NCBI GenBank assembly: GCA_031274895.1
Contig: JAISPM010000021.1
Span: 141 to 64,140, forward strand
DNA length: 64,000 bases
From: Alphaproteobacteria bacterium
GTDB taxonomy: Bacteria > Pseudomonadota > Alphaproteobacteria > WRAU01 > Hepatincolaceae
Direction of reading: 5' to 3'
The notes below the pieces were generated by a model. That model did not search any database and was not told the origin of the DNA. It saw only the letters and a program-made list of their open reading frames with translations. Below, in pieces: positions 1 to 64,000 of the stretch. Within the stretch, counting starts at the first letter, position 1; each line of letters begins with the position of its first letter. Made by a program: the position numbers and the translations under genes.

Positions 1-8325: not shown

Positions 8326-9471
8326 CTAATTAGTATAGCCATCCCAAAAATTAAGATTCCCCTGCAGTTTCAGCAACTCTTCAATGGTTTTATTAGCAGT
8401 TTTAAAATTGCTTTCCCGCTGCATAATATCTAATTCCACAAGATTTTTTGTCGCATTTTTTTGCGTGGAGTTTTGTAAAATATTATGGGCTTCTAAGAAT
8501 TTATCATGAACAGCATATATCCCTGCAATTAAAAGGTTATTTTGTTCTATGTCATTGTAGGCTGATTTTACATCTGCAATAATTTTACTATCATCAGATA
8601 CTTCATAATATTTTTGCCAAAGTTTAATTACCTCAAAGGATTGATTGGCTTTCCATAGGCTTTTTAAAACATCAATAATGCGATTGTTTTTGCTTTGTCC
8701 AACATAAATATTTATTAATAATTCTGCCATTGGGGCAAAATCAGGATATTCTTTAAGAATTCTTTGGGCAACATCTTTAGCCTTTTCAGCGTCAGTTTTA
8801 AGCAAAAATTGTGCGTAAAAATATCCCACTAAACAGAAATACTTTTTGTATTCTTCATGATTATTATCTTTAGCCGATTTTAAAACATTATATAAATAAA
8901 CAATTTCAGAATCCAAGGTTTTATTTTTATAAACCAGTTCAAACATCTCGCCGACAAACCATAGAGAATCCTCTTGAAACATAATTCCCTTCTTGGCATA
9001 AATAATAAAATTTGCTGAGTCTTTTTGAGCTTTATAAATCAAGCAACGATATTTCAACAATAAGGTTTCATTATAACTTTTCACCCGCACTTTATCTATT
9101 GCGCCCAGTGCCTTATCGTATTTTTTAATCAGCAAAAGATTGTTTATTTCTTTAATTTGTTTAAGAAATTTATTGTTATCGGCATGTTTTAATATTTCTA
9201 TAAGGGTATTTTTTTCCTTAATACTTTCCATAGAGTTAATAAAACTAATAATATTGCGAATATAAACCTCGTGCCGTATTTTATAGATAATGCTTTTAAG
9301 GATTCTTCTAATAAGGTGAATCGGCAACCAAATAATTGCCACTAAAAGGATTAGTTTATCCAGTGTAGTGTAAATAGCATAATTGGCAATATCTAAATTA
9401 ATGTCTATTTTTAAAAAATAAACACCAACCAGAATTACTGCAAAAATAATTAAGTATATAAGATATTTCAT
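8326..9471 (-). CDS. HemY-N-like / TPR-like inner-membrane protein (COG3898-like)
   Basis: Two N-terminal TM helices followed by helical-repeat sequence. It lies downstream of a Mic60-like gene, as in the alphaproteobacterial pair. This is a weak motif-level call. Confidence 0.4.
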   Translation of the reverse strand: MKYLIYLIIFAVILVGVYFLKIDINLDIANYAIYTTLDKLILLVAIIWLPIHLIRRILKSIIYKIRHEVYIRNIISFINSMESIKEKNTLIEILKHADNNKFLKQIKEINNLLLIKKYDKALGAIDKVRVKSYNETLLLKYRCLIYKAQKDSANFIIYAKKGIMFQEDSLWFVGEMFELVYKNKTLDSEIVYLYNVLKSAKDNNHEEYKKYFCLVGYFYAQFLLKTDAEKAKDVAQRILKEYPDFAPMAELLINIYVGQSKNNRIIDVLKSLWKANQSFEVIKLWQKYYEVSDDSKIIADVKSAYNDIEQNNLLIAGIYAVHDKFLEAHNILQNSTQKNATKNLVELDIMQRESNFKTANKTIEELLKLQGNLNFWDGYTN

Positions 9472-10277
9472 TATCTGCTCTCCGCAATGTATTTAGTAAG
9501 CTCGTTATTTATTTCAACAATTGTGTCTTCGGCATTAATTTTATCCATTAAATTGGAAAGCCATTGTTGAGTGTTATTGTTAGGCACCATATCTACTTTA
9601 ATAAATTCGGTATATGCTTTTTTATAGTTATTGTTTGCTAAATAGGTTTCCACATTGGAAAGGATTGAAGAAACCGTATCATCTTCTAAAATAACATCGT
9701 GATTTTGCTTAATAAAAATTAAGTATAAAAAGTAGTATTTTATTTTAGAAAATAGCGAATCATGAGTTTTTAAATACGCCAAATATGTGTCTTTGTAAAC
9801 CGATTTATAGGTTTCTATTAGCTCCTGTTGAGTTTTTATCCCTAAATCGGCTGAAGGTTTAATTTTTTCCAGTTTGTTTTTTAAAATAGGATTGTGGGTA
9901 AGGCTTAACAGTGGTTCAATTTCCACGGCAAAAGAATCTCCTCTGAGGATTCTGTTCAACAGCAAGTTAGAATAAACCGCAAACTGTAGGCTTTGGTTAG
10001 AGACAGTAGAGGCAACATTAGAATTGGCAATTTTTTGCTGCAAAGTTGCGATGGTTGTTTGTAATTCTTGGATTTTATTACTATCTTCATTAATTATTTT
10101 ATTAGCGGAAGATTTATAATGTGCCAAAATATCCTTAGGTTTTTGCGGAAACAGTTCTTCACTGGCATTGCTTAAATAAACAGATACAGCAATAACGATA
10201 ATAACTATTACTAAAAGCAGCCACAACCAAAGAATTCTTTTACTTTTGGGCTTAGAGTTTTGGTCAGTCATAAACAT
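9471..10277 (-). CDS. Mic60/mitofilin-like (COG4223-like) membrane protein
   Basis: One N-terminal TM helix, a coiled-coil, then a C-terminal helical domain. It overlaps the downstream HemY-like gene by 1 nt and is divergent from tsaD. Confidence 0.4.
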   Translation of the reverse strand: MFMTDQNSKPKSKRILWLWLLLVIVIIVIAVSVYLSNASEELFPQKPKDILAHYKSSANKIINEDSNKIQELQTTIATLQQKIANSNVASTVSNQSLQFAVYSNLLLNRILRGDSFAVEIEPLLSLTHNPILKNKLEKIKPSADLGIKTQQELIETYKSVYKDTYLAYLKTHDSLFSKIKYYFLYLIFIKQNHDVILEDDTVSSILSNVETYLANNNYKKAYTEFIKVDMVPNNNTQQWLSNLMDKINAEDTIVEINNELTKYIAESR

Positions 10278-10357
10278 CCTCTTTTTTCTATAACAAATAC
10301 CTATTTAATTTATTATAATATGATAATTGAAAAAACGGAATTAATGTATTTATTATT

Positions 10358-11377
10358 ATGATTATTTTAGGGATTGAAAGCAGTTGCGATGAGACTGCCA
10401 TTGCCATTATTAAAAATAGAGAAGTGTTAGCACATTTGGTGCTATCGCAAATTGATACTCACAAAGCCTTTGGCGGGGTTATTCCTGAGGTTGCCTCAAG
10501 AATGCACTTGGAGGCGATTGATGGCTTAATTGTGCAAGCCCTTGCCATGGCAAATATAGGCTTGGCAGATATAGATGTTTTTGCGGCGACCACAGGTCCC
10601 GGACTGGCAGGTGGTTTGCTGGTGGGTAGTCTTGCTGCTAAAACCTTGAGCTTAGTGCATAACAAGCCTTTTGTGGCGGTGAATCATCTGCAAGGACATG
10701 CCTTAATGCCCACTATGAATGAAGATGTGCAGTTTCCGTTTTTGTTATTGCTGGTTTCGGGTGGACACACGCAATTTTTGGCGGTAAACGGCATTAATGA
10801 TTATAAAATTTTAGGTGGCACAATTGACGATGCTATTGGTGAAGCCTTTGATAAATCCGCAAGACTTTTAGGATTACCTTATCCGGGTGGACGCGAAATA
10901 GAGTTGTTGGCAAGCAGAGGAGACGAAAATAAATATAAATTTCCATTGCCTTTAATAGGACAAAAGAATTGTAATTTTTCATTCTCAGGATTAAAAACTG
11001 CGGTTCGGGAGGTAGTTATTGGTAAAGAATTAAACGATAAGGATAAAAAAGATATTGCAGCTTCTCTGCAGCATACTATCGTGAAAATTTTGCTAAATAG
11101 AACCAAAAACGCCATAGAGTCGTTTGAAAAAGACTATGGAAAATTGAATGCCATGGTGATTAGCGGTGGCGTATCGGCTAATTTAAAAATTAGAACTGAA
11201 TTGGGCGATTTTTTGCAGAATAGAAATATTCGCTTAGTGTGTCCACCTATAAATTTATGCACCGATAATGGTATAATGATTGCTTGGGCGGGCTATTGTC
11301 GGGCGAGCGCAGGCTTATTTAACAATTTAGATTTTCCAATAAAAGTGCGATGGAGCTTAGAGGAGTTAAAACAATGA
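10358..11377 (+). CDS. tsaD: tRNA N6-adenosine threonylcarbamoyltransferase TsaD
   Basis: ILGIESSCDETA, HLQGH and VSGGHT motifs of the Kae1/TsaD family. Confidence 0.9.
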   Translation: MIILGIESSCDETAIAIIKNREVLAHLVLSQIDTHKAFGGVIPEVASRMHLEAIDGLIVQALAMANIGLADIDVFAATTGPGLAGGLLVGSLAAKTLSLVHNKPFVAVNHLQGHALMPTMNEDVQFPFLLLLVSGGHTQFLAVNGINDYKILGGTIDDAIGEAFDKSARLLGLPYPGGREIELLASRGDENKYKFPLPLIGQKNCNFSFSGLKTAVREVVIGKELNDKDKKDIAASLQHTIVKILLNRTKNAIESFEKDYGKLNAMVISGGVSANLKIRTELGDFLQNRNIRLVCPPINLCTDNGIMIAWAGYCRASAGLFNNLDFPIKVRWSLEELKQ

Positions 11378-11769
11378 ATTATTGGTTAGTAAAAACCGAA
11401 CCTAATGATTATTCTTGGGTTGATATGCAAAAAGATGGTATCACCTCTTGGAGTGGCGTGCGGAATTACCAAGCTCGTAATAACTTAAAAACCATGAAAA
11501 AAGGCGATTTAGTGCTTTTTTACCATAGTGTAATCGGCATGCAGGTTATGGGAATTGTTTCGGTGGAAAAAGAATTTTATCCTGATAGCGACCCTAATTT
11601 TGTTTGTGTGGATGTGAAATTTATGGAGAGTTTAAAAAATCCCGTGAGTTTGAGCGCAATTAAAGCCAATCCAAAATTAGCAGATATTGCCCTTGTAAAA
11701 CATAGCAGACTGTCGGTTATGCCGCTTAAAAAAGAAGATTACGAAGAAATACTAAGGATGTCTGCATAA
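11374..11769 (+). CDS. EVE (PUA-like) domain protein
   Basis: MNYWLVKTEP...WSGVRNYQARNNLKTMKKGDLVLFYHS is the classic EVE N-terminus. The ATG overlaps the tsaD TGA (ATGA), and AGGAG lies upstream. Confidence 0.8.
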   Translation: MNYWLVKTEPNDYSWVDMQKDGITSWSGVRNYQARNNLKTMKKGDLVLFYHSVIGMQVMGIVSVEKEFYPDSDPNFVCVDVKFMESLKNPVSLSAIKANPKLADIALVKHSRLSVMPLKKEDYEEILRMSA

Positions 11770-11829
11770 ACCATTGACAAACTCATGTAATTAATACTAT
11801 ATAATAACTAATTAAATTAAGGAAAATCT

Positions 11830-12810
11830 ATGAATTATTTTAAAACAACAATGTTAATCAGTTGCCTTACAGCCCTATTTATGGGGATTGGCTATTTAAT
11901 TGGCGGACAAAGCGGTGCAATTATCGCCCTAGTTTTTGCAGGGGGCATGAATTTTATGGCGTTTTGGAATTCCGATAAAATTGTTTTAAAAATGAACGGA
12001 GCAAGTGTTGCCGATAGAAATCAATATCGTGATTTTTATGAAATTGTGGAAAAACAAATTGCACAAGCTAATATGCCAATGCCAAAACTGTATATAATGA
12101 ATACGGAAGTTCCTAATGCTTTTGCCACAGGGCGTAATCCACAAAATGCGGCGGTGGCAATTACTACCGGACTTCATGGAATGCTTAATCGTGAGGAATT
12201 AAGCGGTGTTATTGCCCACGAATTAGCCCATATAGAACATCGTGATACCCTAATTAGCACCATCACTGCTACTTTCGCAGGAGCAATTTCCATGATTGCC
12301 AACATGTTTATGTGGATGTCTCTTTTTGGTGGACGCGATAATAGATTGCAACCAATTTTTGCAATTATTGTAATGATAATTGCACCGTTAGTGGCGGTAG
12401 TAATTCAAATGGCGGTTTCAAGAAATCGTGAATACTATGCCGATAGACGCGGTGGCGAATTAGCAGAGAATCCTCTTTATTTAGCAAGTGCGCTTAAAAA
12501 ACTGGAAAGTTATTCGCTGGTCGCAAGAGCAAATCCTAAATATACCCAAGAGCAAGCGCAAAAAAATGCCTCTACGGCGCACATGTTTATTGTGAACCAT
12601 TTTGGTGGCGCACGCGATGGTCTTTTTTCAACCCATCCGCATACTGCTAATAGAATCTCCGCCCTAGAGAAACAGGCTAATAATTTAGGAATCGCTATGT
12701 ATAATCCTAGTAATCCTATACCTAGAGATACCTCTATATTTGCTTCGCAACCAGTAGTATATAGTGGTGTAAAGTCTGATGCCAACATTAAAAACAATCC
12801 TTGGCTTTAA
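11830..12810 (+). CDS. htpX: Zinc metalloprotease HtpX (M48)
   Basis: TM helices plus HELAHIEHRD (HExxH) and EYYADRRG motifs. Confidence 0.85.
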   Translation: MNYFKTTMLISCLTALFMGIGYLIGGQSGAIIALVFAGGMNFMAFWNSDKIVLKMNGASVADRNQYRDFYEIVEKQIAQANMPMPKLYIMNTEVPNAFATGRNPQNAAVAITTGLHGMLNREELSGVIAHELAHIEHRDTLISTITATFAGAISMIANMFMWMSLFGGRDNRLQPIFAIIVMIIAPLVAVVIQMAVSRNREYYADRRGGELAENPLYLASALKKLESYSLVARANPKYTQEQAQKNASTAHMFIVNHFGGARDGLFSTHPHTANRISALEKQANNLGIAMYNPSNPIPRDTSIFASQPVVYSGVKSDANIKNNPWL

Positions 12811-12832
12811 TAATTAAATAAGGATAACTAAA

Positions 12833-13816
12833 ATGAAAAAAATTTTAATAACAGGTGGAGCAGGGTATGTGGGTGCGCATACTGCTAAAATGTTAGCGCA
12901 AAGGGGTTATGAGCCGATTGTTTTTGATAACCTAGATTATGGTCATCGTTATGCGGTGCAGTGGGGCGATTTTATTAAGGGCGACCTCAATAATTTTTAT
13001 GATATTAACACTACTCTTAAAAAAGTTAAACCCTTAGGAGTTGTGCATTGTGCAGCTTATACTTATGTGGGCGAATCTGTTGCAGATCCTGCAAAATACT
13101 ATCAAAATAATGTGGTAGGTTCTCTTAATTTAGCCAAAGCTATGGTGGAAAATAATATTAATAATCTGGTGTTTTCGTCCACATGTGCTACTTTTGGTAA
13201 TGTGGAAAAATTACCGATTGTGGAAACTACGCCGCAAAAGCCAATTAGCCCTTATGGCACCAGCAAGCTAATGGTAGAAATGATGTTAGCGGATTTTGAC
13301 AGAGCTTATGGTTTAAAGCATATCAATGTGCGTTATTTTAACGTGAGTGGAGCCGATGAGGCGGCAGATATTGGTGAAGACCATAATCCTGAAACCCATT
13401 TAATTCCACTGGTGATTGATGTTGCCATGGGAAAAAGAGAGAACATTAAAGTATTCGGCACCGATTACGATACACCTGATGGCACCTGCCTACGTGATTA
13501 TATCCATGTGAACGACCTTGCCAATGCCCATATTTTAGCACTGGAATATTTATTTAAAAATAATAAGTCTAATGATTTTAACTTGGGAAGCGAAAAAGGA
13601 TATTCCGTGCTTGAGGTAATTAATGCCGTAGAAAAAGTTAGCGGTAAAAGTATTCCTAAGATTATGGAAAAGAGACGTGATGGCGATCCGGCAATTTTAG
13701 TGGCGGATTCGGTTAAGGCTAAAAATGAATTAGGCTGGATTGCTGAATATAAAGATATTGTGAAAATTGTAGAGACTGCTTATAGATGGCATAGTAAGCC
13801 TAAGATGGTTGAGTAA
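12833..13816 (+). CDS. galE: UDP-glucose 4-epimerase GalE
   Basis: ILITGGAGYVG Rossmann motif, a YGTSK catalytic triad region, and DGTCLRDYIHVNDLA. Confidence 0.9.
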   Translation: MKKILITGGAGYVGAHTAKMLAQRGYEPIVFDNLDYGHRYAVQWGDFIKGDLNNFYDINTTLKKVKPLGVVHCAAYTYVGESVADPAKYYQNNVVGSLNLAKAMVENNINNLVFSSTCATFGNVEKLPIVETTPQKPISPYGTSKLMVEMMLADFDRAYGLKHINVRYFNVSGADEAADIGEDHNPETHLIPLVIDVAMGKRENIKVFGTDYDTPDGTCLRDYIHVNDLANAHILALEYLFKNNKSNDFNLGSEKGYSVLEVINAVEKVSGKSIPKIMEKRRDGDPAILVADSVKAKNELGWIAEYKDIVKIVETAYRWHSKPKMVE

Positions 13817-13828
13817 GTGGGATATAGT

Positions 13829-13931
13829 AGGTCATTCTGGTTTATAGTTTATCTTTCCCAAGCCCAATTCGTTGTTGTATTTTTACCCGTATGGGCTTGA
13901 AGTCAAGATAAACTATAAACCAGAATGACCT
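13829..13931. repeat. Nested palindrome C5 (27-bp perfect arms, 49-nt divergent core)
   Basis: Arms 13829-13855 and 13905-13931 are exact reverse complements. The core contains an inner stem aagccca/tgggctt. Confidence 0.85.
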
Positions 13932-14046
13932 TTTGTTTTTCACAATATCTTTGGGTGGAAAGAAGGAAGAAAGCAAAAAGGATAAGGTTAATTTAAATAG
14001 ATAAATTTTATAAAATTTTCACAATATCCTGTAGAGAAGAAAGGGA

Positions 14047-14085
14047 AAAAAAGAAAGAGGGTTTTAAATTAACCCTCTTTCTTTT
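14047..14085. terminator. Bidirectional hairpin terminator between convergent galE and an OMP-like gene
   Basis: 16-bp perfect stem aaaaagaaagagggtt / aaccctctttcttttt with a 7-nt loop. A/T runs are built into both arms. Confidence 0.6.
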
Positions 14086-14090
14086 TGCAT

Positions 14091-15131
14091 TTAGAATATT
14101 CCTAAGAATCTTTTTCTTGGTGCCGCAGGTTGTTGTCCTTGCAATCTATTAACCGGTGCTGCTTGTTGTTGTTCAACTTGTTGCTGCTGTTGCACTTGTG
14201 GTTCAGGGCTAGCTGCTGCAGCCTCTGCTGCTTTAGCTGCCTCGGCTTCTGCCTTAGCTTTTTCTTTAGCCTCAAGGTCTGCCTGTTTTTTAGCTGCAGC
14301 AGCCTCAATTCTAGCTTGTTCTTCTAAAGCTCTGCTTTCATTTACTCTATTTTTAAAATTAGGATCTATGGATTTAAGAATCCCAATATAAGTGGCATCT
14401 TTATTTTCTTTTGTTTTTGCAATACTATTATTAAGATAATAAACTACCCCGAATTTCATTCTGGTGATTTGCGCAGTCATATCTTGGTCTTGTCCTTCCA
14501 CTGCTCTTAAATCTACGTATAAGGTAGACATTTCTGCCACTGCTGCCCAATTAGAATCCATTTTGTAAGATAATCCTACAACATATTGAATGGAACTATC
14601 AAAACTTTCTTGCATATCAAAGTTAGCATCACCTTCATAACCAACTCTCATAAATTGCATACCAAAATAAGGAGAAATGATTTCTCCACCTTTTTTAAAT
14701 TGATAAGCGTCATAGCCTAAATTAAATCCAAAAGAAGGATGTTGGTTAAACATTATTGGAATTGCTTTAGTTCTGGTAGAGTTTCTTGGCTGTAAAATTA
14801 CCATTGCAGAATCCCTAAGCGGCTCATAACTGGCTTTAGGTGCTACCCAAAAATTTTGTAGAAAATTAGCTTTATACATAAAAGGATATACTTGGTATTC
14901 AACACTTAAATCGTAATGCACACCATATGGACCGAAATGCTTCACACTAACCACATCGCTATCGCTTCTGGAGCCTGTGGTAATAGATACAGCATTTACT
15001 TTATTAGAAAAACTATTTTCATTGGTGCTATTACTTACTTTTACACCAAGCCCTGTGGAGTAATCAACATCCGAAAGTGTCAGCGAAAAAGGTGTTAATA
15101 GTGATAAAAATATAACGACTAAGTAATCCAT
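14091..15131 (-). CDS. Putative outer-membrane beta-barrel protein with an A/E/K/Q-rich low-complexity C-terminal region
   Basis: Signal-like N-terminus, alternating beta-strand-like sequence, a C-terminal ...RFLGIF ending in Phe, and a long EAKEKAKAEAEAAKAAEAAAA...QQQQQVEQQQ tract. Confidence 0.45.
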   Translation of the reverse strand: MDYLVVIFLSLLTPFSLTLSDVDYSTGLGVKVSNSTNENSFSNKVNAVSITTGSRSDSDVVSVKHFGPYGVHYDLSVEYQVYPFMYKANFLQNFWVAPKASYEPLRDSAMVILQPRNSTRTKAIPIMFNQHPSFGFNLGYDAYQFKKGGEIISPYFGMQFMRVGYEGDANFDMQESFDSSIQYVVGLSYKMDSNWAAVAEMSTLYVDLRAVEGQDQDMTAQITRMKFGVVYYLNNSIAKTKENKDATYIGILKSIDPNFKNRVNESRALEEQARIEAAAAKKQADLEAKEKAKAEAEAAKAAEAAAASPEPQVQQQQQVEQQQAAPVNRLQGQQPAAPRKRFLGIF

Positions 15132-15271
15132 TTATTCTCTAAAAATTTTTATTTAATTCTTTTAACACTATTGATTATATATTATAATTAATGATATTGA
15201 AATAATAAAATTAACAATTGTGTATTAATTTCATAATAGTAATAAAATCAATCAAGTATAAGGATAGAATA

Positions 15272-16162
15272 GTGGCGGTTAATTTTAAAGAACTGTTAGC
15301 GAAAGCTAAAGCAAAAGGTAAAATAAAAGTTGCAGTGGTGAATCCTGTGGATGAAGTTTCTCTGGGAGGACCATTAGAGGCACAGGCTGAAGGATTAATA
15401 GATCCTGTATTATTCGGTAGCAAAGCCGAAATTGAAGCAGTTGCAAAAAAATATTCCTTTGATATTTCAAAATGTGAAATTGTAGATTGTGTGGATGAAC
15501 CTACAACCATTGCAAAAGCGGTAGAAGCTGCCAGAGAAGGCAAAGTGCAAGCTCTCATGAAAGGTAAAATTCATACAGATCACCTAATGGGTGCAGTTGT
15601 TAAACGTGAAACCGGTTTAAGAACCGATTCTCAAGTAAGCAGTGTTTTTGTTTTTTCAATTCCCACTTACCACAAATTGTTATTTATAACCGATCCGGCT
15701 ATTAATATTACGCCATCACTGGAGCAAAAAGAAAAAATCATTCTTAATGCCCTGCGCTTGATTAAAAATATTGGTATAGAAACACCAAAAGTTGGTGGAC
15801 TGTCGGCTGTAGAATCACCAAATCCTAAAATATTAGGTTCTGTTGAAGCCTTTGAATTAGCGCAAAATGCTAATTTAAAATCACAATGTATTATTGATGG
15901 ACCTTTCGCTTTTGATAACATTATATCTAAAAGAGCTGCGGAAATTAAAGAAATTAAATCGCCTGTGGCAGGTGATGTAGACTTAATCCTTGTGCCTAAC
16001 TTGGAAGTTGGTAATGTTTTGTTTAAGTCTTTAGTGTATATGGCGAAAGCCGAAGTGGCAGGTATTGTTTTAGGTGCTAAAGTTCCGATAATTTTCACCA
16101 GCCGTGCTGACGATGCAAAAGCAAGATTAATGTCAGCCGCACTATCTATTTTATCTGTTTAA
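15272..16162 (+). CDS. pta: Phosphate acetyl/butyryl-transferase (short PTA_PTB family)
   Basis: KIKVAVVNPVDEVSLGG, ALMKGKIHTD and SRADDAKARL motifs. It lies upstream of ackA. A GTG at 15272 preceded by AAGGA is preferred over the track ATG at 15218. Confidence 0.75.
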   Translation: MAVNFKELLAKAKAKGKIKVAVVNPVDEVSLGGPLEAQAEGLIDPVLFGSKAEIEAVAKKYSFDISKCEIVDCVDEPTTIAKAVEAAREGKVQALMKGKIHTDHLMGAVVKRETGLRTDSQVSSVFVFSIPTYHKLLFITDPAINITPSLEQKEKIILNALRLIKNIGIETPKVGGLSAVESPNPKILGSVEAFELAQNANLKSQCIIDGPFAFDNIISKRAAEIKEIKSPVAGDVDLILVPNLEVGNVLFKSLVYMAKAEVAGIVLGAKVPIIFTSRADDAKARLMSAALSILSV

Positions 16163-16171
16163 TTCTTAATA

Positions 16172-16226
16172 CTAATTCCCCTTCTAGTAGAAGGGGTGGC
16201 AGCCAAAGGCTGACGGGGTAGTGGAA
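16172..16226. repeat. Type-A repeat, half copy A1 (forward)
   Basis: ctaattccccttctagtagaaggggtggcagccaaaggctgacggggtagtggaa, located between pta and ackA. Confidence 0.85.
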
Positions 16227-16259
16227 TAAAAATATTAATTATTTGGAGAAATTATATTT

Positions 16260-17435
16260 ATGAGTAAAGAATCTATGATTATTATTAATGCCGGGTCTTC
16301 CAGCATTAAGTTTAAGTTATTTGATAAGGCTACAGTAGCAGATTTTTCTTACGGTCAAATTACCGGTATTGGCACCGAAAAAGTTAAAATGGTGGTTAAA
16401 AAAAGCGAAGACGGCAGTGTTGTTAAAGAAGAAATTTTAGATAACAAACTAAGCCGTGATGATATTTTGGTGCATTTAATTACTACTTTAACCACAATTT
16501 ATTCGGATATTAAAATTGCTTCCGCCGGACACAGAATCGTTCACGGAGCCGATAAATATATTGAGCCAACCGTGGTTAATGCCGAAGTTATTACCTTTTT
16601 AAAATCTATTGAGCATTTAAGCCCAATTCATTTACCGCACAACATTCGTCCGATGGAAGTTTTACAAGCCAAATTCCCTGATATTAAGCAAGTAGCCTGT
16701 TTTGATACTGCTTTCCATGTGGCAAGCAATCCACATCATACAAGATTATATGCGATTCCAAGAGAATTAAGCGAAAAAGACAAAATTGTTCGTTATGGTT
16801 TCCATGGAATTTCTTATCAATATATTGCTCAAAATCTTAAAGAAAACTATCCGGAACTTTACAAAGGCAAAGTGGTTATTTGCCATTTAGGAGCAGGAGC
16901 TTCTTTGTGTGCATTGAAAGAGGGTAAAAGTTTCACCACTACCATGGGCTTTACTCCGCTTGAGGGTTTGGTTATGGGTAGCAGAACAGGTGATATAGAT
17001 GCGGGTATTCTGCTGCATTTATTAAACAACAAAGGCTATAGCGTGAAAGAACTAACCGATATGCTGTATTACAAAAGCGGTGTGTTAGGTTTAAGCGGTA
17101 TCAGCAGCGATTTCTATGTTCTTGAAACTTCAAATGAACCTGCGGCTAAGGAAGCCTTGGAAGTTTATAACTACAACTTAGTTAAATCTATCGGTAGCAT
17201 GATTGCGGTTATGGGTGGAGTAGACGCTATGGTATTCACTGCCGGTGTTGGTGAAAACTCTCGTGGCGCAAGAAAATATGTTGCAGAATCTTTTGCTTAT
17301 TTAGGGGTTGAGCTTGACGAAGCACTAAACGGTAAAGCCGAGGTTATTACTAAATCTTCTTCTAAAGTTAAAATGCTGGTATTACCAACGAACGAAGAGC
17401 TAATGATTGCCGAATCAGTGGCTAAATTAATATAG
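16260..17435 (+). CDS. ackA: Acetate kinase
   Basis: INAGSSSIKFKLF, GHRIVHG, FDTAFH, GFHGISY and VFTAGVGENS motifs. Confidence 0.9.
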   Translation: MSKESMIIINAGSSSIKFKLFDKATVADFSYGQITGIGTEKVKMVVKKSEDGSVVKEEILDNKLSRDDILVHLITTLTTIYSDIKIASAGHRIVHGADKYIEPTVVNAEVITFLKSIEHLSPIHLPHNIRPMEVLQAKFPDIKQVACFDTAFHVASNPHHTRLYAIPRELSEKDKIVRYGFHGISYQYIAQNLKENYPELYKGKVVICHLGAGASLCALKEGKSFTTTMGFTPLEGLVMGSRTGDIDAGILLHLLNNKGYSVKELTDMLYYKSGVLGLSGISSDFYVLETSNEPAAKEALEVYNYNLVKSIGSMIAVMGGVDAMVFTAGVGENSRGARKYVAESFAYLGVELDEALNGKAEVITKSSSKVKMLVLPTNEELMIAESVAKLI

Positions 17436-17448
17436 CTTTTTTACTTAA

Positions 17449-17490
17449 AAAGAATCGCAATCTATAATTAGGTTGTGATTCTTTTAATTT
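17449..17490 (+). terminator. Rho-independent terminator after ackA
   Basis: 12-bp stem aaagaatcgcaa / ttgtgattcttt (one G:U) running into a T-rich tail. Confidence 0.55.
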
Positions 17491-17509
17491 ACCATGTATA
17501 CTTATACCT

Positions 17510-18418
17510 ATGAGTGATGAATCCGCTGAAAAGCCAAAAATGGAAATGGGAAGTTTCTCTATGAGATTTCTTAAGTCTTTATTTTTAAAAGAAACTACCC
17601 CAAAAATTAAAACACTGGCAAAAGATTTTGTCAATAGAAGGTATTACCAAACTGATAGTGAAGTTTCTCGTATAAATGTTGCTGAAAGAGACACATCCCA
17701 CGAAAAACTGACCGATATTTATATTTCTGATATCAGAAATATAACGAAAGAAAAAATGGAAGTTATTAAAAAGCTATCAGATGGGCAAGGAATTGATAGC
17801 GAATTTGATTCTTTCATAGACAAAAATTCTAAGGAGAATCCTCCAAGAATCGAGGAAGAATCAGCCCCTCAAAAGCCGCAAAAAAAGAGTAAGGCTTTTT
17901 CAGGTTTAGATAATATCTATAACGAAATAATGGCAGCAAAGGCGTCTCCTAAAAAAAGTAAAAATGCTAAAAAATTTCGTTCGTATGAAGATTCTTACGA
18001 TGAAGACTATATTGAACGTGAGAAAATTGAATATAATCCAAGAAAAACATCTGCACAACCTGCTAAAAAGGTAGCTTCTTCAGGAAAGACTACTGCTAAT
18101 CAATATGGGAATTCTGCAAAAGGCTCCAAATACGAATCGCGTAAAGTTGTGGCAGAAACACCTGTTGCTTCATTGCCACGCAAAAAAAATCGTTCTTACA
18201 CCGCAGAGAATCTTCAAAAAGATTTTGGTGAGATTGACCATCGTGAATTTACAAATATCGATAACAGAACCCGTCGAGATTTAGAAGAATACAGTAGAAA
18301 AGTTGTTAGAGAAAAAGATGTTGATGAGGACGATAATTCCGCAGGGAGTATTTACCAACAACGTTCTAAACCATCATATCAACGGATGGCAGCTTCCAAG
18401 AAATTTCCTAAGATGTAA
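17510..18418 (+). CDS. Hypothetical K/E/S-rich, probably disordered protein
   Basis: Long ORF with strongly biased composition and no recognisable motif. Confidence 0.4.
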   Translation: MSDESAEKPKMEMGSFSMRFLKSLFLKETTPKIKTLAKDFVNRRYYQTDSEVSRINVAERDTSHEKLTDIYISDIRNITKEKMEVIKKLSDGQGIDSEFDSFIDKNSKENPPRIEEESAPQKPQKKSKAFSGLDNIYNEIMAAKASPKKSKNAKKFRSYEDSYDEDYIEREKIEYNPRKTSAQPAKKVASSGKTTANQYGNSAKGSKYESRKVVAETPVASLPRKKNRSYTAENLQKDFGEIDHREFTNIDNRTRRDLEEYSRKVVREKDVDEDDNSAGSIYQQRSKPSYQRMAASKKFPKM

Positions 18419-18423
18419 AAGAA

Positions 18424-19134
18424 TTAATACAAACTCTTACCATAATTCTTCAACCATAGCTTAGCTTCTTTCTTATAAGGAGTTAGTTGTTCAAGCAGTC
18501 GCCAAAACCTGTCGCTATGGTTAAATTCTATTAAATGTGCGACCTCGTGCGAGACCACATAATCTATCACAAACACAGGAGCCATAATTAAGCGATAATT
18601 ATACTGCAGTTTTTTAGTAGCACTGCAACTTCCCCATTTAGAGGTAGTGTCTCCTACGCCTACATTATTAAACTTAGTATTAATCTGCTGCGCTTTATAC
18701 TTTGATAATTCATAAAAATAGCTGGTGGCGATTTTCTTTAAAAATTTAATAAAAGTTTTTTCAATTGCGGATAAATCGTTTAAATCTTTAAATTCCAAAT
18801 ATAGCTCTCTATCATCCATATTAATGGTAATTTTATTCTTTTTGGCTGATATTTTAATTATTTTATAGATATTACCGTAAATGGAAACTTCTTGTAATGT
18901 GGCAAAATAGTTTGATTGATTTATACTGGAGGTTTTTGCCAACTGCGCCTCTACCCAAGTGTAATTTTTTTTAAAAAAATCCAACGCAGTTTCATAAGTT
19001 TCTCTGTAGGGGATTGATATAACAGGCTGTTTGGTTTTTAAATTAAGACGCAGGGTGATTCGCTTGGCATTTTTGCGCTTAATAATACTTAAAGCGTAGG
19101 TATTATCGTGTATTGTAATATTAAATATCTTCAT
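18424..19134 (-). CDS. YgjP-like (DUF45, M48-family) metal-dependent hydrolase
   Basis: SKWGSCS...YNYRLIMAP...DYVVSHEVAHLIEFNHSDRFW is the family signature. Confidence 0.8.
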   Translation of the reverse strand: MKIFNITIHDNTYALSIIKRKNAKRITLRLNLKTKQPVISIPYRETYETALDFFKKNYTWVEAQLAKTSSINQSNYFATLQEVSIYGNIYKIIKISAKKNKITINMDDRELYLEFKDLNDLSAIEKTFIKFLKKIATSYFYELSKYKAQQINTKFNNVGVGDTTSKWGSCSATKKLQYNYRLIMAPVFVIDYVVSHEVAHLIEFNHSDRFWRLLEQLTPYKKEAKLWLKNYGKSLY

Positions 19135-19141
19135 CTAGGAT

Positions 19142-19337
19142 CTCTAATTCCCCTTCGCTGGCGAAGGGGTGGGCGATATTATCGCTCGGGGTAGTGGAAC
19201 TAATTTTAAATTAATTAATAAATTTTTCATTGAATATATATATTTTTAATATTGGCTGATTTTTTTATTTATATTGTTTACCACTACCCCGTCCTGCTTC
19301 GCAGTCCACCCCTTCTCTTTGAGAGGGGAATTTAGAG
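19142..19337. repeat. Type-A repeat, full-length composite palindrome A2
   Basis: The left half is ctctaattccccttcgctggcgaaggggtgggcgatattatcgctcggggtagtggaa. The centre is AT-rich. The right half is ttaccactaccccgtcctgcttcgcagtccaccccttctctttgagaggggaatttagag. Confidence 0.9.
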
Positions 19338-19784
19338 ATTTTCTTCATCAATAATATATTCTATAATTTCGCCACGAGCAGCAGAGGGGTGGATAACAAA
19401 TTCTTTTGCCGAATTACCGCTTGTGATTGTAGAATCTGCCCTACCTGTAATTAGTGGATGCCATGCAGGCAAATCTTTTTTTTCTTTAATTAAACGGTAA
19501 GCGCAGGTTTTAGGCAGCCATTTAATTTCATAAACTTTTTTAGGCGTAATTTTAATGCAGTCTTCCATGTATTTAAAACGTTTCTCGTAAGAAGAACATC
19601 GGCAAGTATCAGGATCCAACAATCGGCAAGATATGGCTGATGTATACACTTCTCCTGTATCTATGTCTTCAATTTTTTCCAAGCAGCATTTACCGCAACC
19701 ATCGCATAGGGATTCCCATTGCCGTTCGTTCATGTTTTCTAGTGGAATATGGAGCCAAAATTTATCCATTATTTTATGCGCCAT
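19332..19784 (-). CDS. ycgN: YcgN-family (UPF0260) cysteine-cluster protein
   Basis: WESLCDGCGKCCLEK...CRLLDPDTCRCSSYEKRF. The stop codon lies in the terminus of repeat A2. Confidence 0.8.
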   Translation of the reverse strand: MAHKIMDKFWLHIPLENMNERQWESLCDGCGKCCLEKIEDIDTGEVYTSAISCRLLDPDTCRCSSYEKRFKYMEDCIKITPKKVYEIKWLPKTCAYRLIKEKKDLPAWHPLITGRADSTITSGNSAKEFVIHPSAARGEIIEYIIDEENL

Positions 19785-21160
19785 GTGGTTTTTGTAGGCG
19801 AATCTTCAATAATAATATCTAAGGAGCCTAAATAATCTCTGATTCTATCGGATTCTTTGAAATCTTTATTTTGTTTGGCAATACTACGTTTTTCCAGCAG
19901 TTGTTCTATTTCATTTTCGGTAATTTTTAACTTAGATGTTTTTAAAGTAAACCAATCTTGAGGATTCTCATAAAGCAAGCCTAACATATTGGCACTTGCT
20001 AAAAGTTGTGATTTTGCCTCAACACTAGGATTACTCTTAGCCTCATTTAGCATTTTGTATAAAATACTTATGGCGAGGTGAGTGTTTAAATCGTCGCACA
20101 GGGCAGATAGAAACTCAGCATTAGGTTTGCTTGGTTTTTCTGCAATATGTTGGCTACTATTGAGAAAGTCGTAAAATTTATCTAAGGTCTCGGTAGATTC
20201 TTGCAAAGATTTTTGAGAAAAATCCAATGGACTGCGGTAATGGGTTTTAAGTAGCGACAGGCGCACTACCTCGCCATGATGTTTTTTAAGAGCTGCATTT
20301 AGGGTGGTAAAGTTTCCCAAAGACTTAGACATTTTCTGACCGTCCACAACTACAAAATCATTATGCACCCAGTAATTTGCTACATTATTGTGCTGATGAC
20401 GATTTTCATCGGCATCACGGTGGAAATAACACACGCTTTGGGCGATTTCGTTTTCATGGTGCGGAAATATTAAATCTTTGCCACCGCCGTGAATATCAAA
20501 ATTCTCGCCCAGTAAATCAACAGACATAGCCGAGCATTCCATATGCCATCCCGGACGTCCGTATCCAAATGGCGAATCCCAACCGCAGTTATCTTCTACA
20601 GCTGCCGGTTTCCATAATACAAAATCTTCAGAGTTTTTCTTTAAATCGCTGACTTCAATTCTGGCACCATGGAGTATTTCTTCCATGGAAATTCCGCTGA
20701 GTTGACCGTAATCAGGATATGATTTCACATCAAAATAAACATGCCCCCTTGCCACATAGGCATAACCATGGGAAATGAGGGATTCTATCATGGCAATCAT
20801 TTTTGCAATATAATTAGTGGCTTTAGGCTCAAATGTAGGTGCAATCGCATTAATTTTGGCAATATCTTCATGGAAAGATTTAATGGTTTTTTGCGTTAAC
20901 ACTGCAGGTAATTCATTATTTTCTCGGGAGCGATTAATAATTTTATCGTCCACATCCGTAATGTTTCTAACATAAACTACGTCCTTGTAAAGATATTTTA
21001 AAACTCTGTAAAGAGTATCAAAAACCACTACGGGGCGCGCATTGCCAATATGAATGTAATCGTAAACCGTTGGTCCGCATACATACATTTTTACTTGGCT
21101 AGCATTAATAGGAACAAATAATTCCTTAGTTTTAGATAATGTATTAAAAAGGTATAGCAT
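19769..21160 (-). CDS. cysS: Cysteine--tRNA ligase
   Basis: YVCGPTVYDYIHIGNAR (HIGH-type) and KMSKSLGN motifs. Confidence 0.92.
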   Translation of the reverse strand: MLYLFNTLSKTKELFVPINASQVKMYVCGPTVYDYIHIGNARPVVVFDTLYRVLKYLYKDVVYVRNITDVDDKIINRSRENNELPAVLTQKTIKSFHEDIAKINAIAPTFEPKATNYIAKMIAMIESLISHGYAYVARGHVYFDVKSYPDYGQLSGISMEEILHGARIEVSDLKKNSEDFVLWKPAAVEDNCGWDSPFGYGRPGWHMECSAMSVDLLGENFDIHGGGKDLIFPHHENEIAQSVCYFHRDADENRHQHNNVANYWVHNDFVVVDGQKMSKSLGNFTTLNAALKKHHGEVVRLSLLKTHYRSPLDFSQKSLQESTETLDKFYDFLNSSQHIAEKPSKPNAEFLSALCDDLNTHLAISILYKMLNEAKSNPSVEAKSQLLASANMLGLLYENPQDWFTLKTSKLKITENEIEQLLEKRSIAKQNKDFKESDRIRDYLGSLDIIIEDSPTKTTWRIK

Positions 21161-21171
21161 TTAAATTAGCT

Positions 21172-21361
21172 CCCTAAATTCCCCTTCGCTGGCGAAGGGG
21201 TGGCAGCAGAGCTGACGGGGTAGTGGAATTAATTTTAAATTAATTGATAAAACTTTCATTGAACTATTATGCTTACTGATACTACTTTTTTATTTATATA
21301 TTTTTCCACTGCCCCGTCCACCTTCGGTATCCACCCCTTCGCCAGCGAAGGGGAATTAGAG
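21172..21361. repeat. Type-A repeat, full-length composite palindrome A3
   Basis: It has the same two inverted halves and AT-rich centre as A2, and the centres are alignable (aattaattttaaattaatt.ataaa...ttcattgaa...). It lies between cysS and gltX. Confidence 0.9.
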
Positions 21362-22684
21362 TTATAAACTTTTTAACCTTTCTTGTAATTTATTTCTACC
21401 GATTAAAGCAATCAGCGATTTAAAATCGGGACCATTTTCAACCCCACTAAAGGCTAAACGTAGCGGATGAAATAATTCTTTGCCTTTTAAACCACTTTTG
21501 GCTTTAATGTCTGCTATCCAACTATCCCAATCTAAAACTTCAGGCATGGTTTCAAGAGCAATTTTTATCAACTCTTTATTTTCCACATGCGCATTTATAT
21601 CACCGTAAACGATATTATACCATGTAGCAATATCTTGGAAGCCTGTAATGTTGTGCTTAATAATCTCCCAGAAATTTTCATTAACATCTAAATTTAATAA
21701 ACGCAGAATCATAGCGTGCATTTCTTCAAAACAACGGGTTTGCAAAATGTATAAATTTATTTTAAGCAGTTTTTCTTCGTCAAACTTAGCAGCGGCAGAA
21801 TTATATTTTTCTAAGTCAAAATCCGCAATAATATCGTCTGTTTGAATATAAACTTTATCGCGCTCACCAAGACCCAGCATAAATAAATAATTATTAATTG
21901 CCACAGGATGAATGCCTTTGGCTCTTAAATTCCGCAACGATAATGCACCGTCTCTTTTAGAGAATCCTTCACCCTCGTTATTGGTAATAAGCGGTAAATG
22001 GGCGAATATCGGCACAGCTGCACCTAGGTATTGGAACATTTGAATCTGCACGGCGGTGTTTACCACATGGTCTTCACCTCTAATAATGTGGGTAATGCCT
22101 GCGTCTATATCGTCAATTACCGAGGTTAAAATATATAAAAAACTGCCATCTTCACGCACTACCACCGGGTCTGATATATGCTCGCCTTTAAAGTTTAAAT
22201 CACCCTTGATAAGATCTTTCCATGCAATATCGCTATAATCTATTTTTAAGCGGTAATATGGACGACGACCTTCAGCTTCAAATTTTGCTTTTTCTGCATC
22301 TGTTATTTTCAGCATGGCTCTATCGTAGATAGGCGGCTTTTTCATGGCGATTTGTAGCTTTTTCTTATAAGCTAATTCTTCGGCAGTTTCATAGCAGGCA
22401 TAAACAAGGTTTTCTTTTTTAAGTTTTTCTAAAAATTCATTGTAAATAGCCAATCTATCAGATTGTTTAAACTCATGCACCCAGCCAATACCAAGCCATT
22501 TTAAATCTTCATGCACGCCGTCGATGTATTCTTGTTTAACCCGTCCAATATCAGTATCATCTATTCTTAAGATATAATCGGCGTCAATTTTTTTAGCTAA
22601 AAAATAGTTAAGAGTTGCCATTCGAGCATTACCTAAATGCAGATAACCCGTTGGGCTTGGTGCGAATCTAACTTTATATTTCAT
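21362..22684 (-). CDS. gltX: Glutamate--tRNA ligase
   Basis: RFAPSPTGYLHLGNAR and a class I Rossmann fold, with FSKRDG in place of KMSKS. Confidence 0.9.
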   Translation of the reverse strand: MKYKVRFAPSPTGYLHLGNARMATLNYFLAKKIDADYILRIDDTDIGRVKQEYIDGVHEDLKWLGIGWVHEFKQSDRLAIYNEFLEKLKKENLVYACYETAEELAYKKKLQIAMKKPPIYDRAMLKITDAEKAKFEAEGRRPYYRLKIDYSDIAWKDLIKGDLNFKGEHISDPVVVREDGSFLYILTSVIDDIDAGITHIIRGEDHVVNTAVQIQMFQYLGAAVPIFAHLPLITNNEGEGFSKRDGALSLRNLRAKGIHPVAINNYLFMLGLGERDKVYIQTDDIIADFDLEKYNSAAAKFDEEKLLKINLYILQTRCFEEMHAMILRLLNLDVNENFWEIIKHNITGFQDIATWYNIVYGDINAHVENKELIKIALETMPEVLDWDSWIADIKAKSGLKGKELFHPLRLAFSGVENGPDFKSLIALIGRNKLQERLKSL

Positions 22685-22687
22685 GCT

Positions 22688-24304
22688 TTATTTTCCTTTA
22701 AAACTATCACTAATATTGTATAAAAAAGCCTTACCAAAGGGGCGGGTGCTGATATTTGCTCCCATAGGGCTTTGCAATCTTTTATAGTGGCTGTTTTTTA
22801 ATAATTTCAGGGTTTTATCCACTAAACCACTATCAAATAGTTTGTATAAATGCTGTTGAGGCGTATTTTTTTCTATAATTTGATATAGTATAGCATCTAG
22901 CGTATTATAATCCATTAGAGAATCTTCATCATATTGATTTTCTTTTAATTCTGCCGATGGTTTGCGCTCAATTGCCATGGTAGGAATTACGGGCGATTTC
23001 TGATTGCGCCATTTGCTAAGTTCAAACACTTCGGTTTTGTAAAGGTCTTTGAGTAAATTATAGCCGCCGCAGGTATCGCCGTAAAGGGTGCAGTAGCCTG
23101 TGGCAATCTCACTTTTATTTCCTGTGGTTAATACCATAAAATTGTTGTATTGATTCGCATGCGCCATTAAAATTTGCCCACGAATTCTTGCCTGAATATT
23201 ATCTAGCACGTTATTTTCATTAAGATTTAATTTGTTGTGGAGCGATTCTTCATAAGACTTTACTAAGGAATCAATAGGGATTTCAATAATCTTAATACCT
23301 AAATTATTTTTAATGTCTTCAATAATATCGTAAGATAATTGCGAGGTATATTGCGATGGCATGGAAATTCCCAACACATTCTCGGCTCCTAAAGTATCGG
23401 CAGCAATGGTGGCAGTGAGGGTGGAATCTATACCGCCGCTCATACCGATAATTACTCCTTTGAATCCTGTGGATTTCAGAAAATCTTTCAAGCCCAGTTG
23501 AATAGCTTCATAAATGAGTTGGTTTTTGTCGTTCTCCGACCCGTCATATCGCCGCAGGGCGGTATCCATATCAATCTTTTTATGAGCAACACTAAAATTT
23601 AACGAATCCTCTTTGGCATGAGCTAAACATCCTAACTCATTGCCGTGTGAATCCATTAAAAAAGAGCTACCATCAAAAATTACATCATCAACACCACCCA
23701 CGGTATTTAAATATAATAGCGGAGCTTGCAGGGTGGTAGTCGCATATTTTGCTACCTGTAGGCGTGAGGTATGCTTTGAGATTCCCTCAAAAGGTGAGGC
23801 ATTAATGCTGATAATTAACTCAACATTAGCACCCACAAGGGAATCCACGATGTTCGCATGCCACATATCTTCACACACAAAAATTGCGATATTTTTATTG
23901 TTAATCTCAATAATATTGGCAGATTCTTTGGCTGCAAAATAGCGATGTTCGTTAAACACACCATAATTCGGGCGTTTATTTTTATAGATAATTTCTACTA
24001 TCTCGCCATCGTTTATACATAAAGCCACGTTATAAATTTTGCCATCCTCAAAATAAGGAGTTCCTAGTATCAGCGTAGCTTTCTTATGGGTCGTGTAATT
24101 TTTAATAATTTCTATGTGTTTTTTGATAGCTTCTTGAAAGTCTATGGAGAAAAGATTATCCATTGGGCTATAGCCGCTAAGAGCTAATTCCGGAGTTATT
24201 ACAATATCGGCATTACTGCTATCATAAAAACTAAGAATTTTTTCCATATTGGCTTTAAGATTCCCCAATTGCGGGTGCATTTGCAGGGCGGATATTTTCA
24301 GCAT
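22688..24304 (-). CDS. nadE: Glutamine-dependent NAD+ synthetase
   Basis: N-terminal CN-hydrolase domain (ITPELALSGY, VCEDMW) plus a C-terminal GMSGGIDS PP-loop ATPase domain. Confidence 0.9.
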   Translation of the reverse strand: MLKISALQMHPQLGNLKANMEKILSFYDSSNADIVITPELALSGYSPMDNLFSIDFQEAIKKHIEIIKNYTTHKKATLILGTPYFEDGKIYNVALCINDGEIVEIIYKNKRPNYGVFNEHRYFAAKESANIIEINNKNIAIFVCEDMWHANIVDSLVGANVELIISINASPFEGISKHTSRLQVAKYATTTLQAPLLYLNTVGGVDDVIFDGSSFLMDSHGNELGCLAHAKEDSLNFSVAHKKIDMDTALRRYDGSENDKNQLIYEAIQLGLKDFLKSTGFKGVIIGMSGGIDSTLTATIAADTLGAENVLGISMPSQYTSQLSYDIIEDIKNNLGIKIIEIPIDSLVKSYEESLHNKLNLNENNVLDNIQARIRGQILMAHANQYNNFMVLTTGNKSEIATGYCTLYGDTCGGYNLLKDLYKTEVFELSKWRNQKSPVIPTMAIERKPSAELKENQYDEDSLMDYNTLDAILYQIIEKNTPQQHLYKLFDSGLVDKTLKLLKNSHYKRLQSPMGANISTRPFGKAFLYNISDSFKGK

Positions 24305-25522
24305 TTAATTACTCTTATTTAATGTTTTACCACTACCCCGTCCGCCTTCGGCGTCCACCCGCAACGCCTGAGCGAAGGGGAATTTGAGGTTATTCAATTT
24401 ATTTTGCCATTTTTTCACTAAAAATTCGCGACCAACTTTTACACTCAAACAACCATTGTAAGATACAATATCGGCAGTGGTGTAAGTATCGCTCCAGTGT
24501 TGCGGAATATAAGAACCCGTGCCAACGGCATTAATGGGCGCATTAATTTTAGACATCAACAAACATTTTTTTAAGTTAAATCCGCTGGAAACAATGATTT
24601 TAACGTTTTTAAATCCTGCCTCATCCAGTTTTTCTCTTAAATAAAAAATTGCGGCTCCACTAACGCCCATGCCTGCGAGATAATCTATTTCTTCTTCGTC
24701 TTTATATTCATGGAAAGCAGAAGCGACATATTTATCAATAACTGCGTAAGATTTATCGGAATCTAACCCCTCTAAATACCTTGCGCCATGGGTATCTATA
24801 CGGACACTTAAATTGCCGTTGTCTGCCATATCTTTAAAGTTATTACATAATTCAAGAGTATCAGTAATTTCCTTACCAAAATAATCCACTAGCACTGTCA
24901 TTTGAGCCGGACGGAAAGTTTCGTAATACATTTGAGCTGCGCCTAGGGTAGAGCCGGCATAGCCAATCAGCGAATGCGGCATGGTGCCTAGTCCACTTGT
25001 ATTACCAAAGAAATGTGCCGAAGAATCAACGCTACCGCCAATAAAGCCAATGGCTCCCTCATCCTTAGCCACTTTAGAACCTACCGCTGCACCGTATTCG
25101 CACATATCTACCATATTGTCCCCAACGCAATGCCTTGCCAGCATGGAAATAAAAGTTGATTTTGGCAAAGCTACACTCATATTATAAGCATTCCAAGCGC
25201 ACAGGCAAGCCAGTCCAACCTTTTGCAGAATTAAAGTTTCTAATTCTGATAATTCTTTAAAAGAGCCTCTTATAAAAAAAAGAGGATCGCCCGCACCGAC
25301 CTTATCGCCTTCTTTAAAGTTTTCATATATTGTGAAGTTATAACCTAAAGATTCCTTTACATCTTGTAAAAAATCCATAGCAAAACGTAGGGCGTAAATA
25401 GATGGTTTTCGCACAAAAAAACCGTAAACAACTTCCACATCTCCATGTTTTTCTACCACTTGCGAGGTGCTGCTGAAATATTTATCGGTGTTTTTTTTAA
25501 TAAAATCAGTGGAAATTTTCAT
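24305..25522 (-). CDS. Nicotinate phosphoribosyltransferase-like protein (COG1488 type) with a repeat-encoded C-terminal tail
   Basis: Size and motifs (GTMPHSLIGY, RIDTHG, SSGFN) fit type II PRTases. The stop abuts the nadE ATG. The last ~26 codons are type-A repeat sequence. Confidence 0.7.
   Translation of the reverse strand: MKISTDFIKKNTDKYFSSTSQVVEKHGDVEVVYGFFVRKPSIYALRFAMDFLQDVKESLGYNFTIYENFKEGDKVGAGDPLFFIRGSFKELSELETLILQKVGLACLCAWNAYNMSVALPKSTFISMLARHCVGDNMVDMCEYGAAVGSKVAKDEGAIGFIGGSVDSSAHFFGNTSGLGTMPHSLIGYAGSTLGAAQMYYETFRPAQMTVLVDYFGKEITDTLELCNNFKDMADNGNLSVRIDTHGARYLEGLDSDKSYAVIDKYVASAFHEYKDEEEIDYLAGMGVSGAAIFYLREKLDEAGFKNVKIIVSSGFNLKKCLLMSKINAPINAVGTGSYIPQHWSDTYTTADIVSYNGCLSVKVGREFLVKKWQNKLNNLKFPFAQALRVDAEGGRGSGKTLNKSN
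24327..24388. repeat. Type-A repeat, half copy A4 (reverse), inside a CDS
   Basis: ttaccactaccccgtccgccttcggcgtccacccgcaacgcctgagcgaaggggaatttgag. It is translated in frame as NLKFPFAQALRVDAEGGRGSGK. Confidence 0.85.
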
Positions 25523-25532
25523 AGATTTTTCC

Positions 25533-26642
25533 CTATTTAATTAGTTTTGCCAAGAGTTCTGCTATTGCAAAAGATTGTTCTTTATTTAAGCGTGGGTCGC
25601 ACAGGGTTTCGTATTTTGTGCCGAGTTCCTTAACATCACCTACACATTCATAAATATCGTTTGGTGAGTTTTCTAAATGAATTCCACCAAATTTTACGCC
25701 ATTTTTCGCTAAAATCTCTGCAAAATCGCTTATTTCAGTGATTATATCAGCTAAATTACGAGTTTTATAGTTATTTTCGTTTTTATAAGTATTGCCGTGC
25801 ATGGGGTCTGCAGTCCACACCACGTGCAAGCCTGCATTTTTAACTGCACTAAGAATATTTTCTAGGAAAATTGGTGTATGTTTAACGCCCATCCTGCTAA
25901 TTAAAATTATTTTTCCGAGTTTATTTTGTGGATTCAATAACTTAATTATTTCTATTAAATCGCCTATTTCTATTTTATGGCTGACTTTAATGCCGATAGG
26001 GTTTTCAATTCCCCGCAAATACTCCACGTGCGCGCTCGCCCTAAAGCGAGTTTTTTCGCCTAACCACAGCATATGGGCTGATACATTATAATATTTATTA
26101 TCCTCACATAGGCGTGTCATAGCTTCTTCATAATGTAAGTTTAGAGCTTCGTGTGAGGTAAGTATTGGCTTGGCAGATTGCAAAATTATTTCATACGATT
26201 TTTTAGATGCTTCATATGCTAACAGCATGCGCTTAGGGTCTAGTTGACGCAAAGTATAATCATGAAACATATCGCCCTTGTAAACAGGGATTTTTTCACC
26301 GTTTACTTCCTCAAAATCTTCACTTCTGGGCTTAGAATATTGCCCTGCAATTCTACCGATTTTTATAATATTATCAACAGGTAATAAATTGCAAAATTCT
26401 TCAATAAAATTTATACGATTATTTATATCATCATCTGTGGCATTGGCGAAAGTTTCCGCACACTCGCCCATTTGCACAATAAAGCCACCACCACACAAAC
26501 GCTGCTTGAAAGCATTAATGCTATCAGGCGCAACAATACCATCTTTCGCAGATAGCTGCCTTTTAATATCATCAATATCTTCATTATATTTTGGCATATG
26601 AATTGCGGTAAATTTTTGCCAAGAGTTAGTAGACCAGTTCAT
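25533..26642 (-). CDS. 3-deoxy-7-phosphoheptulonate (DAHP) synthase, class II-like (short)
   Basis: N-terminal WSTNSWQKF...QMGECAETF and C-terminal DPMHGNT and GGIHLE motifs of class II DAHP synthases. Confidence 0.75.
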   Translation of the reverse strand: MNWSTNSWQKFTAIHMPKYNEDIDDIKRQLSAKDGIVAPDSINAFKQRLCGGGFIVQMGECAETFANATDDDINNRINFIEEFCNLLPVDNIIKIGRIAGQYSKPRSEDFEEVNGEKIPVYKGDMFHDYTLRQLDPKRMLLAYEASKKSYEIILQSAKPILTSHEALNLHYEEAMTRLCEDNKYYNVSAHMLWLGEKTRFRASAHVEYLRGIENPIGIKVSHKIEIGDLIEIIKLLNPQNKLGKIILISRMGVKHTPIFLENILSAVKNAGLHVVWTADPMHGNTYKNENNYKTRNLADIITEISDFAEILAKNGVKFGGIHLENSPNDIYECVGDVKELGTKYETLCDPRLNKEQSFAIAELLAKLIK

Positions 26643-26645
26643 TAT

Positions 26646-27557
26646 TTAGTATATCTCGTATTCTTCAAAATCTTCATTATTTTGGTTTTTGAGATTATTA
26701 TCCTTATATTTCGCCAACATACACAACAGAGAATGCTTTTTTATATTTAAATTTTCTAAATTTAACGCATTTTTTGAAGTTTTTTTAGCGGCTTTTATAA
26801 AATACAGATATTTCCTGCTGAATCCATTCAGCTTTTTCTTATAAATAAAAGATAATAAACATATACCTAACCAAGAAATAGAAGATATTTCATGTAGTTG
26901 TTTGCTATCAATTATAACACTATCATTTACATAGTCAATATTTGTGCTACTGTAATTACCAATTTCAAAATTTGTTCCTGCGTAATTATTATTTTCCATA
27001 ATGGCTAGTATAGCATCAACTAAATCGTCTCTATCCACATAGGAAAAATTTTCTTTATAGTTAAAAATTTTATTGGAAATGTTGTATAGCTCTTCAATAT
27101 CTTGAATTAGGCTATCAGTAGGTGAGAAAATGACAGGTGTTGCTAAGGAAATATAATTATCAAAATGTTCCCTAGAATAGCTTTCACATTTTTTAATTTC
27201 CTTATAAAAAGATTTCACAAGATTATCTTTAATAAGTGGTGTAATATCAATTAATTTTGCATTTTTATTGATATTTTTTATGATATTTCTATAAAATTTA
27301 AGGTTTTTCTTAATTTTTTTGATATTATTCGGCGAAACCATAAAAGTGGTATTAATCACCACCTCTGCATTTGCTAAAACATCTGCCTCATGCACATTAA
27401 AATAATTCACCCGCTTGAGCGTATCTTTAATAATACTTGTAGGCGGAGCATACAGCACAATATCAACACAACAATTTTGCTCCAAAAGGTTTGCCACCAA
27501 TTTATTTAAGATTGGTTCGCCATTGCCGATAATAACCACATGTTTTTTTATAAACAT
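26646..27557 (-). CDS. Hypothetical protein with an N-terminal Rossmann-like segment (degenerate NAD(P)-binding/epimerase-like)
   Basis: VVIIGNGEPILNKLV at the N-terminus. The gene is very AT-rich and has no firm motif. Confidence 0.3.
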   Translation of the reverse strand: MFIKKHVVIIGNGEPILNKLVANLLEQNCCVDIVLYAPPTSIIKDTLKRVNYFNVHEADVLANAEVVINTTFMVSPNNIKKIKKNLKFYRNIIKNINKNAKLIDITPLIKDNLVKSFYKEIKKCESYSREHFDNYISLATPVIFSPTDSLIQDIEELYNISNKIFNYKENFSYVDRDDLVDAILAIMENNNYAGTNFEIGNYSSTNIDYVNDSVIIDSKQLHEISSISWLGICLLSFIYKKKLNGFSRKYLYFIKAAKKTSKNALNLENLNIKKHSLLCMLAKYKDNNLKNQNNEDFEEYEIY

Positions 27558-27635
27558 CTTTTTTGATTCATATTTAATTAAAATATATACTATAATATAA
27601 CTACAATTTTGTAATTAAACAAAGGTTAAAATTAA

Positions 27636-28265
27636 ATGCAAGAAATTAAAATCCTGTTTCATAAAAACGATTTACCATCTGCTGACATTATAGTTGGTAA
27701 AAGTATTGCCATAGATACGGAAACCATGGGGTTAGAGCTATCCCGCGACAGATTATGTTTATTGCAGTTAAAAGACGAAAGCAATACCATTCACCTAATT
27801 CAGTTTGAACGCGGTAAATACAATTGCCCTAATTTAAAAAAAATCCTCAACAACAAAGAGATCAATAAAATTTTCCATTATGCCCGCTTTGATGTGCTGG
27901 CGATTTATACCTATTTAGGAATTTTATGCGAAAATATTTTCTGCACGAAAATTGCCTCTAAATTAGCAAGAACCTATTCAAGTAAACACGGTTTAAAAGA
28001 ACTTTGTAAAGAGCTGTTAAACGTAGAGTTGCAAAAAGAACAACAAAGCTCCAACTGGGGCGCGGCAGAAATTAACACCAAGCAACAAGCCTATGCTGCG
28101 GACGATGTTCTATATTTGCACGAGTTAAAAGAAAAATTGACTGCAATGCTAAAGCAAGAAAATCGCTTGAGTATTGCTACCTCTTGTTTCAACTTTTTAC
28201 CGACACGAGTTGTGCTAGATGCCCTACGTTTTAACGATGAAGCCAACGATATTTTCAAACATTAG
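27636..28265 (+). CDS. 3'-5' exonuclease (DEDDy, RNase D-like catalytic domain only)
   Basis: IAIDTETMGL (Exo I), FHYARFDV (Exo II) and YAADDVLYLHEL (Exo III) motifs. Confidence 0.75.
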   Translation: MQEIKILFHKNDLPSADIIVGKSIAIDTETMGLELSRDRLCLLQLKDESNTIHLIQFERGKYNCPNLKKILNNKEINKIFHYARFDVLAIYTYLGILCENIFCTKIASKLARTYSSKHGLKELCKELLNVELQKEQQSSNWGAAEINTKQQAYAADDVLYLHELKEKLTAMLKQENRLSIATSCFNFLPTRVVLDALRFNDEANDIFKH

Positions 28266-28274
28266 AGTGCTACA

Positions 28275-29234
28275 ATGACTGAAGAACAAATTTTAAATTT
28301 AGGTAAAAAAATAATTCAAACCGAGCTTAATGGTATTGCGCTGTTAAAGGAGAATTTATCCTCAGACTTCGCTACAGTGTGTAATTTATTATTGCACAAT
28401 AAAGGCAGAGTTATTATTACGGGCATGGGCAAATCGGGGCATATCGGTGCAAAAATTGCTGCTACCTTGGCTTCCACAGGCACATCAGCCTTGTTTGTGC
28501 ATCCTGCCGAGGCACTCCATGGCGATTTAGGCATGATAGAAAAAAGTGATATTGTAATTGCCCTTTCAAACTCAGGTAATACTGTAGAATTACAAGGTAT
28601 AATTAACTACACACAACGCTTTAACATTCCGCTTATCGCCATTACTTCTAATGCTAACAGCGAACTTGGTAAAAACTCTAAATATTGCTTAACTCTTCCG
28701 CGCGCAGAAGAGGCATGTAGTTTAGGCTTAGCGCCAACCACATCCACTACTAATACTTTAATTTTAGGCGATGCCATTGCCATAACATTACTGGAAATGA
28801 AAGGCTTTTCCGCGGAAGATTTCAGAGTATTCCATCCCGGTGGTAGTTTAGGCTCTAAACTATTAAAAGTAGCCGATATTATGCACACCGGTATGTCGAT
28901 TCCTTTGGTGGAAGAGGGCGCAAGTATGGAGAATGCCATAATAACCATTACATCCCATAGTTTTGGTTGCGTCGGTATAACTAACACAAGTGGTGAAATT
29001 ATAGGAATTATCACCGATGGTGATATCCGTCGCCATATGTCTACCGACTTTTTAGCGAAAAAAGTTGACGATGTTATGACTAAAAATTTCGTATCTATTA
29101 CAAAAGATACCAATACCTCTAAAGCCCTTTTGCAGATGGAAAACAGCAAAATTACTAGCCTTTTTGTTATTGAAAATAAAAAACCGATGGGGATAATTCA
29201 TATCCATGATTTACTAAAACTTGGAGTAATGTAG
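28275..29234 (+). CDS. kdsD: Arabinose-5-phosphate isomerase KdsD/KpsF (SIS + 2 CBS)
   Basis: ITGMGKSGHIG SIS motif and a C-terminal CBS pair. Confidence 0.85.
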   Translation: MTEEQILNLGKKIIQTELNGIALLKENLSSDFATVCNLLLHNKGRVIITGMGKSGHIGAKIAATLASTGTSALFVHPAEALHGDLGMIEKSDIVIALSNSGNTVELQGIINYTQRFNIPLIAITSNANSELGKNSKYCLTLPRAEEACSLGLAPTTSTTNTLILGDAIAITLLEMKGFSAEDFRVFHPGGSLGSKLLKVADIMHTGMSIPLVEEGASMENAIITITSHSFGCVGITNTSGEIIGIITDGDIRRHMSTDFLAKKVDDVMTKNFVSITKDTNTSKALLQMENSKITSLFVIENKKPMGIIHIHDLLKLGVM

Positions 29235-29236
29235 TT

Positions 29237-30622
29237 TTGGAAAATCCACAACAAGAGCATAAAAAATATTTAGCACGAAAAAAACTTATAGGTCGCGGCT
29301 TAAAAATTTTTTTGGTAGCAATTATTCTAATCTTAGTTGTTTATATGAGTATAAACCTGTTTTTAGGCAAGGGCAGAGCGTTATTTTTTAATTTAATCGC
29401 CTCTAATTTATTAAATATAGAGGTTAAACCGGCTATTATTGCAGGGATTACCGAAAGTGGTTTAAAATATAATATTACATCTGAAACCATAGAAAATTAC
29501 ATCTCCAGCTTTTTTTACAAAAACAATATAGATTTTTCTAAACCGATTATTAAGTTAGAACTAAATGATGGTAATGTTGTTAATATCAGTTCAAAGTCAG
29601 GACAGTTTGATGAAGCTAAAAATGTATTTTTCTTAAAAGATAGGGTGGAATTACTAAGCAGCGATGGCGCATTTTTAGAATCCTCTTTAATTACCCTAAA
29701 CATTAGCAAGGGCGAAATTTACACCAATGAGAAAACCACTGCTAGAGACGGTAATAATTTTTTATATTCTAAAGGATTTCTTTTAGCTAATAATTTTAAT
29801 CATTTAACTGTTTTTGGTCCGATTGTGGTGTCAGACACCAAAATTACCGAAGAAAATCTTTATAAATATAATATTTTTAACGAAATTTATTTTCAAACCA
29901 GCGGAAATATTTTTATTGATAATATTAAAAGAACCGCCTCCACCGATAATCCTTTCTTTGGGTTTAGAAGTGCTATAAAATATTCTGCGGATTCCTTTAA
30001 GGTTAATTACATTAATATTGATAGATTTAAAAATTCTAAAAATGTGCTGGATAATTTTTCTCGCATTGAAATGGCTGATAATGTTAAAGTTTATAACAAT
30101 AAAAACCATGGCACATTGCGAGGCGATAAATATATTTACGATGTTTTAAAACAAATTATGATATTGACATCTAAAGGTTTAACCACCTATGAAGATGATA
30201 ATTATATTTTCAGCGTGAACGATAGGCTGGAATTTAATGTTGCTAAAAATACGGCGGTGGCAAGAGGTAATCCGCATTTAAGCACTAAAAGTGATGCGGA
30301 TAAAAAATTCGATATCACCGCACGCTTGGCTTATGCTAAACTGGAACCAATTACTTACAATATTTTATATGCGGAAATTTTTGATAATATCGTGGTGAGG
30401 TCTTATGATGATTCTACGATTTATGCCGATTACGGTTATTTAGACTACGTGGAAAATATTTTATACTTGGAAGATAATATAAAAATTCAGGATTCTCAAA
30501 ATAATGTTATAGAGGGTTGTAAGCTGATTTTAGATATTGTAAGTGGCAAAACCCGTCTAATAAAATGTGATGACCAAAGCGGATTCCAAGCAACAATTAA
30601 TAGAAGCAAGGCACCAAACTAA
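29237..30622 (+). CDS. LptC/LptA-like (OstA-type) LPS transport protein, apparently one long ORF (TTG start)
   Basis: An N-terminal membrane anchor is followed by repetitive beta-rich sequence. Its position between kdsD and lptB is where lptC and lptA normally sit. Confidence 0.5.
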   Translation: MENPQQEHKKYLARKKLIGRGLKIFLVAIILILVVYMSINLFLGKGRALFFNLIASNLLNIEVKPAIIAGITESGLKYNITSETIENYISSFFYKNNIDFSKPIIKLELNDGNVVNISSKSGQFDEAKNVFFLKDRVELLSSDGAFLESSLITLNISKGEIYTNEKTTARDGNNFLYSKGFLLANNFNHLTVFGPIVVSDTKITEENLYKYNIFNEIYFQTSGNIFIDNIKRTASTDNPFFGFRSAIKYSADSFKVNYINIDRFKNSKNVLDNFSRIEMADNVKVYNNKNHGTLRGDKYIYDVLKQIMILTSKGLTTYEDDNYIFSVNDRLEFNVAKNTAVARGNPHLSTKSDADKKFDITARLAYAKLEPITYNILYAEIFDNIVVRSYDDSTIYADYGYLDYVENILYLEDNIKIQDSQNNVIEGCKLILDIVSGKTRLIKCDDQSGFQATINRSKAPN

Positions 30623-31345
30623 ATGGAAAAAAGACAAATAATTATTGAGGGCATTAAGAAAAGTTTTGGCAAGCGGCAAATTCTTCGCGGCATAGATGCC
30701 CAATTAGATAATACGGAAGTGGTAGGCTTGCTGGGACCAAACGGTTCAGGTAAAACTACTTTGTTTTATATTATTGCAGGGTTATTGTATCCTGATAGCG
30801 GCAGAGTTTTACTAGACGGCTTTGATATTAAAGAATATCCCATGTATAAAAGGGCTAGACTGGGTATTGGCTATTTGCCGCAGGATGTTTCCATTTTCCG
30901 CGGCATGACCGTGGAGCAGAACATTGATACCATTCTGCAAATTTACTATAAAGATAAAAAAGAAAGGCTGGCAAAGCTGGATAAGATTATAGAAGATTTT
31001 TCAATTTCGCATATTCGCAGGTCTTCGGCACTTTCTTTAAGCGGTGGTGAGCGTAGAAGGGTAGAAATTGCCAGAACCATCGCCAGCAGCCCGAGTTTTG
31101 TATTGTTTGATGAACCTTTTGCCGGGGTAGATCCTATCGCCGTGGGCGACCTGCGCGATTTAATTATTTCGCTGAAAAAACAAAATATCGGGGTGTTAAT
31201 TACCGACCATAACGTGATAGAAACTCTTAATATCGTAGATAGAGCCTACATTCTGCATGATGGCAAAATTATTTTCCAAGGCAATCGCGAAGAAATTATT
31301 TCGCATCCTGAAGTGAGACGGGTTTACTTGGGGAATAGTTATTAA
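30623..31345 (+). CDS. lptB: LPS export ABC transporter ATPase LptB
   Basis: GPNGSGKTT, LSGGERRRVEIAR, LFDEPFAGVDP and C-terminal EVRRVYLG. Confidence 0.9.
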   Translation: MEKRQIIIEGIKKSFGKRQILRGIDAQLDNTEVVGLLGPNGSGKTTLFYIIAGLLYPDSGRVLLDGFDIKEYPMYKRARLGIGYLPQDVSIFRGMTVEQNIDTILQIYYKDKKERLAKLDKIIEDFSISHIRRSSALSLSGGERRRVEIARTIASSPSFVLFDEPFAGVDPIAVGDLRDLIISLKKQNIGVLITDHNVIETLNIVDRAYILHDGKIIFQGNREEIISHPEVRRVYLGNSY

Positions 31346-31359
31346 AACTTTTCATACTA

Positions 31360-31641
31360 TTATATGAGACGTTTTTCCACATTGTAAATTTTATAAAATC
31401 TTTTAAAGGTTTGGCGTATCCCATTAATTTTTCTATTTTTGTCGGATATTTGCTTATAGTGATTATCTATTAGTTCATGCAATGGGGAGGATTCTTCAAT
31501 GGAATCTTTAATTTTCAGTAATAAATTGTCATAATGCTTAGTAATTTCAGAAGAAGTGTATAAAAGATTATTGAATTGTTGCTTTATATCGTAATGTTCT
31601 AATTCGGGTTTTTTATTTGAATCCATTTGATATTCTCTCAT
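31360..31641 (-). CDS. Hypothetical small helical protein (93 aa)
   Basis: ORF only, with no recognisable motif. It is preceded by a long structured leader. Confidence 0.35.
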   Translation of the reverse strand: MREYQMDSNKKPELEHYDIKQQFNNLLYTSSEITKHYDNLLLKIKDSIEESSPLHELIDNHYKQISDKNRKINGIRQTFKRFYKIYNVEKRLI

Positions 31642-31876
31642 TTATAATTATACTCAGAGCGGGAGATAGAAACTCTCACAACCGAAAGAGCGAGATTATT
31701 TCCCCAAGGGGTGTTGTATTCTCTGCTCTCCCGCCCATATATAAATATACGAGAAAACATATATTAACTTATGCTAATATATGCCGGTCATGATAGGGTT
31801 TCTAGCCCATAATTAATTATTCAATAATTCCACTTTATTGTCAATTTATTTTAGTTAAAACTTACTAGTATTTTTA

Positions 31877-31905
31877 TTGCAATTTGTTGCAAAAAGCAGT
31901 ATAAT
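31877..31905 (+). promoter_or_regulatory. Sigma70-type promoter with a tandem TTGCAA operator-like repeat upstream of the TA module
   Basis: TTGCAA (31877-82), a 17-nt spacer, then TATAAT (31900-05). A second self-complementary TTGCAA at 31887-92 lies inside the spacer. Confidence 0.55.
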
Positions 31906-31936
31906 ATCTAAACATTATAAATAAGAGGTTTTTATT

Positions 31937-32185
31937 ATGAATTATAAATCAGTCCGTTTACCCGCAGATTTTGTAGAAGAAATAAAAGAACAAGCTGACA
32001 GAGAATTTAGAACTGTTCCGCAACAAATCCAATATTGGACAGAACTTGGCAGAAAAAAAGCACTAAGAGAATGGCAATTACAACAAATGCAAGAAGGGTT
32101 AGATGAAATAGAAAGAGGGGAAGTTGTTTCACATGAAGAGGCTATGAAAGAAATTCAAGCCATTTTAGCCGAATTTAAGGATTAA
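31937..32185 (+). CDS. Type II antitoxin (ParD-like / RelB-type)
   Basis: N-terminal VRLPADFVEEIKEQADREFRTVPQQIQYW resembles ParD-like antitoxins. It lies immediately upstream of a ParE/RelE toxin. Confidence 0.7.
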   Translation: MNYKSVRLPADFVEEIKEQADREFRTVPQQIQYWTELGRKKALREWQLQQMQEGLDEIERGEVVSHEEAMKEIQAILAEFKD

Positions 32186-32189
32186 TGAT

Positions 32190-32471
32190 ATGTGTAAGGT
32201 TATTTGGTCTAAAAGGGCAATCGCTCAATATGGAGGTAGTGTTAGGTGGTATGGAAAACAAGGAGGAGTTTCTCTGGCGAATAACTTTGAACAACATATA
32301 GGTAGTTGTCTTAGTATATTAGCAAGGAATCCTTACATGGCAAGGCAAGTGGAGGGGAAGCCAAAACTTAGAGAATATGTGGTGCAGAAGTATCCATTTA
32401 TAATCTCTTATTATGTTGAAAATGATAACATTAATATTGCATCCTTTTTACACCAAAGCAGGGATAAATGA
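32190..32471 (+). CDS. parE: Type II toxin, RelE/ParE family
   Basis: 93 aa. The VIWSKRAIAQY... and ...REYVVQKYPFIISYYVENDNINIASFLHQSRD pattern is typical of the ParE_toxin family. Confidence 0.75.
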   Translation: MCKVIWSKRAIAQYGGSVRWYGKQGGVSLANNFEQHIGSCLSILARNPYMARQVEGKPKLREYVVQKYPFIISYYVENDNINIASFLHQSRDK

Positions 32472-33391
32472 ATATCTATACCCTAACCCTAAACCCTGCG
32501 GTTGATTATTTTTTACATGTGGATAATCTCAAAGAGGGAAACCTTAATTTAGCCACCTACAGCAATATATTGGTAGGAGGCAAGGGACTTAATGTCTCTA
32601 CTGTGTTAGCTAACTTAAGCGTTGCCAATACCGCCACAGGATTTATCGGTGGTGAAGTTGGTGATATGATTCTACGCAACTTATCAGGGCGGGGCATTAA
32701 AACCGATTTCATTAAAGTTGCAGGTAATACCCGAATTAATCTTAAACTTTATAATCAAAATACGTCCATAGAAACTGAAATTGCCGGAGTATCTCCTAAA
32801 ATTTCAGAAGAAAAAGCAGCAGATCTTATAAATAAAATTGTTGATACTGTCCGGTCAGAAGATATTTTAGTGTTGGCAGGATCAATCCCTAATAGCATTT
32901 CGCAACATATTTATAAAAGCATTGCCGAACAACTGTCTGCTGGTGTCAAAATTATTTTAGATACCAGAGGTAATTGTCTGCGAGAAAATCTCCACAATAA
33001 TTTTCTAATCAAACCAAACAAAAGAGAATTAGAAGAAATGTTTGGGTGCAATCTTAATTCTACTGAAGAAATAATAGAAACCTGCGCTTATTTTTTTGAA
33101 AATGGTGCGCAGAATGTTATAGTCTCCCTTGGGGGAGAGGGTTCACTGTGTCTTAATAACAAAGGTGTCTACAAGGCGAATCCTATTAAATTAAATGTTA
33201 AAAATACTGTCGGAGCAGGAGATTCCATGGTAGCAGGCTTTATTTATGGCGTATCGCAAAATAAAACCTTAGAAGACTGCTACAAACTGGCAGTATCTGC
33301 TTCCTTAGCTACCATTGCAGGAGAAGGTCTTGCCACACAAGATGGCATAAATAATTTTTATAATCAAGTTAATATTCAACAAATAAAATAG
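32468..33391 (+). CDS. fruK: 1-phosphofructokinase (PfkB family)
   Basis: TLNPAVDY, GGKGLNVS and TVGAGDSMVAGF motifs. It lies upstream of fruA. The ATG overlaps the parE TGA. Confidence 0.85.
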   Translation: MNIYTLTLNPAVDYFLHVDNLKEGNLNLATYSNILVGGKGLNVSTVLANLSVANTATGFIGGEVGDMILRNLSGRGIKTDFIKVAGNTRINLKLYNQNTSIETEIAGVSPKISEEKAADLINKIVDTVRSEDILVLAGSIPNSISQHIYKSIAEQLSAGVKIILDTRGNCLRENLHNNFLIKPNKRELEEMFGCNLNSTEEIIETCAYFFENGAQNVIVSLGGEGSLCLNNKGVYKANPIKLNVKNTVGAGDSMVAGFIYGVSQNKTLEDCYKLAVSASLATIAGEGLATQDGINNFYNQVNIQQIK

Positions 33392-33401
33392 AGGAATTTA
33401 C

Positions 33402-34793
33402 ATGAGTGAAACTAAAGAATTTATTGTCGCCGTAACCGCCTGTCCCACGGGTATTGCCCATACCTACATGGCAGCCGAAGCCTTAAAAATTGCCGCTAAA
33501 AAGCTGAATGTGGATATTAAGATAGAAACCAACGGTGCAAGTGGTGTTGATAATCCGCTCACTAAAGAAGACATCAAGCAAGCCAAGGGCGTGATTTTAG
33601 CCATAAATCGTAATGTGGAAACCGCCAGATTTAACGGCAAACAATTAATTCAAGTGGGTGCAGGCGAGGCAATCAGACAGGCGGAAGATTTAATAAAATC
33701 TATCCTCAACGGCAAGGGAGTTGTTTATAAAGAAGCAGCCACTGCAGAATCCTCAGTGCAAACAGTAGGTAGTGGCTTTTATAAACACCTTATGAGTGGT
33801 GTTTCGTATATGTTGCCGTTTGTAATTGCCGGTGGAATATTAATTGCCCTAGCCTTCGTGATAGATAAACTCAGTGGTGTAGAAGCAGGTGGAGGACTTG
33901 GCAGCACCACAGAATTCGCCAAAATGTTTATGAATATTGGTGGCACGGCGTTTGGATTTTTTGTGCCAATTTTAGCAGCCTTTATTGCCTTTAGTATTGG
34001 GAATCGCGCGGCATTAGTTAGTGGATTCGTAGGTGGTGGCTTAGCACTTTCAGGTGGTTCAGGATTTTTAGGAGCCATTATTGCGGGCTTTTTAGCAGGA
34101 TACATCACATTATGGTTAATTAAAGCCTTAGCCAACTTACCAAAAAGTTTAGATGGTATTAAGGCGATTCTTTTCTACCCTGTGCTAAGTGTTTTATTTG
34201 TTGGTTTATTAATGTTAATTATTAATATCCCTATGAAATTTATTAACGAAGGCATGATATATTGGCTCAACAGCTTAGGCGATACCAACAGAATTATTTT
34301 AGGATTAATTCTTGGCGGTATGATGGCGGTTGATATGGGCGGACCAATCAATAAAGCTGCTTATGTATTTGGCGTGGCAAGTTTAGCAGGAGCAGAAAGC
34401 ATAGGCGGTTCGCATGTGATGGCGGCGGTAATGGCAGGCGGTATGACACCACCTTTAGGCATTGCCTTGGCAACAACCTTTGTTAAAGGGAAATTTTCTG
34501 AAAGTGAGCGCGAGGCAGGAAAATCTAACTACGTAATGGGCTTGAGCTTTATTACCGAAGGTGCAATTCCTTTTGCCGCCACCGACCCGCTTAGAATTAT
34601 CCCATGTTTTGTGGCAGGTAGTGCTGCGGCAGGTGCATTAAGTATGCTGTTTAATATCGGTCTACCTGCTCCCCACGGCGGCATTGTGGTAATGTTTTTA
34701 TCAACCAACCCTTGGCTTTATATGTTGGCTGTGTTGATTGGTTCAATAATTACTGCAGGACTTGTTGGAATTTTCAAACGCAAAAGCGTTTAA
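33402..34793 (+). CDS. fruA: PTS fructose transporter subunit IIBC
   Basis: IIB motif VAVTACPTGIAHTYMAAEAL followed by a polytopic IIC domain. No IIA/FPr is present in the window. Confidence 0.85.
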   Translation: MSETKEFIVAVTACPTGIAHTYMAAEALKIAAKKLNVDIKIETNGASGVDNPLTKEDIKQAKGVILAINRNVETARFNGKQLIQVGAGEAIRQAEDLIKSILNGKGVVYKEAATAESSVQTVGSGFYKHLMSGVSYMLPFVIAGGILIALAFVIDKLSGVEAGGGLGSTTEFAKMFMNIGGTAFGFFVPILAAFIAFSIGNRAALVSGFVGGGLALSGGSGFLGAIIAGFLAGYITLWLIKALANLPKSLDGIKAILFYPVLSVLFVGLLMLIINIPMKFINEGMIYWLNSLGDTNRIILGLILGGMMAVDMGGPINKAAYVFGVASLAGAESIGGSHVMAAVMAGGMTPPLGIALATTFVKGKFSESEREAGKSNYVMGLSFITEGAIPFAATDPLRIIPCFVAGSAAAGALSMLFNIGLPAPHGGIVVMFLSTNPWLYMLAVLIGSIITAGLVGIFKRKSV

Positions 34794-34806
34794 AATTCTC
34801 CTGACC

Positions 34807-34866
34807 CTCCAAATTCCCCTTCGCTAGCGAAGGGGGCCTTGCCTTAGGTAAGACGGGGTAGTGGTA
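34807..34866. repeat. Type-A repeat, half copy A5 (forward)
   Basis: ctccaaattccccttcgctagcgaagggggccttgccttaggtaagacggggtagtggta, located between convergent fruA and the SIR2-TPR gene. Confidence 0.85.
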
Positions 34867-34868
34867 TT

Positions 34869-36995
34869 TTATTCCTTGGGATATTTAGATAGAATGCTAT
34901 CATATAATATTTTTAGTTTATCTATAGGGATTACACTAGAGGAGTTTGCTTGCACTTTTTTATCTAGTGGTAGAATCCAAATAGAGTGGTCATTTGTTGT
35001 ATCTAAATATAGAAGTTTTTCAGAGATTGATTTTAATTCTTTATAACCATTAATCCAACCAGAGTGTTTAAATAATAATGATATAAAGAAAAAATAATAA
35101 GCCCCAGATTCATTTAATATACTAGATTGTATATTATTTATTCCATCTAAAAATAGTTCATAGCTTTTATCTAAATCATCGTGTAAAAGATAAGCTAGTG
35201 CTAAGTATTTACAATATTGAAATATCCTATGAGTATCATTGTATCCTTTACTTATTTTAAATGCATATTCAAGATTTACAATAGCTTCAGGATACATTCC
35301 AATCATTATTTCTGCTCTTCCTAAATCATAAAGGCATCCTGTATATATAGGATAAGATTGTTCGTGGAACATATCTGTTTTATTATTAGATAATATTTTT
35401 TGAGCCTCTTTCCATTGTCCTTCACTATTTAAAATAATTCCTTTTAAATTATCTATATAGTATCCTAAAGTTATTTCACCCGAGGGTAATAATATCTTTG
35501 CTTCTTTTAACTCTTGATATGCTTTTTTGTAATAGTCTTTACCTAATCTTACTAAATATGTAGCAATATTGTAATGAGACCTTGCAACTCCACCAATATA
35601 TCCACACTCTTTTCTTAATTTTATGCTTTTATTATAACACTTAATAGACATATTAGGATTATTCATTTTTGCATAAATATTTCCTAATTGATTAAGAGAA
35701 TTTGCTTGGCTCCTAACATGCTTTAAACGAGAGTCATATTTATAGGATTTGTAATAATAATATAACGATTTAGAATAGTCTATTCTTTCTCGAAATAGAC
35801 CTCCTAATCTAAAACAGAAATCACCATATATTTTATTATAAAATTTTGGTGAAAATAAACTCTTATTTATTTGAAGAAAAGAGAGAGAATCTTTGCACAA
35901 TAAAATGAATTCATCATAATTTGTGCTTGTCTTATATCCTGATAATATTAACTGTTCCTTGATTGAAAATAGTAATTCTTTGTTTAAACAATTAACTTCT
36001 TTATAGGCGGTTTCCAAATATTTCTTACCAAGGGTATATTTAAAAAAAAGCTCATTACTCATTGCTCCTGCAATGTAGTCTTTAATATCTTTATGCTTAC
36101 TTTTCCAAATATTAAAAGTATCCTCCCAATTATAATCATGTTTTTTAATATCAATCTCAATGCCAAAACGATTATAAAATAAGTCTTTCATAAATTGGCA
36201 AGTGTTCACTTTTATAACAACCCCATTAACTAACTTATTTTTAAAAGGATTTTTTTCATACTCCCAATCTTTAATATCCTGAATAGTTACATCTTGTTTA
36301 TCGGTATAATCAATAACAATAACTTGTTTTGTAATATCAATTTCAGCAATATAATTACTAATATCAAATCTATCAGAAAAACTATATCCCATTATCAATA
36401 CAACATCATGATTACCAGAGGCATAAAGATGTTGGATTATACCTTTTCTTTCTTTAAATAGACTTTCTTGAGTAATTTTTTCAAGGGTTGTTCTAATAGA
36501 ATCTTGGTTATCTATTGTTCCATGAACTTTAAATAGTTGTTTTTTATTTGGGTTAGAAATATTAGAAAAATGCTCTTCTTTATAATATTTTTCATACTCA
36601 ACTTTTTCTTGCTGTAGAGCTTTTTCAATTAACAAATCAAAATTAGTAGTATAAATTTCATCCACCCAACTTTTATTCGTCATTTTTGCTATGATGGTAT
36701 GAATTGTATTAGGTTCTCCATATTTAAAAAAATCTAATAGAGAAAAGTCATTTTCAGTATAGCTTAAAACAGATTCAATTATTCTCTCAAAAGGAAAATC
36801 TGTTTCTTTAATTATTCTATTAATAAACTCTACATCTTCATTATCAAACAAAAAAGGCAGAAATTCTTCATAAAACTTATAAACTATTGGGACTCCTGAA
36901 TCAAGAGAAATTCCTGCACCACAAAAAATAGCAATTTTCTTTTCTGATAGCTCATTAATTATATTTTGGTATTGCTCAAAAATTGCATGTTCCAT
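34869..36995 (-). CDS. SIR2-like (SIR2_2-type) domain protein fused to C-terminal TPR repeats
   Basis: IAIFCGAGISLDSGVP, IYTTNFDLLIE, LFKVHGTID and VLIMGYSFSDRFD, followed by ~350 aa of TPR-like repeats. An ATG at 36995 is preferred, because the track start (GTG at 37040) overlaps trm112. The gene is very AT-rich. Confidence 0.75.
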   Translation of the reverse strand: MEHAIFEQYQNIINELSEKKIAIFCGAGISLDSGVPIVYKFYEEFLPFLFDNEDVEFINRIIKETDFPFERIIESVLSYTENDFSLLDFFKYGEPNTIHTIIAKMTNKSWVDEIYTTNFDLLIEKALQQEKVEYEKYYKEEHFSNISNPNKKQLFKVHGTIDNQDSIRTTLEKITQESLFKERKGIIQHLYASGNHDVVLIMGYSFSDRFDISNYIAEIDITKQVIVIDYTDKQDVTIQDIKDWEYEKNPFKNKLVNGVVIKVNTCQFMKDLFYNRFGIEIDIKKHDYNWEDTFNIWKSKHKDIKDYIAGAMSNELFFKYTLGKKYLETAYKEVNCLNKELLFSIKEQLILSGYKTSTNYDEFILLCKDSLSFLQINKSLFSPKFYNKIYGDFCFRLGGLFRERIDYSKSLYYYYKSYKYDSRLKHVRSQANSLNQLGNIYAKMNNPNMSIKCYNKSIKLRKECGYIGGVARSHYNIATYLVRLGKDYYKKAYQELKEAKILLPSGEITLGYYIDNLKGIILNSEGQWKEAQKILSNNKTDMFHEQSYPIYTGCLYDLGRAEIMIGMYPEAIVNLEYAFKISKGYNDTHRIFQYCKYLALAYLLHDDLDKSYELFLDGINNIQSSILNESGAYYFFFISLLFKHSGWINGYKELKSISEKLLYLDTTNDHSIWILPLDKKVQANSSSVIPIDKLKILYDSILSKYPKE

Positions 36996-37023
36996 TTCGT
37001 ATTGCCTAATTTTTTCATTGTTT

Positions 37024-37197
37024 TTACTCCGCAACCGCACTACTGCGCAACAACATCGGTATACCGTTATCTATAGGAAAAAACACTTTTGCTTTAGGCG
37101 AATAAAGCATATGTTTTTCCGCATTATACACCAACTCGCCACCGCTGATAGGACACTGTGCGATTTTTAACAATTCTAAAATTTCATCTTTTTGCAT
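37024..37197 (-). CDS. Trm112-family (UPF0434) small zinc-ribbon-like protein, 57 aa (below the ORF-track cutoff)
   Basis: My own translation is MQKDEILELLKIAQCPISGGELVYNAEKHMLYSPKAKVFFPIDNGIPMLLRSSAVAE. The ...CP..G.L...PIxxGIPxxL pattern is typical. Confidence 0.7.
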   Translation of the reverse strand: MQKDEILELLKIAQCPISGGELVYNAEKHMLYSPKAKVFFPIDNGIPMLLRSSAVAE

Positions 37198-37252
37198 GTT
37201 CAAACTCTATGTTTAATTTCAACAATAAAATTATAAGAATAATTAAAACATC

Positions 37253-37281
37253 TTGCAATTTAAAAAAAACTACATTACTAT
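37253..37281 (+). promoter_or_regulatory. Putative promoter of tRNA-Gly
   Basis: TTGCAA, 17 nt, then TACTAT, ending 17 nt before the tRNA 5' end. Confidence 0.35.
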
Positions 37282-37298
37282 TTCACTATCGTATTTAT

Positions 37299-37373
37299 GC
37301 GGGTATAGCTCAGAGGTAGAGCGCAACCTTGCCAAGGTTGATGTCGAGGGTTCAAATCCCTTTGCCCGCTCCA
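37299..37373 (+). tRNA. tRNA-Gly (anticodon GCC), CCA encoded
   Basis: Acceptor stem gcgggta/tgcccgc, D-arm agctcagaggtagagc, anticodon loop cttgccaag, T-arm gagggttcaaatccctt, and a 3' tCCA. Confidence 0.9.
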
Positions 37374-37472
37374 ATTTATAAATTTCCTATTATCTCTAAA
37401 AAAATATTCAGATTTAACATTTTTAATGTTATGATATAGCAAAACTCATCCAGCAAATAAAAGAGAATATCC

Positions 37473-38222
37473 GTGGCAGATAATAAAGATTTTTTCACCA
37501 ATTTTGGTTTCAAGAAAGTTCCCTTTAAAGAAAAAGCTAAACTTGTTAAAGATGTTTTTGATGGCGTGGCTTCAAACTACGACATCATGAACGATGCCAT
37601 GAGCTTAGGTATCCACCGTATTTGGAAAAAAGAGTTTGTTAAAATGATAATGCAAAATAGTCCAAAAACTCTTTTAGATGTTGGCGGCGGCACCGCAGAT
37701 ATATCGCTGGAATTTATTGAACATGGTGGACATAAAGCCTATGTGGTGGATATTAACGAAAACATGCTTATTCAAGGGAAAGACAAAGCTCTTAATCGTG
37801 GCTATGTATCTTCATTAGACTTTATTTGCGCTAATGCCGAAGAGCTGCCCTTTAAGGATAATTCCATGGATGCCTACGCCACCGCCTTTTGTATCCGCAA
37901 TGTCAGCGATATTCAAAAAGCCTTAAACGAGGCTTATCGGGTTTTAAAACCTAATACTAAGTTTTTTTGCCTAGAGTTTTCTCATGTGGAAAATGCGGCG
38001 GTTTCTAAGGTTTACGACGCTTGGTCGTTTAAAGCCATACCGCAAATCGGTAAACATATTGCCAAAAATGAAGATGCCTATCAATATTTGGTGGAAAGTA
38101 TTAGAAAGTTTCCTAATCAGGAAGATTTTGCTGATATGATTCGCACGGCAGGCTTTAAATCTGTGGGCTATAAAAATTTAAGTTTTGGCATTGCCTGCAT
38201 TCATTATGCTGAAAAAATCTAG
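37473..38222 (+). CDS. ubiE: Ubiquinone/menaquinone C-methyltransferase UbiE (GTG start)
   Basis: YDIMNDAMSLGIHRIWK, LDVGGGTADI and GIACIHYAEK motifs. Confidence 0.9.
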   Translation: MADNKDFFTNFGFKKVPFKEKAKLVKDVFDGVASNYDIMNDAMSLGIHRIWKKEFVKMIMQNSPKTLLDVGGGTADISLEFIEHGGHKAYVVDINENMLIQGKDKALNRGYVSSLDFICANAEELPFKDNSMDAYATAFCIRNVSDIQKALNEAYRVLKPNTKFFCLEFSHVENAAVSKVYDAWSFKAIPQIGKHIAKNEDAYQYLVESIRKFPNQEDFADMIRTAGFKSVGYKNLSFGIACIHYAEKI

Positions 38223-38234
38223 TGTGAGGATATT

Positions 38235-39704
38235 ATGGCTTTACTGCGATTCCTCTATTTAGGTTTACTTTTTACGCGCTACAACTGCTTTTTTATACTG
38301 GGGCTATTAAATTCTAAATGGTTATTCTTTTTTAATGTCCTTTATAATAAAAATTCCCAAAGGCAGGCTGTAAGATTCGCTGCATTTCTTTCCGCAGCCG
38401 GTCCTGTATTTATTAAACTTGCGCAAGCAATGTCCACCCGTGTAGACCTATTCAGTGGCGTTTATATAGAGGAGCTTAAAAAATTACGGGATAAAGTAAG
38501 TCCGATTCCTTTTAAACATATTGTCCGAGTGGTGGAAGCTGACTTTGGAATGCGGATAGATGAAATTTTTGCGGAAATAGAACCAACGGCTCTTGCAAGT
38601 GCCAGTGTGGCGCAGGTGCATAAAGCTAAGCTCCGTAGTGGTGAGGATGTTATTTTAAAGGTTATTAAGCCAAAAACTGCGAAACTCTTTAAGCAGGATA
38701 TTTCTTTATTAAAGTTGATTTTTGGTTTGTTGCAAAGTATGTCTAAACGTGGGCAAACCTCTAAACCTTTAAAATTAATTACCCACTTAGAAGATGTTAT
38801 GAAGCTGGAGCTGGACTTGCGTTTTGAAGCCGCCGCCATGGATGAACTGCGGGAAAACTTCTTAGAAGAAAGCATGATTTACATTCCAAAGGTTTATTGG
38901 AACTATGTTAGCAGTTCTTGCCTTGTGGAAGAATTTATCAACGGGGTTTCTTTAAATAATATAGATACAATAAAGCAAAATAATTACGACCTTGATAAAA
39001 TTACTAAAAATCTTGCCACGGTGTTCTTCTTGCAAGTGTTGCGCGATGGTTATTTCCATGGCGATATGCACTCGGGCAATATTTTTATTATGTCAAACGA
39101 GGTTATTGGTTTTGTAGATTTCGGCATTATGGGCAGAGTCTCGCCATCTTTAAGGAAATATCTGTTTGATGTTTTTTTAGCCTTTGTAAACAAAAATTAT
39201 AAAAAAGCCGCAGAGATTCACTTTAAAGCCGGATGGGTATCAAGTAAATATAATGTGGACGATTTTGCGCTGGCGTGTCGCTCAATTATGGCAAAATTGC
39301 TGGATAAACCGCAAAAAGATATAAAAATCGGTGAATTATTACGACAATTATTCATAATTGCCGGTAATTTTGAAATGGAGATTCAGGAAGACCTTTTACT
39401 GTTGCAAAAAAATTTAATGTATTTGGAAAATCTTGGCAGAGTTTTATCGCCCGAGCAGAATCTGTGGGTTTTGTCTAACGAAATTATCTCAAAAAATATT
39501 GATAAAAATCTTGCTTTTAAAGAGGCGATTGCTGATAAATATCATAAATTTATTGCAGATGTAATCCAAATAAAAAACAGCTTCAGTGAAAAAAATAAAA
39601 TATTAACGGAGCAAAATAATATTTTGGCAAATAATTCTAAATGGTTGAAGATTCTTGTGATATTAGCCATAGTTATGATTGGTTTATTAATTTTTAGGAC
39701 TTAA
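38235..39704 (+). CDS. ubiB: Ubiquinone biosynthesis regulatory kinase-like protein UbiB (ABC1 family)
   Basis: GPVFIKLAQAMSTRVDL, ASVAQVHKA and FHGDMHSGNIF. It follows ubiE and has a C-terminal TM helix. Confidence 0.88.
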   Translation: MALLRFLYLGLLFTRYNCFFILGLLNSKWLFFFNVLYNKNSQRQAVRFAAFLSAAGPVFIKLAQAMSTRVDLFSGVYIEELKKLRDKVSPIPFKHIVRVVEADFGMRIDEIFAEIEPTALASASVAQVHKAKLRSGEDVILKVIKPKTAKLFKQDISLLKLIFGLLQSMSKRGQTSKPLKLITHLEDVMKLELDLRFEAAAMDELRENFLEESMIYIPKVYWNYVSSSCLVEEFINGVSLNNIDTIKQNNYDLDKITKNLATVFFLQVLRDGYFHGDMHSGNIFIMSNEVIGFVDFGIMGRVSPSLRKYLFDVFLAFVNKNYKKAAEIHFKAGWVSSKYNVDDFALACRSIMAKLLDKPQKDIKIGELLRQLFIIAGNFEMEIQEDLLLLQKNLMYLENLGRVLSPEQNLWVLSNEIISKNIDKNLAFKEAIADKYHKFIADVIQIKNSFSEKNKILTEQNNILANNSKWLKILVILAIVMIGLLIFRT

Positions 39705-39755
39705 ATTCCCCTTTGCTGGCGAAGGGGTGGCTCCGTAGGAGATGGGGTAGTGGAA
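39700..39755. repeat. Type-A repeat, half copy A6 (forward)
   Basis: cttaaattcccctttgctggcgaaggggtggctccgtaggagatggggtagtggaa. The ubiB TAA stop (39702-04) lies in its first bases. Confidence 0.85.
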
Positions 39756-39780
39756 TAATAAATAAATTTTAGGTAAAAAA

Positions 39781-40224
39781 ATGCAAATAGATGTTAAAAT
39801 AAATATAGATAATTCTGCAACCGATTTAGGTCTGCCATTTTATGCTACCTCAGGGGCTGCAGGTGTAGATTTAAAAGCGAATATTACTGTAGATGTAATA
39901 CTAAAGCCCATGGAAAGAGTTTTAATTCCAACGGGAATTTCCATGGAATTACCTAATGGCTTTGAGGCGCAAGTGCGGTCGCGTTCGGGGTTGTCCATTA
40001 AAAATGGTGTAATTGTGCTAAATTCTCCGGGGACTATAGATAGCGATTATCGTGGTGAAATTGGTGTAATTTTAATTAATTTAGGCAGCGAATCATTCAC
40101 CATTAAAAGAGGGGATAGGATCGCGCAAATGGTAGTGTCGCAATATACTAAAGCTAATTTTGTAAGCGCAGACCTCAACAATACCCAAAGAGGGAGCGGT
40201 GGCTTTGGCTCCACAGGAATTTAA
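39781..40224 (+). CDS. dut: dUTP diphosphatase
   Basis: [19 protein letters not shown] and GDRIAQ, with C-terminal [10 protein letters not shown]. Confidence 0.92.
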
Positions 40225-40232
40225 GAGGGTAG

Positions 40233-42536
40233 ATGTTTAATAAATTATTAAATGTATTTTTTCGCAGTGTTCTTTATAAAAAGTTTTTTTTAAATAAAAA
40301 ATACAATTTATTTGAAACCCCTATAGATTTATCTATTTTTGATAGTATTAACTATACAGGATACTCTATTTTATACGATGAAATCGATGTTTTCGGCAAA
40401 AAATACACCCTGAAAGAATTTTTAAATATCGCAATTTTATCACCGCAGGTTTTAGAGTATCTGCATAGCTTTTATTGGCTTTCTAATCTAAAAGCTCTAT
40501 CTACGCCCGCAGCAAGCGATAAGGCGTATCATTTAATTGATGCTTGGAGTTCTAAATTTAAAAATTTTAATGCGCTTACTTGGCGGGAAGAAATTTTAGC
40601 AGAGCGGGTTTTTCAACTTACTCTTTATGGTAGCTTTGTTATTAAAAATAAAGATAATATCCAAAAGGCGAAAATCAAAGCCATTATTAACGCCAATGTT
40701 AATCATTTAATTAATTTATATAAACTGCATAAACTAAAAGTTTATAAACTACAAAATAAACTTAAAATGTCTAAGGCTTTGTTGGCTGTGATTTTTTCTA
40801 ACAAAACCGCTGCCTTAAATAAAAAATCAGCAGTGGAAAGACTGATTCGCAATATTGAGTTAGATATTAAAGAAAATATTTATAATGATGGCGGGCATGT
40901 TTCAAGAAATCCCAGCCGCACTTTAGCCTATCTGGAAGACTTGCTGCAGGTATATTATTTGCTGAAAGACAGAGAAGGCATAAACATTGACTTCATTCGC
41001 ACAACTATTGATAGAATTTCACTGTTTATCAGAAGTATGCGCCACCCTGATGGCTGCTTGGCTATATTTAACGGCGGACACGAATCCACAAAAATTAAAA
41101 TAGATTATCTGTTGGCACTTAGCCATGTTGCTACAAAACCATCCATGGTCTTGCGTGATAGTGGTTATACGAAACTTATCTCGCAACATACCGCAATTAT
41201 TTTTGATGTTGGAGCGAGGGTTAAAAATAATAATTCTTTGCTATCCTTTGAAATTGCTATTAATGATAAGAAAATTATTACAAATTTAGGCAATAATATC
41301 TTTGATGCCAACTATTCGTTTTTAAACAATGAACAAATGGCACGCACGCATAATTCTTGTTTGGTGTTAAAAATTAATAATCGCATATTATCTTTCGATT
41401 TAGGCGAATCTAACTTAAAAATTGAAAGACGCTCTGAAGACAACTGGGATATTATCCGATTCGTCTACACAGGTTTTAACAATATTGGAATCACTTATTA
41501 CAGAACCATTTACGTTTCTAAGCGAGACTACACCTGCGTGTTGGGCGAGGATATGATATCAGTGCAAAAAGGCTCGGAAACCATTATTCAAGAGGCATTT
41601 TTAAGGTTTCATTTGTCTCCTGAAATTAAATCGGTGGAACTGTATAAAAAATCTAAAATGGTGCTGTTTCCGCTTAATGGACATCGATATATTTTATCTT
41701 CAAGTGATAATAAAGTTGCCTTGTCTAAAAATGTCTATGCCGCAATTGAAGGTGAGTTAATTAATTGTTATACTATTGATATTCCTTTTAATTTAAATCA
41801 TAAAGTTATTAAAAACGAATGGAGTATTGCCATGGAAGAAGATATTAAGAAAATATCAGCCCCTGATACGGTTAAAATTTTAACGGTGGTGGATATGCAA
41901 AATTCCTTTTTGAAAGAGGATGGTATCTTAAGTGTAAAAAATGCAGAACCACTCATTGCAAAAACTAATAGTTTTTTTGATTCGCTCCCGCCTGATTTCT
42001 TTGAAGCCATTATATTTACCCAAGATACTCACTTTGCTAATGAGTATAAAGATTCTGCTGAAGCAGGAACTTTCCCGTTGCATTGCGAATATAATACAAC
42101 GGATTGGCAGTTATCCTTAGATATGGATAAGGTTAAAAACAAATCGCAAATTTACAAACTGTATAAAAATAAATTTAGCATGTGGGAAAATGGAGTTGCA
42201 GCGAGCAACTCTGTTGGTCTTGACTTTAAAAATTATTCCGTTTACAAAAATTTATATAAAGTATTAAATTCTGAAGATGAAGTGATTTTTGAAAATATGG
42301 ATGACTTATTAGCATCTTATAAAAATAAAAAAGTAGAAATTTATATAATGGGTGTGGCATCGGATTATTGTGTTAAATATGCTCTTGATGGCTATTTAAA
42401 AAAAGGATTTGGTGTTTCGGTTATTCAAGATTTAACCTGTGGTATAAATAAGGAAATCATTGATGTTTTAAAAGACGATTACGCAGGACATTCTGATTTA
42501 TTAAATATAAAATTGGTTAAAGCAAGCAATTTATAA
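40233..42536 (+). CDS. Heparinase II/III-like protein fused to a C-terminal nicotinamidase/isochorismatase (PncA-like) domain
   Basis: The N-terminal ~560 aa carry DGGHVSRNP and HPDGCLAIFNGG motifs of the heparinase II/III-like family. The C-terminal ~210 aa have ILTVVDMQNSF, FTQDTHF and IMGVASDYCV (cysteine-hydrolase D/K/C triad context). Confidence 0.65.
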   Translation: MFNKLLNVFFRSVLYKKFFLNKKYNLFETPIDLSIFDSINYTGYSILYDEIDVFGKKYTLKEFLNIAILSPQVLEYLHSFYWLSNLKALSTPAASDKAYHLIDAWSSKFKNFNALTWREEILAERVFQLTLYGSFVIKNKDNIQKAKIKAIINANVNHLINLYKLHKLKVYKLQNKLKMSKALLAVIFSNKTAALNKKSAVERLIRNIELDIKENIYNDGGHVSRNPSRTLAYLEDLLQVYYLLKDREGINIDFIRTTIDRISLFIRSMRHPDGCLAIFNGGHESTKIKIDYLLALSHVATKPSMVLRDSGYTKLISQHTAIIFDVGARVKNNNSLLSFEIAINDKKIITNLGNNIFDANYSFLNNEQMARTHNSCLVLKINNRILSFDLGESNLKIERRSEDNWDIIRFVYTGFNNIGITYYRTIYVSKRDYTCVLGEDMISVQKGSETIIQEAFLRFHLSPEIKSVELYKKSKMVLFPLNGHRYILSSSDNKVALSKNVYAAIEGELINCYTIDIPFNLNHKVIKNEWSIAMEEDIKKISAPDTVKILTVVDMQNSFLKEDGILSVKNAEPLIAKTNSFFDSLPPDFFEAIIFTQDTHFANEYKDSAEAGTFPLHCEYNTTDWQLSLDMDKVKNKSQIYKLYKNKFSMWENGVAASNSVGLDFKNYSVYKNLYKVLNSEDEVIFENMDDLLASYKNKKVEIYIMGVASDYCVKYALDGYLKKGFGVSVIQDLTCGINKEIIDVLKDDYAGHSDLLNIKLVKASNL

Positions 42537-42603
42537 GGAATAGCTTGCAGTTATTGAAAAAATTATTATAATATTAAATATATTTTAACTAGAGGATTCC
42601 ATA

Positions 42604-43596
42604 TTGAGAGAACCAAGAACTAGAAGAAGATCAAGGGGTGCAGACGGTCTTGATGATGTAAATATTGATAATTTATTTGGTAATGATGATGATGATATGT
42701 CTTCATTGGAAAGTGTTTTTAAAAGAAAAACCAACAATCCTTTTGACCAAAGCAGTGTTTTTGCCAAAGCCTTAGAAGAAACCGAACAAGAAGAATTAGC
42801 AAAAAAAGATACCAATGTGGTTTATTCCACCGGATACTCCATCCATTTGTTGACTCCTTATGTATTGATGTGTATAGCACTTTGTTTTGGCTTTATTATT
42901 GTAGACAATTATTTTTTCAATATCGTTGAGTATTTGTCGCAAGATATTAGATACAAACTGCCGTTCTATGGCACACTTACCCTTGTGGTTTTAGTGCTTA
43001 CATGGTTTTTCACCAAAAAATGTTTTGATTATATTAATTTTGTAATGTTTATGACAAAATACAAGGTTGTATATGGTTTAAAATTCATAAAAAAGAAACA
43101 GGAGCTTACTTTATTTTCTGTGGCGGAAACTTTAAATAAATCAGGAATGTTCGGTTATTTTCTTAATTATGGAAATTTAACATTTTATACTACTGCCAGA
43201 AGAAAATACACTTTTGATAGAATCCACGGTGCGCGTTATATTTTTGAAATAATTCAAGAATTGAAATACGGAAAAAGCAGAGGATTATTGCAAAACGAAA
43301 CCATTGAAAATATTCTTAGTGGTGGTAATGGTTCAAATGAAGAAGAAGAGAGTGAGGTAGAAGAAGGTTCATCTAAAAAGAAAAAATCTTCCGGCTCTTT
43401 AGATATGAACGACTTAACCAGCTTAGGTTTTACCGAAGAAGAATTAAGAGAGTTCGGTATGCTTCCTAAACCGAAAAAGCAAAAAGAAAATGCTGAAGAA
43501 GGTGAGGCTGAAGCTGATGTTATTGATGCCGATGCTGCAGAAGTATCCGTTGATGATAGTGGTTCCGGTCGTCGTCGTCGTTCGCGTAGAAAATAG
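42604..43596 (+). CDS. Membrane protein with a bacterial PH-like (YdbT/DUF304-like) core and charged disordered termini (TTG start)
   Basis: Two TM helices, then ...LTLFSVAETLNKSGMFGYFLNYGNLTFYT.... The N- and C-termini are acidic/basic low-complexity sequence. Confidence 0.4.
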   Translation: MREPRTRRRSRGADGLDDVNIDNLFGNDDDDMSSLESVFKRKTNNPFDQSSVFAKALEETEQEELAKKDTNVVYSTGYSIHLLTPYVLMCIALCFGFIIVDNYFFNIVEYLSQDIRYKLPFYGTLTLVVLVLTWFFTKKCFDYINFVMFMTKYKVVYGLKFIKKKQELTLFSVAETLNKSGMFGYFLNYGNLTFYTTARRKYTFDRIHGARYIFEIIQELKYGKSRGLLQNETIENILSGGNGSNEEEESEVEEGSSKKKKSSGSLDMNDLTSLGFTEEELREFGMLPKPKKQKENAEEGEAEADVIDADAAEVSVDDSGSGRRRRSRRK

Positions 43597-43597
43597 C

Positions 43598-43676
43598 CTC
43601 TAAATTCCCCTTCGCTCATTCTTATTCCCCTTCGCTGGCGAAGGGGTGCCTAACTTGTTTAGGCGGGGTAGTGGAA
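43598..43676. repeat. Type-A repeat, half copy A7 (forward) with a duplicated 5' module
   Basis: cctctaaattccccttcgct + cattcttattccccttcgctggcgaaggggtgcctaacttgtttaggcggggtagtggaa. Confidence 0.85.
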
Positions 43677-43704
43677 TTAATTTTAATATTATTAGGTCTA
43701 TAAA

Positions 43705-44520
43705 ATGCCCGAATTACCAGAGGTAGAGAACACTCGTATTTCTCTTTTACCGGTTAAAAATAGTAAAATAATTAATATCTATAGTGATGGTAAAAAACTT
43801 CGTCAAGATATTCCTACCAACTTACAAGAGATTGTTGGCTCAACCGTTCTTGATATTGGTCGTATCGCTAAATATCTGCTTTTTCATTTATCCAATCAAA
43901 AAACCATCATTTCGCATTTAGGCATGAGTGGTAAGTTTGTATACTCAAATAATGAAGATGTTGCCAAGCATGACCACGTGATTTTGTATTTTGATGGCGG
44001 TTATAATCTGAAATATAACGATCCACGAAGGTTCGGAGTTTTTCTTTTAGAAGATACTTTTGCTCTTAAAGACAAATATTTTTCAAATGTGGCGATGGAC
44101 GCCATAGAAAATGGGTTCACCGCAGAATATCTTTTAAACCGCCTGAACAAAATAAGCTCAAACATTAAAAATACATTGTTAAATCAAGAAATTGTGGCGG
44201 GAATCGGTAATATTTATGCCAGTGAGGCTCTTTTTGCCGCTAAAATCAGTCCCCTACGGGCGGCTAATTCTTTAAATATTACCGAGGCAGAAGTTTTGGT
44301 GGCGACAATTAAGGAAATTCTTAATCGTTCTATTAAATTAGGTGGTTCTACGCTCAAAGATTACCGCAAAGCTAATGGCGAAAGCGGCGATTTCCAAAAT
44401 CACTTCCTTGTTTATTCCAAAGAAAACCAACCCTGCCAACACGAGGGCTGCAAAGGCACCATCACCAAAATCACCCAAAACGGTCGCTCCACTTTCTACT
44501 GCCCGCTTTCGCAGAGGTAA
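43705..44520 (+). CDS. mutM: Formamidopyrimidine-DNA glycosylase
   Basis: MPELPEVE N-terminus, the H2TH region, and a C-terminal zinc finger CQHEGCKGTITKITQNGRSTFYCP. Confidence 0.92.
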   Translation: MPELPEVENTRISLLPVKNSKIINIYSDGKKLRQDIPTNLQEIVGSTVLDIGRIAKYLLFHLSNQKTIISHLGMSGKFVYSNNEDVAKHDHVILYFDGGYNLKYNDPRRFGVFLLEDTFALKDKYFSNVAMDAIENGFTAEYLLNRLNKISSNIKNTLLNQEIVAGIGNIYASEALFAAKISPLRAANSLNITEAEVLVATIKEILNRSIKLGGSTLKDYRKANGESGDFQNHFLVYSKENQPCQHEGCKGTITKITQNGRSTFYCPLSQR

Positions 44521-44697
44521 TTTGTAAGCAATAATATTCTAATTTTGCAAAAATAATACACAAAAAGAATATTTTGTGCTACTATCATAAAATGAAATTA
44601 TATAGATTTTTTGTATCATAAAACGAATAAATAAATTATAATATTTGTAGATTCTACCATGTTGGTATTCATAGTTTATTAAGTTTGGAAATTATTA

Positions 44698-45144
44698 ATG
44701 AGAATGACGACAAAACATTGTGTTTTTCTATTAACTCTTTTATTGCTAATGGCTATGATTACATTTATTGCAATAGCTTCATATAAATTATTAGATACTA
44801 CAGATACAAGTTCTACCGTAGAAACTCTTGCTAGAATTGATTTATCAATGATTCCAATATTTATAACAATGTTTGGAGTAGTGTTAGCAATAATTGCATT
44901 TTATAGTTATTCAAGTATTAAAGAACATGCAATGTTAAAGGCTGAGGAAATTACAAAGAAAATGTTAGGGATACACAAAAAGAAAGTGTCTGATTTATTA
45001 GAGAATCATGAAAAGAAATTTCAAACTCTACATCAAAATTTATTGGAAGATAGAAATGAATACAGCAAAATGGTTAAAGGTTTACAGGGTGATATAAATA
45101 CATCTAAATTGGAAATAATAGAGGAGAGCATGAAAAATGAGTAA
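44698..45144 (+). CDS. Hypothetical 2-TM protein with a cytoplasmic coiled-coil tail
   Basis: Two hydrophobic helices (CVFLLTLLLLMAMITFIAIA; IPIFITMFGVVLAIIAFY), then a K/E-rich helical tail. It overlaps the next gene by 8 nt. Confidence 0.5.
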   Translation: MRMTTKHCVFLLTLLLLMAMITFIAIASYKLLDTTDTSSTVETLARIDLSMIPIFITMFGVVLAIIAFYSYSSIKEHAMLKAEEITKKMLGIHKKKVSDLLENHEKKFQTLHQNLLEDRNEYSKMVKGLQGDINTSKLEIIEESMKNE

Positions 45145-45643
45145 TACTTTTTTTGAAAACCTATCTCAAGTGGAAGATAAAGAAAGAGGATTTGTTGACC
45201 TTGAAAAACTGGCTGAATTAGAGAATATTCAAGTTATTTATTCTAAACACAAAGAATATAAAGATATTTTTTCAGGATTAATAAAAATAGTTGATAGTAG
45301 ATATGTAATAATCATCAATGGTGACCATTCACATAATAGGAAAAGGTTCACGCTTGCTCATGAGTTAGCTCATTATTTTTTACATAAAGAAAAAATTGAG
45401 AAAGCCGCTATTGTTGATGATGCTTTGTATAGAAGTGGGCTTGCTAACGATAATATAGAGGTAGCTGCAAATAAATTTGCTTCTAAAATTCTTATGCCTG
45501 AAGCCTTAGTTAGCTTTCATATTAATGAAGCTAAGAAACTTAATATAATTGATATAGCGGGTATATTAAATTATGTCGCTGAAAAATTGCAAGTATCTAA
45601 GCAAGCCTTAGCTATAAAAATAGGGGTTCCTTTCGATAATTAA
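45137..45643 (+). CDS. ImmA/IrrE-family (DUF955, M78-like) zinc metallopeptidase
   Basis: RFTLAHELAHYFLH (HExxH) and EVAANKFASKILMPE, plus a C-terminal ...LQVSKQALAIKIG segment typical of the family. Confidence 0.75.
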   Translation: MSNTFFENLSQVEDKERGFVDLEKLAELENIQVIYSKHKEYKDIFSGLIKIVDSRYVIIINGDHSHNRKRFTLAHELAHYFLHKEKIEKAAIVDDALYRSGLANDNIEVAANKFASKILMPEALVSFHINEAKKLNIIDIAGILNYVAEKLQVSKQALAIKIGVPFDN

Positions 45644-45646
45644 TAT

Positions 45647-46465
45647 CTACCCCCACAATCCATAAAAATGGTGGAGGCTGCCTTTGCCTTGACCCATTTT
45701 TAGGGAGTCGGCGTGTTGGAGGGCATGTTGGGTATAGATCTTAGCATTTTTGCAGGATGTTAGGTTATCGTAGCCAAGGGCGATATTGGCAGCAATGGCG
45801 GCGGATAGGGTGCAGCCGGTGCCGTGGGTGTTGGCGGTAGCAATACGTTTACCTGTTAGCCAATCACTTTGTTCAGCTGTCCTGTAGAAATCATTAGATT
45901 CTTCACCATCCAAATGTCCGCCTTTAAGTAGAACACTTTGACAACCTAATTGTAAAAGTCTTTCTGCAGAATTTTCCATTTCTTCTTTAGTATTTATTTC
46001 ACAATTTAATAAGGCTCCTGCTTCAGGCAAGTTAGGAGTTATAACCTTGACTTGTGGAATCAATAACTCCTTCATTGTTGTAATTGCCTCAGGTAATAAC
46101 AAGTGGTGTCCACTTTTTGCCACCATTACCGGGTCTAACACTATGGGAATTCCATCCGCATGTTCTTTTAAAAAACCAGCCACAACCGCAATAATTTCAG
46201 CATTAAACAGCATGCCGATTTTGATGGCACTTGGGGTTATATCTTCAAACATGCAGCTTAATTGCTTAGCGATAACAGAAGCAGGAATTTCGTAAATATC
46301 TTGCACTCCTTTTGTGTTCTGTATGGGTAGACTGGTCAGCACATTTAAGCCATAACACTTGTGTGCCGAGAATACCTTTAAATCTGCCTGCAGTCCTGCG
46401 CCGCAACTGCCGTCAAACCCTGCAATACTTAATACTTTTGGCGGTGTATAAACATTATTTTCCAT
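45647..46465 (-). CDS. thiD: Hydroxymethylpyrimidine/phosphomethylpyrimidine kinase
   Basis: VLSIAGFDGSCGAGLQADLK and THGTGCTLSAAIAA motifs. Confidence 0.9.
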   Translation of the reverse strand: MENNVYTPPKVLSIAGFDGSCGAGLQADLKVFSAHKCYGLNVLTSLPIQNTKGVQDIYEIPASVIAKQLSCMFEDITPSAIKIGMLFNAEIIAVVAGFLKEHADGIPIVLDPVMVAKSGHHLLLPEAITTMKELLIPQVKVITPNLPEAGALLNCEINTKEEMENSAERLLQLGCQSVLLKGGHLDGEESNDFYRTAEQSDWLTGKRIATANTHGTGCTLSAAIAANIALGYDNLTSCKNAKIYTQHALQHADSLKMGQGKGSLHHFYGLWG

Positions 46466-47237
46466 AATATATTTCCTTTATTTGTGAGAGTGGCTGTTGA
46501 TACAGAGTATCTAAAAACTCTATTTTAAAACTCGCAGGAGAATCCGCCTTTTTATAAGCAATTTCCGCGCAGATGGTATAATACAAAATTGCCATTCTCA
46601 CTGCTTCAAAATAATTATCAGATACGCTGGCAAATGCTGCAATTACTCCGCCTAAGCTGCAACCAACGCCTGTGATTTTACTCATTAATTCACAACCAAA
46701 ATGCAGTTGAGCCGCCCGCTGAGAATCCGCTATAAAATCTTCTCTACCTGTAATTGCCACGCAAATACCATGTTCACGAGCCAAACTAGTTGCACTTTCC
46801 TTTGCCTGTTCTACGCTGTTAAGGCTATCCACTCCTGAAGACCTCTTAAGACCACCAACCAAAGCCATAACCTCGGAAGCATTACCCTTAACGATACTCA
46901 AATCACCTAAAATTTCCCTAGCAAAGTTAGTCCGTAAAGCCGTAGCTCCTGCTCCTACGGGGTCTAACACTATCGGGATATTCTGCCTCCTAGCTGCTAC
47001 AATAGCTTTTTTGGCAAGAGCCATAAACATGGAATCAAGGGTGCCGATATTTATATATAAAGCCTGACTTATACCTATCAATTCTTCAATTTCGTCTTCG
47101 CTACAGCTAACAATGGGTGATGCTCCCACACTTATTAAAGCATTGCACACAAAATCTACGCTAACAATATTGGTTAAACAGCAGACCACAGGTTTGTTTT
47201 TCTGCAACGTCTGCAGATAATAACTTAATTTTTCCAT
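46455..47237 (-). CDS. thiM: Hydroxyethylthiazole kinase
   Basis: VCCLTNIVSVDFVCNALISVGASP and ITGVGCSLGGVIAAF motifs. Confidence 0.88.
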   Translation of the reverse strand: MEKLSYYLQTLQKNKPVVCCLTNIVSVDFVCNALISVGASPIVSCSEDEIEELIGISQALYINIGTLDSMFMALAKKAIVAARRQNIPIVLDPVGAGATALRTNFAREILGDLSIVKGNASEVMALVGGLKRSSGVDSLNSVEQAKESATSLAREHGICVAITGREDFIADSQRAAQLHFGCELMSKITGVGCSLGGVIAAFASVSDNYFEAVRMAILYYTICAEIAYKKADSPASFKIEFLDTLYQQPLSQIKEIYYGK

Positions 47238-47839
47238 AGCCCACCTTTAATCTTACTAACAGTCTCCTTTAAATTATAAGAATCGTGCAGGGCTGAAATT
47301 ACCGCTACACCTGCTGCTCCCTGTTGCATAACGTCATACACGTTATTTTCATTGATTCCGCCAATGGCAATAACAGGATGAACCGATTCCCGACACATAT
47401 CCGCCAAGCCATTTAATCCCCAAAATTTTTTGATATTATTTTTGCTCTTTGAGGGAAAAACTGCGCTACAGCCTACATAATTAACAGGTAGTTTATTGGC
47501 AACAGCAATTTGGGATTCTTCCTCAATTGAAAGTCCGATAATTTTATTATTACCTAAAACACGACGGGCTACCTCAACACCATCATCACTTTGCCCTAAA
47601 TGAACTCCCGAAGCATTTATTTCTTTGGCTAAATGGATATTATCGTTGATTATTAAAGAAACATTATACGATTGTAATAGTTTTTTTAAATTTAATAAAA
47701 AGTCTAAGGATTCTTGAGTGATATTTTTTTCGCGAAACTGCACACAATTAACGCCTAATTGCAGGCATTGTTCAATAAAATTTAAATAACTTTCTGTGTT
47801 CTCGTGCTTTTGCGTAAGCATCATGAAATTATAAACCAT
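47225..47839 (-). CDS. thiE: Thiamine-phosphate synthase
   Basis: VQFREK, INDNIHLA, GVHLGQSD and AIGGI motifs. It is the first gene after the TPP riboswitch. Confidence 0.88.
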   Translation of the reverse strand: MVYNFMMLTQKHENTESYLNFIEQCLQLGVNCVQFREKNITQESLDFLLNLKKLLQSYNVSLIINDNIHLAKEINASGVHLGQSDDGVEVARRVLGNNKIIGLSIEEESQIAVANKLPVNYVGCSAVFPSKSKNNIKKFWGLNGLADMCRESVHPVIAIGGINENNVYDVMQQGAAGVAVISALHDSYNLKETVSKIKGGLWKN

Positions 47840-47840
47840 A

Positions 47841-47916
47841 CTTCCTCCGCTAGTATTATCTAGTTCAGGTTATAAGGGTATTTCTCAGCCTGCCCAGCAA
47901 GCACCCCTGTTGATAG
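47841..47916 (-). promoter_or_regulatory. TPP (THI-box) riboswitch
   Basis: The minus strand reads caggggtgcttgctgggcaggctgagaaatacccttataacctgaactagataatactagcggaggaag. This matches the GGGGUGC...CUGAGA.AUACCC...ACCUGA.C.GGAUAAU.C.AGCG.AGGGA consensus. The 3' GGAGG is the thiE RBS. Confidence 0.9.
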
Positions 47917-48007
47917 CTTTAAGTGTAGCATAAAAAAATTAGTATTGTCAAAACACTATTTTTAGTATAACTTAGTTAGATGTATTAAATTAATTATAGG
48001 GTCATAA

Positions 48008-48271
48008 ATGGCAAATACAGAAAGTGCTAAAAAAAGAATTCGTCAAGATTTGAAAAAAACTCAAATCAACAAAGCTAGAATGAACAGACTAAGAACCTCA
48101 GTTCGCAGAGTGGAAGACTTACTTAATGCGGGTAAAAAAGTTGAAGCTGAAGCTGCTTTTGTAAAGGCGCAATCAGTAATCGCAGAAACTGCACAAAAAG
48201 GAACTATCCACAAAAATGCAGCAAATCGTAAAATTTCAAGATTATCGCTTAGAGTGAAAAAATCCTCTTAA
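48008..48271 (+). CDS. rpsT: 30S ribosomal protein S20
   Basis: MANTESAKKRIRQ...NKARMNRLRT... is the typical S20 sequence. Confidence 0.92.
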   Translation: MANTESAKKRIRQDLKKTQINKARMNRLRTSVRRVEDLLNAGKKVEAEAAFVKAQSVIAETAQKGTIHKNAANRKISRLSLRVKKSS

Positions 48272-48292
48272 TTTTGGATATTTGAGTATATT

Positions 48293-49669
48293 ATGACAGA
48301 TTCGTCATTTAATTGGGAATCTTTCTTATTACAACTGGAAGATTGTATAAACGATAAGTTATCCTTTGAAAGTTGGATTAAACCCTTAGAATTTAATAAG
48401 TGTGATGGTGGTTTATTGCTTATAAACGCACCATCTAAATTTATTAAAGACTGGGTTTTAAAATCTTTTAGTGCGCAAATAACGGAAGTTTTAACTGCGC
48501 ATTATCCAAAAGTGAAAAATATTGAAATTTTGGTTTCAACCTTTTCTAATCAAGAAGATTCCATAGATTTAGATTTAAGCGTCAGCCAAAGACTTGAGGA
48601 ATTTAGAGATACATCTTTAAATGCCAAAACTTCTTTGGAAAGTATCAGCATTCCTTTAAACGAATATTATACCTTTGAAAACTTTGTGGTAGGTAAACCT
48701 AATGAGTTTGCCTATGCAGCGTCTTTAAAGGTAGCAAGAGACGATAATACGCAATTAAATAATCCTTTATTCTTATATGGTGGTGTAGGCTTAGGTAAAA
48801 CACATTTGATGCACTCAATCGCTTGGGAAGTTTCTCGTATTGGTGATAGAAAATTTTTATACTTAACCGCTGAAAAATACACATCCATGTATATTACATC
48901 CTTAAGGGAGCATACGACGGATGCTTTTAGAGGAGTTTGTCGCTCTGTTGATGTGCTGATGATTGATGATATTCAGTTTATGGCAGGTAAAGAGGCAACT
49001 CAGGAAGAATTTTTTAATACCTTTAACGATTTATATTCGCGTGGTAAGCAAATAATTATCTCTGCCGATAGACCGCCCAGTGAACTGGATAGAGTAGAAG
49101 AGAGAATTACATCCAGACTCAATTCAGGGCTTTCTATAAATATCCATGCTACAACTTATGAATTGCGAGTGGGAATCTTAGAATCCAAAGCTAAAATTAT
49201 TGGCGTAAAAATTCCATCGGATGTGATAGATTTTTTAGCCCATACTATTACTTCCAATGTGCGAGAACTGGAAGGGGCATTAAAAAGGTTAATTTCATAC
49301 CATCGTGTGGCAGGTATGAAAATAGATTTAGATATGACAATGCATGTGCTGGAAGATGTTCTCAAGCATAAAAACAGAATTGTTAATATTGAAGCCATTC
49401 AAAAGAAAGTTGCCGAGCATTATAAAATTAAATTGGCGGATATGTCCTCGCCGAAAAAAGATAAAAACACGGCGCACGTGCGGCAGATTGCCATGTATAT
49501 TGCCAAGCAAATCACCAGTAATTCACTGCCTGAAATCGGCAGAAAGTTCGGCGGTCGCGATCATACCACCGTCATGTATGCCGTTAATAAAATCTCTAAA
49601 GAAATAGCTCAAAATTCTAATCTAGAAGACGAAATAAACCTATTGATTAAAATTATTCAACAGGGGTAA
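48293..49669 (+). CDS. dnaA: Chromosomal replication initiator DnaA
   Basis: YTFENFVVGKPNEFA, LYGGVGLGKTHLMH, IDDIQF, and the domain IV segment GGRDHTTVMYAVNKI. Confidence 0.95.
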   Translation: MTDSSFNWESFLLQLEDCINDKLSFESWIKPLEFNKCDGGLLLINAPSKFIKDWVLKSFSAQITEVLTAHYPKVKNIEILVSTFSNQEDSIDLDLSVSQRLEEFRDTSLNAKTSLESISIPLNEYYTFENFVVGKPNEFAYAASLKVARDDNTQLNNPLFLYGGVGLGKTHLMHSIAWEVSRIGDRKFLYLTAEKYTSMYITSLREHTTDAFRGVCRSVDVLMIDDIQFMAGKEATQEEFFNTFNDLYSRGKQIIISADRPPSELDRVEERITSRLNSGLSINIHATTYELRVGILESKAKIIGVKIPSDVIDFLAHTITSNVRELEGALKRLISYHRVAGMKIDLDMTMHVLEDVLKHKNRIVNIEAIQKKVAEHYKIKLADMSSPKKDKNTAHVRQIAMYIAKQITSNSLPEIGRKFGGRDHTTVMYAVNKISKEIAQNSNLEDEINLLIKIIQQG

Positions 49670-49686
49670 GAGGAAAGTTAAAAAAC

Positions 49687-49715
49687 TTGACTGGCAAGAT
49701 ATTTATCATTATTAT
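49687..49715 (+). promoter_or_regulatory. Putative own promoter of the Abi-like gene
   Basis: TTGACT, 17 nt, then TATTAT, in the dnaA-abi spacer. Confidence 0.4.
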
Positions 49716-49793
49716 ATAAATAATCCTCGGAGAGGTAAGGTCAAGTAGAGGGATGTAAGAAATTACTACCCCTCTTTTTATTTATATATAAAA

Positions 49794-50966
49794 ATGTCGC
49801 AGAGCAATCAAAAACCTTGGTTATCAATAGAAGAACAGATTCAATTGTTAAAAGATAGAAATTTAATTATTGAAAATGAAATCTATGCTAAAAATATACT
49901 AAGTAGAATTTCTTACTATCGTCTAATCTCTTATAGATTCCCTTTTTGTCAAGAAAAAGACAAAAATATTTTTAAGGATGGAACTAAATTTGAAGATTTA
50001 GTTAATTTATATAATAAAGATTCAGAATATCAAGCACTTTTATATCAAGTGTTAAAAGAAATAGAAATATTTTTTAGAACCCAACTTATTTATTGCTTTG
50101 CTAAACAAGATATTTGGTTTTATAAAGATAGAAGCAAACTAAACCAAAAAGATAAAGAAGCGAAAAGGAATGTAGATTCTTATATTAAGAAAATGAATGA
50201 TAGCGTATGTAATGAGACTAATGTTCATATATCTTATTACATAGAACAACATGATAAAGGAATAGCCCCTTATAAAATACCTAATTGTAAATATAGTTAT
50301 AAAGAAATGGGTTTACTTTGTAATAAGTGCAGGAAGAAGGGGGAAAAATTAGACTCAACATGTAGCGATGATAAATGTAATGGCAGAATAGTCAAAGTTA
50401 GATTGTGTAAGTGCTATCCAAAAGCATGGGTATCTTTAGAATCTTTTGATTTTGGTATGTTAATAGATTTATATTCTGGTATTAATGGATTTATTAATAA
50501 AAGCGAAATATCCTCTAAATATTTAGAATGTGATATTGAATTTGGTAAGTTTTTTAATATAGACGAAAAATATTTGTATAATAAAGATAAAAGACCATTT
50601 TTAGATTTACTAAGAGATATAAAGGTAATCCGTAATATAATAGCTCATCATGATAAAGTTATAGATAGGTATTCCTTTAAAGAAGCAAAATCGATTGATT
50701 TTTTAAAAATACATTATGAGAAAGATAACAAGGTTTTAGAATTACTAAATGATATGAATACATACAGACATACCTTCCTTCCATATTTTTTAGTAATTAA
50801 GTATTTTTTAGATATTATGTTTCAAAAAGACCCAAATTTAGGATATCAAGTTAATATTTTTACAAGATTTTTAGACTTCTCTAAATTAAATACAGAAATA
50901 TTATCGCTTGATAATTTACCAAAAGAGGTTTTTGAACCTTCTAGGGAACGGACTGTTATATCTTAA
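49794..50966 (+). CDS. Abi-like protein (AbiD/AbiF, Abi_2 family) with an internal Cys-cluster insert
   Basis: KPWLSIEEQIQLLKDRNLIIENEIYAKNILSRISYYRLISY, PKAWVSLESFDFGMLIDLYS and LRDIKVIRNIIAHHDKV match the Abi_2 pattern. The gene is very AT-rich. Confidence 0.75.
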   Translation: MSQSNQKPWLSIEEQIQLLKDRNLIIENEIYAKNILSRISYYRLISYRFPFCQEKDKNIFKDGTKFEDLVNLYNKDSEYQALLYQVLKEIEIFFRTQLIYCFAKQDIWFYKDRSKLNQKDKEAKRNVDSYIKKMNDSVCNETNVHISYYIEQHDKGIAPYKIPNCKYSYKEMGLLCNKCRKKGEKLDSTCSDDKCNGRIVKVRLCKCYPKAWVSLESFDFGMLIDLYSGINGFINKSEISSKYLECDIEFGKFFNIDEKYLYNKDKRPFLDLLRDIKVIRNIIAHHDKVIDRYSFKEAKSIDFLKIHYEKDNKVLELLNDMNTYRHTFLPYFLVIKYFLDIMFQKDPNLGYQVNIFTRFLDFSKLNTEILSLDNLPKEVFEPSRERTVIS

Positions 50967-50980
50967 TTTCCAAAAAACAA

Positions 50981-51009
50981 TTGAATTAATCACCTATCTA
51001 AGCTAAAAT
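50981..51009 (+). promoter_or_regulatory. Putative dnaN promoter
   Basis: TTGAAT, 17 nt, then TAAAAT, ending 31 nt upstream of the dnaN ATG. Confidence 0.35.
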
Positions 51010-51040
51010 TTAATACATAGAAATTACCTAAAGGAAAAAC

Positions 51041-52156
51041 ATGAAATTTGTTATAAATGTGGCGCAGCTTTCTAAAGCCTTAGATAACGTGCAGGGTGTG
51101 GTTGATAAGCGTAATATTACGCCGATATTATCTAACATTAGAATCGCCGCCGAAAACGACAAGCTAATCATTAACGCTACGGATATGGATTTAGACATTG
51201 TGGAAATTCTCAACATAACTCCTGTTGAAAACGGCTCCATCACGGCTCCGGCTTTTTTATTGGGCGAAACCATTAAAAGGCTGCCTCTTGACGCCAGAGT
51301 GGAAATATCGCTGGTGGAAGATAAGCTCCATATTATCTGCGGTAAATTTAAAGGGACTCTCAGCACATTGCCTGTGGACGATTTCCCAATTATCCAAACC
51401 GATAATCTGCCTTCTACCCTAAAAATTAAAAAGACCGACTTTAAAGAACTTATGGAAAACACTAAGTTTGCTATTTCAACGGACGAAACCAGATACTACC
51501 TTAACGGTGTTTATTTACACACCACCAATAATGCTAAGGAAGAACATGTGTTGCGTTGCGTATCCACCGATGGACACAGATTAGCCCTTGCGGATTCGGT
51601 TGTATCTAATGATATTAAAATTGAAGAAGGCATTATTATTCCTAAAAAAGCCGTGGAAGAAATCTCTAAACTGATAGATAAAGTGGCAGATGAAGACTTA
51701 GAAATTTCCTGTAGCAGTTCGCGCATTTGCTTTAAATTTTCTAACATTATTTTAACCTCAAAACTTATTGACGGAAATTTCCCGAATTACGATAGAGTGA
51801 TTCCTAAAAATAACGATAAGATTTTAGAAGTTAATCGTGATGAGTTCGTGAAAGCCATAGATTTAGTATCCATGTATTCCGACGATAAACTAAAATTTAT
51901 TAAAATTAATTTAGACGGCAACAAAATGATTCTCAGTGCCGATAAAAATGTGGGCGATGCTAACCAAGAACTGGAAATTGTCCGTGCCATAGAACCCATG
52001 AGCATTTGCTTTAATGCCAAATACATTAAGGAAATTTGCAGTTTAATCCCCACCGAAAATGTGTTGTTGCAATTACAAAATGAAACTTCTCCTGCCCTTG
52101 TAAAACAAATGGGCGAATCCAGTGAGATTTTTGTAATTATGCCAATGCGGTTATAA
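51041..52156 (+). CDS. dnaN: DNA polymerase III beta sliding clamp
   Basis: MKFVINVAQLSKAL...PILSNIRI, TDGHRLA and a C-terminal VIMPMRL. Confidence 0.93.
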   Translation: MKFVINVAQLSKALDNVQGVVDKRNITPILSNIRIAAENDKLIINATDMDLDIVEILNITPVENGSITAPAFLLGETIKRLPLDARVEISLVEDKLHIICGKFKGTLSTLPVDDFPIIQTDNLPSTLKIKKTDFKELMENTKFAISTDETRYYLNGVYLHTTNNAKEEHVLRCVSTDGHRLALADSVVSNDIKIEEGIIIPKKAVEEISKLIDKVADEDLEISCSSSRICFKFSNIILTSKLIDGNFPNYDRVIPKNNDKILEVNRDEFVKAIDLVSMYSDDKLKFIKINLDGNKMILSADKNVGDANQELEIVRAIEPMSICFNAKYIKEICSLIPTENVLLQLQNETSPALVKQMGESSEIFVIMPMRL

Positions 52157-52163
52157 GTTATGA

Positions 52164-53273
52164 ATGAGTGCAATTAATTCATATTGTATAGGGCAGTTCG
52201 TATTAAATACTTTTAGAAACTATCAGCATAGTGAGTTCAATTTTCATAACCGCAACCATATTATTTATGGTGAAAACGGTATGGGAAAAACCAATATTCT
52301 TGAGGGAATATCGATGCTGAGTGCAGGGCGCGGCTTACGTTCAGCCACTACCGAAGAAATTATTAAACAAGGCTACGAATCCTCGGGTGTTTTGGGAAAA
52401 ATCACCAGTCAGCTCGGTGAGTATGACCTGAACTTAAGTGTAGATTTCTCTTTTGAAAGCAACAGCTATAAGAAAAAATATTTTTTAGATGGTTCGCCGC
52501 TGAAAAATAAAAATCTGCTGGACTATTACCTCAGCTGCATTTGGCTAATTCCACAAATGGATAATTTCTTTTTGCAAGACAGTAGTTCCAAAAGAAAATT
52601 TATTGATAGACTAATTTTTAACTTTGATAAATCGCATTTAACTAGACTGAATGAACACGATAAGCTCATCCGTGAACGTAATAAAATTCTCTCCGGTGGC
52701 AGCTTAAACGGCAAATGGCTGGATTTAATAGAAGAAAAACTCGTGGAAATTACCGTGCCATTGGTGGTTTCGCGGTTAGATTTTATCCATAGCCTGAACG
52801 AGTTCACCGCAGTTGACGAAAAATATCCACTGCATTTGAGTTTTGCAGGCGAAATTGAAGACTTGTTGAGGGAGCATACCTATTCACTAAAAGTGGAAAA
52901 TATTTTAAAGGAAAGTATTAAAGAAAATCGGCGCAACGACCTAATCATGGGGCAAAGTAATACTTCCGCCAATAAAAGTAAGCTCGTTTGTAAATTTATA
53001 ACCACAGGTCAGGGGGCAGAAAACTCTTCCACCGGCGAGCAGAAAATGATGCTGATTAGTATTATCACGTCCTTTATTAAATTACTGCAAAACACTAAGC
53101 AAATCAGCCCGATTTTACTATTGGATGAGTTCAATGTGCATTTAGATAAAAACAATACGGAATATGTTATCAATAAAATTCTGCAGTTTGGCTCGCAGGT
53201 TTTTATAACCACCACTCACCAAGAAATTTTCACGGATTTCAAAGAAAAATTCGAATTTTTACAAATCAATTAA
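52164..53273 (+). CDS. recF: DNA replication and repair protein RecF
   Basis: FRNY...GENGMGKTNILEGI Walker A, SSTGEQKMMLISI signature and LLLDEF Walker B. Confidence 0.9.
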   Translation: MSAINSYCIGQFVLNTFRNYQHSEFNFHNRNHIIYGENGMGKTNILEGISMLSAGRGLRSATTEEIIKQGYESSGVLGKITSQLGEYDLNLSVDFSFESNSYKKKYFLDGSPLKNKNLLDYYLSCIWLIPQMDNFFLQDSSSKRKFIDRLIFNFDKSHLTRLNEHDKLIRERNKILSGGSLNGKWLDLIEEKLVEITVPLVVSRLDFIHSLNEFTAVDEKYPLHLSFAGEIEDLLREHTYSLKVENILKESIKENRRNDLIMGQSNTSANKSKLVCKFITTGQGAENSSTGEQKMMLISIITSFIKLLQNTKQISPILLLDEFNVHLDKNNTEYVINKILQFGSQVFITTTHQEIFTDFKEKFEFLQIN

Positions 53274-53274
53274 A

Positions 53275-53339
53275 CCCTCGTCATACCGGCGAAAGCCGGT
53301 ATCCACTGCAATGGATGCCGTTTTACAACGGCATGACGA
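53275..53339. repeat. Type-B repeat, compact cloverleaf copy B2
   Basis: cgtcat-[accggc gaaa gccggt]-[atcca ctgcaa tggat]-[gccgtt ttac aacggc]-atgacg. This is a closing stem plus three abutting hairpins. Confidence 0.85.
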
Positions 53340-53361
53340 TTTATAAACTAAGGAAAAAACC

Positions 53362-54726
53362 ATGGAAGTAGGTAATACTTCACCCATCCAAGAAGAAGGC
53401 TTTTATAAAAGATTCTTCGTAATAGTTATTCCATTAATACTACAGCAGTTTGTCTCCATATCTTTAAATTTTATAGATACGATTATGGTTGGTAAATTAG
53501 GCGAAACCAGCATTGCCGCTGTAGGAGTTGCCAATAAACTATATTTTATTTATGCTTTAATGCTTTTTGGGGCATTAGGCGGAGCCAGTATATTTTTAGC
53601 ACAATATTATGGCAAAAAAGATTATCGGAATTTCCGTAGAGTGTTTTTTATCAGCATAATTGTGGCAATTGCTTTTGGAGCGATTTTTACACCCTTTGCC
53701 ATAATTTTTGCCGAACCGTTTATGGAATTATTTTCCAACGACCTTGAGGTAATTTTTATCGGCACCGGATTTCTACAACTTGTTGCCGTATCTTTTCCTT
53801 TTAATGCCATATCTATTGCCATCGCTTTTGCTTTGCGGTCTATGGGAAAAACCAAGCAAGCCCTTTATATAGTTCTTGTGGCAACTATCATTAATACCGT
53901 TTTAAACTATGGCTTAATTTATGGGAATTGGGGATTGCCGCGCATGGAAGCGCGCGGAGCCGCCCTCGCCACGCTAATTGCTAGGCTTGTGGAATTTAGC
54001 ATATGCTTGTATTTCTTTTTTAATGCGAAATATCAAATGCGTGCCACCAACTGGAAAAAATACTTAGGATTTCCTAAAGATAAAATAGAATCCCTCGTTA
54101 AAATATCCATCCCTGTCTTTTTTACCGAAACCGTATGGGTGCTGGCGACCACGGTGCTTTATGTGGCGTATGGCTCACTCGGCACCTCCGCATTGGCGAG
54201 TGTGAATATTGCCGAACTGGTTATTAATGCCGGTTCAATTATAGTTTTTGGAGTTGCGACAGGTGCTAATATTATTATCGCGCAAACCATCGGCAGTGGC
54301 AGATTAGAACTGGCCTTTGCGATGTCTAAAAAAATTATTAAAATGGCAATCGGTATATCTTTATCCCTCAGTATTTTGGCTCTTTTATTTAGAGGACAAA
54401 TTCTTAATGAGTTTCCACTATCCCCAGAGGCAGCAGCCTTAACCGATAAAGTGCTGATAGCTTTTTCCATCGCCATGTTTTTTAAATTCATTAACTGGAT
54501 TGCCCTTGTGGGAGTATTAAGGGCAGGCGGTGACACCAAAGTTGCCTTTTTTATAGACGCACTTCCTGTGGTATTTATAGCCATTCCACTGGCATTTTAT
54601 ACCGCAATGGTTTTAGAATTAGAAATTTACTGGGTCGTGCTAATCGCCAATATTGAAGAGGTGGTAAAATGCGTTATCGCCCTATGGCGTTTTATAGGTA
54701 AAAAGTGGATGAAGAATTTAACTTAA
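53362..54726 (+). CDS. MATE-family efflux transporter
   Basis: 12-TM protein. The N-terminal PLILQQFVSISLNFIDTIMVGKLGETSIAAVGVANK is typical of MATE/NorM proteins. Confidence 0.85.
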   Translation: MEVGNTSPIQEEGFYKRFFVIVIPLILQQFVSISLNFIDTIMVGKLGETSIAAVGVANKLYFIYALMLFGALGGASIFLAQYYGKKDYRNFRRVFFISIIVAIAFGAIFTPFAIIFAEPFMELFSNDLEVIFIGTGFLQLVAVSFPFNAISIAIAFALRSMGKTKQALYIVLVATIINTVLNYGLIYGNWGLPRMEARGAALATLIARLVEFSICLYFFFNAKYQMRATNWKKYLGFPKDKIESLVKISIPVFFTETVWVLATTVLYVAYGSLGTSALASVNIAELVINAGSIIVFGVATGANIIIAQTIGSGRLELAFAMSKKIIKMAIGISLSLSILALLFRGQILNEFPLSPEAAALTDKVLIAFSIAMFFKFINWIALVGVLRAGGDTKVAFFIDALPVVFIAIPLAFYTAMVLELEIYWVVLIANIEEVVKCVIALWRFIGKKWMKNLT

Positions 54727-54769
54727 TTTATGCTATAATTTTTACAAATATGTTTAAAGGGCAAAAATT

Positions 54770-55618
54770 ATGAGTATAGAAATTTTTAAAAATAAGTTTG
54801 AAGATTTAGAAAGTGTTTGGCAGAAAGATGAAAACGGGGTGGAATTTATTTATGCAAGAGACCTGCAAAAAATTCTTGATTATACCGAATGGCGCAAGTT
54901 TGAAGAGGTTATAAAAAAGGCGATGATTTCTTGTGAATTCAACAAACACAAGGTGTCTGACCATTTTGGCGGCACCGCCAAAATGGTCGATATAGGCAGT
55001 GGAACGAAAAGAGAACTCCAAGATTATAAGCTCACCCGCTACGCTTGCTATTTAACCGCTCAAAATGGCGACCCTCGCAAAGAGGCAATCTCTTTTGCGC
55101 AAAATTACTTTGCCGTGCAAACCAGAAAGTTTGAGCTTGTAATGCAAAGGAAGGAAGATTTTGAACGAGTTTTAGAACGGTATGAACTTAAAGAAGCCGA
55201 AAAAATATTTTCAGATGAAATTTTTCAAAGAGGTGTAGACGACCAAGGTTTTGGTAGAATACGAAGTAAAGGTGATGCCACATTATTTGGTGGTAATAAC
55301 ACTAAGCAAATGAAAGAAAAACTTGGGATTCCTGAAAAATATCAAAACAGACCACTGGCAGATTTCTTAGACCCAATAGCCATAACTGCTAAAAAACTGG
55401 CAACCCAAATTTCCAATAAAAATGTTAAAGAACAGAACCTTCTTGGTGAAGAAAGTATTACAAAGCAACATGTTAGCTCTAATAATACAATTCGTGAAGC
55501 CCTAATTAAAGAAAATATTTATCCTGAAGAGTTGCCCCCTGCGGAAGACATTAAAAAAGTAGAAACCAGATTAGGCAAAGAATTAAAAAAAATTGGTAAA
55601 CCTAAAGACAAAATCTAA
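54770..55618 (+). CDS. dinD: DNA-damage-inducible protein D (DinD)-like, paralogue 1
   Basis: Alignable by eye with E. coli DinD (YARDLQKILDY..., LTRYACYLTAQNGDPRKE, QNYFAVQTRK, MPEELP-like C-terminus). Confidence 0.7.
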   Translation: MSIEIFKNKFEDLESVWQKDENGVEFIYARDLQKILDYTEWRKFEEVIKKAMISCEFNKHKVSDHFGGTAKMVDIGSGTKRELQDYKLTRYACYLTAQNGDPRKEAISFAQNYFAVQTRKFELVMQRKEDFERVLERYELKEAEKIFSDEIFQRGVDDQGFGRIRSKGDATLFGGNNTKQMKEKLGIPEKYQNRPLADFLDPIAITAKKLATQISNKNVKEQNLLGEESITKQHVSSNNTIREALIKENIYPEELPPAEDIKKVETRLGKELKKIGKPKDKI

Positions 55619-55663
55619 AAAATATGCTACAATATAATGCTAAAGAAATTAATGTGAAAGTGA

Positions 55664-58135
<2,472 letters not shown>

Positions 58136-58143
58136 TTATACTA

Positions 58144-58250
58144 CGTCATACCAGCGAAGGCTGGTATCCACTGCGTCGCAGACAAAAAAGAAAACTTTAT
58201 TATTTTTTTACCCTGCGGGGCAATGGATACCAGCCTTCGCTGGTATGACG
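58144..58250. repeat. Type-B repeat, full-length palindromic copy B3
   Basis: cgtcataccagcgaaggctggtatccactgcg, an AT-rich centre, then gcaatggataccagccttcgctggtatgacg. It lies immediately after gyrB. Confidence 0.9.
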
Positions 58251-58808
58251 AAACTTTTCATAACCTTTATTTTACTATTGTTTATTGCTTCATGCAGCAC
58301 TAAAACCATAGATAATAAAGAAAAAATCATGAAAGCCATTCCTAAAAGCAAAAAGCAGACTGACAACCAAAAGTTTGGCGCATGGATTTTTTCCAAGGAT
58401 GGCAGCCGCTGCTATATCTACTCTTTTCCTGTAAGCTCTTACGGTTATTATTTGGAGCGCAATATCCACTATATCCAAATTAACGATAAAAAAGAAATTT
58501 CTGTGCTGGGTGGTTTGCCTTATAAAAATGATTCTAAAGTAAAGATTGATGTGGTTAATATCAATATCTTTTTAGATACAATGGGCGATAAGGCGTGGGT
58601 TAATAAGGATGAAGATTTTGTGATTCACTACTTTTTAGAGCATGAAGACAGCATCTTCTTTGTTTATAACGAATTTACGCCAATCAATAATAAAGACTTG
58701 TCCGCTGTAGATAAATATACCATGCAAGGCTTTACCGAGGCATGGCAATATATGCTCGATAACTGCAAAGTTGTTCCTCTTGAAAAAATTCGTGAGAGCC
58801 AAGAGTAG
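58245..58808 (+). CDS. Hypothetical lipoprotein
   Basis: MTKLFITFILLLFIASCST has a lipobox (LFIASC). The ATG lies in the terminal stem of repeat B3. The track start at 58128 reads through the repeat and overlaps gyrB. Confidence 0.55.
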   Translation: MTKLFITFILLLFIASCSTKTIDNKEKIMKAIPKSKKQTDNQKFGAWIFSKDGSRCYIYSFPVSSYGYYLERNIHYIQINDKKEISVLGGLPYKNDSKVKIDVVNINIFLDTMGDKAWVNKDEDFVIHYFLEHEDSIFFVYNEFTPINNKDLSAVDKYTMQGFTEAWQYMLDNCKVVPLEKIRESQE

Positions 58809-58896
58809 ATTTTTATCATTTCACACCTGATTAAATTGTTTAATTATACAAATAAGGTTGTATAATGAATTAAGTAAATAATTTTGTGAGGAATCC

Positions 58897-59748
58897 ATGA
58901 GTGTAGAAATTTTTAAGGATAAATTTGAAGATTTAGAAAGTATTTGGCAGTTAGACGAAAATGGCGTTGAATTCATTTATGCCAGAGATTTACAAAAGAT
59001 TCTTGGCTATGAAAAATGGCAAAAGTTTGAAGAGGTTATAAAAAAAGCTATAATTTCTTGCGAATCCAATAAACACAAGGCAGAGGATCATTTTACCCAC
59101 GCCGGTAAATTGATAGAAGCAGGTAAAGGAGCCAAAAGAGAAGTTCAAGATTACAAACTCACCCGTTATGCCTGTTATTTAACCGCTCAAAACGGCGACC
59201 CTCGCAAAGAAGAAATTGCCTTTGCACAAAATTACTTTGCGGTGCAAACAAGAAATTTTGAACTTGTAATGCAAAGGAAGGAAGATTTTGAAAGAGTTTT
59301 AGAAAGATACGAATTAAAAGAAGCGGAAAAAATATTTTCAGAAGAACTTTATCAAAGAGGAATAGACGCAGAGGGTTTTGCCAGAGTAAGAAGCAAAGGT
59401 GATGCTGCACTATTCGGCGGTAATAATACTCAGCAAATGAAAGAAAAGTTGGGAGTTCCTGAAAAATACAATAACAGACCATTGGCAGATTTTTTAAATC
59501 CTGCGCTTATCACTGCTAAAAAACTGGCAATCCAAATTTCCAATATCGCTATTAAAGAAAAAAATTTACTTGGTGAAGAGCCTATAACCACTCAGCACAA
59601 TAGCAGCAATCAAGCTATTAGAGATGTTTTTGTTAAAGAAACCGGACTTAAGCCTGAAGAGCTTCCGATGGTTGAAGATATTAAAAAAGTAGAAAGCAGG
59701 TTAAAGGGTGATTTAAAATCTATTACAAAATCCGTTAATAATCAGTAG
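58897..59748 (+). CDS. dinD: DNA-damage-inducible protein D (DinD)-like, paralogue 2
   Basis: Colinear with paralogue 1 over the full length, with most residues identical by eye. Confidence 0.7.
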   Translation: MSVEIFKDKFEDLESIWQLDENGVEFIYARDLQKILGYEKWQKFEEVIKKAIISCESNKHKAEDHFTHAGKLIEAGKGAKREVQDYKLTRYACYLTAQNGDPRKEEIAFAQNYFAVQTRNFELVMQRKEDFERVLERYELKEAEKIFSEELYQRGIDAEGFARVRSKGDAALFGGNNTQQMKEKLGVPEKYNNRPLADFLNPALITAKKLAIQISNIAIKEKNLLGEEPITTQHNSSNQAIRDVFVKETGLKPEELPMVEDIKKVESRLKGDLKSITKSVNNQ

Positions 59749-59879
59749 TAGCTATCAAAGACAACACTAATACTAATAAGAAGAAACACAATAACTACGA
59801 TAAATAATACAAATCTCAGCAAAAAGATACCTCTTAAACTGCCACCCGTTTATTTGACGAGTGGTAGTTTACTCACAAA

Positions 59880-60212
59880 TTAACTAGCGGTATTCATGGC
59901 TAATTTTACTTGGTCTAAGGTTATATCATAACCATTAGCGACTAACACTGCTTGAATACTTTCAGCAGAGGTATCCTTAAGGGCATATCTTCCTTTTGGT
60001 AAGAATAATGTTCCGTTGCTGTAGTCTACTGCGAAAGCGATAATTCCGGGTATTAGGAAGAAGAACAACCCGATAGCGTTTAACACAACGATGGTTGTAT
60101 CTAATCTGCCGCTATGTCCACGATTGATTTGTTGCGGTTTTAAAAGCGTGCCGCAAGCAGTTGTAAAAAATACAGCAAAAGCTGCGGCTAAAAGGGATAA
60201 TTTTTTAATCAT
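59880..60212 (-). CDS. Small lipoprotein with one additional TM segment
   Basis: MIKKLSLLAAAFAVFFTTACG lipobox. The start at M6 of the track ORF is preferred because GGAG lies 9 nt upstream. Confidence 0.5.
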   Translation of the reverse strand: MIKKLSLLAAAFAVFFTTACGTLLKPQQINRGHSGRLDTTIVVLNAIGLFFFLIPGIIAFAVDYSNGTLFLPKGRYALKDTSAESIQAVLVANGYDITLDQVKLAMNTAS

Positions 60213-60247
60213 GATATGATTCTCCATATGGTTTAAGTTAGTTATAT

Positions 60248-61753
60248 TTAGGCTTTAAAAATAGTGCCTTTGTTCATAATATCGTTAGGGTCAAAGGACT
60301 TTTTCAAGGTATCTAAAATATAGTAAGCAGAACCGTGTTCGTTTTTAATCCAGTTGCTTCTATATTTACCAATACCATGATGATGCACCATAGATCCGCC
60401 AAATTTTAAAGCCTCTTCAACAATAATGGCATTCAAAGGAATATGATATTTAATGCGTTCTTCCTCAGGTTTGCCCACCACATTGTAATTATAAACGAAA
60501 GATAAATTAGTGCCGTTTTGATAACTATGGGAAGAGTGCGCACCTAGTAAAGTTATATCTGCTGCATGAGGGAATTCGGTGCGAATTCTTTTAATTGCAC
60601 TTTCGTAAATATTAATTACGCTGCCCCAATCACAAGAAATTTCGGTGGTAAAGCCGATGTTTTTATGCTCAAGCATAAGTTTTTTTTCAGCAGCCATTTG
60701 TTCTGCATTATAATTCAGGCTACCGAACCATTTTTCAATTAATCTGGCATCAACTTCTTCAATGGTTTTGTGATTGGTAACCACATTAACGGCATCATTG
60801 TAATATTTAAATTCCACAGTAATTAATTTTGATTTATAAGTATCAACAATATTTACTATTTCATCGTAAGTAGCTTTGGCGATAGATTTCATACCTTCCG
60901 TCATGAAAACCAGCACACATTTACCTTTATAGAAATGAGGGAAATGTTGTTTGGCATCTTCAGGAGAGTAAAGTCTGGCTACGCTTGGTTTAAGACCATT
61001 AGTCATAACTTCTCTGATAATGGAAAGACCTTCGCTCATATCGTCTATTAACCAACCTAAGAACAGATTGTTTTCAGGGCGATATTTAAAGAGTTTCAAA
61101 GTGATTTGCGTAATATAAGCAATTGCTCCTTCATTCCCAATTATCACTTGGCGAATATCCGGACCGGCAGCTCTACGAGGTGAATTTTTGATTCGCACAA
61201 TTGTGCCATTCGGAAATACAGATTCAAGCCCGACTACCATATCTTCAATTCCACCATAAAGATTCGATAATGTGCCACTGCTTCTGGTAGCAACAAGACC
61301 GCCAATTTGCGCTAGTTTGTTTTGAGGCGCATGACCTGTGGTTAGACCTTGTTTTCTTAAAAGCTCTTCTAAATCTGCTAAAACCACGCCGCAACCAACG
61401 GTAACTTGCATATTTTGAGTGTCAACATTAGCGATATGATTCATTTGCGAACCATCTAATATAATAGTATTTGCGGTAATATTTTCTAATCCGCCCTCTC
61501 CTGATGTGCCACCGTTTTTGGCTATTACATTAATTCTGTTTTCGTTGGCAAATAATAGAATTTTGGATACTTCTTCGGTATTTTTAGCATAAATAACAGC
61601 AATTGGTAGGGGAAGTTCGTAGACATTGTGCAGTGTGGCATATTTTCTAAAACTGTCTACGCTGTTTTCTCTGAGAGTTTTTTCGTCTGCTATAACGCGC
61701 TCTTTACCAATTATGGTAAACAGACCTTCTAAGACTTTGTCTTTGCTTAACAT
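60248..61753 (-). CDS. FAD-linked oxidase (FAD_binding_4), alkyl-DHAP synthase/GlcD-like
   Basis: N-terminal FAD-binding PCMH-type region (AKNGGTSGEGG). The C-terminal GGSMVHHHGIGKYRSNW...DPNDIMNKG resembles AGPS-type enzymes. Confidence 0.65.
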   Translation of the reverse strand: MLSKDKVLEGLFTIIGKERVIADEKTLRENSVDSFRKYATLHNVYELPLPIAVIYAKNTEEVSKILLFANENRINVIAKNGGTSGEGGLENITANTIILDGSQMNHIANVDTQNMQVTVGCGVVLADLEELLRKQGLTTGHAPQNKLAQIGGLVATRSSGTLSNLYGGIEDMVVGLESVFPNGTIVRIKNSPRRAAGPDIRQVIIGNEGAIAYITQITLKLFKYRPENNLFLGWLIDDMSEGLSIIREVMTNGLKPSVARLYSPEDAKQHFPHFYKGKCVLVFMTEGMKSIAKATYDEIVNIVDTYKSKLITVEFKYYNDAVNVVTNHKTIEEVDARLIEKWFGSLNYNAEQMAAEKKLMLEHKNIGFTTEISCDWGSVINIYESAIKRIRTEFPHAADITLLGAHSSHSYQNGTNLSFVYNYNVVGKPEEERIKYHIPLNAIIVEEALKFGGSMVHHHGIGKYRSNWIKNEHGSAYYILDTLKKSFDPNDIMNKGTIFKA

Positions 61754-61852
61754 TAAGTTTCTCCTTGTATGTTAAAATTACAAAAGTCAACCATTTGATA
61801 ATCAAATGGTTTCTTTATATAATATTATATAAAGAAAAAACCTAGTCTTAAT

Positions 61853-64000
61853 CTAAGCATCAAACCAATTATCGGCGATGCCAAAATCTACATTTAGCTT
61901 TATACCGATGTCGCAGCAGTTTTCCATGATTTGTTGGAGGCTATTGGCGAGGCTGTCGGCAATATCTTCTGCCGCCTCAATCACCATTTCATCATGGATT
62001 TGCAGTAGGATATTAGCATCTACTTTCTCACGGACAAGAAACTTATAAACATCAATCATAGATTTCCGCATAACATCAGCCCCGGTGCCTTGAATGCGTG
62101 CATTAATGGCGGCGCGTTCGTTAAAGTTTCTGATGTTAAAATTACTGCTGTTAATGCCATCTAAAAAACATCTTCTATGGAAATAGGTTTCCACATAGCC
62201 GTATTTTTTAGCAAATGCTACTGCGGAGTCCATGTATTGCTTTATTTCAGGATATTTATGAAAATACGATTCTATATAATTCCGTGCCTGCTCATTAGAA
62301 ATCCCCAAACTTCGCGCCAAACCGTATTGGGTTTGTCCGTAAATGATACCAAAGTTGATGGCTTTCGCCTGCCGTCTGTGGTTAGCGTCCACCTCTGCAA
62401 GCGGGATGTTAAACATTTCACTGGCGGTGGTTTTGTGAATATCTTCACCACGCTCAAAGGCTGCTTTTAAGGAATTCACCCCGCCAATACTTGCCAGTAT
62501 CCGCAACTCAATTTGCGAATAATCTAAGGAGATAATTTTATATCCCGCCTTAGCCACAAAGGCCTTACGGATGTTTTTACCCGAATCACTGCGAATGGGA
62601 ATGTTCTGCAGATTTGGCTCAATGGAAGAAAGCCGTCCTGTGGATGTTGCACAGGGCAGATAGGTTGTATGAATTCTGCCTGTCTTCAACTCTATTTTTT
62701 CGGGCAATTTGTCGGTATAGGTGTTTTTGAGCTTTGCCAGCTGCCGCCACTTTAACACTAAATTCGCCACTTCCACGCCGCCTTCGGCTAAAGCCTCAAG
62801 CACATCGCTATCGGTTTTATAAGAGCCTGATTTATTCTTTTTGCCCTTCAAACCCATTTTTTCAAATAGAATCTCGCCCAGCTGTTTTGGCGAACCCACA
62901 TTGAATTCCTCTCCCACGATGGCGAAAATTTCTTTTTCAAAGGTAGAGAGAGCTGCCTCAAACTCAGCTGAAAGATTTTTTAAAATACTGCCCTCAATTT
63001 TTATGCCGAGTTTTTCCATGGCGAACAGCACAGGGAGCAGAGGTCTGTCAAACACCTCATATAAATATTTTTGCTTATTGGCAATAATTTTTTGGTAATA
63101 AATGTTGTATAAATCTAACAGCAGATTTGGCGCAATTTCAGGGTTTTCCATAAATAAATGCTTTTGCAGAATTGTCTCAAGACTATTATTAACGCCATCT
63201 ACAAGGTAAGCCATTTGTTGAATGTCTTCAACGGCATTTATGGTAATACCGTGTTTATCTGCCTTATGCAATATGGGCTTCATGTCGTAAGAAATTTTAA
63301 GAATTGCCTCATTAGTTAAAATTTCTGCCATATTTTCAAAAAATATTTTCTCAGTAATTATATGCTCATCAGCCAGCAGATTTTCTTCTGCAAAGACAAT
63401 GTTATAGTTAGTATCTTGGGCATAAATACTTGCCTGAGCAGCAGATATAAGCAAAGGAATCTGCCGTGTATTCCCTAGTTTTGCCACTAATTCTTTAAGC
63501 TCAACAGTGGAGCTAATATTTTTATTGACTGTAGCCAAAGCGACAGGAGCCACCGCTTCCTCCGCCGACCCAATAAATAAATCACCACTACTCCCTTTCA
63601 GCGACAGCTTATGCTTAGCGGCAATTTTCGTGGCTAGGGAGTCAAAGGATAACTTCTGCAGAAAATCGCATAGTTTTTGCGGATTGGTTTCGCGGGTTTT
63701 TAAAGCCTCTAAGTCCACCTCCACATTAATATCGTCTTTTAAATGCACGAGTTGCCGCGACATAAAAGCCATATCTTTATCACGCAACAGATTTTCTTTT
63801 AAAACCTTTTTGGTAATAAGCTCAATGTTTTCATAGATTCCCTCTAAGCTGTCGTAAGCATTTATAAGCTCCGCCGCACCCTTAGGTCCAACACCCTTAA
63901 CGCCGGGAACATTATCTGCCGTATCGCCCATTAAAGCCTGCACTTCCACCACTCTATTGGGAGCTACGGCAAATTTTTCACGCACTTCCGTCTCGCGGAT
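61853..64000 (-). CDS. polA: DNA polymerase I, N-terminus truncated by the window edge
   Basis: 5'-nuclease end (GDTADNVPGVKGVGPKGAAEL). Polymerase motifs DYSQIELRILA, RRQAKAINFGIIYG and QIHDEMV. The frame stays open to position 64000. Confidence 0.93.
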   Translation of the reverse strand: MRETEVREKFAVAPNRVVEVQALMGDTADNVPGVKGVGPKGAAELINAYDSLEGIYENIELITKKVLKENLLRDKDMAFMSRQLVHLKDDINVEVDLEALKTRETNPQKLCDFLQKLSFDSLATKIAAKHKLSLKGSSGDLFIGSAEEAVAPVALATVNKNISSTVELKELVAKLGNTRQIPLLISAAQASIYAQDTNYNIVFAEENLLADEHIITEKIFFENMAEILTNEAILKISYDMKPILHKADKHGITINAVEDIQQMAYLVDGVNNSLETILQKHLFMENPEIAPNLLLDLYNIYYQKIIANKQKYLYEVFDRPLLPVLFAMEKLGIKIEGSILKNLSAEFEAALSTFEKEIFAIVGEEFNVGSPKQLGEILFEKMGLKGKKNKSGSYKTDSDVLEALAEGGVEVANLVLKWRQLAKLKNTYTDKLPEKIELKTGRIHTTYLPCATSTGRLSSIEPNLQNIPIRSDSGKNIRKAFVAKAGYKIISLDYSQIELRILASIGGVNSLKAAFERGEDIHKTTASEMFNIPLAEVDANHRRQAKAINFGIIYGQTQYGLARSLGISNEQARNYIESYFHKYPEIKQYMDSAVAFAKKYGYVETYFHRRCFLDGINSSNFNIRNFNERAAINARIQGTGADVMRKSMIDVYKFLVREKVDANILLQIHDEMVIEAAEDIADSLANSLQQIMENCCDIGIKLNVDFGIADNWFDA

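Follow-up and report, generated by a model that had tools for sequence, protein, structure and literature searches.

A stand-alone SIR2-TPR protein inserted beside fruA and trm112 in a termite-gut alphaproteobacterium is a candidate single-chain, DSR-like defence protein

Results

The window analysed here, a stretch of 64,000 nucleotides, carries on its minus strand an intact reading frame of 708 amino acids (34869..36995, stop codon included) encoding a protein with an N-terminal SIR2 domain and C-terminal TPR repeats, hereafter called SIR2-TPR. The frame was taken from the ORF list and assigned through Pfam matches to SIR2_2 and TPR models together with an AF2 structure prediction. A longer version starting from a GTG at 37040 is available, but the ATG at 36995 is preferred because the GTG start would overlap the stop codon of the neighboring trm112 gene (37024-37026). 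All the SIR2_2-type motifs that the initial annotation had quoted for the N-terminus were found again, specifically GAGIS at residue 26, TTNFD at 116, KVHG at 156 and GYSFSD at 203. The reported AT-richness of the gene relative to its flanks is equally clear: its GC content is 0.261 and its GC3 of 0.166 is the minimum among the 56 ORFs of the window (z about -2.8). As had been stated, the ORF lacks a P-loop or STAND module, with neither a Walker A motif in a motif scan nor an NTPase match in Pfam, and scans of the protein returned no membrane segment and no signal peptide.

SIR2-TPR is flanked by housekeeping genes on both sides, in line with the initial annotation. One flank is formed by fruK and fruA (PfkB; PTS IIB and IIC components) and the other by trm112 (37024..37197, minus strand, 57 amino acids; Pfam Trm112p, E 2e-08), tRNA-Gly(GCC) (37299..37373, plus strand, called by ARAGORN) and ubiE. 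trm112 is the conserved upstream neighbor, lies 28 bp from the SIR2-TPR start on the same strand and is probably located on one transcript with it. The best sigma-70-like match in a consensus scan, TTGCAA-17-TATAAT (37230..37258, minus strand, 10 of 12 positions), is found upstream of trm112 and is a possible promoter for both genes, going by the pattern match alone. trm112 was rejected as a functional partner of SIR2-TPR, since every relative without the SIR2-TPR gene has trm112, L001, L002 and L003 included.

Comparison with related genomes identified SIR2-TPR as an insertion. Taking L001, the closest relative containing fruA, as the reference, blastn, tblastn and ORF maps delimit a window-specific segment (34779..37053) that replaces about 250 bp, with blastn homology to L001 stopping at 34778 and restarting at 37054. 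ORF maps show that the gene is missing at the equivalent junction in L001, L002 and L003, and no remnant of it was detected by tblastn in any of the three. In the two closest genomes, fruA or fruK directly adjoins trm112. The empty site that the initial annotation had suggested looking for at the fruA-trm112 junction thus exists, and the SIR2-TPR gene is a strain-specific, horizontally acquired insert. Other small insertions are located nearby: an Abi_2 gene, a ParDE pair and, in a sister genome, a pair of restriction-modification genes.

Two features that had been read as island boundaries did not hold up. The supposed type-A repeat bounding the AT-rich islet (34807..34866, unstranded) is a copy of a dispersed palindromic intergenic element located where the fruA and SIR2-TPR genes converge. 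A repeat search of the window recovered five copies, at about 19151, 21182, 21335, 34817 and 43628, and no copy was found in the loci of the relatives. Because the element is present on only one side of SIR2-TPR, it does not bound an island; it may instead act as a terminator hairpin. The nearby tRNA-Gly is likewise not the integration site, because the trm112-tRNA-Gly-ubiE order is conserved in relatives without SIR2-TPR. Further, neither an integrase nor flanking att-like direct repeats could be identified at the insert, and the insert and tRNA-Gly lie on opposite sides of trm112.

Residues 1-285 of SIR2-TPR (36141..36995, minus strand) form a Rossmann domain of the SIR2_2 (SIRim) type that lacks a Zn ribbon, as judged by Pfam, the PADLOC ThsA model and Foldseek. 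Pfam PF13289 (SIR2_2) matches residues 113-218 (54.8 bits, cut-off 24.5; E 1.4e-14), and the SIR2 part of the PADLOC ThsA model aligns residues 9-208 with model positions 10-198 of 478 (E 1.3e-15). Canonical Sir2/CobB models from NCBIfam and Pfam match only weakly (E 6.6e-06 and 0.0055, far under their cut-offs), with sub-threshold CobB and other weak matches being all that the NCBIfam scan returned. The predicted catalytic residues are Asn118 (codon 36642..36644, minus strand) of the TTNFD motif, which aligns with the Asn of ThsA TTNYD, and His158 (codon 36522..36524, minus strand) of the KVHG motif, which aligns with the His of ThsA KMHG and with H146 of KomC, a residue that carries a mutation in PDB entry 9xvc. 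Both are unchanged in an alignment of 81 SIR2-TPR relatives. A check of cysteines found only C25 and C266 in the domain, and the Cys4 Zn module of canonical sirtuins is therefore absent. The best 34 Foldseek matches of the domain are all antiphage SIR2 NADases (ThsA, KomC, SPARSA, DSR2 and SIR2-HerA; TMq 0.49-0.65), while canonical deacylases start at rank 35. Based on its Pfam assignment, catalytic residues and Zn-less fold, the N-terminal domain belongs to the SIR2_2/SIRim superfamily of antiphage-type sirtuins, and the profile and structure searches proposed as checks by the initial annotation agree on this point.

The remainder of the protein is a helical solenoid of about 21 helices (residues 290-704; 34884..36128, minus strand), identified as a TPR domain through AF2, Foldseek and a PDB profile search. 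In the AF2 model (pLDDT 93.4, pTM 0.91), the Rossmann domain is followed directly by an unbroken all-helical solenoid, and no β-sheet domain is present past residue 285. This, together with the missing Walker A motif, led us to reject a hidden NTPase within SIR2-TPR. The TPR-like character noted for the C-terminus is substantiated by Pfam TPR_12 (41.3 bits against a cut-off of 30.1, E 1.8e-10) and TPR_1 (28.5 bits against 27.8, E 1.2e-06). TPRs of LGN/Pins superpose on the solenoid in Foldseek (TMt 0.54-0.71), and the PDB profile search recovered the TPRs of LGN, kinesin light chain and RapF, the match to RapF-type peptide receptors being weak (E 6e-4). In the family alignment, the greatest variability is found in the C-terminal third, and the TPR segment at residues 451-480 is conserved to the same degree as the catalytic core. 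The solenoid presumably serves as both a sensor and a regulatory module, and the active site-like conservation of residues 451-480 is a better fit for a regulatory or oligomer interface than for a fast-evolving sensor.

The SIR2_2-TPR design is widespread: clustering at 50% identity leaves at least 237 clusters that score E <= 1e-30. The closest homologues are named as Fibromonadales, Treponema and Bacteroidia proteins, and more distant members include Methanosarcina and Rhodocytophaga. In 12 homologue loci inspected by hand, several homologues lie in defence islands or mobile elements. One homologue adjoins a Hachiman system (HamA 6e-83, HamB E = 0), one has a split DSR2 on one side and a TIR-TPR protein on the other, and another is located downstream of OLD-ATPase and UvrD genes that resemble Gabija. 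Further neighbors include a Cas9-like gene, other SIR2_2 genes and a CAP12-PCTIR TIR gene, ParE-like toxin genes are found close to homologues in two loci, and several homologues have integrase, relaxase or ICE settings. In 6 of 6 loci, the homologous gene has a lower GC content than the contig carrying it. One of the relatives, P0015 in L017, is split. An all-against-all comparison of neighbors within 4 kb at 10 loci revealed no recurrent partner gene, which upholds the stand-alone status claimed for SIR2-TPR by the initial annotation.

Carriage of SIR2-TPR by phages or plasmids was rejected: tblastn against phage and plasmid collections returned no match, IMG/VR yielded just two weak matches to the SIR2 domain, and BFVD yielded only generic giant-virus TPR proteins. 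We found neither an experiment on any family member nor a paper using the term SIR2-TPR or variants of that name in the searchable literature, where the papers found on SIR2, TPR and defence deal only with STAND/NLR proteins, DSR2, SAMD9 and FAM118.

No named PADLOC family matches SIR2-TPR over its full length. PADLOC, run on the window protein and 70 relatives, returned SIR2-core and generic TPR matches only, so that homology allows no transfer of function outside the SIR2 domain. The Dsr2 model has no match in the window protein at E <= 1, and the 25 families listed across the 70 relatives do not include it. Genuine DSR2 fragments in L015 served as a positive control and reached 3e-185 and 4e-136. 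Dsr1 does not match the window protein and is marginal in the family, with 6 of the 70 members matching at E-values of at least 3e-06. The model of the single-gene PADLOC candidate PDC-S65 matches the SIR2 core of the family (E 2.6e-09 for the window protein, up to 4e-17 for other members), but its alignment with the window protein spans only about 65 residues (95-159), against a model length of 592 positions, and PDC-S65 is not a full-length relative.

In terms of architecture, the closest known system is DSR2 from Bacillus subtilis. Like SIR2-TPR, it combines in one chain an N-terminal SIR2 NADase with an Asn/His site and a C-terminal all-helical solenoid, and has neither an NTPase nor a partner gene. 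DSR2 is also the sole full-length structural match found by Foldseek (800-920 aligned columns, E 2e-7), and its SIR2 domain superposes on that of SIR2-TPR with TMq 0.49-0.62. However, the two fit poorly overall, with a TMq of about 0.25 and an rmsd of about 25 Å, and the likeness lies in the architecture without extending to the detailed structure. DSR2 comprises about 1000 amino acids with distinct middle and HEAT-like C-terminal domains, whereas SIR2-TPR is 30% shorter and carries a canonical LGN-like TPR solenoid. DSR2 is activated by direct binding of a phage tail tube protein, and its SIR2 core is tetrameric.

Other named systems share the SIR2 domain and differ in how it is controlled. 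Thoeris ThsA (SIR2-SLOG) is the best match for the SIR2 domain in both sequence and structure (PDB 8wc0, E 1.6e-06; Foldseek TMq 0.56-0.63). However, ThsA carries a SLOG (or Macro) domain for binding the signal produced by ThsB, while SIR2-TPR has no SLOG domain, and the neighbors of the window gene are fruA and trm112, with no ThsB or TIR gene beside it. Avs5/SIR2-STAND and SIR2-NLR proteins likewise join a SIR2 effector to C-terminal repeat sensors, including TPRs, and follow an antiviral pattern-recognition logic, but they rely on a central STAND/NACHT NTPase to drive oligomerisation, whereas SIR2-TPR lacks a P-loop. KomC (Kongming; profile E 3e-08, structural TMq 0.55-0.65), SIR2-HerA (Nezha) and SPARSA SIR2-APAZ contain SIR2 domains of the same antiphage clade. 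These are multi-gene systems in which SIR2 is controlled by KomAB, HerA or a short pAgo, respectively, and no such partner was found for SIR2-TPR.

The proposal that SIR2-TPR is a minimal architecture distinct from the named systems is thus only partly sustained. Its distinctness stands insofar as PADLOC contains no full-length match. Its novelty does not, since DSR2 already pairs SIR2 with a helical-solenoid sensor in one chain without an NTPase (PMC11087589), and the design itself recurs across the 237 clusters described above.

Discussion

We consider it reasonably likely that SIR2-TPR acts in abortive infection or defence as a single DSR-like chain, probably combining phage sensor and suicide enzyme in one protein, as a member of a widespread DSR2-like family. 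Its NADase activity and anti-phage function, as well as its trigger, autoinhibition and oligomerisation, are inferences. In the resting state, the SIR2_2 NADase (Asn118, His158) would be kept inactive by its own TPR solenoid, its oligomeric state or both. Upon phage infection, the solenoid would bind a phage protein or an extended peptide, most likely through its variable C-terminal third. Binding would alter the conformation or assembly of the protein and thereby switch on NAD+ hydrolysis, and the resulting NAD+ depletion would halt phage replication at the expense of the infected cell.

The alternative that survives best, though we regard it as unlikely, is that SIR2-TPR is a conflict-system protein with another target or signal, acting against plasmids or conjugative elements, as an addiction or toxin module, or through RRNPP-type sensing of small peptides by its TPRs. 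The carriage of several homologues on integrative or mobilisable elements, the weak profile match to RapF-type receptors and the ParE-like genes in two homologue loci would all be consistent with such a role. However, no cognate antitoxin and no conserved neighbor could be identified, and the stand-alone SIR2-repeat proteins characterised so far (DSR2) all sense a phage protein (PMC11087589).

It is quite improbable that SIR2-TPR is an inert or decaying acquired gene without a present function in this genome. The lowest GC3 of the window, an own promoter not clearly above chance and the split relative would fit decay, but the ORF is whole at 708 codons, retains all invariant residues of the family and is predicted to fold with confidence.

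Similarly, we see little chance that SIR2-TPR is a secreted effector of a Rickettsiales-like intracellular symbiont, an effector whose TPRs would bind a eukaryotic host protein, with the SIR2 domain either depleting host NAD+ or modifying a host target by ADP-ribosylation or deacylation. Such symbionts commonly use TPR and ankyrin repeat proteins as effectors. The nearest genomes belong to termite-gut Alphaproteobacteria (MAGs) and to a 'Rickettsiales endosymbiont', and the best structural matches of the TPR domain are eukaryotic LGN/Pins proteins. On the other hand, homologues occur in free-living lineages (Fibromonadales, Treponema, Bacteroidia, Methanosarcina and Rhodocytophaga), where they adjoin Hachiman, DSR2 or Gabija-like genes or ride mobile elements; SIR2-TPR itself has no signal peptide or membrane segment, and its gene is absent from the two closest relatives. 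A sirtuin with a housekeeping or regulatory role, either a CobB-like deacylase or an ADP-ribosyltransferase with TPRs recruiting cellular substrates, is the least probable reading of all: the weak canonical Sir2/CobB matches are outweighed by the missing Cys4 module, by structural neighbors that are antiphage NADases and not deacylases, and by a gene that is non-syntenic, missing from relatives and compositionally foreign.

Returning to SIR2-TPR as a defence protein, a more far-reaching version of this reading, which we advance tentatively and at slightly less than even confidence, is that SIR2_2-TPR proteins of Bacteria and Archaea constitute a large family, as yet without a name, of pattern-recognition receptors that work as single chains and need no NTPase, in which an LGN-like TPR groove directly captures a phage protein or peptide and thereby frees the NADase. 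If true, the family would parallel DSR2 in a more compact form and might be the prokaryotic analogue of eukaryotic SIRim-TPR fusions, and the window would add a case in which a Rickettsiales-like symbiont with a reduced genome has acquired one of these receptors.

SIR2-TPR opens no new category of mechanism. If validated, a compact (about 700 amino acids), partner-free and NTPase-free SIR2 sensor-effector would join the defences that act by depleting NAD+. For both dissection and re-engineering, its canonical TPR sensor should prove more tractable than DSR2's large C-terminal domain, and a small one-protein system linking a TPR ligand to NAD+ cleavage would be attractive for studying how sirtuin NADases are gated by repeat sensors. 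For the organism itself, the window records the gain of SIR2-TPR in a small-genome, Rickettsiales-related termite-gut bacterium. Taken together with the nearby Abi_2 and ParDE insertions and the restriction-modification pair of the sister genome, this gain suggests that defence genes turn over actively even in such a lineage.

Domain architecture and predicted structure

The SIR2-TPR gene (34869-36995, minus strand) is an intact ORF encoding 708 amino acids, with trm112 (37024-37197, Pfam Trm112p 2e-08) lying upstream. A longer alternative start, a GTG at 37040, would run into the stop of trm112, which makes the ATG at 36995 the likely start. All SIR2_2 motifs quoted in the initial annotation were found in the ORF (GAGIS at residue 26, TTNFD at 116, KVHG at 156 and GYSFSD at 203), and Pfam searches concur with its assignment of SIR2_2 (E 1.4e-14, 54.8 bits vs a cut-off of 24.5) and TPR domains (TPR_12 and TPR_1, above their cut-offs). 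The AT-richness noted earlier is also real, with a GC of 0.261 and a GC3 of 0.166, the lowest GC3 among the 56 window ORFs (z about -2.8). With cysteines only at positions 25 and 266, the N-domain lacks the Zn ribbon found in canonical sirtuin deacylases.

The AlphaFold2 monomer model, built with a 70-sequence alignment, is confident (mean pLDDT 93.4, pTM 0.91). Residues 1-285 form a Rossmann-type domain and residues 290-704 a continuous stack of about 21 helices. Neither a Walker A motif nor a hydrophobic segment was found in the protein, and the model contains no β-sheet domain able to conceal an NTPase, in agreement with the earlier statement that the ORF carries no P-loop. When the N-domain was modelled alone (pLDDT 92.7) and compared with PDB structures, ranks 1-34 were all antiphage SIR2 NADases (TMq 0.49-0.65), specifically ThsA from three species, KomC, SPARSA SIR2-APAZ, DSR2 and SIR2-HerA, with canonical sirtuin deacylases first appearing at rank 35. 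Based on sequence alignment to solved structures, Asn118 aligns with the Asn of ThsA TTNYD, while His158 aligns with the His of ThsA KMHG and with KomC His146, which is mutated in PDB 9xvc. Neither Asn118 nor His158 varies across 81 family members. The full-length model is matched best by the LGN/Pins TPR superhelix (TMt up to 0.71) and by full-length DSR2 chains. Alignments to DSR2 extend over 800-920 columns (E about 2e-7) at a global TM-score of only about 0.25; the domain order is therefore shared with DSR2 but the geometry is different.

Family distribution and genomic context

A word-indexed search with the SIR2-TPR protein returned 371 relatives, 13 of which form a close full-length subfamily (33-43% identity, 85-97% coverage, 692-726 aa) whose few named sources are Fibromonadales, Treponema and Bacteroidia. 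A further set of more than 100 matches, spread over many phyla and including Methanosarcina, comprises SIR2_2-TPR proteins 400-900 aa long. When 1.84 billion representatives were searched exhaustively with phmmer, 5341 matched at E <= 1e-3, of which 237 reached E <= 1e-30; the architecture is therefore common, even though source annotations go no further than "SIR2 family protein" and "tetratricopeptide repeat protein". The window copy is a divergent member with at most 43% identity to any database protein.

The defence association of the family was assessed by inspecting 12 loci of relatives by hand. A Hachiman pair (HamA 6e-83, HamB E = 0) is located 255 bp downstream of P0005 (L014), P0011 (L025) comes after a Gabija-like OLD-family ATPase and a UvrD helicase, and P0009 (L015) is flanked by a split DSR2 (3e-185, 4e-136) and a 914-aa TIR-TPR protein with an Mrr-like gene nearby, a context repeated on a second contig with P0009 (L016). 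A CAP12-PCTIR TIR gene lies 2 kb from P0026 (L023) and a Cas9-like HNH protein about 5 kb from P0015 (L017), while P0006 (L012) and P0067 (L021) each adjoin another SIR2_2 gene, the latter locus also containing a caspase-like protease, DUF4238 and a transposase. Three relatives are found in mobile contexts: P0004 (L018) adjoins a tyrosine integrase and RhuM in a Bacteroidota conjugative-element setting, P0014 (L024) sits on an element carrying an integrase, a relaxase and MobC, and P0096 (L022) on a Methanosarcina element with an integrase and a D5-type primase. The context of P0002 (L009) was uninformative. The homologous gene is poorer in GC than its own contig in 6 of the 6 loci compared. 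All-against-all comparison of the ORFs within 4 kb in 10 loci identified no partner common to the relatives, which supports a stand-alone, single-gene module.

The DSR2 gene directly upstream of P0009 (L015, 4348-8004) consists of two ORFs, one of 438 aa covering positions 4-437 of the Dsr2 model and one of 691 aa covering 529-1221 and sharing 4 bp with the start of P0009; it is either frameshifted or naturally split. The SIR2-TPR gene was not found on sequenced phages or plasmids. IMG/VR contigs gave two weak matches only, both to the SIR2 domain, and a viral structure library only generic TPR proteins.

Probable horizontal acquisition at the trm112 locus

Using the adjacent UbiE protein as query, with one genome per species, three related genomes were found: two termite-gut Alphaproteobacteria MAGs (L003 and L001, UbiE identity 89% and 85%) and "Rickettsiales endosymbiont of Ecdyonurus torrentis" (L002, 70%). 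All three keep the order trm112 (minus strand), tRNA-Gly(GCC), ubiE-ubiB, and the gene abutting trm112 varies, being lptB in L002 and fruK in L003, while in L001 fruK-fruA abuts trm112 with a spacer of 200 bp. The SIR2-TPR gene is missing before trm112 in 3 of 3, bearing out the empty site looked for in relatives, and tblastn searches for a gene remnant found none. In blastn comparison with L001, homology breaks off at window position 34778 and restarts at 37054. The most economical explanation is that the window's lineage gained the gene. Neither an integrase nor flanking direct repeats were found at the insert, and the insert and tRNA-Gly are on opposite sides of trm112.

Between tRNA-Gly and ubiE, the sister MAG L001 has its own insert (7304-9362), which encodes a type II methyltransferase-like protein (PADLOC MTase_II, E 3e-08), a weakly Tsp45I-like restriction enzyme (Pfam E 2.5e-04, below cut-off) and an AhpD-like protein. 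This makes the trm112/tRNA-Gly neighbourhood a variable spot, taking up defence genes in the clade. In the window's lineage the fru locus, too, is undergoing gain or erosion: the fructose PTS gene encodes 463 aa (IIB+IIC) in the window (33402-34793, plus strand) and 625 aa with an additional N-terminal region in L001 (4710-6587), is absent in L003, and is absent together with fruK in L002. The lptB/fruK interval of the window (31937-32471, plus strand) encodes an 82-aa ParD-like antitoxin (E 2e-06) together with a 93-aa ParE toxin (E 9e-09), missing at that position in L001 and L003, the latter having a ParA-like gene instead. In L017, the SIR2-TPR relative likewise has a ParE-like ORF 270 bp away.

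The type-A repeat at 34807-34866, initially described as bounding the gene, was rejected as an island border; it is one of five window copies (about 19151, 21182, 21335, 34817 and 43628) of a dispersed palindromic intergenic element of about 55 nt, in which the stem ATTCCCCTTCGCTGGCGAAGGGG and the tail CGGGGTAGTGGAA are conserved and the second hairpin is variable. The 20-kb loci of relatives, including those of the two closest, contain no copies, and the element may be REP- or RPE-like and expanding in the window's lineage. Located between the convergent fruA and SIR2-TPR genes, this copy may serve as a terminator. The best promoter-like pattern match (37258-37230) is upstream of trm112, which suggests that the SIR2-TPR gene may be transcribed by read-through from trm112.

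Elsewhere in the window, a 390-aa ORF (49794-50966, plus strand) matches Pfam Abi_2 (AbiD/AbiF-like abortive infection protein, E 4e-30) and, at GC 0.251 and GC3 0.176, almost down to the SIR2-TPR values, appears to be a second defence-like islet of low GC consisting of one gene. A 168-aa Peptidase_M78 (ImmA/IrrE-like) ORF (45137-45643, plus strand, E 1.5e-19, GC3 low at 0.189) may be what remains of a prophage or mobile-element regulatory pair. The 767-aa protein at 40233-42536 (plus strand) joins an isochorismatase-like domain (E 1.7e-09) to a heparinase II/III-like C-terminal domain (E 6e-13), a fusion unusual for a small alphaproteobacterial genome.

Proposed function and relation to known SIR2 systems

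Membership in DSR1 or DSR2 was rejected by sequence, in ThsA by the absence of a SLOG domain and of ThsB, and in Avs/STAND by the absence of an NTPase; the match to PADLOC PDC-S65 spans only about 65 residues of the protein. The initial view that it is distinct from these named SIR2 systems thus holds, but the claim of a new minimal architecture is weakened, as DSR2 already wires SIR2 to a repeat sensor without an NTPase. In DSR2, experiments have shown a SIR2 tetramer core and binding of monomeric tail tube protein by the solenoid C-terminal domain, N133 and H171 being essential (PMC11087589, PMC11850899).

The best-supported reading, modelled on this established mechanism, is that the SIR2-TPR protein would be a DSR-like abortive-infection protein. 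We hypothesize that its NADase would be silenced by its own solenoid and/or assembly state and activated once a phage-derived protein or peptide binds the solenoid, which would lead to NAD+ collapse. Within the subfamily, conservation of the TPR stretch 451-480 (KSIKL..CGYIGG..R..Y) equals that of the catalytic core and suggests a regulatory or oligomer interface, while the last third (about 526-708) is most variable and represents a candidate ligand-binding region.

The Rickettsiales-like host leaves room for a host-directed effector made by an intracellular symbiont, but the family's occurrence in free-living bacteria and archaea and its defence-island company speak against this reading. With several homologues carried on mobile elements and a TPR profile weakly like RapF (E 6e-4), another conflict role, be it anti-plasmid, mobile-element addiction or peptide-signal sensing, is a less likely alternative. 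An inert passenger gene is unlikely, all invariant residues being kept, and a housekeeping deacylase is at odds with the absent Zn module, the structural neighbours of the SIR2_2 fold and the lack of synteny.

No paper naming or testing a non-STAND SIR2-TPR protein was found, and the name is absent from the literature searched. TPR is listed among domains fused to SIR2_2 proteins in an extended-data legend (PMC12700824), and eukaryotic SIRim fusions with NACHT plus TPR have been described (bioRxiv 10.1101/2024.09.18.613514). The novelty lies in a distinct family that is compact, TPR-based and apparently uncharacterised; its window copy sits in an unusual host.
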